From NCBI GenBank assembly GCA_030324005.1, contig JARDVH010000121.1:51044824-51108823 (forward strand): a DNA stretch of 64,000 bases, in the 5' to 3' direction. The translations under genes were made by a program, and so were the position numbers. Numbering within the stretch: position 1 is the stretch's first letter; every line of letters starts with the position of its first letter. The notes under the pieces were generated by a model, which worked only from the letters and a program-made list of their open reading frames with translations, ran no database searches and had not been told where the DNA came from. Below, piece by piece: positions 1 to 64,000 of this stretch. This DNA comes from Negaprion brevirostris (taxonomy: Eukaryota).

Positions 1-50
1 ATGAATTCCATAGGTTACTGAGGTTAATGTAAAAATTTCCTAATTTTTAT

Positions 51-264
51 CTGTTTGGGAACACTGAGGGAGAATTTAGCACGGCCAATGAACCCAGCCA
101 GCACATCTTTCAGACTGCAGGAGGAAACCAGAGCACCTGGAGGAAATCCATGCCAACACAGGGAAAATGTGCTGATTCCACCACAGGCAGTGACCCAAGT
201 CAGGAATTGAACCCGGGTCCCTGGCGCTGTGAGGCAGCAGTGCTAATCACTGTGCCACCACGCC
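51..264 (-). mobile_element. V-SINE, type B tail (partial)
   Basis: Reverse complement of tRNA-like head TGGCACAGTGRTTAGCACTGCTGCCTCACAG, V-domain and AAATTCTCCCTCAGTGT. Confidence 0.85.
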
Positions 265-280
265 AATTCTGACCTATCCT

Positions 281-400
281 GAGCACCCAGAGGAAACCCA
301 TGCAGGCACAGGGAGAACATGCAGACTCCACACAGACACGCTGGGAATTGAACCCGGGTTGCTGGCACTGTCAGCAGCAGTGCCTGCCGCCGTGCCACCC
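281..400 (-). mobile_element. V-SINE 5' fragment
   Basis: Head plus start of V-domain, reverse orientation. Confidence 0.75.
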
Positions 401-777
401 TCTGATAAAGCGATCAGTTTTTACTTCCACCACTTTGCGCGAACAGACTTGGAAAAAGAACAGTCGGTAGCTTTACCACCGTGACCCCACTGACAAACAA
501 CCTATATTGGCATTTTGAAAGAGCCCTCTGCTGCGTTCCCAATTTGCCCACCTATTTCAGGAGGTAGGTTCCTTTTAACATATAAATTTGTTCAGGGGTA
601 CAGGTAATGGATCTAAAGAGTCCTAGCCAAGATACGCTTGGATTATTTTCTTGTGGCCCAGGGAAGCAAGGGTCTGTACAGGAAAATATTTAACATGGCA
701 TTTGATAATTGAAAATACATCAAACCTAATTTTATTTTGACTGCATTAATTGAATAAAAATATGCCAAACCATTCTA

Positions 778-1280
778 CAACAACAACAATTTTATTTTCA
801 TAGTGCAATTAGAATGTCCGGTATAATTGAGTGTTAGCATTATGGTAAAACGTCCCAAGATACTCACAAGAGCATTAACAAACACAATTTAACAGTCAGC
901 CACCTGAGGTGTTTCGACAAATGACCAGAGGAATGCCTTTGGAGGAGGAAAGAGAGGTCAGGAGGCAGAGAGACAGCATCCAGTGGTGGAGTGATTGAAA
1001 CCGGAATGTGCAAGAGTTTGGGGTTGGAGGAGCACCAAGATTTTAGTGTGTCGTGGGATTGGAAGACATAATAGATCAAAGGTGGGATGGATTTAAAAAC
1101 AAGGAGTATATAAAAATGGAGACATTGCTTAACTGGGACCTATGCAAGTTGGCTAGCTAGCGACATAGCGGACATGGGCAATATTGGATGACTCAAGTCG
1201 ATGGAGGGTGGAATATGGGAATCTGGTCAAAAATACCTAGGAACAGTCAAGTCTAGAGACACACGATGCAGAAATGAGAG
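778..1280 (-). mobile_element. L2-like LINE 3' fragments
   Basis: (AAC)n end and aaaacgtcccaag, i.e. reverse of an L2-type tail; degenerate. Confidence 0.5.
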
Positions 1281-1889
1281 ATGTTTTTATTTGTCATCAC
1301 AGGACTTGCATTAGCAGAAACCTGACTGAATTATACATGGATTCCTTCAGACTATCATTTCATGTGAGAGAAAAGCAGAGCACGTAGTCACACATGCTGG
1401 GCAAGTTAACAGAGGATCTAGTCATTTATAAGCTTGCAACAGAAAAAGTACTGTGAACGTTTTGTATAAAAAAATCTAGCTGCACCATTAATGTCCTCCA
1501 GAAACATTGTTTCACAATATGACCTTTTCGGGGAATTTTGATCTCAAAAATGGATGGGTTGTTTTAAAAGTTGGAGTCCCAATACTTACTTTGCCCACTT
1601 CCAGCATTAATGGAGGTGAGATGGATTCTCCCAGGAGGCGGGTATCAAGTTAAATGCAATGAGGGTGTGTGCATCATATCTATCCACAATTTTATTCTGG
1701 CCAGCTTTATTCATTGAATTTCAGGAAAACAACCTCCTCCCATTTCTCTTAACTGCTGAAATATTCCAAGTTGAATATCAGTTGAAAAAAACAGAGGACG
1801 CAATTTTTCTGCCCCGCGGCAGGTCGAGTAGAATAGTGGGGCAGGAAATTTCATTGGGAGGCTAAAATTGGGGACATGGTAGCAAAGTT

Positions 1890-2208
1890 CATAGAATCCT
1901 ACAGTGCAGAAGGAAGCCATTCGGCCCATCGAGTTTGCACTGACTACAATCCCATCCAGACCCAATCCCCACAACCCCATGCATTTACCCTAGTTAGTCC
2001 CTCTGACACTAAGGGGCAATTTATCATAGCCAATACACCTAAATCGCACATCTTTGGACTGTGGGAGGAAACCAGAACACCCGGGGGAAACACACACAGA
2101 CACAGGGAGAACATGCAAGCTCCACGCAGACAGTGACCCAAGCTGGGAATTGAACTCGGGACCCTGGCACTGTGAGGCAGCAATGCTAACCACTGCGTCA
2201 CCGTGCCA
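1890..2208 (-). mobile_element. HE1-type V-SINE, CR1 tail (type A)
   Basis: Full head, V-domain and tail CCTTCTGCACTGTAGGATTCTATG on the minus strand. Confidence 0.92.
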
Positions 2209-2609
2209 TCTGTGGGGATCTTCATTTCAGTAATTGTTAAATCCATATTTGGCTCAGAAACATCAGGTGTGGAAGTGACTCTTTGAAATGATGGAATGTG
2301 CTTGAACCAGAACTTTCAAGCCTCATTACATCAAGCAGTGTTTTTTTTTGAGACAACCCCTTTCTGTCTGTCATTGTGTTATATAATGCCAGCTCCATTT
2401 AAATTTGTACATTTAACAACTGCATTGCTGTGTGATTGAGAAAAGAAGTTGCGATGTTTCCAGCAGCTTACATTGCCAATATTGCTTGAATATTTTAAAC
2501 CTTCAGCAATGAAAGTAAATTGACCTAATTTTTCTGCTTGACTTGCAAGTCTTACTAAGTTGTAATGTATTTTGTTGAATGTGAGGAGTTATAAGATAGA
2601 ATGATTATG

Positions 2610-3499
2610 TGTTAGGATTTTATCTTTAATTCAAGGTAAAATGGAGTAGTTAGAAGGGTCACATGATTGGCTTTGAATCCTGCCCAATAGCAAGTCTGCG
2701 TAGCCAGGTTACCATGGAGATAGGGACACCGAGATTGAGACTTGCTGAGCAAGGTGTGAAGTTATTATACCTAAAAACAAAGGCAAGAGCAGCTAAGCAG
2801 ACTTTCTGGTTGGGACTTTCTGCCCGCCCTCGCCCCAAGGCCGGACGTTCCCTCCTGAGGTCAACAGATAAAGCATGGTGACAGGATGGACAGAAAAGTT
2901 CTGTCCTCTGTCTCTGAGATTTAGATAGAGAGAGAGAAAAAGAGCTTTTGCAGAGAGACAAAAGGATGCAGCGAGTATGTTAAGCAGAGAGGTGAATTTG
3001 GCCTTTCTGCGGAATACCGGGCAGAATGCTGGATGGAACAAGATCTCTAGTTGAAGAGATGCATCTTGTGACAATCTAAAGACTCTGGAAGAATGGTCCC
3101 GATGTGGCCAGGGGAAGGAATTGCTGAATGGGCCTTATTACTGGTCATTTCATGAAACTGGGGGGAGCACTCTTTTGACAGTCATTTATTGAAACAGCAA
3201 GAAGTGAAACCATTGGACACTGAGAGTGATTTTGGACCAGTTCCTGTAAAAACTGCAGTTCCACAGAGGATGGGTGACGTATAAGTCTGATATGGATTTT
3301 TACTTTGTATTAAAAATTAGAGGAATAGATCTTTGCTGCAGTTTAGACCTATTAAAGAGTGTTTAGTCAATGTTGCTTTTAGGTTGTTTGTAACAGTAAT
3401 AGTCTTAAAACCGGAAATATTCTCGTGTAATTCCTTAATTGTTCACTGGGAATTCAGATATCTTTTTAAAAGTTATCACTCTGCATGAGGATTGTCACA
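2610..3499 (+). mobile_element. Putative solo LTR
   Basis: Starts TGTTAG, ends GGATTGTCACA; AG-rich interior; no clear TSD. Confidence 0.45.
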
Positions 3500-4009
3500 A
3501 CATTTTCTTTTGGAAGCTGGGTGTCTGACACATGTAGAAACTCATCATTATCTTTAAGAGTCTCTGGTTCAAGCCAATGAGAAATTCACTTATAAGATTT
3601 CTGATTGCCTAACATGCAATGCTCAAATCTCCCTTGTAGTAACACATGCCGTTTACCTAAATCCAGAGCATTGGATTTAGTGCTGTCTGGCAAGCCACAT
3701 TTTATAAAGCCGCAAAGTATTCACAAGTAATGCTCAAGCCTATCCAACTAAATCCACACAGCTTACTCTTACCGGAAGAAAGAACCAATAAGCCTTCCAT
3801 TGCTTCTGAAGTTCGGACCACCCTGGCTCAGTAAAGCTTTGGCTAGTCTAATTGGGAAGCGTTCCAGCTCCCACCGAGTTTTTATGTCTTCACATTCCAC
3901 GAGTGAGTGGGTCTAATCGATCAATTGTCAACAGTACCTTAGAATACTGTCTGTTTTATCTCTGGAATTTTCAATTTGGAAGGTTAGCTTCCAGTGCTTA
4001 GCAAACTTC

Positions 4010-4150
4010 CATAGGAACAGGAGGATATCATTCAGCTCTTCAAGCCTCTTCCACCATGCAATGTGATCAATATCTAGAAACCTGCGATTGTCCTATATCC
4101 TTCAGTATATTTAACTAGAACAAAAATCTACCTATCTCAGTTTTAAAATT
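4010..4150 (-). mobile_element. CR1-like LINE 3' fragment
   Basis: ataggaacaggagg...cattcagctcttcaagcct, similar to other CR1 ends in the window. Confidence 0.5.
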
Positions 4151-4387
4151 AGCACAGGCATGGCATCTTAAAAGCTGCTGACCTCTCTTACCCTGAGCAA
4201 TATTGTGACTTGTTGGTTGCTAGACAACTGAGAAGAGTAGGTTTTACTACATGAACAGTCAATGTATCCCATTGAATAGTCTTACTGAGTGTGTGAACTT
4301 CAGTGACACAACTCAGGGCAGATATTTTAGAACTGGGAAGGTCGAGGCTTTTGGCTTGTTTGATTCCAGGCTAGACAGTTATTAATC

Positions 4388-4477
4388 AAAAGCAAAATAC
4401 TGCGACTGTTGGAAATCTGAAATAAAGATAGAAAATGGTGGAAATACCCAGCAGGTCAGAGAGTATCTGTAGAGAGG
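4388..4477. mobile_element. Penelope-like terminal fragment
   Basis: aaatactgcg...ggaaatctgaaataaa...cagcaggtc motif shared with 15675-16175 and 57918-58400. Confidence 0.55.
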
Positions 4478-4597
4478 GGTGCGTGCTGGAATTCCACCGC
4501 CTCGCCCTCCATGGAATCAGAGCAGGTGAGGGGCAGACAACGGAAATGTCTCGGGTGAGAATTTTTGGCCTCGCTTGAGCGATTCAGATCAGTAGAG

Positions 4598-4901
4598 GGG
4601 TAGCATGGCAGTACAATGGTTAGCACTGCTGTCTCACAGCACCAGAGACCCAGGTTCAATTCCGGCCTCGGGACTGTCTGTGTGGAGTTTACACGTTCTC
4701 CGTATGTCTGCGTGGGTTTCCTCTGGGTGCACCTGTTTCCTCCCACAATCTGAAAAACGAGCTGGTTAGGTGTACTGACCATGCTAAATTCTCCCTCAGT
4801 GTACCCTACAGGCGCTGGAGTGTGCGACTAGGGGATTTTCACAGCAACTTCATTGCAGTGTTAATGTAAGCCTACTTGTGACTAATAAATAAACTTTAAC
4901 T
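4598..4901 (+). mobile_element. V-SINE, type B tail
   Basis: Head, V-domain and tail ending CTACTTGTGACTAATAAATAAACTTT. Confidence 0.92.
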
Positions 4902-6439
4902 TTTCGTCTTTCACTAGAACAGATGAAGTGAGTCATCAACAGTATAAAGAACCTCAAACAATGCTTATAACTGCAGAGCTCAAAACAGAACACAGGATAA
5001 TCAGACCATTGACCTGGGGATACTGGATTGACTATTTTCATGTGTCTTTTTGTTCTTTTTGTTGCCAGTCGATAGTTCTCAACACTGGTGAGTTCCCAAT
5101 GACACTGCAATGCCCTTTGTCCGCTTTTCAAGCTTTGCACTTTCTAGTGCGTTGATACATACCTCGCCATGAATGGACATTCTCAGTTCTTTTTGAAGAT
5201 CGATCCATACAGGAAATTAACACAAAATTTTAATTCAGACTAATTAAAAAATTGAGATGAAAGAATGCTCTTTCTTTCTTCAAAGTGAGCTTTAAAAATG
5301 CTGTGTACAAAAAAGCCATTTTTGTTAGCTCTCCCTTAATGTACTTCAAACAGAACTACCATTAGGATGTCTGCAGACTCGGGCTAAATCTACGCAGATT
5401 GGTGTTACAGCTACCATTAGCTGTCTAAAATTGTCATTGATATTCTGACTGTACTCCAAGGGAGATACACCCCATCTCCAAGAAGGTCAACTGTTCAGTT
5501 AAAAAGCTTTCCTTAACTGGAGCTGAGATCTACATTTCAGGAACGATTTTCAAGTTTCTATTTGTGCTACATCCCTGACTCAAACCTATCATTTACCACA
5601 GTAGAAATGATCAGCAGAAACATGCCTTGATTTACAAAGTAGTTCACATTTTCAGTCTCTTGTAAAGCCTCATAAGCCGCCTTGTCAGCTGTCAAAATGA
5701 GACAGCTTCCCAGTACATTTTTTCTTTTACTCTGGACATAAATTCATACTCTAGTGGCTTTACGATAGCCAATCTCGAGGTTAGACAAGTTGAAGGTTAG
5801 ACTGCAATAACTAACTGCTGCTTTGCATTGCAGTAAAAGTCAGAACTTCTTGTAGTACAGTATTCATACTTTTCCATGTAATGGGACAAAATTGGCTATA
5901 TGTTACTGCTGCCTTTTTTTTTAATAAGAACTCATCATTACAAAGGGTAACATATTCTATAAGTGGAAGAATTGCACTGTCCTAGAATTGATAGTTGAGC
6001 TAGTTTATTTTCCTGACCCTCTTCATTTCCAAGTGCCTCATTTACCTGCCTGCTACGCAAAACCTTTTTTTAATAACAAATGCACTGCATTGCACAATGC
6101 TGAACATTCTTCAGCTGTGCAGCCGTCATCGATAGGTTGTTACCTAGTATTGCCCAAGTGTTCGAACTGGACATCAGCTAGGACAGAAGCAAGGAATAGC
6201 AAATACTGCAACCTGTCCACTGTCAGCAGCCTCTGTTATATTCCCAAGTGCTACTGGTTTTTCTGCATAACAGTTAGTTCTTGTTTTGCCATTTCAGGAG
6301 TAATAACAAATGTAGCAAAGCATAATTGAAAGTGTTCATCAAATAAATAGAATGCTGCTATATAGATAATGCAATAACTCAGGCTATAACAGAAATCAAT
6401 TGCACGTCATCAGAATTTCGTATGAATGGGATTTGTTAT

Positions 6440-7220
6440 TTTCACACATAAAGGTAGGGAAGTTCTCCTGGGTGTTCCGATCAATATTCAACCAATGTCT
6501 TTTAAAGAACAGATCATTTGGTGTCACGGTGGCATAGTGGTTAGCACTGCTGCCTCACAGCGCCAGGGACCTGGGTTCAATTCTAGCCTAGGGTCACTGT
6601 CCATGTGGAGTCTGCANNNNNNNNNNNNNNNNNNNNNNNNNNNNNNNNNNNNNNNNNNNNNNNNNNNNNNNNNNNNNNNNNNNNNNNNNNNNNNNNNNNN
6701 NNNNNNNNNNNNNNNNNNNNNNNNNNNNNNNNNNNNNNNAATATTCAACCAATGTCTTTTAAAGAACAGATCATTTGGTGGCACGGTGGCATAGTGGTTA
6801 GCACTGCTGCCTCACAGCGCCAGGGACCTGGGTTCAATTCTAGCCTCGGGTCACTGTCCATGTGGAGTCTGCACGTTCTCAGTGTGTCTGTGTGAGTTTC
6901 CTCTGGGTGCTCCAGTTTCCTCCCACAGTCCAAAGATATGCAGGTTAGGTTGATTGGCCTTGATAAATTGACTCTAGTGTCAAGGGGATTAGCAGAGTAA
7001 ATATATGAGATTACAAGAGTGGGGCCTGGGTGGGATTATGGCCGGTGCAGACTCAGTGGGCTAAATGGCTTCCTTCTGCACTGTAGGGATTCTATTATTC
7101 ACTTGGCCATTATTAATTTGCTGTTTGTGGAATCTTAATGTGCAGGAACTGACTGTTGCATTTCTTAGAATGATTACACCTCAAAAGTACTTTGTTGTCT
7201 GGATGACATGGTCATAAACA
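6440..7220 (+). mobile_element. Deu-domain SINE relic interrupted by an HE1-type SINE
   Basis: Flanks 6440-6520 and 7100-7220 resemble the 3' half of the element at 33135-33590. Confidence 0.55.
6777..7098 (+). mobile_element. HE1-type V-SINE (type A)
   Basis: Full length with CR1 tail; possible TSD tcatttgg/tcacttgg. Confidence 0.9.
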
Positions 7221-7329
7221 CGTGTGTCTGTGTACATGTGCATGCGTAGATACGCACACAAATAACCAAGCATAGTATCAGGGCGACTGAGCAAAAATCA
7301 AATTAATGAATTGCAGGGAATAAATTCTT

Positions 7330-8332
7330 CAATGTTTGGAATCATACCTAGTCCAAAATTATTTCAGTCCCAGGATATCAGTGCAGGAGATCTTCACAGT
7401 AGTATTCTAGGGCCAACACCTTCAGCTGCTTCCATCTGAATGTTAAAAGTGAGAATGTGCAGCCATCAGTAAACAACGGTCAGCACCATTCAGAGTCCTC
7501 AGATACTTAAACAGCCCATGTCCACATGTAGCAAGACCTGGACAATATTCAGGCTTGGGCTGATATGTGACAAATGGCATTCTTGCCGCATTAGTGCCAG
7601 GCAACGACCATCTCCAATGAGCGAGAATCTAACCATTTCCTCATGATATTCAATGACATTGCCATTACTGAATCCCCCACTATCAGCGCACTGAGGATTA
7701 GCATTGTGCAGAAACTGAACCAGCCATATACGTTCTGTGGTTTAAAGAGCAGGTCGGAGGTTGGAAATTTCGCAACAAGTAATTCTGCCCCTGACTCCCC
7801 AAAGTCTATCCACCATCAAGGCACTAGTGTATCTATCCACCATCTTGATGGTTTATCCACCTTGATGGTCTATCCACCATCAAGGCACTAGTACCATCGT
7901 CAGGAGTGCGATGGAATCATCTCCACTTGCCTGAATCAAAGGCAAAGCAGCCCATTTGATCAGCAGCCCGTCCACCACCACCAATGCACAATACGTACCA
8001 TTCGCAAGATTCATTGCAGGAGTTCACCAAGGCTGTTTTGATGGCACATTCCAATTCTGTGACCTCTGCAACCTTGAAGAACAGCAGCAACAGATGCATG
8101 GGAATAACACACCCTACAAGTTCCCCTCTAAGTCACATGTTATCCTGCCTTGGGACTACATCACTTGTTTCTTCACTGTCACTGGGTAGAAATCCTGGAG
8201 TTTCCTCCTTAACGACACTATGGTGTACCTACACCATGAGGATTGCAGCATGGACTCTACAAAGCATCTCAACAGCATCTCTCAGGGGCAGCTATGGAGG
8301 TTAATAAATGCTGGCCTTGTTAGTAATATCCT
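7330..8332 (+). mobile_element. CR1-clade LINE 3' part (second family), degenerate
   Basis: Collinear with the reverse copy at 26782-27850; ends AATAAATGCTGGCC. Confidence 0.75.
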
Positions 8333-8346
8333 AGTCAGTAATATTG

Positions 8347-8642
8347 GGGTGACACAGTGGCACAGTGGTTACTATTGGTGCCTCACAGTGCCAGGGATCC
8401 AAATTCAATTCCCACCTCGGGGGGTTGTCTGTGCAGAGTCTGCAAGTTCTCCCTGTGTCTAGGTGGGTTTTCTCTGGTTTCCTCCCACAATCTGAAAGAT
8501 GTGCTGGTTAGGTGTATTGGGCCATGCTAAATTCTCCCTCAGTGTCCCCAAACAGGCACCAGAGTGTGGCGACAATGGGATTTTCACAGAAACTTCATTG
8601 CAGTATTAATGTAAGCCTACTTGTCAAACTAACAAATAAACT
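8347..8642 (+). mobile_element. V-SINE, type B tail
   Basis: Head, V-domain and type B tail. Confidence 0.9.
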
Positions 8643-9354
8643 AAAAAAAACACATGCAATGAATGAACTTTTTAAAAGATTATGTCACGAATATTACTGA
8701 ATGAATGCTTACGTTTGGTTAGTTTTACTGCGGCCTAACAATTTCATTAAAATAATGGACCGAGGGATTTCATGTTTATGAGTAGTTTTGCTTTATATTG
8801 TCCAAGACATAATTTCAGGGTTGCAACGTTCAGTGAAACCTCAGTTGGTATGGCAATGCAGCAGCTGCTTTTGTTTCCAACCCTCTGGAACATTCTCTGT
8901 GACTGTCGCATTCAACACAAGGGGACCCTGGACTGTCACTGCAACAATATGCTTGCTCTCATCGGGTGGCTCTCCTGTGTTCAATTAGCAATATTCAAGT
9001 ATAATATGTGTCACTGGCCTATGTTTAAACATGGATAAATAAAGTTTTACTCCCCATTGAACAACAGGAACTTGTTAAAGCATCTTTATATTTTTGAAAG
9101 CTTTTAAGAAAAGAAAGTCAATGCTGGAAATCATCCATCACTGAGAACCACGATTGAATTTATAGCGTTGAATGTAGGCCAGTCCAATGCAAACAACTAA
9201 GTTTCTGAGGCATGTTAAATGGGACAATTTAAAGACTAGAATTTGGTCCCCCTAAAGGGAACGTTTCAGCAAAAAGAATGATATTAGTCCTGTTTTTTGA
9301 AAAACAAAAGCACAATTTGGTACAGAAATTGTGTAGCTGGCCAAAAGAGAGACG

Positions 9355-9529
9355 TGGAGTTAATGTCCTTTAGAGGAGGAAATCTGCTGACCTTATCTGG
9401 TCTGGCCAACATGTGACTCCAGATCCACAGCAATGTGGCTGACTCTCAGCAGCCCTTTGGCAATTAGGGATGGGCAATAAATGCTGGCCAGCCAGCGACG
9501 CCCATGTCCCACGAATGAATAAAAAAAAA
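9355..9529 (+). mobile_element. tRNA-SINE family C, 3' part
   Basis: taatgtcctttag...GGCAATTAGGGATGGGCAATAAATGCTGGCC...poly(A); matches reverse copy 32775-33125. Confidence 0.8.
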
Positions 9530-10516
9530 TTTCAGGTAAACATTGAAGACTTTGTATGTGTATGTCCCAGATTGGATTTGGGAAGGACAGTGTTTCAGTC
9601 ATTACACTTGCAAATGTTTCATGCCATATAGTGACAAAATGTTCATTCCCAGCCATGTCTTCAAATCAGCCAAAAAAAATCTCAATCCTGAAATAGTTTT
9701 AGAACAGAAACTTAAGTTGTGCCTCAGCATTTTTTAAGTTAACCACACGTTAAAGAGTTAAGCAAGTTTGATTTTAAAATTAAAATGTTAATATTATGAC
9801 TGCCCAGCATAAATTTGCATTATTATTTTGTTACTTACTTTGCAGGTCTTTGACCTCACTTGGCATCAAGTGCCTGTTCTGTCAACCTACTCAGTTTGAT
9901 GTGCTTTTGGAAGTACTGCAGTTCTACATTGAAGACTTCTGACAGAGTAACCCAGTGTAGCCACCAGAAAAACTCAGCAGGTGAGTGCAAATGAGCTCCC
10001 TTACCTGCATAACCAACCACATCACCATTATAAACAGATTTCTTGTGNNNNNNNNNNNNNNNNNNNNNNNNNNNCCCCCCCGCCCACCAAGCAACATTTA
10101 GGTACAGACATGCATAGGTGATGATGAGAAAATGAAACAAGTGCTTTAGTGCTGCTCCACTGAGTTTGGTCTGCTTCTGAGCCTCAAGGAATGACTTACA
10201 GGTACACAGAGTGAGATGTGACAAAAAAGCTGTTGATATCGTTCTTAATAAAAATCTTTCTGGAGCTATGCTGCATAGTTTGTGGAGACCAGTCGTGATT
10301 CGTGCTGAGTTCCTGTTGTGCCCAAGGACCGGAGAATCCCAGGAACAGGGAGCATCTGGCTTGAAATTGACTATGCATATTTAATTATGTTAATTTGGTT
10401 CCCAGCCAGAGAGGGCCAGAATCAGATTATAATGACGCATGCATGTTGGAAGAATCCCAAAGGTGTTTCTCACTGCCATTAAATGCGCCCATCCCCTCCC
10501 CCAGGATTCTTTGACT

Positions 10517-11378
10517 TGTGATAATACTGTGCCTTTAAGAACCGTATTTGTGTCATGTTTCTTCTGAAGGGATTGTTTTATATTTTATCTTTCATAATAA
10601 TGCCAAAATGTTTCCAGCTGGCAGCCCACCTGCTGATCCTGCAGAAGAATTAATAACTCCTAATTATTGGAGTGTTTGTTTTAATCTAGGCTAATGCATT
10701 ATTGATACTTTTAGAGTTGTTCCTGAGATTCAGATTAGGGTTAGGTTAGACTGACTGACAAGAGAATCATGTGTGTGGGTGGAGCTAGGCATACAGAGAA
10801 AGAAAACAATAAGCAGGCAGTTTCAGCTTGAATTTGAAAACGACAATAGTTCTTTCTCTCTCTCTCTTTATTTGGAAATTTAAGTCTGTGGACCTGCTAG
10901 AAAATAAGTGTCCCTCTCTAGAGGTCTGCAAAAGGAAAAAATGNNNNNNTCCCTCTCTTTCTAACACTGGAGTCCTGCTGAGTAAAAATAGATTTTCCTC
11001 TGGAGACTACTATCTAAGAGTCAGAAGATGGGTGTCTCTCTGTATCTCTGTCTGAGGGGTTACCGGGCTGTTGGACTGGGAATTCACATAAGCCTGTGTG
11101 CCTTGCTAATTGATGAGTTTATGTCTATGGGGATATTGCTTAAATTGGAATTAAAAGAAATAGTTAACAATTCAGAATTATACCTTATCTTGCTTAAGGC
11201 TTTCAATTTTTGTTATATTTCAACTATGTTGCAAAATAGCATTTGTTTTCAGTACAAACTTCCAAATAGGTCAATAGAATCATACCTCGAATGGTATGCT
11301 CACACTCATGCCAAAATCAAAAATAGTTGGGAAGTAGGTTAACTTCATAATAAACAATGGAGTTTCTTATCCTGACCA
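10517..11378 (+). mobile_element. Putative solo LTR nested in a Harbinger-type MITE relic
   Basis: TGTGATAA...CCTGACCA with near-TSD gact/gacc; MITE-type end aaaatcctgccc at about 11427-11438. Confidence 0.5.
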
Positions 11379-12100
11379 GACCCCACACAGCCCCAATGTG
11401 AGCTGCGCCAGGTGCAATGTTGGCAAAAAATCCTGCCCTATAAATCTGACTGGAATATCTTTTCCTAAAGTAGTATTCCAAAGAGTTCCATTTAAAGCCC
11501 ATTAATCTCCCCCTTTCCTGACTACTCCTGAATTATCCTGTACCAATCAAGAAACATGGAAGGTATTGCTGGAACTCGGTGCTCTATAAATCTGACCTGC
11601 TTGCACGTTTCTTGGGTGCATGGTCATTGTGTATTTATGATTCTCATATTGATTGACCACATTATGAAGAACCATTAACTCCTCACTTACACAATGATAC
11701 TGTCCACAGAAACAACTTAATTTTACCCAGTTTCTCTTCAGCTGAAACCCTCCTGTGGCTCCATACCTGTGAAATTAAATAGGCAACTACACTTTATTGA
11801 GGTGCAAACAATCCACCAAACAACCAGTTTCTGCCTGAAATAGCCAACGTGTTTAACACTGCAAGGGGCAGCTTTATCATCAACAATAATGATAATGGCA
11901 AATGGATTGTGCTATTTGCCAATTTCAAAGTGGGTGGCTTAAATTGAGGCTGTATATTAAATGATAGTTAAACTATTATGTGATTTTTGTTGATAAACAA
12001 ACTGTCAGGAACCCCTAAAGTTGCTTGGTACGCTCTGTCATGCTGTCAAAGCAGAACAGGGTGAATGATCAAACAACATTTGTTAAAATGAAGCTAGCCT

Positions 12101-12378
12101 TCACGGTGGCGCAATGGTTAGCACTGCTGCCTCGTAGGGACTCGGCCTTGGGTGCGGAGTTTGCAAGTTCTCCCTGTGCCTGCGTGGGTTTCTTCAAGGT
12201 GTTCTGTTTTCCTCCCACAATCCAAAGACGTGTAGGTTAGCTTGATTAGCCATGCTAAGTTGCCCCTTAGAATCAGGGGGATTAGTTGGATAAATGCATG
12301 GGGTTGCAGGGGTAGGATTGTTGTCGGTGCAGGCTCAGTGGGCCAAATGGCCTCATTCTGCACTGTAGGGATTCTATA
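12101..12378 (+). mobile_element. HE1-type V-SINE (type A), internal deletions
   Basis: Head and CR1 tail present. Confidence 0.85.
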
Positions 12379-12811
12379 TTTCTTACCAACCATTTAGCCA
12401 AATGTAGGGTGACAGATGTGATGGTTGTACAAAAGGAGTCAAGCTCTGTTCAATTATAAGAGTATTCAGCTCTGAGAATGTGACATGAGGCTGATGAGAC
12501 AAACTATATCTGGTAAACTAGACTTGGAGAACACAGCCCTGAAGTTTGCATGCCCAGAGGAGCAGGGTGAAGCAAAATACACATTTGAGAGATTATAATA
12601 AATTGTAATTTACTTTATTTTACTCTAACAGCAAAAATGGATTTCAATACAGATAGTGCACAATTTTGCCTATGTCCCTTAATAGGTTTAACCTATGTTA
12701 ATCTCAGAATTTGCCGCAGTCAAACAATGGGAAAGTAAAGAAAATAGTCGATAAGTAGTTGATTAGGATGTGAAAAGGGTGATTTACTGGTACGATGAGC
12801 AGCACCACGAG

Positions 12812-13076
12812 TAGCCTCACAGTTCCAGGGACACGGTTTCAATTGCCGGCTTGGGTCGCTGTCTGTGCGGGATTTACACGTTCTCCCCATGTCTACGTGG
12901 GTTTCCTCTGTGCTCCAGTTTCCTCCCACAGCCTGAAAGATGTACTGGTTAGGTGCATTGGCCATGCTAAATTCTCCCTCAGTGTACTCGAACAGGCGAC
13001 GGAGTGTGGCAACTAGGAGATTTTCACAGTAACTTCATTGCAGTGTTAATGTAAGCCTACTTGTGACGCTACTTTA
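12812..13076 (+). mobile_element. V-SINE, type B tail
   Basis: Truncated head, V-domain and type B tail. Confidence 0.88.
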
Positions 13077-13902
13077 AAGTGATATAGATGCGGAAAAAAT
13101 GGTCAAATAATGGACTGTAGGGTCTGTGGCTTGGTTTCTACATTGAAAAGTATTTGATTCTCCCTTTGGCTAGCTTGTGATCTAATCTGTATTAGCAAGA
13201 TTCCACTATATTTGTGCATGACTTGGGTCTAACTAGGAGAGGTTTGTTCAAAAACACTATTTATTTACACAACATTCATAATAATCTTCCAGGTAAATGC
13301 AGTTTTCTCATGCACATGCTAATCTTCCTTTCGTCTTAATCTCTTATACATGACTGCTGGAGCTACTGTCATATCATACTACACATCACTATCTCATTCC
13401 CAGAAATAATAACACTGTAGCTTCTTTCTGGGCATCAGAATTTTTGCACATTGTGCCAGACAGGACTTTGAGAGTTGGGATGCTGGAAATGAGGATCTGT
13501 CAATGAACCTTTATCATGCCATGGAGCTCTCCCACTTCTGACCGACCAATTATCACTCAATTCTGCAAGCGTGAGTAATGACCGGCAATGATGTTTCACC
13601 AGTCAGAAGTGAAACATGCTGTTGGCAAAACAAAAACGCACCATCACCACTTTCAAATATGGTTGAGGGCTGGTTCTATCACAAGGGATTTGTCCTTTAA
13701 AATAGGTCTAACTGAGCCATTTTATCTTGTCTGTTCCATCCCTCTGGGTTCAATTATAACAACATATGGATCTGTCCTGTACAAAAAAAAGCCAAGTTAT
13801 TTCGAAGGTTCAAAATGAAATTCAAGCCATTTTTGATACAGAGTGAAAATCAATTTATTGGGTAGAAAGAACGCAGTTATCGAAATAATAATAATTATAC
13901 AG

Positions 13903-14224
13903 ACAGCAGGGTGGCACGGTGATTAGCACTGCTGCCTCACAGTACCAGGGACCCGAGTTCGACTCCTGGCTTGGGTCACTGTCTGTGTGTGTGGAGTTTG
14001 CACATTGTCCCCGTCTCTGTGCGGGTTTCCTCCAGCTGCTCCGGTTTCCTCCCACATTCCAAAAATGTGCAGGTTGGGTGGATTGGCTGTGCTAAATTGC
14101 CCCTTAGTGTCAGGGGAACTTGCTGGGGTAAATGCATGGGATTAGGGCCTAGGTGGGATTGTGGTCGGTACAGACTCGATGAGCCGAATGGTCTCCTTCT
14201 GCACTGTAGGGATTCTATGATTCT
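13903..14224 (+). mobile_element. HE1-type V-SINE (type A)
   Basis: Full length, ends GATTCTATGATTCT. Confidence 0.92.
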
Positions 14225-15674
14225 AAAACACATTAACTAAGGGCTNNNNNNNNNNNNNNNNNNNNNNNNNNNNNNNNNNNNNNNNNNNNNNNNNNNNNNN
14301 NNNNNNNNNNNNNNNNNNNNNNNNNNNNNNNNNNNNNNNNNNNNNNNNNNNNNNNNNNNNNNNNNNNNNNNNNNNNNNNNNNNNNNNNNNNNNNNNNNNN
14401 NNNNNNNNNNNNNNNNNNNNNNNNNNNNNNNNNNNNNNNNNNNNNNNNNNNNNNNNNNNNNNNNNNNNNNNNNNNNNNNNNNNNNNNNNNNNNNNNNNNN
14501 NNNNNNNNNNNNNNNNNNNNNNNNNNNNNNNNNNNNNNNNNNNNNNNNNNNNNNNNNNNNNNNNNNNNNNNNNNNNNNNNNNNNNNNNNNNNNNNNNNNN
14601 NNNNNNNNNNNNNNNNNNNNNNNNNNNNNNNNNNNNNNNNNNNNNNNNNNNNNNNNNNNNNNNNNNNNNNNNNNNNNNNNNNNNNNNNNNNNNNNNNNNN
14701 NNNNNNNNNNNNNNNNNNNNNNNNNNNNNNNNNNNNNNNNNNNNNNNNNNNNNNNNNNNNNNNNNNNNNNNNNNNNNNNNNNNNNNNNNNNNCAATCCGC
14801 AAGATGGGAGAATTCCAATCGAATCCACCACGTTGAACGCATCTTTAAAATGTGATCATTTCAAGAAGTTCTGTGCTTTTACTGATGTCCACTAATGCAG
14901 AAAAGGGCCCGTGCATGCAAGTATTTTCTTATGCATTTATTCAGTGGGAAGTGTTCAAAACAATTGCCTTGCGTTGTTCAGTGCAGGGGCACTACAGACT
15001 GAAAAAACCTGAGAACATCTGCAGGAATGTTTTAGCATACACAGAGTTCAATAATGGAGAAAGTTCAAAGAAGTGGATGAATTCAAGGAAATATCCTATT
15101 TTGGCCAATGGGTTATTTTTGGTAAATGCCATTTTAAAGTGTAGAATCTGTCTGAGAGCACGAGTCATAAAATGTAAAGCAAAATAAGCAAGAACTTAAT
15201 TATATTGGGGCAGATTTTCCTTTTCATCTCCTGGACGGTAATCCAGGGAAGATTGACTGTGCATTCTGGAACTCGCCAATGTTTTATTCTATTCGTTCTG
15301 GACAATCAACTCTGACAGATTACTGATGAGATGGTAGAAACATGAACTATCCCATGATGTGCTGTGATTAATAACTCATTCACAGTCCAGAGCTTTAGCA
15401 TCAGCATGAAACCAAAACATAATAACAGTGCTGAACTTAAACTATAGAATATCTGTGAAAGCCCAGACTCCATAGAAGAGGGAGATGCCTTCCTCAGATC
15501 CTGGAGCCAGACTCAGGCTATACTTAGGTGATAATTGTAATGTCAATAATTTGCACAAGCATTACAAGTATTGTCTATGTGTACTCATTACACTGTGAAG
15601 CTAGGAGATAGTGCTGTATTAGTACTTGCATACATGAACAGCGTGTTGCTCCCCTGGTGGGAATTTTACTATAT

Positions 15675-16175
15675 AAATACAGAAAAAGCTGGAAAAACCT
15701 CAGCAGGTCTGACAGCATCTGCGGAGAGAGAATACAGCCAATGTTTTGAATCAGGTGACCGAAAGGCTGTATTCTCTCTCCACAGGTGCTGCCAGGTCTC
15801 ACTGACACATAGAATTGCAGAAGGAGGCCATTTGGCCCATCGAGTCTGCACTGACCACAATTCCACCCAGGCCCTATTCCCATAACCCCCTCATTTACCC
15901 TGCTAATCCCTCTGACACTAGGGTTAATTTAGCACGGGCAATCAACCTAATCCGCACATCTTTGGACTGTGGGAGGAAGCTGGGGCACCCGGAGGAACCC
16001 ATTCAGACACAGGGAGAATGTGCAAGCTCCACACTGACAGTGTCCCGAGGCCAGAATTGAACCTGGGTCCCTAGTGCTAACCACTGTTCTGCCATGCCAC
16101 CCATGAAACCTGCTGAGATTTTCCAGCATTTTCTGTTTTTGTACCAGATTCCAGCATCTGCAGTATTTTGCTTTT
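15675..16175. mobile_element. Fold-back Penelope-like element with nested SINE
   Basis: Left arm 15678-15740 is the reverse complement of 15764-15795 plus 16108-16135. Confidence 0.65.
15808..16102 (-). mobile_element. HE1-type V-SINE (type A)
   Basis: Reverse CR1 tail, V-domain and head. Confidence 0.9.
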
Positions 16176-17137
16176 TAAAAATGGGAGTTTTATGATGTTG
16201 GGAGACGGTAAATTTTTTAAGCTACCTGGGAGATCGAATGGTCCTCTTAAGCGCTTCATTATCACAACCCCACATTTGGGAGTGCGGTTATATTTCATTC
16301 ACTGCCAAGCCCAAGTGGCATGAGATGGTCTCCTACAGGATGTTCCCATGTCATATAGCCCTGTTTCTTTCATCAGACCTGCCTGTGATATTAGGTTGTT
16401 ACTTTAATGACAACTTGTTTATAATGCACATCAATGTCTGAAAGTTATTGCCATAAATTGGAGAGTTCAGACAATTAAATCACTTGGTTAGATGTGTGGG
16501 TCATCCATTAACCATACCTCCTGCTGAAAGCTGCTAATTTTCCTTGTAACTGTTTTTTTTTCTTACCTGCCAGCTGGTCTTCTTTGTGAGAGTTCCTGAG
16601 GATAATTTTTATCAGCTTCTACATTGCACAGCATCGTTCTGGTGCTGTTTAAAGCTCCAATCATTTGAACAAAAATGCTACTTGTCTTTTTTCCCACAGG
16701 ATCAAATGGTTTTCCAGCTTAGAAAATACCCTCTTACAGCCAATGACATAATAATGTTATCAACACACAGTGAGATCAGATTTAATAATTGACACAGCTT
16801 CCTGTAAAACACATAGTTGATTTGATTGACAATATTTGAGGTAATAAATAACCCATTGCCTAACTTTATTATATTTTTCATAAACAGGTCTCCAATAGGT
16901 ACAGCATTTCTTATGTAGGCACATTTAACATAAGAGTCAAAACATTAAATCTATTTAAATACTAAGACTGTGGATTCTGACAGAAGCTTTCTTTATGCTT
17001 TGTGGTTAATTAATTTGTAGCTAATAAAATTTCATTTGGAGATACACCTTTGCAATCCAAGATGATGTCAGCTTGGTATTTGAATCATAGAATTTCTACA
17101 GTGCAGAAGCAGGCCATTCGGCCCCTTGAGCCTGAAC

Positions 17138-17646
17138 TTTGATTTGATTTATTATTGTCACATGTATTAACAGACAGTGAAAAGTATTGTTTCTTGTGCT
17201 ATAGACAGACAAAGTCTATAATGGAGGAAATGAGAGGGTGCAGAATGTAGTGTTACAGTCATAGCTAAGGTTTAGAGAAACATCAACTTACTGTGAAGTA
17301 GGTCCATTCAAAAATCTGATGGCAGCAGGGAAGAAGCGTTTCTTGAGACGGTTAGTACGTGACCTCAGACTTTTGTATCTTTTTTCCGACAGAAGAAGGT
17401 GGAAGAGAGAACGTCCAGAATGTGTGGGGTCCTTCACTATATTGGCTGCTCTGCCGAGGCAGCAGGAAATGTAGACAGAGTCAATGGATGGGAGGCTGGT
17501 TTGTGTGATGGATTGGGCTACATTTATGACCTTTTGTAGTTCCTTGCAATCTTGGGCAGAGCAGGAACTATACCAAGCTGTGATACAACCAGAAAGAATG
17601 CTTTCTATGGTGCATCTGTAAAAGTTGGTGAGAGTTGTAGCTGACA
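17138..17646 (-). mobile_element. Rex1/Babar-type LINE 3' end
   Basis: (ATTTG)n end; same sequence as 19116-19746 and 57362-57722; runs into an N gap. Confidence 0.8.
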
Positions 17647-17921
17647 NNNNNNNNNNNNNNNNNNNNNNNNNNNNNNNNNNNNNNNNNNNNNNNNNNNNNN
17701 NNNNNNNNNNNNNNNNNNNNNNNNNNNNNNNNNNNNNNNNNNNNNNGATTGTCCCACCAGCAGCAGAACTAACAGTGCAATAGGGAGGATCAAGCCCACT
17801 GTTTCTCAGGTTTGATTTACTTGCTGTATGACTGCCAACACTTGATTCAGCCAGAGTGCACCTCCCCTTTAAAAAGATGCAAGCTTGCTTTATGTGGAAA
17901 GTAACAATTTTTTAATTATTT

Positions 17922-18225
17922 GGGACAGCATGGTGGCACAATGGTTATCACTGCTGTCTCATAGCGCCAGGGATCCAGGTACAATTCTGGCCTCAGATCA
18001 CTGACTGTGTGGACCTTGCATATTCTCCCCGTGTCTGTGAGGATTTCCTCCAGGTGATCTAGTTTCCTCCCATGTTCTAAAGATGTGCTGGTTAGGTGGA
18101 TTGACAATGCTAAAATTGGCTCTCGTGTTAGGGGGTTAGCAGGGTAAATATGCAGGGTTACAGGAATTGGGCCTCGGCGGGATTGTGGGCTGTATGGTCT
18201 CTTTCTGCGCTATAAGGATTCTAGG
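17922..18225 (+). mobile_element. HE1-type V-SINE (type A)
   Basis: Head, V-domain and degenerate CR1 tail. Confidence 0.85.
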
Positions 18226-18239
18226 GATGCGGTCACAAC

Positions 18240-18512
18240 CTCAGCGTTTGTTGTTCTTGAACTGAGTGGCTTAAAATGTCCTTTCAGAGGGCATATTGTG
18301 GAGAGTCTGGAATCACAAACTGAAATGGCAGATTGTTTTTTTTACAATCAATGACAGTTGTCACAATCATCTTTACTGAGACTCGTTTTATTAAATTGAG
18401 TATTGAGTTTAATCTTGACCAGCTACCTTGGTGGGATTTGAACCCATGTCTCCAGAGCACAAGCCTGAGCTTATAGATTATTAGTCCAGTTACAATGCCA
18501 CTACGCCACCAT
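18240..18512 (-). mobile_element. tRNA-SINE family C
   Basis: Reverse head GGTGGCGTAGTGGCATTGTAACTGGACTAATAATC...GGTTCAAATCCCACC. Confidence 0.75.
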
Positions 18513-19115
18513 CCGTCCAGTATTTTTGGCCCATTGCTGATGCATATAGGCAATGAGCAGCAAAGTTAGCGCTGAGTGCACACAACATAAAGTTGCTGTC
18601 TAGCTGCCTCCATTACACTGAACGGGTAGGAATTAATCACACATCTTGATTCCCCATTCTCATTTTCATGGGTTATGCAATTTGTTGACAGTATCATACC
18701 TCAAAAAACTTCATTCTCAGTTCGAGTGACTGCCATCTGCTCCCATGTTGAGTGTCTTAAAAGTGTGAATTTCAATAACGTGGATCCATTTGGAAAAGGA
18801 ATGGGGAAGAACATAAAATGAATCAGCCCACCTCATTTATATGCTCTGGTATGGAAAGGTGTGGCCTGCATGCAGGCCCGGTCTCTGCTTGTGTGTTGAT
18901 GTTTTCCGCATGCTCCAGGAGGCAAAAGTGTTCAGGTTTCATGCAGATTTTTCTCTTTAAAGGCATCGTTCCTACAAAAAAGAAGTTGCAACAATGTCTG
19001 CAGGCTGCTGGAAAATTGCTTTTGGTCACTGACAGAGAGGCATGCTATACCAAAGAAAGAAAAGGGCATAAAGATTTAGTGGTGCTGCCTGTATGTACTC
19101 TGTCTAGGCATTTTT

Positions 19116-19746
19116 TGATTTGATTTATTATTGTCACATCTATTAGTATACAGTGAAAAGTATTGTTTCTTGCACACTATACAGACAAAGCATACTGTTC
19201 ATAGAGAAGAAAGGAGGGAATGCAGAATGTAGTCTTACAGTTATAGCTCGGGTGTAGAGAAAACTTAGTGTGAGGTAGGTCCATTCAAAAATCTGATGGC
19301 AGCAGGGAAGAAGCTGTTCTTGAGTAGGTTGGTATGTGACTTCGGACTTCTGTATCTTTTTCCCGATAGAAGAAGGTGGAAGAGAGAACGTTTGGACTGC
19401 ATGCGGTTCTTAATTATGTTGGCTGCTTTTCTGAGGCAGTGGGAAGTGTAGACAGCGTCAATGAATGAGAGACTGGTTTACACAATGGATTAGCCTACAT
19501 TCATGACACTTTGTAGTTTCTTGCAGACTTGGGCAGAGCAGGAGACATATCAAGCTGTGATACAACCAGAAAGAATGCTTTCTATGGTGCATCTGTAAAA
19601 GTTGGTGAGAGTTGTAGCTGACACGCCAAAGTTTCTTTAGTCTTCTGAGAAAGTAGAAAAGTTGGTGGGCTTTCTTAACTATAGTGTCAGCATGGGGGGA
19701 ACAGGACAGGTTGTTAGTGATCTGGACACCTAAAAACTTGAAGCTG
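19116..19746 (-). mobile_element. Rex1/Babar-type LINE 3' end
   Basis: Minus strand encodes the C-terminal ...NLLKNSFFPAAIRFLN motif, followed by the TGTGACAATAATAAATCAAATC tail. Confidence 0.82.
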
Positions 19747-19749
19747 ACA

Positions 19750-19983
19750 ACAATCCTACGCCATACCTATCCCTTTAAGTCCACATATTTATCCTACTAA
19801 TCCCCTTGCAACAAAGGAGCAATTTAACATGTGGACTGTGGAAGGAAGCCAGAGCAACCAGAGGAAATCCGCACAGACATGGGAAGAACATGCAAACTCC
19901 CACAGATAGTCATCCGAGGCCAGAATTGAACCTGGGTCCCTGGTGCTGTGAGGTAGTAGTGTTAATTACTGCGCCACCATGTC
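19750..19983 (-). mobile_element. HE1-type V-SINE fragment
   Basis: Reverse head and V-domain. Confidence 0.75.
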
Positions 19984-20957
19984 ACCTGTATCCAGGAATG
20001 ATATTGCACACTGATGTTGCTAAATGTATCAAGTGGAGGTTTTGCAAATATCAACCTATATTCAAATCTTACCCACTGCAAATTATTCCTTAGTCTAATC
20101 CCTTCACTGTGAAGTGTCGAAAGCCTACTGTGTACGTACATCATCCTCAATATTACTCTCATCTTCAGAACTGACATTTTTTTCTGCACTTTTCGAAGGG
20201 CCTTTAAAATTAAGTGGAGAAAAATGATAGGGAAACTAAAACCTGCCCCCTTGGCTGATGTGAGAGTGAAATGAAGGGTGAGTGCGCTGATGTTCCCATC
20301 CTATTTGCAACCATTTATCTTTTTCTAATATAATAGGGTTACTGACAGAGTATGTAAAGAAATAAGCCATTTTATCACTAAAAACCATAATTTCCCTCTA
20401 AGTTGGTGCTGTGGTTTATTTGAGGTTTTGAACTGATAATGTGAACAGTGCACCATTTCCTCAGGAAATATTTCATTGAACATAGCAGTGCCCTCTTATG
20501 GCATTGAAACCTATAATCCTGAAGTCCCACCTTATTGCCTTCTGCAAATAGGAAGCTAGTGAATGAAATGCACTTTATTCTACAATTAATGTTTCATCCT
20601 TGCAATCTTTAACCACAAATCAGCAAAATAATTGATACTGTCTATGGATTACAAAAACATTTCTGAACTGCCAAATAGCTTCAGTTATATATTTGATACC
20701 AGTAAAGGCACAAGTGTCATTGGATATGAAAATTAAATATCATGTTAGCATTATACATTAACATATCTCCACTTTTGATTAGTCAGTGCTCTGTTATCAA
20801 CTTTTCCACGAAGCAGGTCTCTTTAAGTTTTTAAAAAGACCCCATTGAAGAAGCCCATGTGTGAAAAAATACCAATTTATTTAAGTGAAACGGAAGTATT
20901 GGAGTAAAATAGAGTAAATGAACCCCTTGCATACATAACCCCATACATAACTCATCC

Positions 20958-21258
20958 TGTTATGTATACCCCTGTGGACTGAGAGGCGTAAAGCGTCACA
21001 AGGTAGGCTCAAATGCTGGGAATTGTTTATTGAAGGTGTGTACTCGTTCATAGCCTGGTCTAAGACTACACAACAGGGTCTCCCACTGGGTAGAGCTAAT
21101 AGCCCTGGGTCCCCTGACCCGTACGCTTAAAGGGGCAGTTCATACCCCAAACCCCAACATACTAGGGGCAAATTTTTCCTGTCCCAGGCCATGCAAAGGT
21201 CTGTTGACCTTGGGTAGGATCTTGAGTGGGGCTGGAAAACTGCACCCTATATATCACA
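20958..21258. mobile_element. Possible short solo LTR
   Basis: TGTTA...TCACA boundaries and a reverse AATAAA; weak. Confidence 0.3.
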
Positions 21259-21867
21259 CATGGATTAACATTTAAAATCTCTTTAAAGGCAAACCATAAG
21301 TTATATTTTGTTTGGAAAAGTATTTATCAGAACCTGCGCACTGCAAAGAGATGGTAATTATTGATTCCAATGTTGTGAAGTAGATAACACTGCTGGAATA
21401 GCTGCCTTACCCTATATCTTACTGGAGTGTTTGAAAGAGAATTGGAATATTGTTGTCATTACAGAGCTCCAGTAGGACAGTTTTGCTGAGGTTCATTCAT
21501 GCCTGTTTGTGGCCTTTGCCTGCACCCTGATAGAATCAGTTGTATGTGGATTGGCAATGTAAACAGAGTGGTTGAGTTTCTCTGTTCTGATATTCATAAA
21601 CTGTTGTCCCATTCCCATGGAGATGGAACCTATCCCCTCTGAGTCAGTGATACATTTGAAACCTGTCTCACCTGATGGAAGTTGGCATTATTGAAGTGAG
21701 CACATCAGTGTACTCCAGGCAATATGTTTTAGACTGGCAACAGTAAACTCATGAATATCTCCTGTGTAATAAAGAACATAGCAATAGGGCAAGCTGGAAT
21801 TTCCAACCTCAGCGCCACGGGTCCCATTTTAGCAGATGCGACAAGTCAACCGAAGGTCTATTGACTT

Positions 21868-22170
21868 ATAGAATCATAGAATTCCTACAGTGCAGAAGGG
21901 GGCCATTTGGCCCATCAAGCCTGCACTCCTACCCATGCCCTATCCCCTTAACCCCACCTACTTACTCTGCTAGTCTTCGTGACATTAAGGGGTAATTTAG
22001 CATGGCCAATCAACCCAGCCCGCATATCTATGGAGTATGGGAGGGAACTGGAGTACCTGGAGAAAACCCACACAGACACGGGAGAATGTGCAAATTCCAC
22101 ACAGACAGTCACCCAAAGGCTGGGTCCTTGGCGCGGTGAGGCAGCAGCGCTAACTACTGTGCCACTGTGC
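21868..22170 (-). mobile_element. HE1-type V-SINE (type A) inserted in a MITE
   Basis: Full reverse copy; flanks 21795-21865 and 22175-22230 are MITE halves. Confidence 0.88.
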
Positions 22171-24584
22171 CGTCCACTTTGGCAGGACTGGAAGATTCTG
22201 CCAGTAGGAGGGACTGGAAAATCTCCACAGAGTCCTGTCCTGCATTGCATAAGAGTGAGGAAGAATCTACACCAAGAGACATGATGAGTTTTGCGATGAT
22301 ACACTTGCCTCAGATAATAGATCAAGATGAATTATTGAATTGTATTGAATTAGCACCTAACATTCTGTTCCATTGCAGTCCTTGATCTTTTTTATAGCTG
22401 GAATTCAAAGAAAATAGTTGGAGCAATTTTCTTAGCAGGGGCAAGTTAATAAAGCTGTTAACTTTCTTGACAGTCAGAGTTTTACTGCAGTCATTTATGA
22501 ATGTATGAAAACAAATACTATCCAAAACCCTAGGCAGCAGAATCTCACTGCTCTTTCATAATGGGCAAGATGTTCTGGCTCTTCACACTGATGAGATTGT
22601 CCAGTCCTGCCAAAGTCTGTGGACATTTAAATGGTTCGCTGTATCTACCATAAGGAAACACGCTGCAGCAAAGCCAGAAAATCCCAGCTAGTGTACATTT
22701 GGCATCGGAGAATAAAGTTTTGAAATTGTTTTACTTTGAAGAAAGAGGTGTAAAATGACATTTATAGTCATGGGGGAGTGGGGATCATATCGGATTGTCC
22801 CACTAATCGATCAGCATGGTGTGCTGATAAGATCAGGCGAGAGGCGAAAAATTGGTTCTAAAAATCATGACCTTACCAGCATTGTTTTACCAACGAAATA
22901 GGCTTTGCGCCCATATAGAAGGAGCCTAGCACATGGAGCGATTGGCAGCGGATTCCAATGTCCATTGGAATTAATGTTTGTGGGGAGTGTTTAAGTCACG
23001 GGTAGATAGATTTCTGATCGAAAGGGGAATTAAGGGTTATGGGGAACAGGCGGGAAAGTGGANNNNNNNNNNNNNNNNNNNNNNNNNNNNNNNNNNNNNN
23101 NNNNNNNNNNNNNNNNNNNNNNNNNNNNNNNNNNNNNNNNNNNNNNNNNNNNNNNNNNNNNNNNNNNNNNNNNNNNNNNNNNNNNNNNNNNNNNNNNNNN
23201 NNNNNNNNNNNNNNNNNNNNNNNNNNNNNNNNNNNNNNNNNNNNNNNNNNNNNNNNNNNNNNNNNNNNNNNNNNNNNNNNNNNNNNNNNNNNNNNNNNNN
23301 NNNNNNNNNNNNNNNNNNNNNNNNNNNNNNNNNNNNNNNNNNNNNNNNNNNNNNNNNNNNNNNNNNNNNNNNNNNNNNNNNNNNNNNNNNNNNNNNNNNN
23401 NNNNNNNNNNNNNNNNNNNNNNNNNNNNNNNNNNNNNNNNNNNNNNNNNNNNNNNNNNNNNNNNNNNNNNNNNNNNNNNNNNNNNNNNNNNNNNNNNNNN
23501 NNNNNNNNNNNNNNNNNNNNNNNNNNNNNNNNNNNNNNNNNNNNNNNNNNNNNNNNNNNNNNNNNNNNNNNNNNNNNNNNNNNNNNNNNNNNNNNNNNNN
23601 NNNNNNNNNNNNNNNNNNNNNNNNNNNNNNNNNNNNNNNNNNNNNNNNNNNNNNNNNNNNNNNNNNNNNNNNNNNNNNNNNNNNNNNNNNNNNNNNNNNN
23701 NNNNNNNNNNNNNNNNNNNNNNNNNNNNNNNNNNNNNNNNNNNNNNNNNNNNNNNNNNNNNNNNNNNNNNNNNNNNNNNNNNNNNNNNNNNNNNNNNNNN
23801 NNNNNNNNNNNNNNNNNNNNNNNNNNNNNNNNNNNNNNNNNNNNNNNNNNNNNNNNNNAACACGTTAATGTAGAGCTCAATTTTCCATCAATTCTCTCAA
23901 GTATACAGTTAGGAGCCTAGAAGCTTCGTTCTTTGCTATTCCATAGCATTCAAGTTTCAATCAAAGCAACTGCCGCAAAATGTAGAAATCCTCCTAATCC
24001 GCAAATGCAGATTTGTGAATCGCCACTGCCGACATACAATATATTTCAGCATTGATATGGATCAAGGTGTCAGGTATTAATGCACTACTGCCAAGCTGCA
24101 ATCTCATCTAGCAAGGTGGAAGAGGCTGAACGGATAGTAATTGTCAAGTTTAAATTTGTCATTCGTTTTTTGGCTAGGACATAACTACTACTTTTTTCCA
24201 GGAGTATCATCCTTACAAAAGATCCATTATTCTCTTGGAATGAATGGAGCCTGCTAGTGTGGGCACGGTTAAGGTGGTGGGGTGTGTGTGCCAGGAGAAT
24301 CGGACATATCCGACAAACAAAAACATATGAGCGAGGAGCAGGAGAAGATCACTTGGCCCCTCGAGTCTGCTCCGCCATTTGATGAGATCATGGTTCCTTT
24401 GACCCAGTTGTCAGTCAAGGATCAATCCAACAGACCCCTAAGAATATTCAATGATCCAACCTCCACTGCATTCTGGGGAAGAGAATTCCACAGACTAAAG
24501 ACTCTGTGAGAGAAAATATTACACCTAGTCTCTTTCTTAAATAGGAGACCCTCTATTTTTGAACTCTGCTCCCTAGTTCCTGAC

Positions 24585-24790
24585 TGTGATTTTCTGGCAT
24601 CCTCTCTTTGGTGGGTTTTCCCATGGAGGACGTGGCTCACTTTTGGCTGCCAGTGGGATATTCCTGTCCCGCCGAAGCCACTTGGTGTTGCTCACCGGTC
24701 ATGCCACCAGGAAACCTGCAATGGAGGATCGCCTTCAGTGGGACTGGAAGAACCCGCCAGCAGCATGGGCAGGAGAGGTCCCTCCCACCT
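24585..24790. mobile_element. PIF/Harbinger-type MITE
   Basis: Internally palindromic; same family as 29119-29316 and 29901-30110. Confidence 0.6.
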
Positions 24791-25683
24791 CAATATTTCC
24801 ATAACACACTCCATCTGCCACATTTTTCTTCAATCACTTATCTAGGTTGCTCATTATTTCTTCAAAGAACTCTAATAAATTAATCAAACGCTATCTCCCT
24901 TTCACAAAAACACGTTAATTCTGCTTCATTGCATTAAAATTTTCTAATTGCCCTCCTAGAACCTCTTCAATAATAGATTTCAGCATTTTCCCTCTGACAG
25001 AATGTAGGCTATTGGCCTGTAATCTCTTGCTTTCTGTCTCCTTCCTTTCCTGAATTGAAGGGTGGGATTTTTCACTTCTGTCCACATCGGGCAGGTTCAG
25101 CGACAGGAGTGGAACATATTGCAAAAAGGTCAAAGCCACATTTTATGTCTAACAAGAAGCAGGAAAGGATTATTCCTCCTGTCTCTTCCAGCCCTCCCCA
25201 TCTTTAAATTCCTTAGTTATCCATGAATAATGCACCCTTCTCTTCGAGTTTTTATTTCTTTCCTACTGAAATGTATTTTTGCTGTGTTATGAAATATCTT
25301 AATAATATCTTCCCATGCACTTCTACAGACTTATCCCTTAAGCTGGTTTCCTGGTTCACTTTTGTCAGCTGTCTTCATGCGCTATGAATTATACTTAGTT
25401 TAAACCGCTAGTCTTAGACCCACTCCTCTCTCCCTCAAATTGGAAGCAAAATTCAATCATGTTATGATCATTGCTACTACTTGGGATGCCTTCACTACAA
25501 AGTCATTAATTCATCCAATCCTATTACACATTACCAGGTTGGTTTTTGAATGTGATGGTCTAATATACTCTGCCAAAAACATTCCATGAACTCATCTCCC
25601 TGGCTGCCTTTGCCACTCTGATTTGTCCAATCTATATGTAGATTAAAATCACCCATGATTATTACCATACTTTTCTTACAAGC

Positions 25684-25838
25684 CCCTCCACACCCTAGCT
25701 ATGACTGTACACTACACTCTGCACTCTCTCATTTCCTTCTCTATCTATGGTACACTTAGTCTGTATAGCGCACAAGAAACCATATTTTTCACTGTATGTT
25801 AATACATGTGACAATAATAAATCAAATCAAATCAAATC
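25684..25838 (+). mobile_element. Rex1/Babar-type LINE tail
   Basis: TTTTCACTGTATGTTAATACATGTGACAATAATA(AATCA)n; reverse complement of the 17138/19116 ends. Confidence 0.85.
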
Positions 25839-26781
25839 ATTCTTTCTTCCTGTATACCCTATCCTTCAGTGTAGTCATTGTTAGGGGACCTATAAACTGT
25901 TTCCTCAAGGGATTTTTATATTTGCTATTTCTTATCTTTACACGAACTGATTTAACATTGTGATCTTAAAATCGTCCCTCACTACTGTGCTAATGTCATC
26001 CTTAATTATGTCACCTTCTTTTCTTAGCTTTCTGTCCTTCTGAAACATTAAGTAACCTTGAATATTCAGGTTCCATCCATTGTAATCTTGCATCTGTCAC
26101 TATGAGGTCTATCAGATCATACATATTTATTTCTACTGGAGCTGACAGAATGATTTGTTCTGTTATGAATGCAATGCACAGTCAGCTACAAAGCCTCTAG
26201 TTCTGTCATTTTTACCATCTTTGCAACCTCTGCCGGCGCATTCTTAAGTTTGTACAGTCTGACCTTTCCTGCCATGTTCTGATTTTCATTACCTACAGTG
26301 CTATCTTGCTGTCTTGTCTTGTCCTCTCCCGGGAAAACTGCCTGAGATTTAGGATGGCGTGATGGTGGGATGTCAATTAGGCTCAATCATGAGCAACCTA
26401 AAGCCAATTATCCCCATGCAGTGAAAGGGCGGGTGCCAAACTTGCCAACCTTGGTAGCGCAAAGTCTCATCTGCGTGTCCGTGGGCAGTTTTCCGCTTGA
26501 AACTGGCAGTGGTATCGCTGCCAGGGGCTGAAGATGCCACCAAAACGCAAATAAAGATGGTGTTGGTGCAGAGCAAATTATTAATTTAGGCAACAAGGAC
26601 AAACTTACAGCATACTCAGAAGCTAGATAGAAATTCTTTTATTGTTAAAAATTATCCCTTTGATCTGTGATCCAGAACTGTGAAGGTGGATAAATTTTAA
26701 CTCTATTGCAAATGGGTGTTAAACTGGTGTCAGCAGCTTCTGCTTCACTTGAAAAGAAGGATATTTTTGAATGTGTATTCT

Positions 26782-27850
26782 TTAATTTATTTGTCCATGG
26801 GATGTGACCTTGGCTGGCTCACCCCGCATTTATTGCACATCCATAATTGTCCTTGAGACGGTGGTGGTGAGCCACTTTGTTGAACTGTTGCAGTCTATGG
26901 TGGTGTTGGAACACCCACAGTTCCATGATTTTGATCCAACGACAGCAAGGGAACAGCAACATATTTCCGAATCGGAATAGGATGTGACCTGGAGAGGGAC
27001 CTGCAGGTGCTGCATACCCATGCATCTGCTGCCCTGATCCTTCTAGATTGGTTTGGAAGGCACTGTCAAAGCAGACTTGATTAACTTGCTGTGGTGCACC
27101 TTGTAGATGACACACACTGCTGCCACTGTGCATCAATGGTGAACAAATGAATGTTTAAGGTGGTGGACAGGCTGCCAATAAAGCAGGCTGCTTTAGCCTG
27201 GATGGTGTTCGGCTTCTTGAGTGTTGCTGAAGCTACACTCATCCAGCCAAATGGAGAGCATTAGATCACATTGCTGACTTGTGCCTTGTAGATGGTCAAC
27301 AGGGAGTCAGGAGTGGAGTTACTCTCCATTGAATTCCCAGTCTCTAACCTGTCCTTGTAGCTACAGTATTTATATGGCTATTCCAGTTCAGTTTCAGATC
27401 ATTGGTAACCCCAAGGATGTTGACAGGGACGATTCAGTGATGGGAATGTCATTGAATGTCAAGGGGAGATGGTTAGATTCCCTCTAGTTGGAGATGATCA
27501 TTGCCTGGCATTGTGTGCTGCAAATGTTACTTGCCACTTATCAGCCCAAGCCTCAATATTGTACAGACCATACTACAAGTAGACATAGACTGCTCCAGTA
27601 TCTGAGGAATCACAAATGGTGCTAAACAGTGTGATCATCAATGAACATCCCCAACTCTGACCTTATGATGGAAGGAAGATTGTTGATGAAGCAGCTGAAG
27701 GTGGTCGGGCCGAGGACACTACCCTGAGGAACTCTTGCAGCAATGTCCTGGGACTGAACTGATTGACCTCCAACCACCACAGCCATCTTCCTCAGTGCTA
27801 GGAACAACTTCAACCAGTGACAAGCCATCCCCCTGATTCCACTGGAATCA
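26782..27850 (-). mobile_element. CR1-clade LINE (second family), RT relic and 3' end
   Basis: ORF 27622-27828 gives VPQGSVLGPTTFSCFINNLP...MFIDD (RT motifs); GCAATAAATGC tail. Confidence 0.85.
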
Positions 27851-28213
27851 CTTCTTGGTGCCGCACTCTGTCAACTGCTGCTTTGATAATAACGGCAGTC
27901 ACTCTCATCTCACATTTTCAGCAGGATTTTCCAGCCACGCTCACCCCAAGACCAGAATATCCTGCCCAAGGTCAACAAACCTTTGCATGCTTCGCGCTAT
28001 GGTTCCCATGGCAAGCAGCACACAAAAATTCTGCCCTTTGCGTTCAGCTCTTTTGGGCATAAGGTCAGGAGCTGAGTGGCCCTGGTGGAACTCAAACTGA
28101 TCATCGTTGTATAATGATTTTAACAAATCGGCTTATGTAATTCTAAATGTGTTTTTTAAAGCCCTGCAATGGTGCATTGACCAGGATTTCAATCGCTTCA
28201 GATCAAAAACTTA

Positions 28214-29000
28214 GGCCAGAATTTTTGCTCTTCTGTTGGGAAAATTTCCAACTCCACAAAGCCAACTGGGGAGAAAATGTCCCAGATGTTCTCATTTTCA
28301 TTCCAGGGTGGATGGGTTTTAATGGGAGTCTAGTCTGCCATCATGGAGGGAGTTAGGAGGTAGCCCCAGGGGCAGTTGAGTGTGGAAGTAGGCTGTGTGA
28401 AAGGCCTAATTCATTGCCCCAAGATTTATAAGGAAAATAATAAAAANNNNNNNNNNNNNNNNNNNNNNNNNNNNNNNNNNNNNNNNNNNNNNNNNNNNNN
28501 NNNNNNNNNNNNNNNNNNNNNNNNNNNNNNNNNNNNNNNNNNNNNNAATAAAAACACAGCCCTCTAGCCCTCACCCTTCAGAACATTCCAATCTCCTGCA
28601 TACATTCTTCATGCCCCTTTCATGCCAATTCATTACACCTCATGTCTCTCCATCCATCCCCTCTATGGCCATTCATACATGCATGCCAACCTATGGTCCT
28701 TCATAGCCCCCATGCCAATCTACCTACCTCTGTGGCCTTTCCTGTCCACTGTGTAATCATGTGCCACTCTCACAGCGCCTTAAGCCTTTATACTCGTTAT
28801 GCTACTCAGTGCTGACTCATGCCAATCCACCCTACCTGCATCAACCACCTTTTGCCTTTACACCCTCCATATTAACTCATCCATTATCCACCATGGGTAG
28901 ACCTCAGAGCCCATACTGAAATTAAACAAAATAAAGTTGTGTCTATTGCAGAGTTTACTTTTAAAAACCCATCCAATACAATTAAATTTGCAATTAGTTC
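28214..29000. mobile_element. Harbinger-type non-autonomous relic with C-rich interior
   Basis: TIR-like ggccagaatttt start; ccccatgcc-rich low-complexity sequence. Confidence 0.4.
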
Positions 29001-29118
29001 TATATTACAAAATGACTACATTCTTCAACTACTTAATCCCGTATAAAAGAAAAGATTTCATTCAAGTACTTAATCCTTTATGAAAACACATTTATCCCAT
29101 TGGCCTAGACAAATACTT

Positions 29119-29316
29119 TGGCCAGAATTTTCCAGCTGTTCACACCAGTGGAATCTTCTGGTCTTGCCCATGGCACATTCCTGCCATGGGTTTCCCAGCA
29201 GCAAGGGGTGCATTCAATGGGAAATCCCACTAACAATAATGGGACCAAAAGATCCTGCCACTGGCTAATCTTGGGCTACCTCCACCACGTGGAATGTTGT
29301 GTGGAAAATCCTGTCT
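29119..29316. mobile_element. PIF/Harbinger-type MITE
   Basis: TIRs ggccagaattttcc / ggaaaatcctgtc; internal inverted repeat. Confidence 0.65.
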
Positions 29317-29900
29317 TTTATAACCATTTGGAGCTGAGAATCAAAATGTGAACTGACAGACACCCCAACATAATAAAGATAGGTTGTAAAATCAGTCATA
29401 CAACACTGAGCCTCAGGCATATCAGTAGAAATTGCAAGAATGTTTAAAAGAATGAACAGGAGGTTTAAATGACTTAGAAACTTGATAATTCTATGAAGTC
29501 CGTCCAATTTTTATGCACATTCTTGTCTACTTTTACCTCTCTCTATGGGTACCTTACCCAAATGGATAACTGCACCTAATCAAAAGGGGATCCTGGACCC
29601 ATCCAAAAGGGTACCCTATCTCAACAAATAATTCCAGCATCTTTAGATCTTTCCCTCAAAGATCTGGAGCCCACAAGTTGTGTTTTGGACAGTTCATTCA
29701 TGAGAATTGCATCTGTTTGCAGGCAGCTGCATCTTTCAATATGCAAACTACAACCTGCCCCTGCTTCTACCTGCCCCCCCTGGCAAAAATGGTGGGTGCC
29801 TGATTGGGGGGGTGGAACTTCCGGGATCAGGGCTCCAGTGCCATTTTCACGAAACCAAAGATCCTTTCCACCTCTGAGAAAATTCAGACTTTATACTCAT

Positions 29901-30110
29901 TGGGTGGGATTTACCACACAACTCGCTGCGCACTTCGCGGTGGCGGAAGGTAGCCCACCATTGACCGGCAGTAGAGAGGCATGGGTCCTGCCATTGCCAG
30001 TGGGGTTTCCCATTAACTTGCACCCCTTGCTGCTGTGAAACCACAGTGAGGGTGTACCCGCAGTGGGATTGGAAGATCCCGCTGACGTGAATGGTCTGAA
30101 AGTCCCGGCC
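29901..30110. mobile_element. PIF/Harbinger-type MITE (inverted relative to 29119)
   Basis: gggtgggattt...aaagtcccggcc; tgcaccccttgctgctg is the reverse complement of cagcagcaaggggtgca at about 29195. Confidence 0.65.
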
Positions 30111-30147
30111 ATTATGTACAAATAATTAGATGTGGTAGCCCGCATGT

Positions 30148-30462
30148 CATAGAATCATAGAAACCCTACAGCGCAGAAAGAGGCCATTTGACCCATCGAG
30201 TCTGCACCGACCACAATCCCACCCAGACCCTACCCCCATATCCCTACATATTTACCCACTCATCCCTCTAACTTATGCATCTCAGAGCACTAAGGGGCAA
30301 TTTTAGCATGGCCAATCAACCTAACCTGCACATCTTTGGACTGTCAGAGGAATCCCATGCAGACACGAGGAGAATGTGCAAACTGCACACAGACAGTGAC
30401 CCAAGCCAGGAATCGAACCCAGGTCCCTGGAGCTGTGAAGCAGCAGTGCTAACCACGCCGCC
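30148..30462 (-). mobile_element. HE1-type V-SINE (type A)
   Basis: catagaatcatagaa tail, V-domain and head. Confidence 0.9.
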
Positions 30463-31453
30463 CAGGTACCTTGCCGTAACAGCCTCTCGTGGTGGTGAAA
30501 CCTCAGAAAGAATTTGACTGCTAATTAAACGATTACTGATTTGGTCTTGCCTCAGTGCAAACGCGAATTGGGTTCCTTATTAAAAATTAACTGCTGACTG
30601 ATGCTTGTGCCATTGCTGGCACATTTTTGTTCGATAAGATACTTCGGGAACACAGTGTACCAGAAAACAGCTGTCAGCCTTCAGTTCTGGAGCAAAGCAG
30701 ATTACTAACAGCTTGTTTTTTTTGACCCTTCACCAATTGGCCATGTTTGCAGTTGTTGACATTTCANNNNNNNNNNNNNNNNNNNNNNNNNNNNNNNNNN
30801 NNNNNNNNNNNNNNNNNNNNNNNNNNNNNNNNNNNNNNNNNNNNCTTGCAACGATTAGTGACTTAAGAATGACCGATGCCATGTTCTTAAATGGAAATTG
30901 CAGATCGTCATAACCATCTGGTCACAGTATGGCTGAAGCTTTTTTTTGCAGATTTACTGTAGTCTCCATCTGCTCTTTGGCAAGCAAGCTTACAGTGCTG
31001 CTGCCCAAGACTATACTGCACCAAGTCACAAAGGAATATTTCAGATGGAACCTACGTGAAGGTAGAAAATACTGTCATGTCACTCACATAACGTTCGGCA
31101 TATTTAATTCCAAATCCATCTCCCAGTGGTCTTGTGTTCTCAGCTGTATAAATAATGTCTTATTAAAATTGTAGCTCTTTGATAACATACCAACAGATTT
31201 TAATAATTGACACTATGTTTGAAGATATCTTCTTCCATGGATCCTAACCTTTCTGGGATTACTCATTTGTATTTCAATGAAATTAGGAAAATCAGTTCTA
31301 ATTTTCAGGTCTTTCTTCAGTACATTTACTACTCTAAAAATGTTCATAAGTAAATTTACAGCGAGCACACTACACAATGTTGAAGTAGATTCAATGGATG
31401 GTTAATGAATTGCTCCTCTTGCTTATCCAAAACAGGTATTAAATGCCATCTCT

Positions 31454-31560
31454 TGGCCGGAATGTTACCGCACCGCCCACCACAGGAATCGGAGCGGGCG
31501 AGGGGCAGATCGGACGGGATCTTACAGTTTCTGGACGAGCGAAGCCGTAAAATCCCGCCC
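31454..31560. mobile_element. Short CpG-rich MITE
   Basis: TIR-like ggccggaatgttac / gtaaaatcccgccc. Confidence 0.6.
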
Positions 31561-31605
31561 ATGGTCTTTGTTTCATGTAGGAGGAAGAGTAAGATTTGTT
31601 TTAGT

Positions 31606-31932
31606 GGGTGGTAAGGTGGCAAGCACTGCTGCCTCACAGCTCCAGGCAGCTCAATTCCAGCCTTGGGTGACTGTCTGTGTGGAGTTTGCACGTACTCCCC
31701 GTGTCAGTGTGGGTTTCCTCTGGGTGTTCCGGTTTCCACCCACAGTCCAAAGATGTGCTGGTTGGGTGGACTGGCCATACTAAATTGCCCCTTAGTGTCC
31801 AAAGCTGGGTAGGTTAGATGGATTAGCAAGGTAAACATGTGGGTTATGGGGGAGGGGGACTTTGTAAGATACTCTTTCAGAATCGGTGCAGATTTGATGG
31901 GCCAAATGGCCTTTTCTGCACTGTAGGGATCT
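31606..31932 (+). mobile_element. HE1-type V-SINE (type A variant)
   Basis: Head, V-domain and CR1 tail. Confidence 0.88.
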
Positions 31933-32774
31933 ACGAGTTGGCCTTAAGTGTCCTTAAAACAAAATCTGCTGAACAATGTCCTGAGCTGAAATTGTTGGGA
32001 CAAAAATCTCAGTGCAGTTTGTGACTCTCTCACAGAAGTAAGACTTAATATCCTTGAATAGTCCCATCTGGAAAAGCAGGACAGGGAGAAAATACTGACC
32101 TGGAAGTTTAATCAGAATCGGGTCAGATTCTGTCAGTGCGAATCAGCAGCTACTTTCAAACCCAGCCTGCTGTGGTTCAACTCTAAATCACTGCCACCTG
32201 GACCACCTCATTTATTTTCAACAAAAAGCCACTTCAGAAATGTTTCTCCAGAATTACCTCTGCAGCAGACGGGGCTTTCATCCTCACAGACTGAACAGAT
32301 ACTCAGTTTTATATTGAAGTGAATCATGTGTGGCCGGCTTGGTTATTAGATGTTCACTTTCTCCAAACTCTTAATCATCATGAGATTGACTTCCAGTAAT
32401 ACTGGATATTCATTCTGCAAACGATATGGTTTTCTTCTGTCGGTTTCTCGGCAGCCCAGTTGATAGAATCTCCCATCTCTAAGAGATAAAACGATCGTTC
32501 AGTTCATCCGCCACTGAAGTCAACGTCCTTCCTCACAGCTGAGCCCCACGGCAGCATTACTGCTGAAGGTCAGAGAGGTTGTTGCCTTCACTTCCCGTCA
32601 CGATTATAAACAAGGGATTACAACAGGGGAGGAATAAAGGAGTAGTAATATCATTGAATGGATTTCTTTGTGGCCGTGTGACCTAAACGACGTTTTTTTG
32701 AAGGGTCATCAATTTAATGACTGTCTGTCAATCAGCAGAAATCTATATTTTCACCTCTTAGCAATTTCTATTTT

Positions 32775-33125
32775 TTTTCGTATTCATTTATAGGAGATGT
32801 GGGCATCAGTAGCTGGGACAGCGTTTATTGCCCATCCCTAATTGCCCTTGCACTGATGACTTGCCAAACCATTTTGGAGGGCATTTAAGAGTCAACCACA
32901 TTGTTGTGGTTCTGGAGTCACATGTCAGCCAGTCCAGGTGAAAATTCCTTCCCTAAAGGACATTAGGGAACCAGATGGGTTTTTACAATGATCAATAATG
33001 GTTTCACGGTTCACATTTTTATTGTATTCAAATTTCACCATCTGTCATGATGGGATTCACCCCCAGAACATTACCCTGGGTCTCTGGATTACTACTGCAG
33101 TGGCAATGCCACTCCGACACCGCCT
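32775..33125 (-). mobile_element. tRNA-SINE family C, near full length
   Basis: Reverse GGGCAATTAGGGATGGGCAATAAA tail and tRNA-like head. Confidence 0.8.
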
Positions 33126-33134
33126 CCCTTCAAT

Positions 33135-33590
33135 GTTAATGTGGCACCGTTCGATGCACTCTCTACCCATGAGTCACAAGGTTAGGGGTTCCATGTCCCG
33201 ACTGTGCTTTGGCACACGAGTCAAGACTGACATTCCAGTGCAGTGTGATTGCTGCACAGTCAGAGGTGCTGACCTTTCAGTGAAATGCCAAACCGTGGTC
33301 CCATTTGCTGGCTTAGGTGGGTGCAAAACATCCCATGGTACTATTTCACGTAAGAATGGGAGAGTTATCTATGACATCCGGCCAAATTTCATTCCTCAAT
33401 CAGCATTACAGAAACAGATTATCTGGTCATTATCACACTGCTGCTTGTCAGAAGTTGCTGTGTACAAATTGACGGCCCTGTTCCATAAATTACAACAGTG
33501 TCTATACCTCAAAAAGGAAGCGCTTCATTGGCTGTAAAGTGCTTTGAACCATCCTGGTTATGAATAAAGCTATACAATTGCAAGTCTTTC
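33135..33590 (+). mobile_element. Deu-domain SINE (SacSINE1/AmnSINE1-like)
   Basis: gaggtgct..ctttcag..aaaccgtggtcc..atcccatggtact..ccggccaaattt resembles the recalled Deu domain; L2-type tail tgtaaagtgctttg...ctatacaattgcaagtc. Confidence 0.75.
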
Positions 33591-33744
33591 TCCCCTCCAG
33601 CCCAACCTCTTGACCTACTTTAAACTAAAACTTTAAAAGCCTTCAGTGTCTGACCCCATCTGTGTGCTGGGGCTGTGAGTATTGGCAGATTATCCAACCT
33701 TCTGAGGATGGAAATAAGTCAGAGGAAAGTAGGATCATTGGTCT

Positions 33745-36240
33745 TAGAATACCTAGATCTACTTAGGAATAGATCTTTCAGCCTTCAAGCTTGCTCTGCC
33801 TTTCAATAGGATCAAGACTGATCTGGTTGTGGTCTCAATTCCACTTTCCTGTCCACCCTGCTTAACCCTTGATTCCCTTGTCCACCAAAAATCTATCTAG
33901 TTCGCCATGAATAAATACAAAAGGCCAGCTTCCACTATTTTCTGGGCAAGAGAATTCCACAAACCCTTTTGTGAGAAAAAAATTCCTCATCTTCATCTTA
34001 AAATGAAGACCACTTATTCTTAAACTGTGTCACCCAGATCTACCCTTCCCCACAAGAGGAAATATCAACCCAGTATCCACCTCTCAAGTCCCCTCAGAAT
34101 CTTATGTTTCAATAAATTATCTAATTCTTCTAAACTCCAATGGGTATTGGCCCCTCCTGTTCAACCTCACTTAAGCCCTTCATTTCAGGAACGAGCCAAG
34201 CAAACCTTCTCTGACCTGCTTCAAATGCATTTATATCATTTTTTTCAAGTAAGGAGACCAACACTGTACACAGTACTCCAAAAGTGGTGTCACAAATATC
34301 CTGTACAGCTGCAGTAAAGCTTCCATTCCCTTTGCAATAAACATCAACATTCTGTGTGCCTTTCTCATCACTTGCTCTATCAATTTCCTAATAGTTAGTG
34401 ATTCATGTACCAGTCAGATCCCTGCAGACCACAGCGTTCTTCAACCTCTTTCCAATTAAACAGTATATCTTTTTTTGAATCTTCCTGTCAAAGTGAACAA
34501 GTTCACATTTTCCGACACTGTGTTCCATCTGCCAAATGTTTGCTCAGTCACTTACACTATTTATATTCCTTTGCAGATTCTCTACATTCTTTTGATAGCT
34601 TACTTCCCTAATTATCTCATTGTCATCTACAAATTTAGCTACCATTTGGTCCCAGAACCAAATCATTGATACAGATTGTAAGATAGCATTAATCACTGAG
34701 GCACAGCTTTCCAAACTGTAAAAAAACAATTTATCTCTACTTTGTTTGCTGTTAGCTAACCAATCCTTTATTCATACTGATAACTTAGTCCCTTTACCAT
34801 GAGTTCTTACTTTGTGGAGGAAGCTTTGATGTGGCACCTCATCAAATGTCTTTTGGAAATCCCTAAATGCAGGTCCCCCTTTATCCACCTTTCTTGTCAC
34901 TTGCTCAAATAAATNNNNNNNNNNTCCCTTTCACAAAACTATGCTGAGTCTGCATGATCTCATAACGCAGTTCAAAGTATCCTGCTGTAACCTCCCTAAT
35001 AATGGATCCTAGCAATTTTCCTGCAACAGATGTTAGGCCAACTGCCTACAGTTTCCTGTCTCCTTCCGTTCTTGAATAAAGGTGGTACATTTTGTACTTT
35101 CCAATATGCTGGGACCCTTCCGGGATCTAAGGAATTTTGGGTGATAACCTATGTATCTATGACCTCAGCAGACACTTAGACCCTAGGATACAGGCCATTT
35201 GGTCCTGGGGACTTGTCCAGCCATTAGACCTAATAGCTTGGCCAGTATCTTTTACCTGGTGACAGTGACTTTCAAAGTTCCTCCTTCCCTTTCACTTCTC
35301 AATTTTCAGTTATCTTTGGGAAATTTTCTAAGTCTTCTTTGGTTAAGTCAACTGCAAAATATCTGATCAACGCCTCCACTTTTTCCTTGTTTTCAACTGT
35401 CAATTCCTCAAACTCTCTTTCCAAAGGATCAAGTTATTATTTTCCTGTTACAATATGCCTAAAAACTGTCACTGTCTGTTTTTATATTACTAGCTAGCTT
35501 TCTCTCTTACTTTTTTCTCCCCTTTTTTTGTTATTCTTTGCTGGTTCTTAAAATGTGGTTAAAACCTGGTGTTGTCAGACTTTTTACTGTGTTTACCCCA
35601 GTCCAACGCCAGCATATCCACACCTTAAAATGTGCCCATTCTTCAAATTTACCACTAATCTTCACAGATTTAGACAATTTAATACAATCACTGACTTCCT
35701 CTTTTAGCCACAGATGATGCAGCCTTCAAAGGGGTCACCTGAAGAACAGACAGCACTCTGAAAGCTAGTAGCTTTTGCTACCAAATAAACCTGTTGGACT
35801 TTAATCTGGTGTTGTGAGACTTCTTATTGTGTTTACCCCAGTCCAACACTGGCATTTCCATATCATTGCACGTTACCAGATCTAGAGCAGCCTGACTTTA
35901 GAATGTATCTAATAAATTGTCATGGATACACTTTTTTCCAGGCTACCTTTGCTAATCGGATTCACCTAATCAACATGCAGGTTAAAGTCATCCATAATTA
36001 TTGCAATGCCTTTCTTCCGTGTCTCGTTTATTTCTTCCTCTATACTCTGCCCTCCAATGAAACTACTGTTAGGGACTCTATACTTCTCCCACAAATGAAC
36101 TCTTACCTTTCCTACTTTTTATCTCCATCAAAACTGATCCTTGACTCTTTGAGTTAGGGTAATCTCTCACTACTGCACTAATGACTTCCTTAATTAACAG
36201 AGACCATCTTTTCACAGCTTCCTGTGTTCTTCAACTGACA
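33745..36240 (-). mobile_element. Long fragmented CR1 LINE
   Basis: CR1 tail at 33760-34100; minus-strand peptide VAKFVDDNEI (RT FADD region). Confidence 0.75.
35563..35866 (+). mobile_element. Penelope-like terminal repeats (two partial copies)
   Basis: ctggtgttgt..tgtgtttaccccagtccaac occurs at about 35566 and 35806; CTGAAGA...GAAAGCTA motif present. Confidence 0.65.
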
Positions 36241-36252
36241 GGTCCACCCGAA

Positions 36253-36584
36253 ATGTAGGATTAGTGAATGCTCCACCGTAACCACTGTTTCTTCAGAAGA
36301 AACTCTTCAAAATGAAAATATAACAAAACTTACTCCAACTGATAAATCAAAGAAAGGGTTTAATAAAGAAACATCATTACTCCAAATCTGGGGCCTCACC
36401 CTGAACTACACCAGACTCTCCACAATTCTACATTGTCCCTTATTTATAGTGAATCAGCTGTCAGCTGACTATTACATCACTCTGTAATTGGTTCCATGGT
36501 TTACTGGGTCAGCTGACCCTTACAGCTTTTTCCCATTAGCCACATTACATCCAACACAACATTGTCACTGGTTACATTCTAACA
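36253..36584. mobile_element. Possible short solo LTR
   Basis: TGTAGG...CTAACA boundaries; no TSD. Confidence 0.3.
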
Positions 36585-37608
36585 ATCACTATCTGAACAA
36601 AAATTGAAAAGGCCATGTAAATCAGGTGAAGTCTTAACATGACCAGGATCTGCTTACTCTACACTTATTGGGTGCTATTTAAAAGTCAGCCTGTTGCAGC
36701 GGGATCAATGCTGACCACATTCACCTACGCATAGGGGAAGAACCATATTGGTTCTCCACTGCAATTCCAAAACCTTCCTCAATTAAGTCAGCAGGTGGAA
36801 GGGTCTGATGCAGCATTTTCAGCTGCTGCTGGTGGGATACAAAATAGGGTCACCAAGGGGCTGAAATAACTCCTCAAAGGCTGGTGTCCCTTCACCAGAT
36901 TGCCTTTACTTACAAACTCAATTCCACTCTGAAGAGTGCTTCAGGTACAAAGTCATGATCCAAAGTGTGAGTAATCCTGACACTCCTCAAGATATATACA
37001 AGAAAGACTCGCTGATAGGGCAGGCAATCATTATCTCAATCAGGGAGCTCCTACTGGAAGAGGCCAATCTCATGGGGGTCATCTCATGAGCCAATTGACG
37101 CCATTATCCCTCAGCGCACCACAGATCAGTAGTGGCTCAGGGATTAAATGCAAAGCCTTCCACATCTCCTAAAGGATACTGTTGCAAACCTTGTCGGGTT
37201 TGCTGTTGCCTTTCCAGAGAAGGGTCCCCTCACTGTTAGATATTCTGTGTCCGATTGAGGAACCCAGAATCAGAAAGGAGGTTGGTGAAAGTTATGCTCC
37301 TTCCCTTGTCTCCAACCTTCCCCTATAAGCCCTACCCCATGATTCCCATCCTACCTTCACTCACCTTTGACCTGGGGTCCCTCGGCAATCTTTGGGACGG
37401 CATTGCTGGCGCCAGTCATCACTTCCAGAGGCACTGACGGCAGTGAGGAGATGCTGGCCTCTGAATCCCAGGGAAGACTCGACGATGGCAAATTAAATGC
37501 CTGAATTCACTGTAAAACATTTTGGCATGTCCTGAAGCTGTGAAGAACAATGCTTAGGCATTCTTTCAAACAAATGTTTTCTTCAAGCAAATGAGGTCAG
37601 CACACATT

Positions 37609-37826
37609 CATAGAATCATAGGAATTCTAGAGTATAGAAGCAGACCACTTGGTTCATCAAGTCCACACTGACTGTCCAATGGAGCATCCTATCCACATAA
37701 CCCCTAACCTACACATCTCGGGACACAAAGAAGCAATTTAGTGTGGCCAATCCATCTAACCTGCACATTTTTGAACTGTGGGAGGAAACCAGAACATCCA
37801 GAGGAAACCCACGCAGAAACAGGGAG
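37609..37826 (-). mobile_element. HE1-type V-SINE 3' half
   Basis: catagaatcatagg tail and V-domain. Confidence 0.8.
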
Positions 37827-38884
37827 ATTATTAATTCATATTGTTTTGCATACAAAACAAGTTAAACATTGCTATGGAAACATCTCCAGAGTTAAGAATC
37901 TGGACTTAACAGGCACTAAAATGAACTTGAGGCAAATCAAGAAGACTGATACACTGTCAGGAGGTAAATTAAAGAGAAAGAGAGAGGGCTAACTGATAAA
38001 TGTTACAAATAAGTGTGAAAGGATTAAAGGATTAACTGAGTGATTGCAGCAGAGTGGCCACATGCTAATCTATTGCCAGAGATGATAAAGTAATTCGCAC
38101 TTAGACTAAATGCAGTTTAAGGAGATTTAAGAGTATTGCGTTAACGCCAAACACTCACACCAGTGGTTAGGTTTTGTTGTGAATAGTGAAGCATTTGGCT
38201 GTATGAGCCTTTGTGCTCTGAACTATATGGAATTCAACCATGGAAAATTCCATATCAGCATACTGTGGTAGATGTCTGTTAATGTTTTCACTGTATGATA
38301 TGCCCGTGAATTTACCACCACATTGTGAATTGTCTTTTCTCTTCCATATCTATTTTTATTCCTCGTGTCAACTGGGGATGGAAAGGGCAAGGCTTCATCT
38401 TTGGAAGAACGTGAGACAAAAGACAAAATTTATTCAAAAGAAAAGTGCACATGTCAGCTATCACAGTGAATGTTTCTTTGCACCTTACACAATGATACTA
38501 CTGATCACATTAACTCGCCTGCGCCTGTGCAGTTCATCCAGTTGATATAAGAGTAACTGATGGGGAATAAACAACCTCGGGTTACCATTGATAAAATCCT
38601 GAGCAAACAAATAGATGGAGATTACAAGTGATAACTGAGAAGGTAAATCAGAATGGTTTGGAACAAAACTCATTGGCAATCAGTAAAGAGAAAAGAGTCT
38701 CCAAAAATGACCTTGGAGTGGATAATATGAATGCAAAACAATGTTCTTTAGGTGGCTGGTTTAATAAATCAGATGACTAAAATAATGCAAAGATTAAGTA
38801 AAGGTATTTAACAACATTAAATACTAAACAACAGTAATCAAGCTGATGCTAATAAGAATGCTTATAATCTCTCCAAACTTAAAA

Positions 38885-39140
38885 TACAAAGAACAAAGAA
38901 CAACCCAGCACAGGAAACAGGCCCTTCGGCCCAACGAGCCCGCGCCGCCGCATCCTCCTACANNNNNNNNNNNNNNNNNNNNNNNNNNNNNNNNNNNNNN
39001 NNNNNNNNNNNNNNNNNNNNNNNNNNNNNNNNNNNNNNNNNNNNNNNNNNNNNNNNNNNNNNCCCTCCATCCTTGTTTCGCTCATGTGCCTATCTAAGTA
39101 AACCTTAAACAAGTCCAACGTGCCTGCCTCCACCACCCTG
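38885..39140 (-). mobile_element. CR1 LINE 3' end (gapped)
   Basis: aaagaacaaagaac tail; minus-strand peptide VVEAGTLDLFKVYLDRHM. Confidence 0.75.
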
Positions 39141-39990
39141 CGCTTTTCCTTCAATCCAATTATTTTTATCAGGCTAATCATAACTTCCTGCTAATAAGCG
39201 AAAGTTATGCCTTTCAAGTGCCTGAATGGCTAGCTAACTGGTTAGCTGGCACCATGAAATGTTATTTCAGCTATACAATGCATGTAACTATAGGAGACTG
39301 AAAGGCATTGAACGTGTAAAGCTTAGGGCTGACTCTTCCAATTCCTGTCTCTGTGGGACTGGTGACAAAGTTGTAAAAAAAATAGCTGAAGCAACTACCA
39401 GACTCACTCCTACCTTTGAGTAATCTTGCTGGAAGCAGGGTCAATGCAGCCGAGGCTGCCCAGCTGTCAGGGGCATGGGGGCCAGTTAGGCCCATTGCCA
39501 TTAATGATCCATTAATGGTTGTCTTCCCCACAGGGGACAGACAACTGGAGTCTGCTGGCTTGTGTACCCTCAAAGCTTCTTACTGATCATCTCAGCACAG
39601 TCCCACTCAGGTGTGACAACCGCAAGCCATCCTACTGAGCTGTCCCCTCTCATAATTATGGTTTGACATTCCAATACTGCAAGGGAATGCTCCATTTTGA
39701 GGTACCCTCGCTGTCTCTGTCTGCCTCAGCTTCACCAACCTCCGCCAGTGGGACTGTTGGCTGGACATGCTTGCAGCATCCTATGGTGCCTCCTGTTTCC
39801 ATGGTCCCCTGCCATCCTAAATTGGGCAGGGATTCCAGAGGATCAAGAGGCCCACTCTGGGAATATCGTGACCAACTTCCCATCACAGCCCCTTCTGTAT
39901 TCCTAAACCGGGATCGCAATGAAACTGGGAAAATTCAGCCCTTCATTTGGCAATCTATGGCAAATAAGGTAACACAGCTGCAATAGTCCA

Positions 39991-40110
39991 GGATGACACG
40001 GTGGCACAGTGATTAGCACTACTGCTTGACAGCGCCAGGGACCAGGTTCAATTTCCAGCTTAGGTCACTGTCTTTGTGGAGTTTGCACGTTCTCCCCTTG
40101 CCTGTCTGGG
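39991..40110 (+). mobile_element. V-SINE head fragment
   Basis: cacggtggcacagtgattagcact...gtttgcacgttctcccc. Confidence 0.8.
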
Positions 40111-40111
40111 T

Positions 40112-40410
40112 GAAGAGATGAAATATATACCTTGACTGATGGGATATCCTGGCTTGTGACCAACCAAAATGGAGAAGGCTCATTTGGGAAGGCACCAAAC
40201 ACATTAATAGACTTTGCCAGGAGCATGTAGGGGCGGAGTTGAGGCTTCAGAGCAAGCACATGAATCTCCAATCCACTCATCTATCCAGCCCTTCAACACC
40301 ACCTGCCCCACATGTGGCAGTCCGCAGATTGCGCAATGGATTGACCAGCTACCTCAAGCCAAGTGAAAGCAAGTCATCCTTGGTCCCAAGGGACTGTCTC
40401 AGAAGAAGGA
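40112..40410 (+). mobile_element. RTE-clade LINE 3' end
   Basis: acctgccccacatgtggcag (TCPTCG Zn-finger-like relic) and tail gcaagtcatcct...gggactg...agaagaag. Confidence 0.6.
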
Positions 40411-40429
40411 AGATAGGGCAGTGAGACTT

Positions 40430-41150
40430 AGTGCAAGCTAGGACACAGAAGGTGACCTCAATTTTGTGGATTGTAAAACATGAGAAGTCAGCCAGGAATT
40501 TGCTGGAATAGTCCATTCTGAAGGTAACAAAGGCATAATTGAGGGTTTCTGAAACAGATGAATTTCAGGCAGAGGCAAATGTTACAAAGGTGGANNNNNN
40601 NNNNNNNNNNNNNNNNNNNNNNNNNNNNNNNNNNNNNNNNNNNNNNNNNNNNNNNNNNNNNNNNNNNNNNNNNNNNNNNNNNNNNNNNNNNNNNAAGGTG
40701 GAAATAAACAATGTTGACAATAGAACAAACAAGTGGCCAGAAGCTCATGTCAGATTAGGTTTGTCGCTAAAGATGCAAACTTTCTGGTCCAGCCTCAGAT
40801 GGTTGCCAGAGAAGATTGGTGATTAGGGAATGAAGCTTGTAACCAGGACCAAAGTCCATGGCTTCGGTGTTTACAATACTGGAGGAATTTTCCGCTCATT
40901 CGCTTCAGGATGTCCGACTAACAATTTGATAGGATAGAGATCGTGAAAGGGTCATGAGTGCTCAGGTGAGTCTGGGTATTGTCATGTGGAAAATGACAGC
41001 TTTGTCAAGGAACAATGTGTAGATGAGAAATCAAAAAAACGAAACAGAATTCAGAAAGAGAAGAATAGAGCCTTGGGGAGCACCAAAAGTAATGGTACAG
41101 GAGCAAGAATGGAAGCTCTTGCAGGTGGCTATTGTTATAATCTCTGCAGG
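40430..41150 (-). mobile_element. L2-like LINE fragments
   Basis: Purine-rich degenerate sequence; ccttggggagcacc is the reverse of a G-x-P-Q-G-like motif. Confidence 0.45.
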
Positions 41151-42670
41151 GACTGATAACTTTTAAAAGAGATTCCAGCTTCCAGTTACTTGTTGAAAAA
41201 TGCCAAGAACCTTTGCTGTAACAAATAACTAAGACCATGATTGACAAGACATTATTTGCTTTCAGTCAGTGACTTAATACTTTAAACTACATCACCTTTT
41301 ATACTCATCACAAATTGCAATCTCGACACAATTTCAGTCCTTATAGCAAACAGCTTACAGTCGTTCCCAGCCTCCAATGGATTCCAGTATCCCCATGTCA
41401 CAGAGTATTATCTTCAAGTAATCCTCTCCAGGTGCTCTCTTCAAGCCTCGGAGATTTCCTTAAATCGATCACCGGCAGTAAGTCTGTTTCAATGGGCAGA
41501 ATTTAACCATTATTTGGCAGAGTGGCGCAGCAGGTGGAAAAACAGGGGGAGACCCAAGAGGGGCTTCTACGGTATATTTGTGAACCTCTTAGTGAAAAAA
41601 GAAATAAGGGGTGGGTCGCGCCAGCAATTTGCTTTCTAAAAGATCAGGAGGATGCACCAAGTTAAAAAAAATAGAAACACCCCCCACAATATTGAGACCC
41701 TTTCCCATAGGCAGGGAGCCTTTTCCATACAACTCTGTACACACAACCTCCCACCATGGAACCCACCCGGCAGTGACCCACTCCCCCACGGGGGTTGTAC
41801 TCGCTATTCTGGCAGGTTCTACTCACCAGTCACAAGCGGTGGGGGACCTGTAGTGATTCCTGTCGACGTGTAATTAATGTGGGGGCTAACAGGTGTAAAG
41901 GCCTGATGATGATGATGTTTAAATGTATTCAGATGGGAATCCTGATGTTCAAAGCTGGGATACCCGTTATGTCATTGGTACAGGGTGGGGATAATTGATT
42001 GGGGAATTGTCATTTTGGGACTCCTGCGGGATTTTTTTTGCCCTTGCCGCCATTCCCACTCTCCTGAAATCCTGAGGTGACTGCGGGATATGTCTCTTCT
42101 AATGGGAGACCGTCTCCCTCCTGCACCCGCCTGTGGTGGTTTGTACAGCCAAGTGGCCTCGTCTCTCTGCTGACAACATAAATCTGTGTCTGTCTGTGAT
42201 ATGCATTGATTTTAGGGAAGCCTGCAGTCTGATCACAAAAATAACTTCCTCTGCCACCTTCGCCATGGCAACCTGAAGCATATCAACCTTGCATCCAGTG
42301 GAAATGCTGATTAGCTGTTCTTGACCTCAGGTCTCTTTAACCTTTGATGTAAATAGACAGTTCACAGCACAACTGTTTGCAGCACAACCAGATATCGACA
42401 ACATTGTTCCGGGGCCTTGGAAGGTACAGAGTCTATCAACTGTGAATTCAGAGACGGCTGCCATCATCTCCAAATATAAGTACCTTGCACATTCATCCCA
42501 GTAAAGTAATCAAAGCTTTTTGCTGAGCTCCAAACATCAAACCTCACAGGCTTACTGTCAGGCAGACTTCAGAACAGATTAACTCTCCTAATTTTAAAGA
42601 TATGCTCCCAAGACATCATAATCTTAAAGACCTCACAGTTGTAACATTACCATTCAGCTGGGTAAGAATC

Positions 42671-42958
42671 GGCATAATGGCACAGTGGTTAGCACTGCTG
42701 CCTCACAGTGCTAGGGACCCGGGTTTGATTCCCTGCTTGGGTCACTGCCTGTGTGGAGCCAGCATGTTCTCCCCATGTCTGCATGGGTTTCCTCCGAGTG
42801 CTGTTTTACAGTCTGAAAGGTGTACTGGTTAGATGCGTTGGCTGTGCTAAATTCTCCCTTAGTGTACCCGAACAGACGCCGGAGAGTGGCAACTAGGGGA
42901 TTTTCACTGTAACTTCACTGCAGTGTTCATGTAAGCCCACTTGTGACACTAATAAACT
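42671..42958 (+). mobile_element. V-SINE, type B tail
   Basis: Head, V-domain and type B tail. Confidence 0.9.
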
Positions 42959-42969
42959 AATCTTGTAAG

Positions 42970-43290
42970 TAATTATGCAAGTGCAGTCCCGCGAAGCTCA
43001 AAGGGGAATATTGGCAGCGCTTGATGCGATAGTCAAGTCAAGGCGGAAGAGGAGGGGTATTTTACCTTTGTCACAGTCTTGTAGGATGTGATTTGTAACT
43101 GATATGGGCTGCCTCAGAATTGTGGCAGGAAAAGAACCTGAGTGGAATGATTCAGCATGGAATTTCGAGAATTGGATTTGGGAGGTGACAGCAAGTCTCT
43201 CAAGGGCTTGAGAGAAAAGGCAAATTAGCAATGGGACACTTTTGAATCTATCCGACTGAGGCATTGGTTTTTTGAGAAGTGGGATAATGG
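42970..43290 (-). mobile_element. L2-like LINE RT fragment
   Basis: ORF 42998-43264 VTNHILQDCDKGKIPLLFRLDL resembles L2 RT VTNDIL..D.G...LL.LLDL. Confidence 0.65.
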
Positions 43291-43299
43291 CACATTTGT

Positions 43300-43593
43300 T
43301 TAAGTTTCAAGTTTATTTATTAATGTCACAAGCAGGCTTGCATTAACACTGCAATGAAGTTACTGTGAAAATCCCCTGGTCACCACACTCTGGTGCCTGT
43401 TCAGGTACACTGAGAGACAATTTCACATAGACAATGCCCCTAACCAACACGTCTTTTGGACCGCGGGAGGAAACTGGAGCACCCGGAGGAAACACGCAGA
43501 CACAGGGAGAATGTGCAGAGTCCGCATACGCAGTGACCCTAGCCGGGAATTAAACCCAGGTCCCTGGCGCTGTGAGGTAGCAGTGCTATCCAC
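43300..43593 (-). mobile_element. V-SINE, type B tail
   Basis: Reverse type B tail and V-domain. Confidence 0.9.
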
Positions 43594-44454
43594 CAGTTGC
43601 AATAACAGAAGAGAGGGAATTGTTAACGGCATTAACTAGCATGGGAGCCAGGCAGGGAAGTTGTGAGGTTCAGGGGAATAGGGCCGAGAGAAGGTTTTAT
43701 TCGCAACGATCAGTGAAAGACAGCACAGATTTCTACCCAAGAGTGGTTTAACAAGTTTAATTGATCTTAGAACTTGATTTCTGCAAAAAGTATTTACATC
43801 ACATTTTCTTTTAAAAAGAGATGTTAAATTATTGATCGTGATTGGGCAAAACTGCCAGTTGTAAATCAGCTTGGTGTAATGCCCTTATTGAACTCAGCAA
43901 TAACAGAAAGCAGACCCCATACAGATTAAGAAATCTTAGATGCAATGGAAGTCTAAATTGGAGGAACAGAAAAAAATAGGAGCAGACTGATGCAGGCGCA
44001 CAAAGAGGAAGACTTATTAAGGGAGTGTAATTATGTGTATTTGACGCACAGAGACAATCTCTTAGCATTGCCTTGCACTATATTTGCCCCCATGGATTTG
44101 CTTCATTTGATTTAGTGGATTTTATGAGCATGAAAATGAGGCATAGCATGAGATTTAATTGCTCTCTTGCAACTCTTTGCAGCAGCAATCGCTCCCAGGT
44201 TAGCTATCATCCAGAGTTTGTATTGGACTCTTGTGTTGCAGCCAGTTTTCTTAATGTGTGATTTGTATTCTAGTAGGTTTGCACTGTGCTTCAAACTCAT
44301 TCTTCCCAGGATTGCTGCATTGAAGATTTTGCAGTTGTGCTGCCGGAGAATAATAAAGTATGCGGTAATAATGTTCATTGTGACAGCTGCACTATCAAAC
44401 TACCTGGTACTTTGGATCTTTGCTAACAAATTTAATGTTCCCTTTTTTAGAATC

Positions 44455-44616
44455 CATAGAATCATAGAATCCCTACAATGCAGAAGGAGGCCATTCGGCC
44501 CATTGAGTCTGCACTGACCATAATCCCACCCACGCTGTATTCCCGTAACCCTTCATATTTACCCTGCACGGCCAATCAACCTAACCCGCACATTTTTGGA
44601 CTGCGGAAGGAAACAG
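44455..44616 (-). mobile_element. HE1-type V-SINE 3' fragment
   Basis: catagaatcatagaatccctacaatgcag tail. Confidence 0.85.
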
Positions 44617-45195
44617 GAATTGTGTTTGGATATCGAACACTGAACAACTACTTGACCCATCGGTGTTTCCCATCTTTGTTTCTGCAATTAACATTTTATT
44701 AACATCAAGGAATTGAGGGATTTGGACCCGGGCAGGCACAGAGGACTATTTTAATTTGGCATCAAAGGCCCATTCCTGTTCTGTACTGTTCCATGTTCTG
44801 TATTCAAACACATTATGAAATATCAGATTGGGATATCACACAGAGGACACAGCATAATCTGGCAAAAAAGTCTGCCAAGATGTTTACACATATTATGTAT
44901 GATTTTATAACATATCAATCATTGAAGGAATTAAATAATGTAGATCAGACACCACATCAAATCACCTTCCACCAAGGCAATATTGAGAATTAGTTGAGTT
45001 TGGAAGTGGGTTTTTGATTACATAGATTGCCGTGCATTTGTTAATGACAAATAAACTGATAGTCACACGTTCTGCATCATTGATCTGGTCAGTCAGATAA
45101 GCAAGCGTGCTCACCTGTTGAAAATTGCAAACACGGTTTGCTTCCATCTTGGTTCCTGAAGCATACCTCAAGTAAAGCAATCCCAGAAAATTGGG

Positions 45196-45238
45196 CGTGT
45201 GTGTGTGTATGTATGTTTGTGTGTGTGTGTTTGTATGT
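45196..45238. repeat. Imperfect (TG)n microsatellite
   Basis: gtgtgtgtgtgtatgtatgtttgtgtgtgtgtgt. Confidence 0.85.
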
Positions 45239-45480
45239 TGGGGAGGGAAGATGGCAGTTAGGGGGAAGGTGAACCCACAGCAGTGCTCAGTTAGGATCAA
45301 GAGCCACATTTTATCAGTGGCAGACATCACTATTAAGGCTAAGGACAGCCATCCTCCTCCAAGAGTTACCGGCACTTCAAATATCAGTTGCGTCGTCCCA
45401 GTTGATATCAGCTTTCTCAGCACAGAGCAAAGGGCACAGCCTTTGGAAAACTCAGTTACAAGATGGACAAGATTTTACCA

Positions 45481-45973
45481 GTAACACAGTGGTACAGTGG
45501 TTCGCACTGTTGTCTCACAGTGACAGGGACCCAGGTTTGATTCCCAGCTTGGGTCACTGGCAGTGCAGAGTTTGCTCGTTTCCCCGCGTCTGCGCGGGTT
45601 TCCTCTGGGTCCTCCGGTTCCTCCCACAGTCCAAAAGACCGGTTAGTTAGGTGCATTGGACACGCTAAATTCTCCCTCTGTGCACCCGAATAAGCAGCAA
45701 AGTGTGGAGACTAGGGGATTTTCACAGTAACTTCATTACAGTGTTAATGTAAGCCTACTTGTGACCCTAATAAATANNNNNNNNNNNNNNNNNNNNNNNN
45801 NNNNNNNNNNNNNNNNNNNNNNNNNNNNNNNNNNNNNNNNNNNNNNNNNNNNNNNNNNNNNNNNNNNNNNNNNNNNGCACCCGAATAAGCAGCAACGTGT
45901 GGAGACTAGGGGATTTTCACAGTAACTTCATTACAGTGTTAATGTAAGCCTACTTGTGACCCTAATAAATAAA
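45481..45973 (+). mobile_element. V-SINE, type B tail (tail duplicated across a gap)
   Basis: Full copy 45481-45776; tail repeated at 45877-45973. Confidence 0.88.
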
Positions 45974-46079
45974 CAACCTCGGCATGAACATAAAACAAAT
46001 GGCAGTTTGTAACGATGGGTGGGATTTTCTGGCCCTTTCCACCAGTGGGACCTTCCCGTCCTACCAAGGTCGTGCTCCC

Positions 46080-46163
46080 TGAGGAAGACCACCCAGACAC
46101 GGGGAGAACGTGCAAACTCCACACAGGCCAGAGGCCAGAATTGTGAGGCAGCAGTGATAACCA
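46080..46163 (-). mobile_element. V-SINE fragment
   Basis: acacggggagaacgtgcaaactccacac...gaggcagcagtg. Confidence 0.7.
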
Positions 46164-46174
46164 NNNNNNNNNNG

Positions 46175-46318
46175 TCATCGTTAAACTTTTAATTCCTGAT
46201 TTTTGATTGAATTGAATTTCCATCATCTACAATGGTGGGATTTGAACCATAGTCCCCAGAGCATGATTTTGGGTTTCTGAATTATTGGTCCAATGACAAT
46301 ACCACTACGCCAACAACT
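46175..46318 (-). mobile_element. tRNA-SINE family C, 5' part
   Basis: ggtgggatttgaacc...accactacgcc as at 18430-18510. Confidence 0.7.
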
Positions 46319-47168
46319 CCTTTTGTTTTTGAAGACAATTTGAAGTTCTGTATTATTTCCAAGCCAAGTCATGCTTCTTCAGTTTCAACCCTCTATTTTT
46401 AGATGCATTAACACGTTAATTTCAAAATCCGATATAATTTCAGAGCAACTTGACATCTTAGCTCACCTTAATTTAGGCCAGAATTTAACACTGCTCAGGC
46501 TAATCTATGCTTGATAAGAAAAAAAGGTTTGCTTCTAAGAGAGGCATATTAAAGGAATGGGATTGTGAGGTTGCAGGGAGCAAGATGAATTCAGAATCGC
46601 CTGGAAGATAGAAAGATGCACTTATGTTTTCAAATTAGTGCCACATCTTACATTTTTCAAGTCGACCTCCTGGCTTCAAATGGGTGAGGTCTTGAAGCCC
46701 TGGTTGAAAGGTATACGTGAGAAAATTCTAACTTGTCCTTTAATATAAACTTGATAGCGCTGCCATCTCATCAGCAGTGCTGTCAAGAGAACATTACAGG
46801 CTTCCAGGTGACAGCAGAATGAAATTGTCTGTCACAGTATAGTTGGCATTTTTGATATTTTCTGAAGTTATGAAAATAAAGGGCACTCAATAGCATTGGG
46901 ACAACTATTATTATTACTTTATTGATATAGACTTTCTGAAATGCATCAATGATAAAGCTGTGAAGGTTATGCTTATCGAGTGAATTGCGATCCAAATTCA
47001 AAACCGGAATCTGTTTCAAGTGTTACGGCCACTTTAATTGTTCTCATTGAGGTAGTGTTTGCATTCCTTCTGACCTACAACCTGCATTTGTATAGTGTCT
47101 TTGCCTGAGAACAGTATCCCAAAGTGCACCACAAAGGAGCAATCAGAGAAAAATCACAATGAATATAT

Positions 47169-47750
47169 TGGGCCCGATTTTACCATCATTACCATTTTGG
47201 GTGCGAAAGCTTGGTAAAGTCGGTGGTGAGGTGAGTAGCGCGATCCGCGCCCGCCTCCGCACCAATTCCGCCTTTACTAAGACCCGAAAAATGGCTGCGA
47301 TTGGGACCGTGCCCAAAATAGACGTGATGGCCATTTAAATGTATTTGCATGCATTTAAATTGACTTAATGGGCTGCACGCTCAACTTTACCGGCGTTTCC
47401 CCCTTTACCACTGCGTTTGCCCATCCAGAATCTGTGTAAAATAGACAGGCTCCACGAAAGTCCAACTCGGGCGCACCAGTTAGTGGGGAGGTAAGTGTGG
47501 AGCGTCTGATGGCTCTCTGCGTGAGATTGGTGGGGGGGGAGAAGGGGAGGTCCACTGCCACTCTGCCTATGATCAGTGAGGGAAAGGGGGGGTTCGCTGC
47601 CTCTCTGGATTCTCTGATCTTGTTTGTCCTACCACTGCCCGCTGCCAGTGGGCATGGAGAATTTGGAGCTCAGCCAAAACTTCATTCAATGCAGCAGGAC
47701 TGGAAAATCCCAGGCATTATCGAGGTTGGAGAATTCCAGCTCTCGTGTTT
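47169..47750. mobile_element. CpG-rich Harbinger-type element fragments
   Basis: Start gggcccgattttacc; internal inverted repeats; end ggagaattccagc. Confidence 0.5.
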
Positions 47751-47892
47751 GATGGGAATGGAAAATGATGTGTTTGAATTTCCCATTGTTTAACTGGATA
47801 AAATTATTGCTTATTCAAGGGTGGATGTTGGATAAACAGTATGACAGTGTAGAAGCAGTGGGGGGTTGGGGAGAGATAGTGGAGGGTGGAGC

Positions 47893-48040
47893 TTTTTTTG
47901 ATTTATTTATGGGATGACTAGGCCAACATTTATTGCCCATCTTAATTGCCCTTAAGAAAATGGTAATGAGCTGCCTTCATAAACCGCTGCAGTCCCTGTG
48001 ATGTAGGTGCACCCACAGTTCTGTTAGAGAGAGAGTTCCC
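47893..48040 (-). mobile_element. 3' end of CR1-clade LINE, second family
   Basis: catttattgcccatcttaattgcccttaagaaaatggtaatgagctgcc, as at 26827-26900. Confidence 0.75.
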
Positions 48041-49952
48041 ACCGGCTGTTGTCAGTGTAGCTATCCAGGCTGACATCTGAGGGTAGAAGTTGTGTTAGTT
48101 AGTGGCAAAAAATGTGAATTTTTCCACTAATTCCATTGACTGCAATGAAACTGAATATATGGCACTACATATAACAGGCAGCCAATCTGATGCTGCCTAT
48201 TTTGCACCACCAATTTCTACCCCAAAGCCCTCAGATAATGATAGCATGTAGATGAGGAGAAGACTAAGGATCGATCCTCAAGAATTATCAGAGGAAACAA
48301 CACAGTGACAGGAGTAGCAGCTATTACTGGGGATGCATACAAAACATAAAAATATGAATGGNNNNNNNNNNNNNNNNNNNNNNNNNNNNNNNNNNNNNNN
48401 NNNNNNNNNNNNNNNNNNNNNNNNNNNNNNNNNNNNNNNNNNNNNNNNNNNNNNNNNNNNNGAATGGAACCAAACAAAGGCAGAACATCAGAGAAGAGGT
48501 GTTGGAAGAACTGTGTTACATCCATGCTCGGGCTATGGGTAAAATTTTGGAAAGTGACAATACATTCAAGGACTTTGCAAGGGGGGAAATGTTTATAATT
48601 TGGGTGATGGGTGGGAAAGACAGGGAGAGGTCAAGAGAGAGTGTCACAGGCTTTGATGTCAGCCTTTTAATTGATCACAATTTTACCCTTCGAGTAACCA
48701 GACAAGTGACAGAATTTTCTTAAACAGCTCTCACAACGACACTGGGAAGTACAGTTCACATCCCTGTAGTTAGCCAGGGTAATGTATTCCATGATACAAA
48801 GGCAATTAAAGTTTTCAAAATCAATTACAAGTAATTGGCATAAACCAATCACAATCACTTTATGCTTGCTTCATTGTAATATCCAGTCAGGGTTAAAGCG
48901 TAACAGTACAACTCGTTTCTGTATCTGTGGACCACTCCCATTTCCCAAGTTATGGATGTCAGATTTATGTGCTTTGCCAGATTAGTGACCTTGGTGTCTG
49001 TCTGTGAAAGCTCTTACAAGAAAACCTTTGTTTTTCAGCCTGTGTGATTTTTAAACTCGTGTGACTATTAACCCTTTCAGAGGAGGAGATTGTGACAGCT
49101 GTTCCGAAAAGGAGGGAGACAGTCCTTAAGAGAGCTTGGTTTGCAATGATTGGGATCCACCAGTCCTGCTCACTCTTGAACAATTTCAATTGAATTGTCA
49201 AGTATCAGAATTCCTCTGTATTCAAGCTAGAAGTAATTTCCCAAATTAGGGGCTCCTTGATTCAAAACATAAAAGTAAAATTGTGAACTAAGCATCCATT
49301 CTTGAACTTACAGAATCCTGTCAGTGTAGGAGCAGCAGAGGGGACACAATACCAAGCTGCTGACAACTTTTCATCTCCTCAGTACATGTCCTGAGTCTCG
49401 CTTTTTGTGCATTCTGCAGAGATTTTAAGAACTAANNNNNNNNNNNNNNNNNNNNNNNNNNNNNNNNNNNNNNNNNNNNNNNNNNNNNNNNNNNNNNNNN
49501 NNNNNNNNNNNNNNNNNNNNNNNNNNNNNNNNNNNNNNNNNNNNNNNNTTATATCAATATCAAGAGCGGTTTCTCTCTTTCTAAGGGCAAATGGTTCTTG
49601 CCTTATACACTGTTAAAATTCTGTTTGAAAACATAGATGATTCGCAGTGCATTTAAATTCACACTTCCAAATCTTTCTCTTCATCCTGATTTGTAGCTTC
49701 AGAAATGTAGGACGGTCATCACAAAATAATAGATGGAAGTGTGTTCTAGCCAGTTGTATTGTGTCATGCATGTAAGTGAAGTATAATTTTAGTTTTGCTC
49801 ACCAACAAATAGGGCGAATAATTTCCAAAATTCAATTATGTGTGGTTTTTTTATTGATTTAATTGGGGATATAGTGACTGTAATAATTTACCTCAGCTGT
49901 GTCCTGTTCCTTGAATCTTATTGATTATCTTCAATGGACCATGAAGAAAATG

Positions 49953-50262
49953 TTTAAAGTTTATTTATTAGTCACAAGTCGGCTTACATTAACACTGCAA
50001 TGAAGTTACTGTGAAAATCCCCTAGTCNNNNNNNNNNTCCAGTGCCTGTTTGGGTACACTGAGGGAGAATTTAGCATGGCCAGTGCACCTAACCAGCACA
50101 TCTTTCACACTGTGGGAGGAAACTGGAGCACCTGGAGGAAACCCACGCAGACATGGGGAGAACATGCAGACTCCACACAGACAGTGATCCGAGGCGGGAA
50201 TCAAACCGAAGTCCTTGGTGCTGTGAGGCAGCAGTGCTAACCACTGTGCTAGCGTGCTACCC
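49953..50262 (-). mobile_element. V-SINE, type B tail
   Basis: Full reverse copy. Confidence 0.92.
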
Positions 50263-50423
50263 TGTTACAAATATTATATAGCGTTATGATTTTCAATCCA
50301 GATCTCTGATTGACATTTCAGCCACTTCATCGGGAAAAAATCTAGAATTATCAAGTGGTGATAAATATATGTCCATTTCTGCATAGGGCATCAGTCCATC
50401 AAGATGTCATGTCATTCCAGCAC

Positions 50424-50725
50424 AGCTGCCTCACAGTGCCAGTCACCTGTGTTCAATTCCAGCCTCAGGTCACTGTCTGTGTGTGAATGTTTGCACGCAT
50501 TCGCTTTGTGTCTGCATGGGTTTCCTCCGGGTGCTCCAGTTTCCTCCCACATTCCAAAGATGTGTGGGTTAGGGTGACTGGTCATGATAAATTGCCCCTT
50601 AGTGTCAGGGGAACTACTAGAATAAATATGTGGAGTTACAGAAATAGGGCCTGGGTAGGATTGTTGTCAGTGCAGTTCGACGGGCCGAATGGCCTCCTTC
50701 TGCACTGTAGGGACTCTGTGATTCT
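50424..50725 (+). mobile_element. HE1-type V-SINE (type A)
   Basis: V-domain and CR1 tail. Confidence 0.9.
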
Positions 50726-51834
50726 AAGTTTATGAGGACTAAGGCATTTGTTTTGAATTGACAGAGAATTGTACAAGAAGGACTGGAAAGGACCATTGCG
50801 TCCTTTCAAGCCTTTCCCATCCCAATACAGCTTTAGCACTGACCCACAAAGCAATCTGCAGAAAGCTGGAAGGAAAACAATCATAAGCAATTCAGGAAAA
50901 ACTCAAGGAAACTCCTCCGCGATTCAATGGACCAGGTTTGTTCAACCTGTTCGTGCCACATTTCAATTGTTTTCTCCCTCAAGCAGCTGATGAACAAATT
51001 TTGAAAGGATAAGGTTTGGTGCAACGTTGAACAGGAATTTCAAAAAAATGTTGAAGTTTGAAGAAAAGCAACAACTCGCTGAGCAAAAATGAAGCAATAT
51101 CGAAGCATTAAATTTATACTTTTTTAAATTAGTAATTAATAAAGATGGCCATTTGAGAGTCAAACTGTGCTCCTGTGGTCTTTTCTCTTTGCTCTGTCTC
51201 CCCACTTGGTAGTTACTTTCTCGCCCTGGCCAGTCATCGAGGAGAGTATGTGACTACTTACCACGGAGAGACAGTGACTACCAAGTGGAGAGAGACCAAC
51301 TGGGAGTGGGCCAGACGAACACAATTTGACCCTCAAATGGTCTCTGTTGACTACTCATTTTTAAAATAATCAATTTATTGTTCTGACATTGCTTTATTTA
51401 TGCTTAGTAAGTTGTTTCTTTCCCTGAAGCCTCCATCTTTGCTCTTTAAAACTTACAAGTGATCCTATAAACAGCAAACACAGGAGAGAAATGGCCTCTG
51501 ACTAGAGGACAGGAACATACTCACTTACTCCTGGGTATTTTAAACATGGGCTCCGTGGGTCAGCTAGGAACGTGTAGTAACCCACAGCCTGCAGGACAGA
51601 CAAGACTGCCCTAAACCAATCAATTGAGATGAGTGTAGAAAGTCATCACAGCTGATACTTCTATCTACCTAGTGACTTATCCTTAAGAAAATATAATCCC
51701 ACCTTATCTATCACCTTAAGCTCCACAAGTCTCTGTAAATCTTTCTTGCCTCTCTGCCTCTCATCCTTTAAGTACTTTCTTAAAACCCACCTCTTTGACT
51801 AAGCTTCTGTCATTGTCCTATTGTACTCACGTCA

Positions 51835-52310
51835 CAAGAAATGGGAGCACGACAAGGCAATATGGTCCATCAGGCCTGCTCCATCATTCAATGAAGTCAT
51901 GGCTGATTTGATTATGGCCACAACTCCAGTTTTCTGCCTGTCCACACAACGCTTGACTCCTTTGTCAATCAAAATCCTGTCTAATTCAGCTATGATTATA
52001 TTGAATACCCCAGCCTCCACTTCTCTCTGTCGGAAATAGTTCTAAAATCTAATAACCCTCTGAGGGAAGAAATTCTCTTTATCTCTATCTTAGATGAGAG
52101 AACCCTTATTTTTAAACTGCGCACCCTCGTTCTAGATTCCCCCATGAGGGCAAACATCCTTTCAGCATCTACCCTATCAAGTTGCCTCCGAATCTTATAT
52201 ATTTCAGTAAGATCACCTTTTATTCTTCTGAACTCTGATGAGTATAGGCTGACCCATTCAACATTTTCACATAAACCAAATCCTTCATCAGGAAAATCAG
52301 CTTGTTGAAC
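51835..52310 (-). mobile_element. CR1 LINE 3' end
   Basis: Minus-strand peptide EAGVFNIIIAELDRILIDKGVK; CR1-type 3' UTR. Confidence 0.78.
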
Positions 52311-52373
52311 CCTCAGTGCAAGTTCTGTGGTTTAATGTTGTCCTATGCTTGGTTTGTCTGTTTCATTGATTCT

Positions 52374-52900
52374 TGGTTGTCACTGCTGCCTCACAGTGCC
52401 AGGGATCTGGGTGCTATTCCCAGCTTGGGTCACTGTCTGCGGAGTCTGCACGTTCTCCCCGTNNNNNNNNNNNNNNNNNNNNNNNNNNNNNNNNNNNNNN
52501 NNNNNNNNNNNNNNNNNNNNNNNNNNNNNNNNNNNNNNNNNNNNNNNNNNNNNNNNNNNNNNNNNNNNNNNNNNNNNNNNNNNNNNNNNNNNNNNNNNNN
52601 NNNNNNNNNNNNNNNNNNNNNNNNNNNNNNNNNNNNNNNNNNNNNNNNNNNNNNNNNNNNNNNNNNNNNNNNNNNNNNNNNNNNNNNNNNNNNNNNNNNN
52701 NNNNNNNNNNNNNNNNNNNNNNNNNNNNNNNNNNNNNNNNNNNNNNNNNNNNNNNNNNNCACATACAGTCACCCGAGCCCAAAATTGAACCCAGGTTCCT
52801 GGTGCTGTGAGGCAGCAGTGCTAACCACTGTGCCACAATGCTGCCCATTGCAATGTTAATGTAAGCCTATTTGTGACACTGATGAATAAACTTTAAACTT
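52374..52900. mobile_element. V-SINE type B (+) with a nested reverse V-SINE, partly in a gap
   Basis: Plus head 52374-52462; minus head 52760-52845; type B tail 52846-52900. Confidence 0.7.
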
Positions 52901-53825
52901 TGCATACATGCTTAATTGCTTAAGCCTGTGGGTGGAACTAGAGAATTAAGCACTGACACCAGACTGGGAATGTTCCCAAAAGGATCTAGCTTCTAGCAAA
53001 GATCTATGTTGAAAATCCTGAAAGTTCTGAGGTGTTTTAAAGTATGGTAAGTAAAGGGCGAAACTCTCCCAAGTGCTTACAGCCAAGTTCAATGGTGGAC
53101 AGGGGGGAATAGCATATGGTGGGAAGCCCAGAAACCAGTTACACACCAGCATGAATTGACAGCGGAATCTTCTGCTGGTGCCCCCCATGATAATGGACTA
53201 TATGCTGTCCAGGCCAGCCCCACCACAGCACATGGCATGAAACACCTGGGTGCATTATTAATGAGATCAGGGCTGGAAGATTTGGAATGTTTTCCTAACG
53301 CCCTCTGCAGTAGGAAGCACTCCACATTCCCTCCCCTGTTAATCTGTATCGAACTTCGAGTCCATGAATGTCTGTGCACGCAGACAAAAGTATTTTATTT
53401 TACTTAGACTTATTTGATTGCAGTAAGAACTCCTTTACTTGTTAAAACTCAAGGAAATCAGTCTGATTGTTTCTTTAATGATAACAGTTAAACTGAATTG
53501 GACAATTTGAGGAGGCAGAAAAGAGGGGAGCCATAACCGTACTTCATTTATTGTCATTATCAGGAGCTTCCTCGTTCATCAGCAACATCGTGAATGAAGA
53601 ATTAGGGGGTGACTTAGTCTGGGCTTTTCCTGTTTCACCATTGTAATTTTGGGGAGAGCCGGTTTACATGCATAAATTGGATTTGCACCAAATTTCAAAT
53701 GAAATTATGGTGGCAGAGTAGAAAACTCAAGGAAAGTACATTTGGAAGATAGAGATTACATAGGAAAAATATGGAGCAAGAGAATGCAGTGTGCAATCGG
53801 CAAGGATGGACTGCTCTTTCTGAGT

Positions 53826-55104
53826 TACTAACCATGTTACTCAGCTAACATTTTAATCATTACCAATTAAACAATCAGGGTTTCTGTGATCTTAACGGGA
53901 AACTTACTTAAGAGTGATCATGCACCCTTTGCCCCATTTCTCCCACAACTCTCTGTTTAAATTTCTTAAATTAGCTTCTACTTCTGCAGCAGGACTGAAA
54001 TGGTCCTACTCAGAGCCACAAAAACAGAATCTACCATTGTGACTGTGATACATTATCTCCCCTTGATTTCTCAATCGTCTATGACGTAGAATACTTTTTT
54101 ATTCTTTGCTGTGCCTAGTTCCGGTTCCAATTCAGCCTTAGCCACTTGATATGTGTTCCTGTGAATTACTCGAAACCTTAGGCAGGTTCTTAGTGAATAA
54201 TTGAATTAAACGCTTGCATAAATATTTATGATTAGTTCCTTAGATCCAAAGTAAATGGATCAATCTGCACTAAAATTGGGGCGGCATGTCCAGCTCCCAG
54301 TTAATTTAAAATGCAATTGTTTAAAGGGCAAATAACGAGTAGAAGTGCAGCAAAACTAATTATCAGAAGAAAGTGAAAATATGGGATACAAATGAATGCA
54401 TTCTATGACCATTCAATAAAACTGATTGAATCCATTCAACAGTTTGTAGCCTGAAGAAGATTTATAACAACCTGCAATCGAATCTTTATCTTGCATTGAA
54501 ATGAAAGGACATTTTACTTGCAGCCAGACTATTTTTGTATGGCTTATGCTATCTTGCATTACCATTATCAACTTTGCATTCATGCCAAGGCTTATGCAGC
54601 TTTGGCCTCTGAAGCTCTAATGAGGGGAACTGTAAGGGCAGAACATGCTCTAAGAAGTGTTTTCTCTTGACTTGGAGCTAGTGACTCAAAACATTAACAT
54701 CAACTGAAAGCTAGGCTTAATGGAGGAAACAAGTGAAATGGAAACACCACACCGAGATGTCTCATAGCTAATGACTAGTATCGAGATCAAGATATGTAGT
54801 CATGCAATGTGAAACAAAAAAAATGTGAAAAATGAATCGCAAAGTGAATACTAACCGTGTTAGTCATCCAACATTTTAATCATTGTCAATTAAATAATCA
54901 GGGTCTTTGTGATCTTACAGGAACCTCAGGAGTGACCGTTCACCCTTTTCCCATCTCTCTTGCAACTTCCTGTTTAAATCTCTTAAATTAGGCTTCTACT
55001 TCTACAGCAGGAGTGCAACTGCCCTAATCAACACTACAAAGAACATAATCTGCCACTGCGATTGTGGTACATTATCTCTGCCTGATTTCTCAAGAGTCTA
55101 TGAC
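53826..55104 (+). repeat. Diverged local direct duplication (about 260 bp units)
   Basis: 53826-54085 is collinear with 54849-55104. Confidence 0.85.
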
Positions 55105-55551
55105 ATGCTCATCAATATTCTCCTCCACTCTTCATTATGGTTTGTTTACTCTTGCACGATTCCATTCTTCCCTATCTGATCATAATCAGAGCATCTTTAA
55201 CAGTACATTTTCTTCTCACGCTACACTCTTACTTCTTAAGTTCCTCAAGGATCTTTCCTTGGTCCATTCCATTCCCCTTCATTGATTCAGGACAAGCTAC
55301 ATTGTTTACACACTTAGCCTCCTGATAAACCCCAAACTGCATTTCCCTGTGCTTTAGAATTCCCTCTTTAAAATTCTTTGCCTCTTCACTCCCTTTTCTC
55401 TCTAAAGATGCTCCTTAAACCTCATCTTTTGGTCCCCTTCTAATATCTCTTCCTTTTGGATGGGAAACCACTTTTGGCTTATGATTCAGTGAAGAATTTT
55501 GCAATGTTGGATAGAGAATCGAACCTGAGCCAAGTTTTGATGTTTTTTTAA

Positions 55552-55770
55552 ATTTGATTTATTTTTGTCACATGTATTAACATTCAGTGAAAAGTATTGT
55601 TTCTTGCGCACTGTGCAGACAGAGCATACCATTCATAGAAAAGGAAACAAGAGAGTGCAGAATGTAATGTTACCTTCATAGCTAGTGTGTAAGATCAACT
55701 TAATGCAAGATAAGTCCATTCAAAAGTCTGACAGCAGCAGGGAAGAAGCTGTTCTTGAGTCGGTTGGTAC
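55552..55770 (-). mobile_element. Rex1/Babar-type LINE 3' end
   Basis: TNRLKNSFFPAAVRLLN plus tail. Confidence 0.85.
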
Positions 55771-55870
55771 NNNNNNNNNNNNNNNNNNNNNNNNNNNNNN
55801 NNNNNNNNNNNNNNNNNNNNNNNNNNNNNNNNNNNNNNNNNNNNNNNNNNNNNNNNNNNNNNNNNNNNNN

Positions 55871-56375
55871 CATTGGTGAGACTGTACCTAGAGAACCGTG
55901 TACAGTTTTGGTCTCCTTACTTAAGGAGGGATATACTTGCATTGGAGGCAGTTCTGAGAAGTTTCACTAGGTTGATTCCTGGGATGAAAGGATTATCTTA
56001 TGAGGAAACAGGTTGGGCCTGTCCTCAATGGAGTTCAAAAGAATGAGAGGTGATCTTATGAAACACACAAGGTTCTGAGGGTGCTTGAGAGGATAGATGC
56101 TGGGAGGATGTTTCTCGTAATGGGGAAATTGAGGGTACAATAGTTTATAAATAAGGAGTTTCCCGTTTAAAATGGAAATGAAAGTCATTAATCACTAGAA
56201 TTCTGTAGCCCAGACAGCGGTGGAGGCTGAGTCATTGAATTCAAAGCTGAGTTAAGACAGATTTTTGAGCTACGGGGTTAGATGGGTTGGGCACGCAAGA
56301 AAAGGTCACAATCAAATTAGCTTTGACAGCAGCGTGAGCTTGAGAGACCGAATGGCCTATTCCTCCTGTTTCTTC
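55871..56375 (+). mobile_element. CR1 LINE 3' end
   Basis: tacagttttggtctccttacttaagg...gaccgaatggcctattcct. Confidence 0.8.
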
Positions 56376-56739
56376 TGTTTTTACATTAATTCACAGGGCT
56401 TAGCAAACTACTTAATTACATTAATAACTGTGGAAAATGTACTCAAAGGTTAGTATGCATTTTATCTTTCAAATTAACTCCCAACCAAGATGAGCCTACC
56501 TGTAATCCAGTCACAAAGATGATGCAGGAAAGCGAAATAAAACCTCAAGTAGCCCTGACATAACTTTCTCACTTGTAAGTCTACATGTGTGACCTTTCTC
56601 ACTTGTAAGTGAGAAAGTCTGAACGAAATTGTCTCAATAAACTGAGGAGGTCTTATTGTGTAATGGCTGTTTGCAGGAAGTCTCTGCTAGTCAGCATCAG
56701 GTCTGATTTGGTTTTTAATCCCAGTTTTTTATCATCCAG

Positions 56740-56855
56740 GGGTATGCTGCCGAGATGGAAAATCCTTCGATGATTCCATTCATCCCAGTGGTTCTGCAGA
56801 AGAAGAAAGATGTGCTATTTGGAAACATGCCTGAAATCTATGACTTCCATAACAG
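56740..56855 (+). CDS. MCF2L: Internal coding exon of a Dbl-family Rho GEF, DH domain (MCF2L/DBS-like; MCF2L2 or MCF2 not excluded)
   Basis: Acceptor ttttttatcatccag| and donor AG|gtaga; 116 nt, phase 0 in, phase 2 out. Translates to GYAAEMENPSMIPFIPVVLQKKKDVLFGNMPEIYDFHNR, matching the recalled MCF2L DH motif GYAAEMDNP...KKDVLFGNMEEIYHFHNR. Family is confident; paralog is not. Confidence 0.88.
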
Positions 56856-57361
56856 GTAGAATCATTACATAACCAAGTGTCAATCGTGAAACATCGTTCT
56901 CTAGGGTTTGTTGGGTCAGTTGGAGGTTATCAGTATCACATTAACACAATGTCACTGGGCATCCATATCCCTGTGGGTATATCTCCAATGCCAATCTACA
57001 TGTGTGACCAGAATACTTGGTGCCCATATGATCCTCTGCTCCCCTCACACAACCCTCACCCACCTTGTAATGTCCTATGTTAGGGGTTGTGACTTTTAAC
57101 AAAAAAGAAAAAAACATGGTTTTGCACAGGTGGACTCAAAGTAACAACAACAGATTTATTCTAGGAGCTGTTGCCTGTACAAAGTACAAACCAATTAAAA
57201 CAGCCACCTACAGCAACACCCTAATGACATTACCATGAAATCATGTGATCACCTCTTAATGGAAACTGTAAGCCTTTTAAACAACTCTTCCCCCTTCTGT
57301 GGTTATTACAATAATTTTCTACAATGTTTTATGTGGGATCAATAATAGTCTAGACACAGGG

Positions 57362-57722
57362 TTTGATTTGACTTATTATTGTCACATGTAACATACAGTG
57401 AAAAGTATTGTTTATTGCACACTATACAAAGCATACTGTTCATAATGAAAGAAATGACAGAGTGCAGAATGTTACAGTCATAGCTAGGGTATAGACAAAG
57501 GTTAACTTAATGCAAGATAAGTCCATTCAAAAGTCTGACAGCAGCAGGGAAGAAGCTGTTCTTGAGTCGGTTGGTATGTGACCTCAGACTTCGATATCTT
57601 TTTCCTGACGGAAGACGGTGGAAGAGGGAATGTCCAGGGTGCATGGAGTCCCTAACTTTGCTGGTTGCTTTGCCGAGGCAGCGGGAAGTGTAGACAGAGT
57701 CAATGGATGGGAGGCTGGTTTT
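57362..57722 (-). mobile_element. Rex1/Babar-type LINE 3' end
   Basis: ORF 57507-57782 LPSIDSVYTSRC...HPGHSLFHRLPSGKRYRSLRSHTNRLKNSFFPAAVRLLN is typical of the Rex1/Babar C-terminus. Confidence 0.88.
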
Positions 57723-57917
57723 CAGACTGGACTCCTCAAAACTCCCTGCCAGTGATATCAGGTTGTCTGGCAAGACTTCCAATGCACTAAGCTTGCCTAC
57801 TCATCAGTGTTCTCCTGTTGGCCAGCACATCAAAGTCCTTACCTGACTCCCCTGTAAAAGAAACTGACTGTGACCTTATTCTATAGGTAGCTGGCAAGCA
57901 AATGACCTTTCCCAACT

Positions 57918-58400
57918 AAGATGCTGGAAATCTGAAATAAAAATAGAAAACGCTAGGAAAACTTAACATTTGTGAAGGAAGAAACCGAGTCAGTGTTTTG
58001 AGTTTGTGGCACCCTTTGTCAGAGCTAAAGAGAGGTAGGAATGTGGTGGATTTTATACTGTTGAAGAGGATGAAGTGAAATAGAAGATCAGAGATATAGG
58101 TGGGAGCTTGGGAAAGATTTAAGAAAGATATTATGGACAAACGACAAAGGGAGCATTAATGTTAGCATTAAAGACTAAAGAAGGTGCTAATGACAGCATA
58201 AAGGCCAGTTAGCAGAAGAAGGTTCAGCGCTCTCTGAAAGCCAAAGCATAAGAACAAATACAGAGTGGCCCTGTGGGGAGAGGGGTTTGGGGATTTTTTT
58301 TCTGAATGATCAAAATACAGGACAGAGTTCATTGTTTGAAATTGTGGAACTCAATATGAAGTCCAGAAGACTGTAAAGGGCCTAATTGGAAGATGCCTCA
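57918..58400 (-). mobile_element. Penelope-like element end
   Basis: gatgctggaaatctgaaataaaa motif and a decayed hammerhead core at 57987-58026. Confidence 0.6.
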
Positions 58401-59600
58401 CCATGTGGTGATCCCAACCCTATACTCCCTTATGTATGCACTAATGCCTGGATCTGAGGTGATGACAGTGAGGGTGCTTCTTCACTAGAGGTGTGGTGAA
58501 ACCATCGTCCTTCCTTATGGGGCTGGTGATGGCTGACTAGGTACTAGTTCTTAGATACCTGAAGTGTCAAATCAGAAGACAAAACGTGGGGTAACGAAAG
58601 TGAGTTGGGTGTGAGGTAAGTGTTCCATAACCACACCGTCTACAACTTACACTTCATGCGAGATAGCAGGGTGAGAGTGAGGTGGGATTTGAGAAAGAGC
58701 CATAAGGAAGGTAAATATCATCACCTCCCATGTTCTCAATGATGCAGTATCTTCTGTTGCAGCCAGCCAACAGATTCTGGACACAGTTTTCTCCAGCAAG
58801 TTTGGATGAAACAGTTTGTCTGTTCCCTGCCAGAGGTTACAGACCACCTTACCTTGGAGGGAAGAGCGACATTGAGTATGTTACAGTGGTGTTAGCTGAT
58901 GTGCTTGCATTGCTGAATAACTAAAGGTATGTGGAAGCTGTGAGAGGTGGGTGAGAATCTGGAATCGGTGGGAAATATGTGAAAGTATGTGGAGCAACTG
59001 GATGTTCAGCCTATGGATGCGTGAATGAGGTGAGGTATATTGAACAACGTGGAAGGCTGGTGGTACAATCGTTGGCAGATAACATCTGAAAACATTGACC
59101 ACCTGCATCAGTTCATTGAGTTTTTGCAGTACAAATATCCAGGTTGTCAGACCAGATTTTGGGAATTCACCATGCTGGCCACTTTCTTCCATTCCCTTCT
59201 CTGGCCATTCCTTGAGGGCTTTCTGACCCCTCGCGGAAACATGGCTTCTCTCCTTCTTGACAAAAGCCTTCAGCACCACATGTGAGAGCCTAGGAACGCT
59301 CTCTCTCTCTTGCCTGTTGTTCCCTTTGGCTTCCTTCTCCTTATGCCCATTTGCACCAGAGACAGTCAGCAGTAGTTTCTGTGTAATGAGTGTAGTTCCT
59401 CTATAAGAAAGACAGGCTGCCTTTCAGAAGCACGGGTTAACTAACGCATGTGCTAGCCATGCATGCAGCCGTTATCCCTGTTAAGCATTCACCCAGCCAA
59501 CAGTATGAATGCACACTGCCTGCCTGAACAGGATTGAGAGTGGACTGATTGCAAATCACGAAGCTCACGCCCAAAAATGGGAGCAATCCAATTTTTAGTC
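58400..59600 (-). mobile_element. PIF/Harbinger transposon relic with Myb/SANT-like ORF remnant
   Basis: Frameshifted minus-strand peptide at 59095-59310 (see findings); TIR-like end near 59590. Confidence 0.6.
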
Positions 59601-60079
59601 TATTATCTATATGAGAGGTTTTATATCAAGTTGTTGTTGAATTTCCTTTGAGAAACAGTGTAAAAGGGGCCATTTAGTGTCTTCCAGTTTTCATTTGGAA
59701 GTACAGGCCAGAGTGATCTGTAATGGCAGCTAATCCAATATCATCTCTTTGACTCTAACGAACAAAGTCAAAACCATGCTCATTGTATCCTGAGTGAATT
59801 ATGTTTGCTTTGTACTTGGCTACACTGACATTGATGAAAACAAGTACGTTGCAACCTTCAACGGCTCTCCTCCAGGCTACTGTCTCTGGCCATTCTTTGG
59901 TCGTTATTTATAAGGAAGGCCACTTCTGTTGTCCATGATTTAATAGTTTCTCAGGTAGTTGAGATGGCTTCATTGTCAAACAGCGGGCATGGATTGACTT
60001 GCACTGTGACTCTCAAAATACAGTCAAATCCTGCTGTTGGTGACCTCTCTGCCACGAATTTGTTTACCTGCACAAATCT

Positions 60080-60392
60080 TAGAATTCCTACAGTGCAGAA
60101 TGAGGCCATTTGGCCCATCAAGCCTGCACCAACAACAATTCCCCCCAGGCCACATCCCCATAACCCATGTATTTACTCTGCTAATCCCCCTGAGGCTAAG
60201 GGTCAATTTAGCATGGCCAACCAACCTAACCTGCACATCTTTGGACTGTGGGAGGAAACCAGAGCACCTAGAGGAAACCCACGCAGAGACAGAGAGAACA
60301 TGCAAACCCCACAGACAGTTACCCGAGCCAGAATTGAACCTCGGTCACTGGCACTGTGAGGCAGCAGTGCTAACCACAGTGGCCCTGTGCCG
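60080..60392 (-). mobile_element. HE1-type V-SINE (type A)
   Basis: Full reverse copy. Confidence 0.92.
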
Positions 60393-61497
60393 CAAATATA
60401 CTTGTAGACATAATTGCAGTCTGCGGCCCCAAAACGTCACTCACCCATGAGTTAGAATGTTGAACTCTCACCTTCCCCACGTCATTCCCACTCCCATGTA
60501 GAAAGCGGGTACTGCGCATGTGCCAACTCTGCACGTGCGCATGTTTGCCATTTGCAATTTGCAAGAATTTGTGGGAACGGAACCCCTGTGAAAGGTGAGA
60601 ATCGGCTTTATTCTCCATTCTTATGACTGTGAATAACAGCAGCTGAAACATGCTATCATTTAGTGCCTTAAACATAGCAAAACATCACAAGATGCTCCAG
60701 AGGCATGAAGATATTTTGCCAAAGAAGAGAAGAGTTGTTGGTGTGATTAAAGCTTACACAGTAGGCCAAAGCACCCGGTCTACAGATGTGCGTCAGGACG
60801 TTATCGAAGTCCTAATGTACAGAGTTCCATGGGAACTTCCCAGGATGTTTTAAATTCCATTGGGAAATATCTCTGTTCCCTGGGACCCTCTGCCAATGTC
60901 CCTGAGTTAAGAGTCAGAGACTTCAGACAGCTCCACACCACCTACCTGGATAGTTACACCAGTGGTCGACATTTGGGTAACTAACACAGCTGACGACTGC
61001 CCACTGTCCCCCCCGACTTTCTGACCCAATCGACCTGACTACCCTCTGACCTGACTAGCCCACCCGACCTGGCTCAATTATGCCCTCGATCCAACCCAGT
61101 GACTATCACCTGACCAAGCTACACTCCGAACTGAACTGATGACCCCACGACCAACCACCTTCTCACCCATCTTACCTATCTTAGCCATTCACTCACTAAC
61201 CCATTCGCTCATCCATTCACACACGTTCAGAAGTTGGATATTACCATATCACAGGTTGGGTGCAGTGACTGACAAAGGCCAGATGCCAGAGTTAGAAGAT
61301 CAGCCCCTCCTTTGTAGGGCTGGAGGAGGATACAGAGATTGATAGGGCCAGACTATGATGGAATTTAAAGACAAGTGCAACAATCTAGGGCTTGAGGTGT
61401 TGGGAGACGAGGAGCCACTGTAGGTCAACACAGATGAGATAATAGCTGAATGGAAACTGTTGTGGGTTTGGATAGATAGCACCAGTGGTGTTTTTTT

Positions 61498-61795
61498 TGT
61501 TAATTAGTGTTACAAGTAGGCTTGCATTAACACTGCAGTCAAGTTATTGTGAAAACCCCCTAGTCACCACACTTTGGTACCTGCTCGGGTACATTCAGGG
61601 AAATATAGCATGGCCAATGCACTTAACCAGCATGTCTTCCGGACTGTGGGAGGAAATCAGAGCACCCAGAGGAAACCCACGCAGACATGGGGAGAATGTG
61701 CAGACTCCACATCGACAGTCCCCCCAAGCTGAAAATCAAACCCGGGTTCTTGGCACTGTAAGGCAGCAGTGCTAACCACTGTGCCACCGTGCACC
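61498..61795 (-). mobile_element. V-SINE, type B tail
   Basis: Full reverse copy. Confidence 0.9.
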
Positions 61796-62188
61796 ATGCA
61801 CAGCTAACAGCCATTCAACATCTGGAGGTCTGGGTAGTGAAAATTATTTTGGAGAATTTTTTTCTCTTAGCTGCTTGCTTCAAGGCAAAGGAAATGTTTG
61901 ATTTCCTTTATGAAATGTATTTTTGAAATATTAGGTCAACCTTTGCTTCCAGTGTTTTGGGTGCCTGTGGGCTTTTGCTGTGCACCTCTGCTTTGCAGTT
62001 TTTTTGGAGACAAATTGTTTTAATGAGTACTCAGATAAAGCCATGCATCATTGACACAGAATCAGGCATGTTAAATATATTCATTACAAGAAGGATGTGT
62101 TTGATTAATTGTAAATTGAGTTGCAGCATCTTGCAGTTGAATATAGTGGAAAATACAAATTGTCTCAGGGAAATCTTTCCGCCATACT

Positions 62189-62486
62189 GGGTGGCACGGT
62201 GGCACGATGGTTGGCATCGCTGCCTCATAGCGCCAGGGACCTGGGTTTGATTCCAGGCTTGGGTCACTGCCTGCATGGAGTGTGCATGTTCTCTCCATGT
62301 CTGCATGGGTTTCCTCTGTTTCCTCCCACAGTCAGAAAGATGTGGTGGTTAGGTGCATTGGCCATGCTAAATTCTCCCTCAGTGTACCAAACAGGCGCCT
62401 GAGTATGATGACTACGGGGTTTTCACAGTAACTTCATTGCAGTGTTAATCCAAGCCTACTTGTGACACTAACAAATAAACTTTAAA
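62189..62486 (+). mobile_element. V-SINE, type B tail
   Basis: Full copy. Confidence 0.9.
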
Positions 62487-64000
62487 ACCTAATGGATGGG
62501 TTAAGTGAGACCAGAAATTCCCACTCGAGGTCAACAGAGATTTTCGTTGTTAGATCTTCACCTCCTCCGATTCTGTGGCAAGCGAAGCAGTAGAGTAAAA
62601 CATCCGCCGGAAGTGTCCCAAAGAGGTTCATAATGGAAAGGACGTTGTTTTAGCCCTTGATTGTGTGGGGGGCAAAAAAACAACAGCTTGTCTGTGAAAT
62701 GGGGGAATTGATGTTTTTAGGCTTGTAAAAGTTTGAGGCCTTTCAAATGCCTTAAGGTACACACCAACACAGTCCACTTATCACCCTAAAGGCACAAAAT
62801 ACAGCTTCCCTTTGAATTCCAGGAACTTTCTCAAACATAGCCCTGAAAGTGACAATGGGCAGAGGTAATAAATACATCAACATGGTCTCCTCTCTTGAAA
62901 TTTAAAAATAGAACTGGATCAGGATGGTATTCTGAAAATACCAGGATATTTCCCAGATTTCTAACCCCTGTAGGTGGAAATCATGGGGCACTGCATTCCC
63001 CTACCCATCCAGCATTGAGCCAACTGTCCCACAGCCACTTCACACACAAAGTAATGTTAATNNNNNNNNNNNNNNNNNNNNNNNNNNNNNNNNNNNNNNN
63101 NNNNNNNNNNNNNNNNNNNNNNNNNNNNNNNNNNNNNNNNNNNNNNNNNNNNNNNNNNNNNTGCCTTTTTAAATTCTGTGAAATCAAATCAGTTAAAGTA
63201 ATATCAAATTAAAATGGCAACATAAGAAGAAGAAAGATTCCAGTTTTAGTACCTGTGGTACAATTTAATACAAACAGTTACATGTGCATCATTATATATG
63301 GCTTCACGTAGCACATAATGAAGATAGAAAGCAAATTGGAAGGAAGCAGGGTTTCATCTCTGCAGGTTCCCAGCTAAGAGAAAAGTGAGATGAATGAGGC
63401 CTTAAAATCCCTTTGATTTTGAAGGTGACCTATTATGTTGGTGAAATTCTACAAGCTGCAATATACAGCGTGCTGAAATATACTGGAGAATCTTTAACTG
63501 TCAGCAGCAATGAAAATACTTGGCTAAACTTTACTATCAAAATAGACTGCTGGCACCCAGCATTATATATGCGCTAATGATATAACAACTTGAAGCCAGG
63601 CATAGGCACCAGTATCATTGCTGTCAGAGTTACCCATTCCACTCTTTGCCTCACCGTTAACAGCCATTGAATGTCACAAATTTGCTGTATTTGGCTGAAG
63701 ATGCAAATCAAGCTTGCCACACAAAGTTACGTCTTGCCATTAGATGCTAAAGAACACATTTAATGACAAGAATTTTGCAGCCCTGAGTGAGTGAGCTGGC
63801 AGTCACGGGGGCTGTGTAATCAGCCATGCCCATCATGGGCTGACATTGGGCCACCGGCCCAGTTTGAGGCCCTTGAGTTGGGGCATTATAGTGGAAAATA
63901 CAAACTTTGCTTTCCGCCACACTGGTTCAAAGAATGTCACAAAAGGTGAAGAGGCTCTTCCCATTCCTGCTGGTATTTTTACCAATAACAAAAGATGTCC

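What the first reader, a model, noticed from the sequence alone, without database searches (positions are those of the whole stretch)
4598..4901. V-SINE that appears to have swapped its CR1 tail for a Rex1/Babar LINE stem-loop, with a compensatory base pair
Seen: two SINE families share the same tRNA head and V-domain but diverge after GCTAAATT. Type A ends in a CR1 tail (CTGTAGGGATTCTATG). Type B (51, 4598, 8347, 12812, 42671, 43300, 45481, 49953, 61498, 62189) ends TTTTCACAGTA-ACTTCATTGCAGTGTTAATGTAAGCC-TACTTGTGACACTAATAAAT (consensus of the copies). The Rex1/Babar LINE tail at 25786-25838 reads TTTTCACTGTA-TGTTAA-TACATGTGACAATAATAAAT. Both can fold TCAC-W-GTA against TAC-W-(bulged T)-GTGA, with A-T in the SINE and T-A in the LINE at the W position. 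Known: SINEs borrow the 3' stem-loop of the LINE that mobilises them, and HE1 pairs with the CR1 LINE HER1. Inference: type B is a Rex1-mobilised V-SINE made by tail exchange. I cannot tell whether it has already been described in sharks.
Basis: partly seen in the sequence, partly recalled or inferred. Interest (0 to 1): 0.7.

Follow-up and report, generated by a model that had tools for sequence, protein, structure and literature searches.

The report
Shark V-SINE carrying both Rex1 ends
This abundant short jumping-DNA element of a shark-like genome has the front of a known element family but ends in pieces that match both the first and the last bases of a Rex1 retrotransposon, which likely copied it; I did not find this pairing in the papers searched.

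Summary
Type B is a real, abundant V-SINE (about 120 tails per Mb) that shares a roughly 95% identical head with CR1-tailed type A. Its 3' stem arms match the resident Rex1 LINE end at 10/11 and 18/20 (0 of 5000 shuffles reach the score; best of 63 other LINE 3' regions 24 vs 42.6). New here: the 20 bases ahead of that stem match the extreme 5' end of the same Rex1 family (profile score 56, 400 shuffles at most 24; 200 exact Rex1-flanked matches genome-wide, control 0). Five of six Rex1 5' ends recovered are joined straight to Rex1 3' parts at different junctions. Type B is therefore best read as a V-SINE head fused to a two-ended mini-Rex1, likely mobilised by Rex1; ages overlap (divergence about 0.097 vs 0.065-0.104). 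Weak points: covariation is one fixed pair only, the Rex1-like hairpin is not the favoured fold of the full-length RNA, a 26-nt loop and the terminal repeat are not Rex1-like, and mobilisation is untested. Tail exchange and Rex1-type SINE tails are known; a V-SINE with Rex1 ends and Rex1 as a two-ended donor were not in the papers seen. Repbase and Dfam were not checkable.

The parts
4598..4901 (+). Type B V-SINE, full-length copy
4598..4670 (+). tRNA-derived head; decayed A box about 4609-4619, B box 4653-4663
   Evidence: sequence and majority alignment; box consensus recalled; ARAGORN finds no tRNA gene in the window
4671..4793 (+). V-domain and following stretch shared with type A (borders approximate)
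   Evidence: by-eye match to frog V-SINE consensuses in the supplement of PMC6887750
4811..4829 (+). Match to the extreme 5' end of Rex1 (18 of 20 to the B majority motif in this copy)
4836..4882 (+). Rex1-like 3' stem arms around a 26-nt B-specific inner part
4883..4901 (+). A-rich end and B-specific terminal repeat (differs from the Rex1 pentamer repeat)
25686..25838 (+). 5'-truncated 3' end of the resident Rex1 LINE; stem-loop at 25786-25812
17141..17646 (-). Rex1 3' fragment with ORF end
19117..19745 (-). Rex1 3' fragment abutting a cut-short type A SINE (19746-19981)
55552..55770 (-). Rex1 3' fragment
57365..57721 (-). Rex1 3' fragment
51..259 (-). B-type head and start of linker, tail absent
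8347..8642 (+). Type B copy
12814..13071 (+). Type B copy, both ends shortened
42678..42964 (+). Type B copy (has T at the 5' W position)
43306..43593 (-). Type B copy
45481..45776 (+). Type B copy; its end recurs at 45879-45974 behind a gap
49954..50262 (-). Type B copy
52846..52896 (+). B tail behind an inverted V-SINE head, probably a nested insertion
61496..61792 (-). Type B copy
62189..62485 (+). Type B copy

Best explanation
Type B is a tRNA-headed V-SINE whose last 95 bases hold matches to both the first 20 and the last 45 bases of this genome's Rex1 LINE, and it was likely born by fusion of an HE1-like head to an internally deleted mini-Rex1 and likely copied by Rex1 protein. Shown: the anatomy, both Rex1 matches, internally deleted Rex1 copies in the same genome, overlapping divergence. 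Inferred: Pol III transcription from the A/B boxes with read-through of a four-T run in the 5' stem arm; recognition of the bulged outer stem and A-rich end by Rex1 reverse transcriptase with tolerance for the loop; target-primed insertion with slippage on the terminal repeat; origin from a type A-like ancestor by template switch or by insertion of a mini-Rex1 behind the V-domain.
For: 3' arms 10/11 and 18/20, with two of three mismatches forming one swapped pair; 0 of 5000 shuffles; the best window of the 1.9-kb Rex1 consensus is its 3' end; among 56,222 B-masked genomic windows, 26 of the 31 scoring 30 or more are labelled Rex1 although Rex1 makes up 1,802; 63 other LINE downstream regions score at most 24.0. 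5' match: six resident Rex1 5' ends pick B bases 214-234 with score 56, type A -1.5, 400 shuffles at most 24; best copy 17 of 19, 0 of 3000 shuffles; 200 exact genome matches of the motif between Rex1-specific flanks, control 0; published catshark consensuses ScyCan_Rex1-2 and -3 begin with it (by eye). Five of six 5' ends join Rex1 3' parts at five different junctions, the sixth runs off its locus. Rex1 loop variants differ (inner divergence 0.23) while the stem stays (0.076). Divergence: B 0.097 (67 copies), Rex1 subfamilies 0.065-0.104.
Against: No within-family covariation. In the full-length B consensus an alternative hairpin pairing the 5' motif region with the 3' arm is 3.8 kcal/mol better and the Rex1-like pairs have P about 0.03; P is 0.71-0.87 in shorter contexts, 0.98 in one subfamily, 0.01 in another; folding z-scores are not significant. 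The 26-nt inner part and the terminal repeat are not Rex1-like, and by eye resemble the CR1-Zenon-type tail of bivalve BivaV-SINE2. The shared loop hexamer belongs to the youngest Rex1 subfamily (0.065), younger than B, so it may be chance. A plain majority of the six decayed 5' ends did not align to the motif (score 15); the CpG-aware test was set up afterwards. No clean B-in-Rex1 or Rex1-in-B nesting, no diagnostic target duplications, no B-Rex1 co-location (rho 0.11, p 0.24). No full-length resident Rex1 copy was read from 5' end to ORF.
Confidence: 0.72

Rival explanations
1. The B tail is Rex1-derived, but its donor and mobiliser was another, now rare or extinct Rex1 lineage with a long loop and a different terminal repeat; the resident family is only a relative.
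For: Loop length 26 vs 6, swapped pair and different terminal repeat; rays and catshark carry many Rex1 lineages (supplement rows of PMC13343379).
Against: All chromosome-scale Rex1 hits whose 3' ends were visible belong to one family (part of the output was cut); all 25 B tails without a SINE head that were listed in 1.06 Mb look like truncated, gap-broken or interrupted B copies by eye; the 5' motif matches the resident family closely.
Confidence: 0.15
2. B is moved by a CR1-group LINE other than Rex1 (CR1-Zenon type); the Rex1 pieces are passengers or the tail is a chimera whose inner part and terminal repeat are the true recognition signal.
For: By-eye likeness of B's inner block, 3' arm start and A-rich end to BivaV-SINE2, and an AAACT satellite listed for Zenon-partnered bivalve V-SINEs; the Rex1-like hairpin is not favoured in full-length B.
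Against: The abundant resident Zenon-like LINE has a different tail; the two B-like motifs occur only in B (94 of 94 and 21 of 21 matches); a bivalve-type pattern has 0 matches in the genome; Zenon- and Crack-like ORFs found are mostly single copies on small contigs with unrelated tails. The likeness was not scored.
Confidence: 0.1
3. Both resemblances to Rex1 are chance similarity of short motifs.
For: The matches are short (20, 11 and 20 bases) and the 3' one is AT-rich.
Against: Two separate matches, in Rex1 order, each to a terminus, each beyond all shuffles.
Confidence: 0.02

Closest known systems
HE1 V-SINE / HER1 CR1 LINE of sharks and rays (Ogiwara 1999, 2002; seen only as a table row in PMC3747384 and mentions in PMC4824008)
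   Same: tRNA head plus V-domain in an elasmobranch-like genome; type A with its CR1-type tail fits this description
   Different: Type B has no CR1 tail (score 15.4 vs type A tail) and ends in Rex1 pieces; the HE1 consensus itself could not be compared
Bipartite-LINE SINEs: WALLSI2, SINE2-1_ACar, Bov-tA, CoeSINE4 (Kojima 2018, PMC5786205, passages and section 23)
   Same: RNA-derived head, conserved body, then 5' part plus 3' end of one LINE; proposed origin from an internally deleted LINE
   Different: That paper lists only RTE and Vingi as donors of SINE middles and RTE, Ingi, Vingi, R2 as makers of bipartite LINEs; Rex1 does not occur in its text; B's 5' piece is only about 20 bases and its body is V, not CORE
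SlmI, HpaI, OS-SINE1 with RSg-1 (salmonids); SINE2-5_NV with Rex1-24_NV (table in PMC3747384)
   Same: SINEs that share a 3' end with a Rex1-type LINE (RSg-1 as Rex1 is recalled, not from a call)
   Different: None is listed as a V-SINE; no Rex1 5' piece is mentioned in the passages seen
ScyCan_Rex1-2 and -3 (PMC13343379 supplement, first 400 letters of each row)
   Same: 5' end matches the resident Rex1 5' end and the B linker motif by eye
   Different: Autonomous LINE consensuses; their 3' ends were not visible
BivaV-SINE2 with CR1-14_CGi / CR1-Zenon (PMC4824008, PMC11481361)
   Same: V-SINE with a changed partner LINE, argued from tail likeness and compensatory changes; partial by-eye likeness to B's inner tail
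   Different: Bivalve, Zenon partner, no Rex1-type outer stem or Rex1 5' motif seen

Membership tests
SINE (tRNA-derived) | Short, dispersed, non-coding, multi-copy, with A and B boxes and a simple-repeat end | tested here: met
   about 308 bases, 127 tails in 1.055 Mb called; boxes in the majority alignment; terminal repeat
SINE (tRNA-derived) | Transcribed by Pol III | not testable with these tools
   inferred from the boxes only
SINE (tRNA-derived) | Target-site duplications | tested here: inconclusive
   5 bases or more in 2 of 36 B copies vs 0.043 in shuffled pairs; equally scarce in type A and Rex1
V-SINE | Conserved V-domain behind the head | tested here: met
   by-eye match to frog V-SINE consensuses and the bivalve V core; not scored
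HE1 | 3' tail shared with the CR1 LINE HER1 | tested here: not met
   type B tail vs type A/CR1-type tail scores 15.4, background level; HER1 itself not available
Rex1/Babar (partner LINE) | RT domain, 5'-truncated copies, conserved 3' UTR ending in an oligonucleotide repeat (PMC6274825 section 4) | tested here: met
   PF00078 + PF09004; truncation lengths 28-1890 of a 1894-base consensus; pentamer end
Rex1/Babar (partner LINE) | RT falls in the Rex1 clade | tested here: inconclusive
   no tree with named references; 5' end matches rows classed Rex1 in PMC13343379 (by eye); relatives are fish RT + PF09004 proteins at about 45-63% and one Mustelus protein at 78%, none named Rex1
Rex1/Babar (partner LINE) | AP endonuclease upstream of RT | not tested
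   the consensus reached only 1.9 kb from the 3' end
Bipartite-LINE SINE | Holds 5' part and 3' end of one LINE, in order, behind the head | tested here: met
Bipartite-LINE SINE | Internally deleted LINE copies exist as possible donors | tested here: met
   5 of 6 recovered Rex1 5' ends; none as short as B's cassette; two came from a search for Rex1 3' ends
Stringent SINE/LINE pair | Shared 3' stem-loop with covariation | tested here: inconclusive
   one fixed swapped pair; none within families; fold depends on context
Stringent SINE/LINE pair | Overlapping activity | tested here: met
   K2P without CpG: B 0.094-0.108, Rex1 0.065-0.104; nesting gave no B/Rex1 order
Stringent SINE/LINE pair | Mobilisation in trans by the LINE protein | not testable with these tools
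   needs a cell assay

The most novel reading that the evidence does not exclude
Rex1 needs, or strongly favours, both of its RNA ends: the small hairpin at its 5' terminus (CGCC paired with GGCG around a 6-7 base variable loop, also visible in two ray Rex1 rows) and the bulged 3' stem. Type B would be a 95-base natural minimal substrate that kept both for that reason, and its alternative 5'-3' pairing could be a switch. Rex1 would then join RTE, Ingi, Vingi and R2 as a maker of two-ended elements and a repeated source of elasmobranch SINEs.
Probability: 0.25. Interest if true: 0.7.

Novelty: new variant of a known kind. Interest (0 to 1): 0.5.

Why it matters
It adds a partner clade (Rex1) to V-SINEs and a donor clade to the bipartite route of SINE birth, for which the paper seen lists only RTE and Vingi. 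One genome holds two sister V-SINEs with the same head on different LINE machineries (A on CR1, B likely on Rex1), active over overlapping periods, so a partner switch can be studied directly. B and the Rex1 loop variants predict which RNA features Rex1 reads (outer stem and bulge yes, loop no), which is testable. With an estimated 270,000 copies (120 per Mb times 2.69 Gb times the 83% called fraction of my sample; an extrapolation) it also matters for repeat annotation of shark genomes.

Tried and rejected
Within-family covariation: none. Target-site duplications, flank composition and co-location per 10 kb in 114 bins: no discrimination between A, B and Rex1. Nesting: A in B seen 4 times (L275, L282, L225, L278), B in a V-SINE head once clearly (L126), Rex1 in A (L242, window 19117-19981), no clean B/Rex1 case. 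Twin-priming inversion as the cause of inverted heads beside B tails: rejected, where readable they are type A insertions. A second resident Rex1 family with a B-like tail: not found; divergent Rex1 ORFs lie on small contigs. Resident Zenon-like tail, bivalve-type pattern, Crack/L2/RTE tails: no match. Metagenome scan with a two-arm pattern: 10 loci, none with a Rex1 ORF or V-SINE. Clustering of CR1 3' ends gave no consensus. A read-level comparison of stem positions between organisms was not obtained, so cross-species covariation is open. More resident Rex1 5' flanks could not be read, so the 5' analysis rests on six copies plus pattern counts. Literature: searches showed no V-SINE with Rex1 ends; Ogiwara 2002 was not held, SINEBase supplements and file 1 of PMC4824008 could not be read, and Repbase/Dfam were not available; any of these may hold this family.

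Full report
Observation. The 304-base element at 4598-4901 has 31 further BLAST matches in the window. Alignment of 24 of them shows one head and V-domain followed by two tails. Majority heads of A and B differ at about 10 of 195 positions and stay alike to about base 205. In 1.055 Mb of called sequence (the window, 100 kb beside it, and 110 stretches of 10 kb at round coordinates) there are 127 B tails, 232 A-like tails (some are CR1 ends) and 51 Rex1 ends; without the window and its neighbours the B density is 119 per Mb. Behind 262 readable V-domain ends lay 154 A, 90 B and 18 other sequences, the last mostly interrupted copies by eye. The host is elasmobranch-like: the closest named relative of the LINE protein is a Mustelus protein at 78%.

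The LINE. The stretch at 25686-25838 is a short truncated 3' end. Genome copies extend it into an ORF with RT and PF09004 and end in a pentamer repeat. Searches with PF09004 and with a divergent Rex1-type protein returned, on chromosomes, only this family wherever I read the loci (27 loci, those visible). Its 5' end, found in six loci, matches by eye the first letters of ScyCan_Rex1-2, classed Rex1 in PMC13343379. No tree with named references was built, so the clade rests on that match, on the domain pair (its link to Rex1/Babar is recalled) and on the features in PMC6274825 section 4.

The 3' match. Arms agree at 10 of 11 and 18 of 20; two of the three differences are the A-T / T-A pair. Score 42.6 against 16.3 +/- 3.1, 0 of 5000 shuffles; the type A tail scores 15.4; in 56,222 B-masked windows 26 of 31 top scores are labelled Rex1. 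A two-arm motif matched 133 times in 884 kb: 72 B, 59 Rex1 and 2 further Rex1 ends by eye. Sixty-three downstream regions of other LINE ORFs reached at most 24.0 (not all contain a true tail). Not explained by Rex1: a 26-base inner part (Rex1 has 6) and a different terminal repeat.

Earlier notes of this scan on 5S SINEs with two Rex1 ends (AI notes, leads only) prompted a look at the B linker. Published catshark Rex1 consensuses begin with a motif that matches B bases 217-236 at about 18 of 20 by eye. In this genome a first test with a plain majority of six CpG-decayed 5' ends failed (score 15). A CpG-aware profile of the same six picked B bases 214-234 with score 56; type A scored -1.5, the reverse strand 3, and 400 shuffles at most 24; the best single copy matched 17 of 19 with 0 of 3000 shuffles. 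The degenerate motif has 24,072 exact matches genome-wide and 200 between Rex1-specific flanks, controls 0; a DNA search with one 5' end scored 40 of 1,443 candidates, the 39 other than itself at 86-91%. The six copies share nothing upstream of it by eye, as expected of a terminus. Five of the six run from 70-140 bases of 5' end straight into Rex1 3' sequence at five different points. So B reads head, V-domain, short spacer, Rex1 5' terminus, five bases, Rex1-like 3' end.

Structure. The Rex1 hairpin folds at -7.8 and the B core at -9.3 kcal/mol with the same outer stem and bulge; z-scores are not significant. Rex1 subfamilies vary the loop (four variants) and keep the stem, which suggests loop tolerance (inference). 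Against: within families only 4 (B, 150 tails) and 6 (Rex1, 126 tails) compensatory cells over eight pairs, and in full-length B a hairpin between the 5' motif region and the 3' arm is favoured by 3.8 kcal/mol, leaving the Rex1-like pairs at P about 0.03; context and subfamily move this from 0.01 to 0.98. The T at the 3' W position also fits that alternative fold, so the one swapped pair is weak evidence.

Timing. CpG-free K2P to own majority, unbiased copies: B main group 0.097 (67), other B groups 0.094-0.108 (16), Rex1 loop groups 0.065 (11), 0.097 (4), 0.102 (16), 0.104 (4), A 0.128 (100, subfamilies not resolved). A inserted into B four times and B into a V-SINE head at least once, so A and B overlapped. 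No clean B/Rex1 nesting, no usable target duplications and no B-Rex1 co-location were found. That A-like elements came first is an inference from their greater divergence and from HE1 being listed across sharks and rays.

Mechanism. Most likely (0.72) a mini-Rex1 made by internal deletion was joined behind an HE1-like V-domain, and Pol III transcripts of the fusion were copied by Rex1 protein through the outer stem and A-rich end, as shown for other stringent LINEs (PMC5135761, passages). Rivals: another Rex1 lineage as donor (0.15); a CR1-Zenon-type mover (0.10), since B's inner block and end resemble BivaV-SINE2 by eye, though no such LINE was found here; chance (0.02).

What is known. Tail exchange is established (PMC5499810 part 1 of 6; PMC5804259 and PMC4824008 passages; PMC11481361 passages and supplement rows). 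The table in PMC3747384 (passages) lists V-SINE partners HER1, CR1-3DR/ZfL3, LfR1 and L2, and RSg-1 or Rex1-24_NV for four non-V SINEs; bivalve V-SINEs add CR1-Zenon and Nimb. Kojima 2018 (PMC5786205, passages and section 23) names RTE, Ingi, Vingi and R2 as makers of bipartite LINEs and never mentions Rex1. PMC6887750 (passages, supplement passages), PMC3531059 (passages; supplements unreadable) and PMC13343379 (passages; supplement cells cut at 400 letters, so 3' ends unseen) gave no such family. Nine searches found no V-SINE with Rex1 ends. Ogiwara 1999 and 2002 were not read, and Repbase and Dfam could not be searched; an element this abundant may well have an entry there.

Verdict. Real feature, correct partner clade, better described as a V-SINE built on a two-ended Rex1 cassette. 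New variant of a known kind; interest 0.5.

Noticed in passing
L233:9427-9581, L274, L010, L027, L198: Internally deleted Rex1 copies: 70-140 bases of 5' end joined to the ORF end or 3' UTR, each at a different junction, suggesting a recurrent route rather than one family.
   Followed up: partly
Small contigs of G000, e.g. L151-L164, L181-L184, L300-L343: Dozens of diverse, intact, apparently single-copy LINE ORFs (RTE-, L2-, I-, Tx1-, Zenon- and teleost-Rex1-like, labels by recalled motifs) on small unplaced contigs; likely foreign DNA in the assembly.
   Followed up: no
L165 (G000:C193:99582197-99585856) and L176 (G000:C1:119347924-119351670): Intact long ORFs (987 and 696 aa) on chromosome-scale contigs with no close relative found (L176 searched); recent horizontal transfer or mis-scaffolded foreign DNA.
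   Followed up: partly
L275, L282, L225, L278; window 52374-52896: Type A copies inserted in antisense into type B copies several times; possibly a preferred target, not quantified.
   Followed up: partly
B subfamily (e.g. L077, L078): A shorter B subfamily lacks about 20 bases after the V-domain, shortens the four-T run in the 5' stem arm to three (a possible Pol III stop removed) and is predicted to form the Rex1-like hairpin at P 0.98.
   Followed up: partly
window 45777-45974: The end of the 45481 copy is repeated on both sides of a 100-N gap; probably an assembly overlap.
   Followed up: no
L046 and 33 ends in the unbiased sample: An abundant LINE 3' end unlike CR1 or Rex1, probably the elasmobranch Zenon family of PMC13343379; link to its 5' end not checked.
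   Followed up: partly
L205, L266, L026: Rex1 copies nested in or tandem to other Rex1 copies in the same orientation.
   Followed up: no
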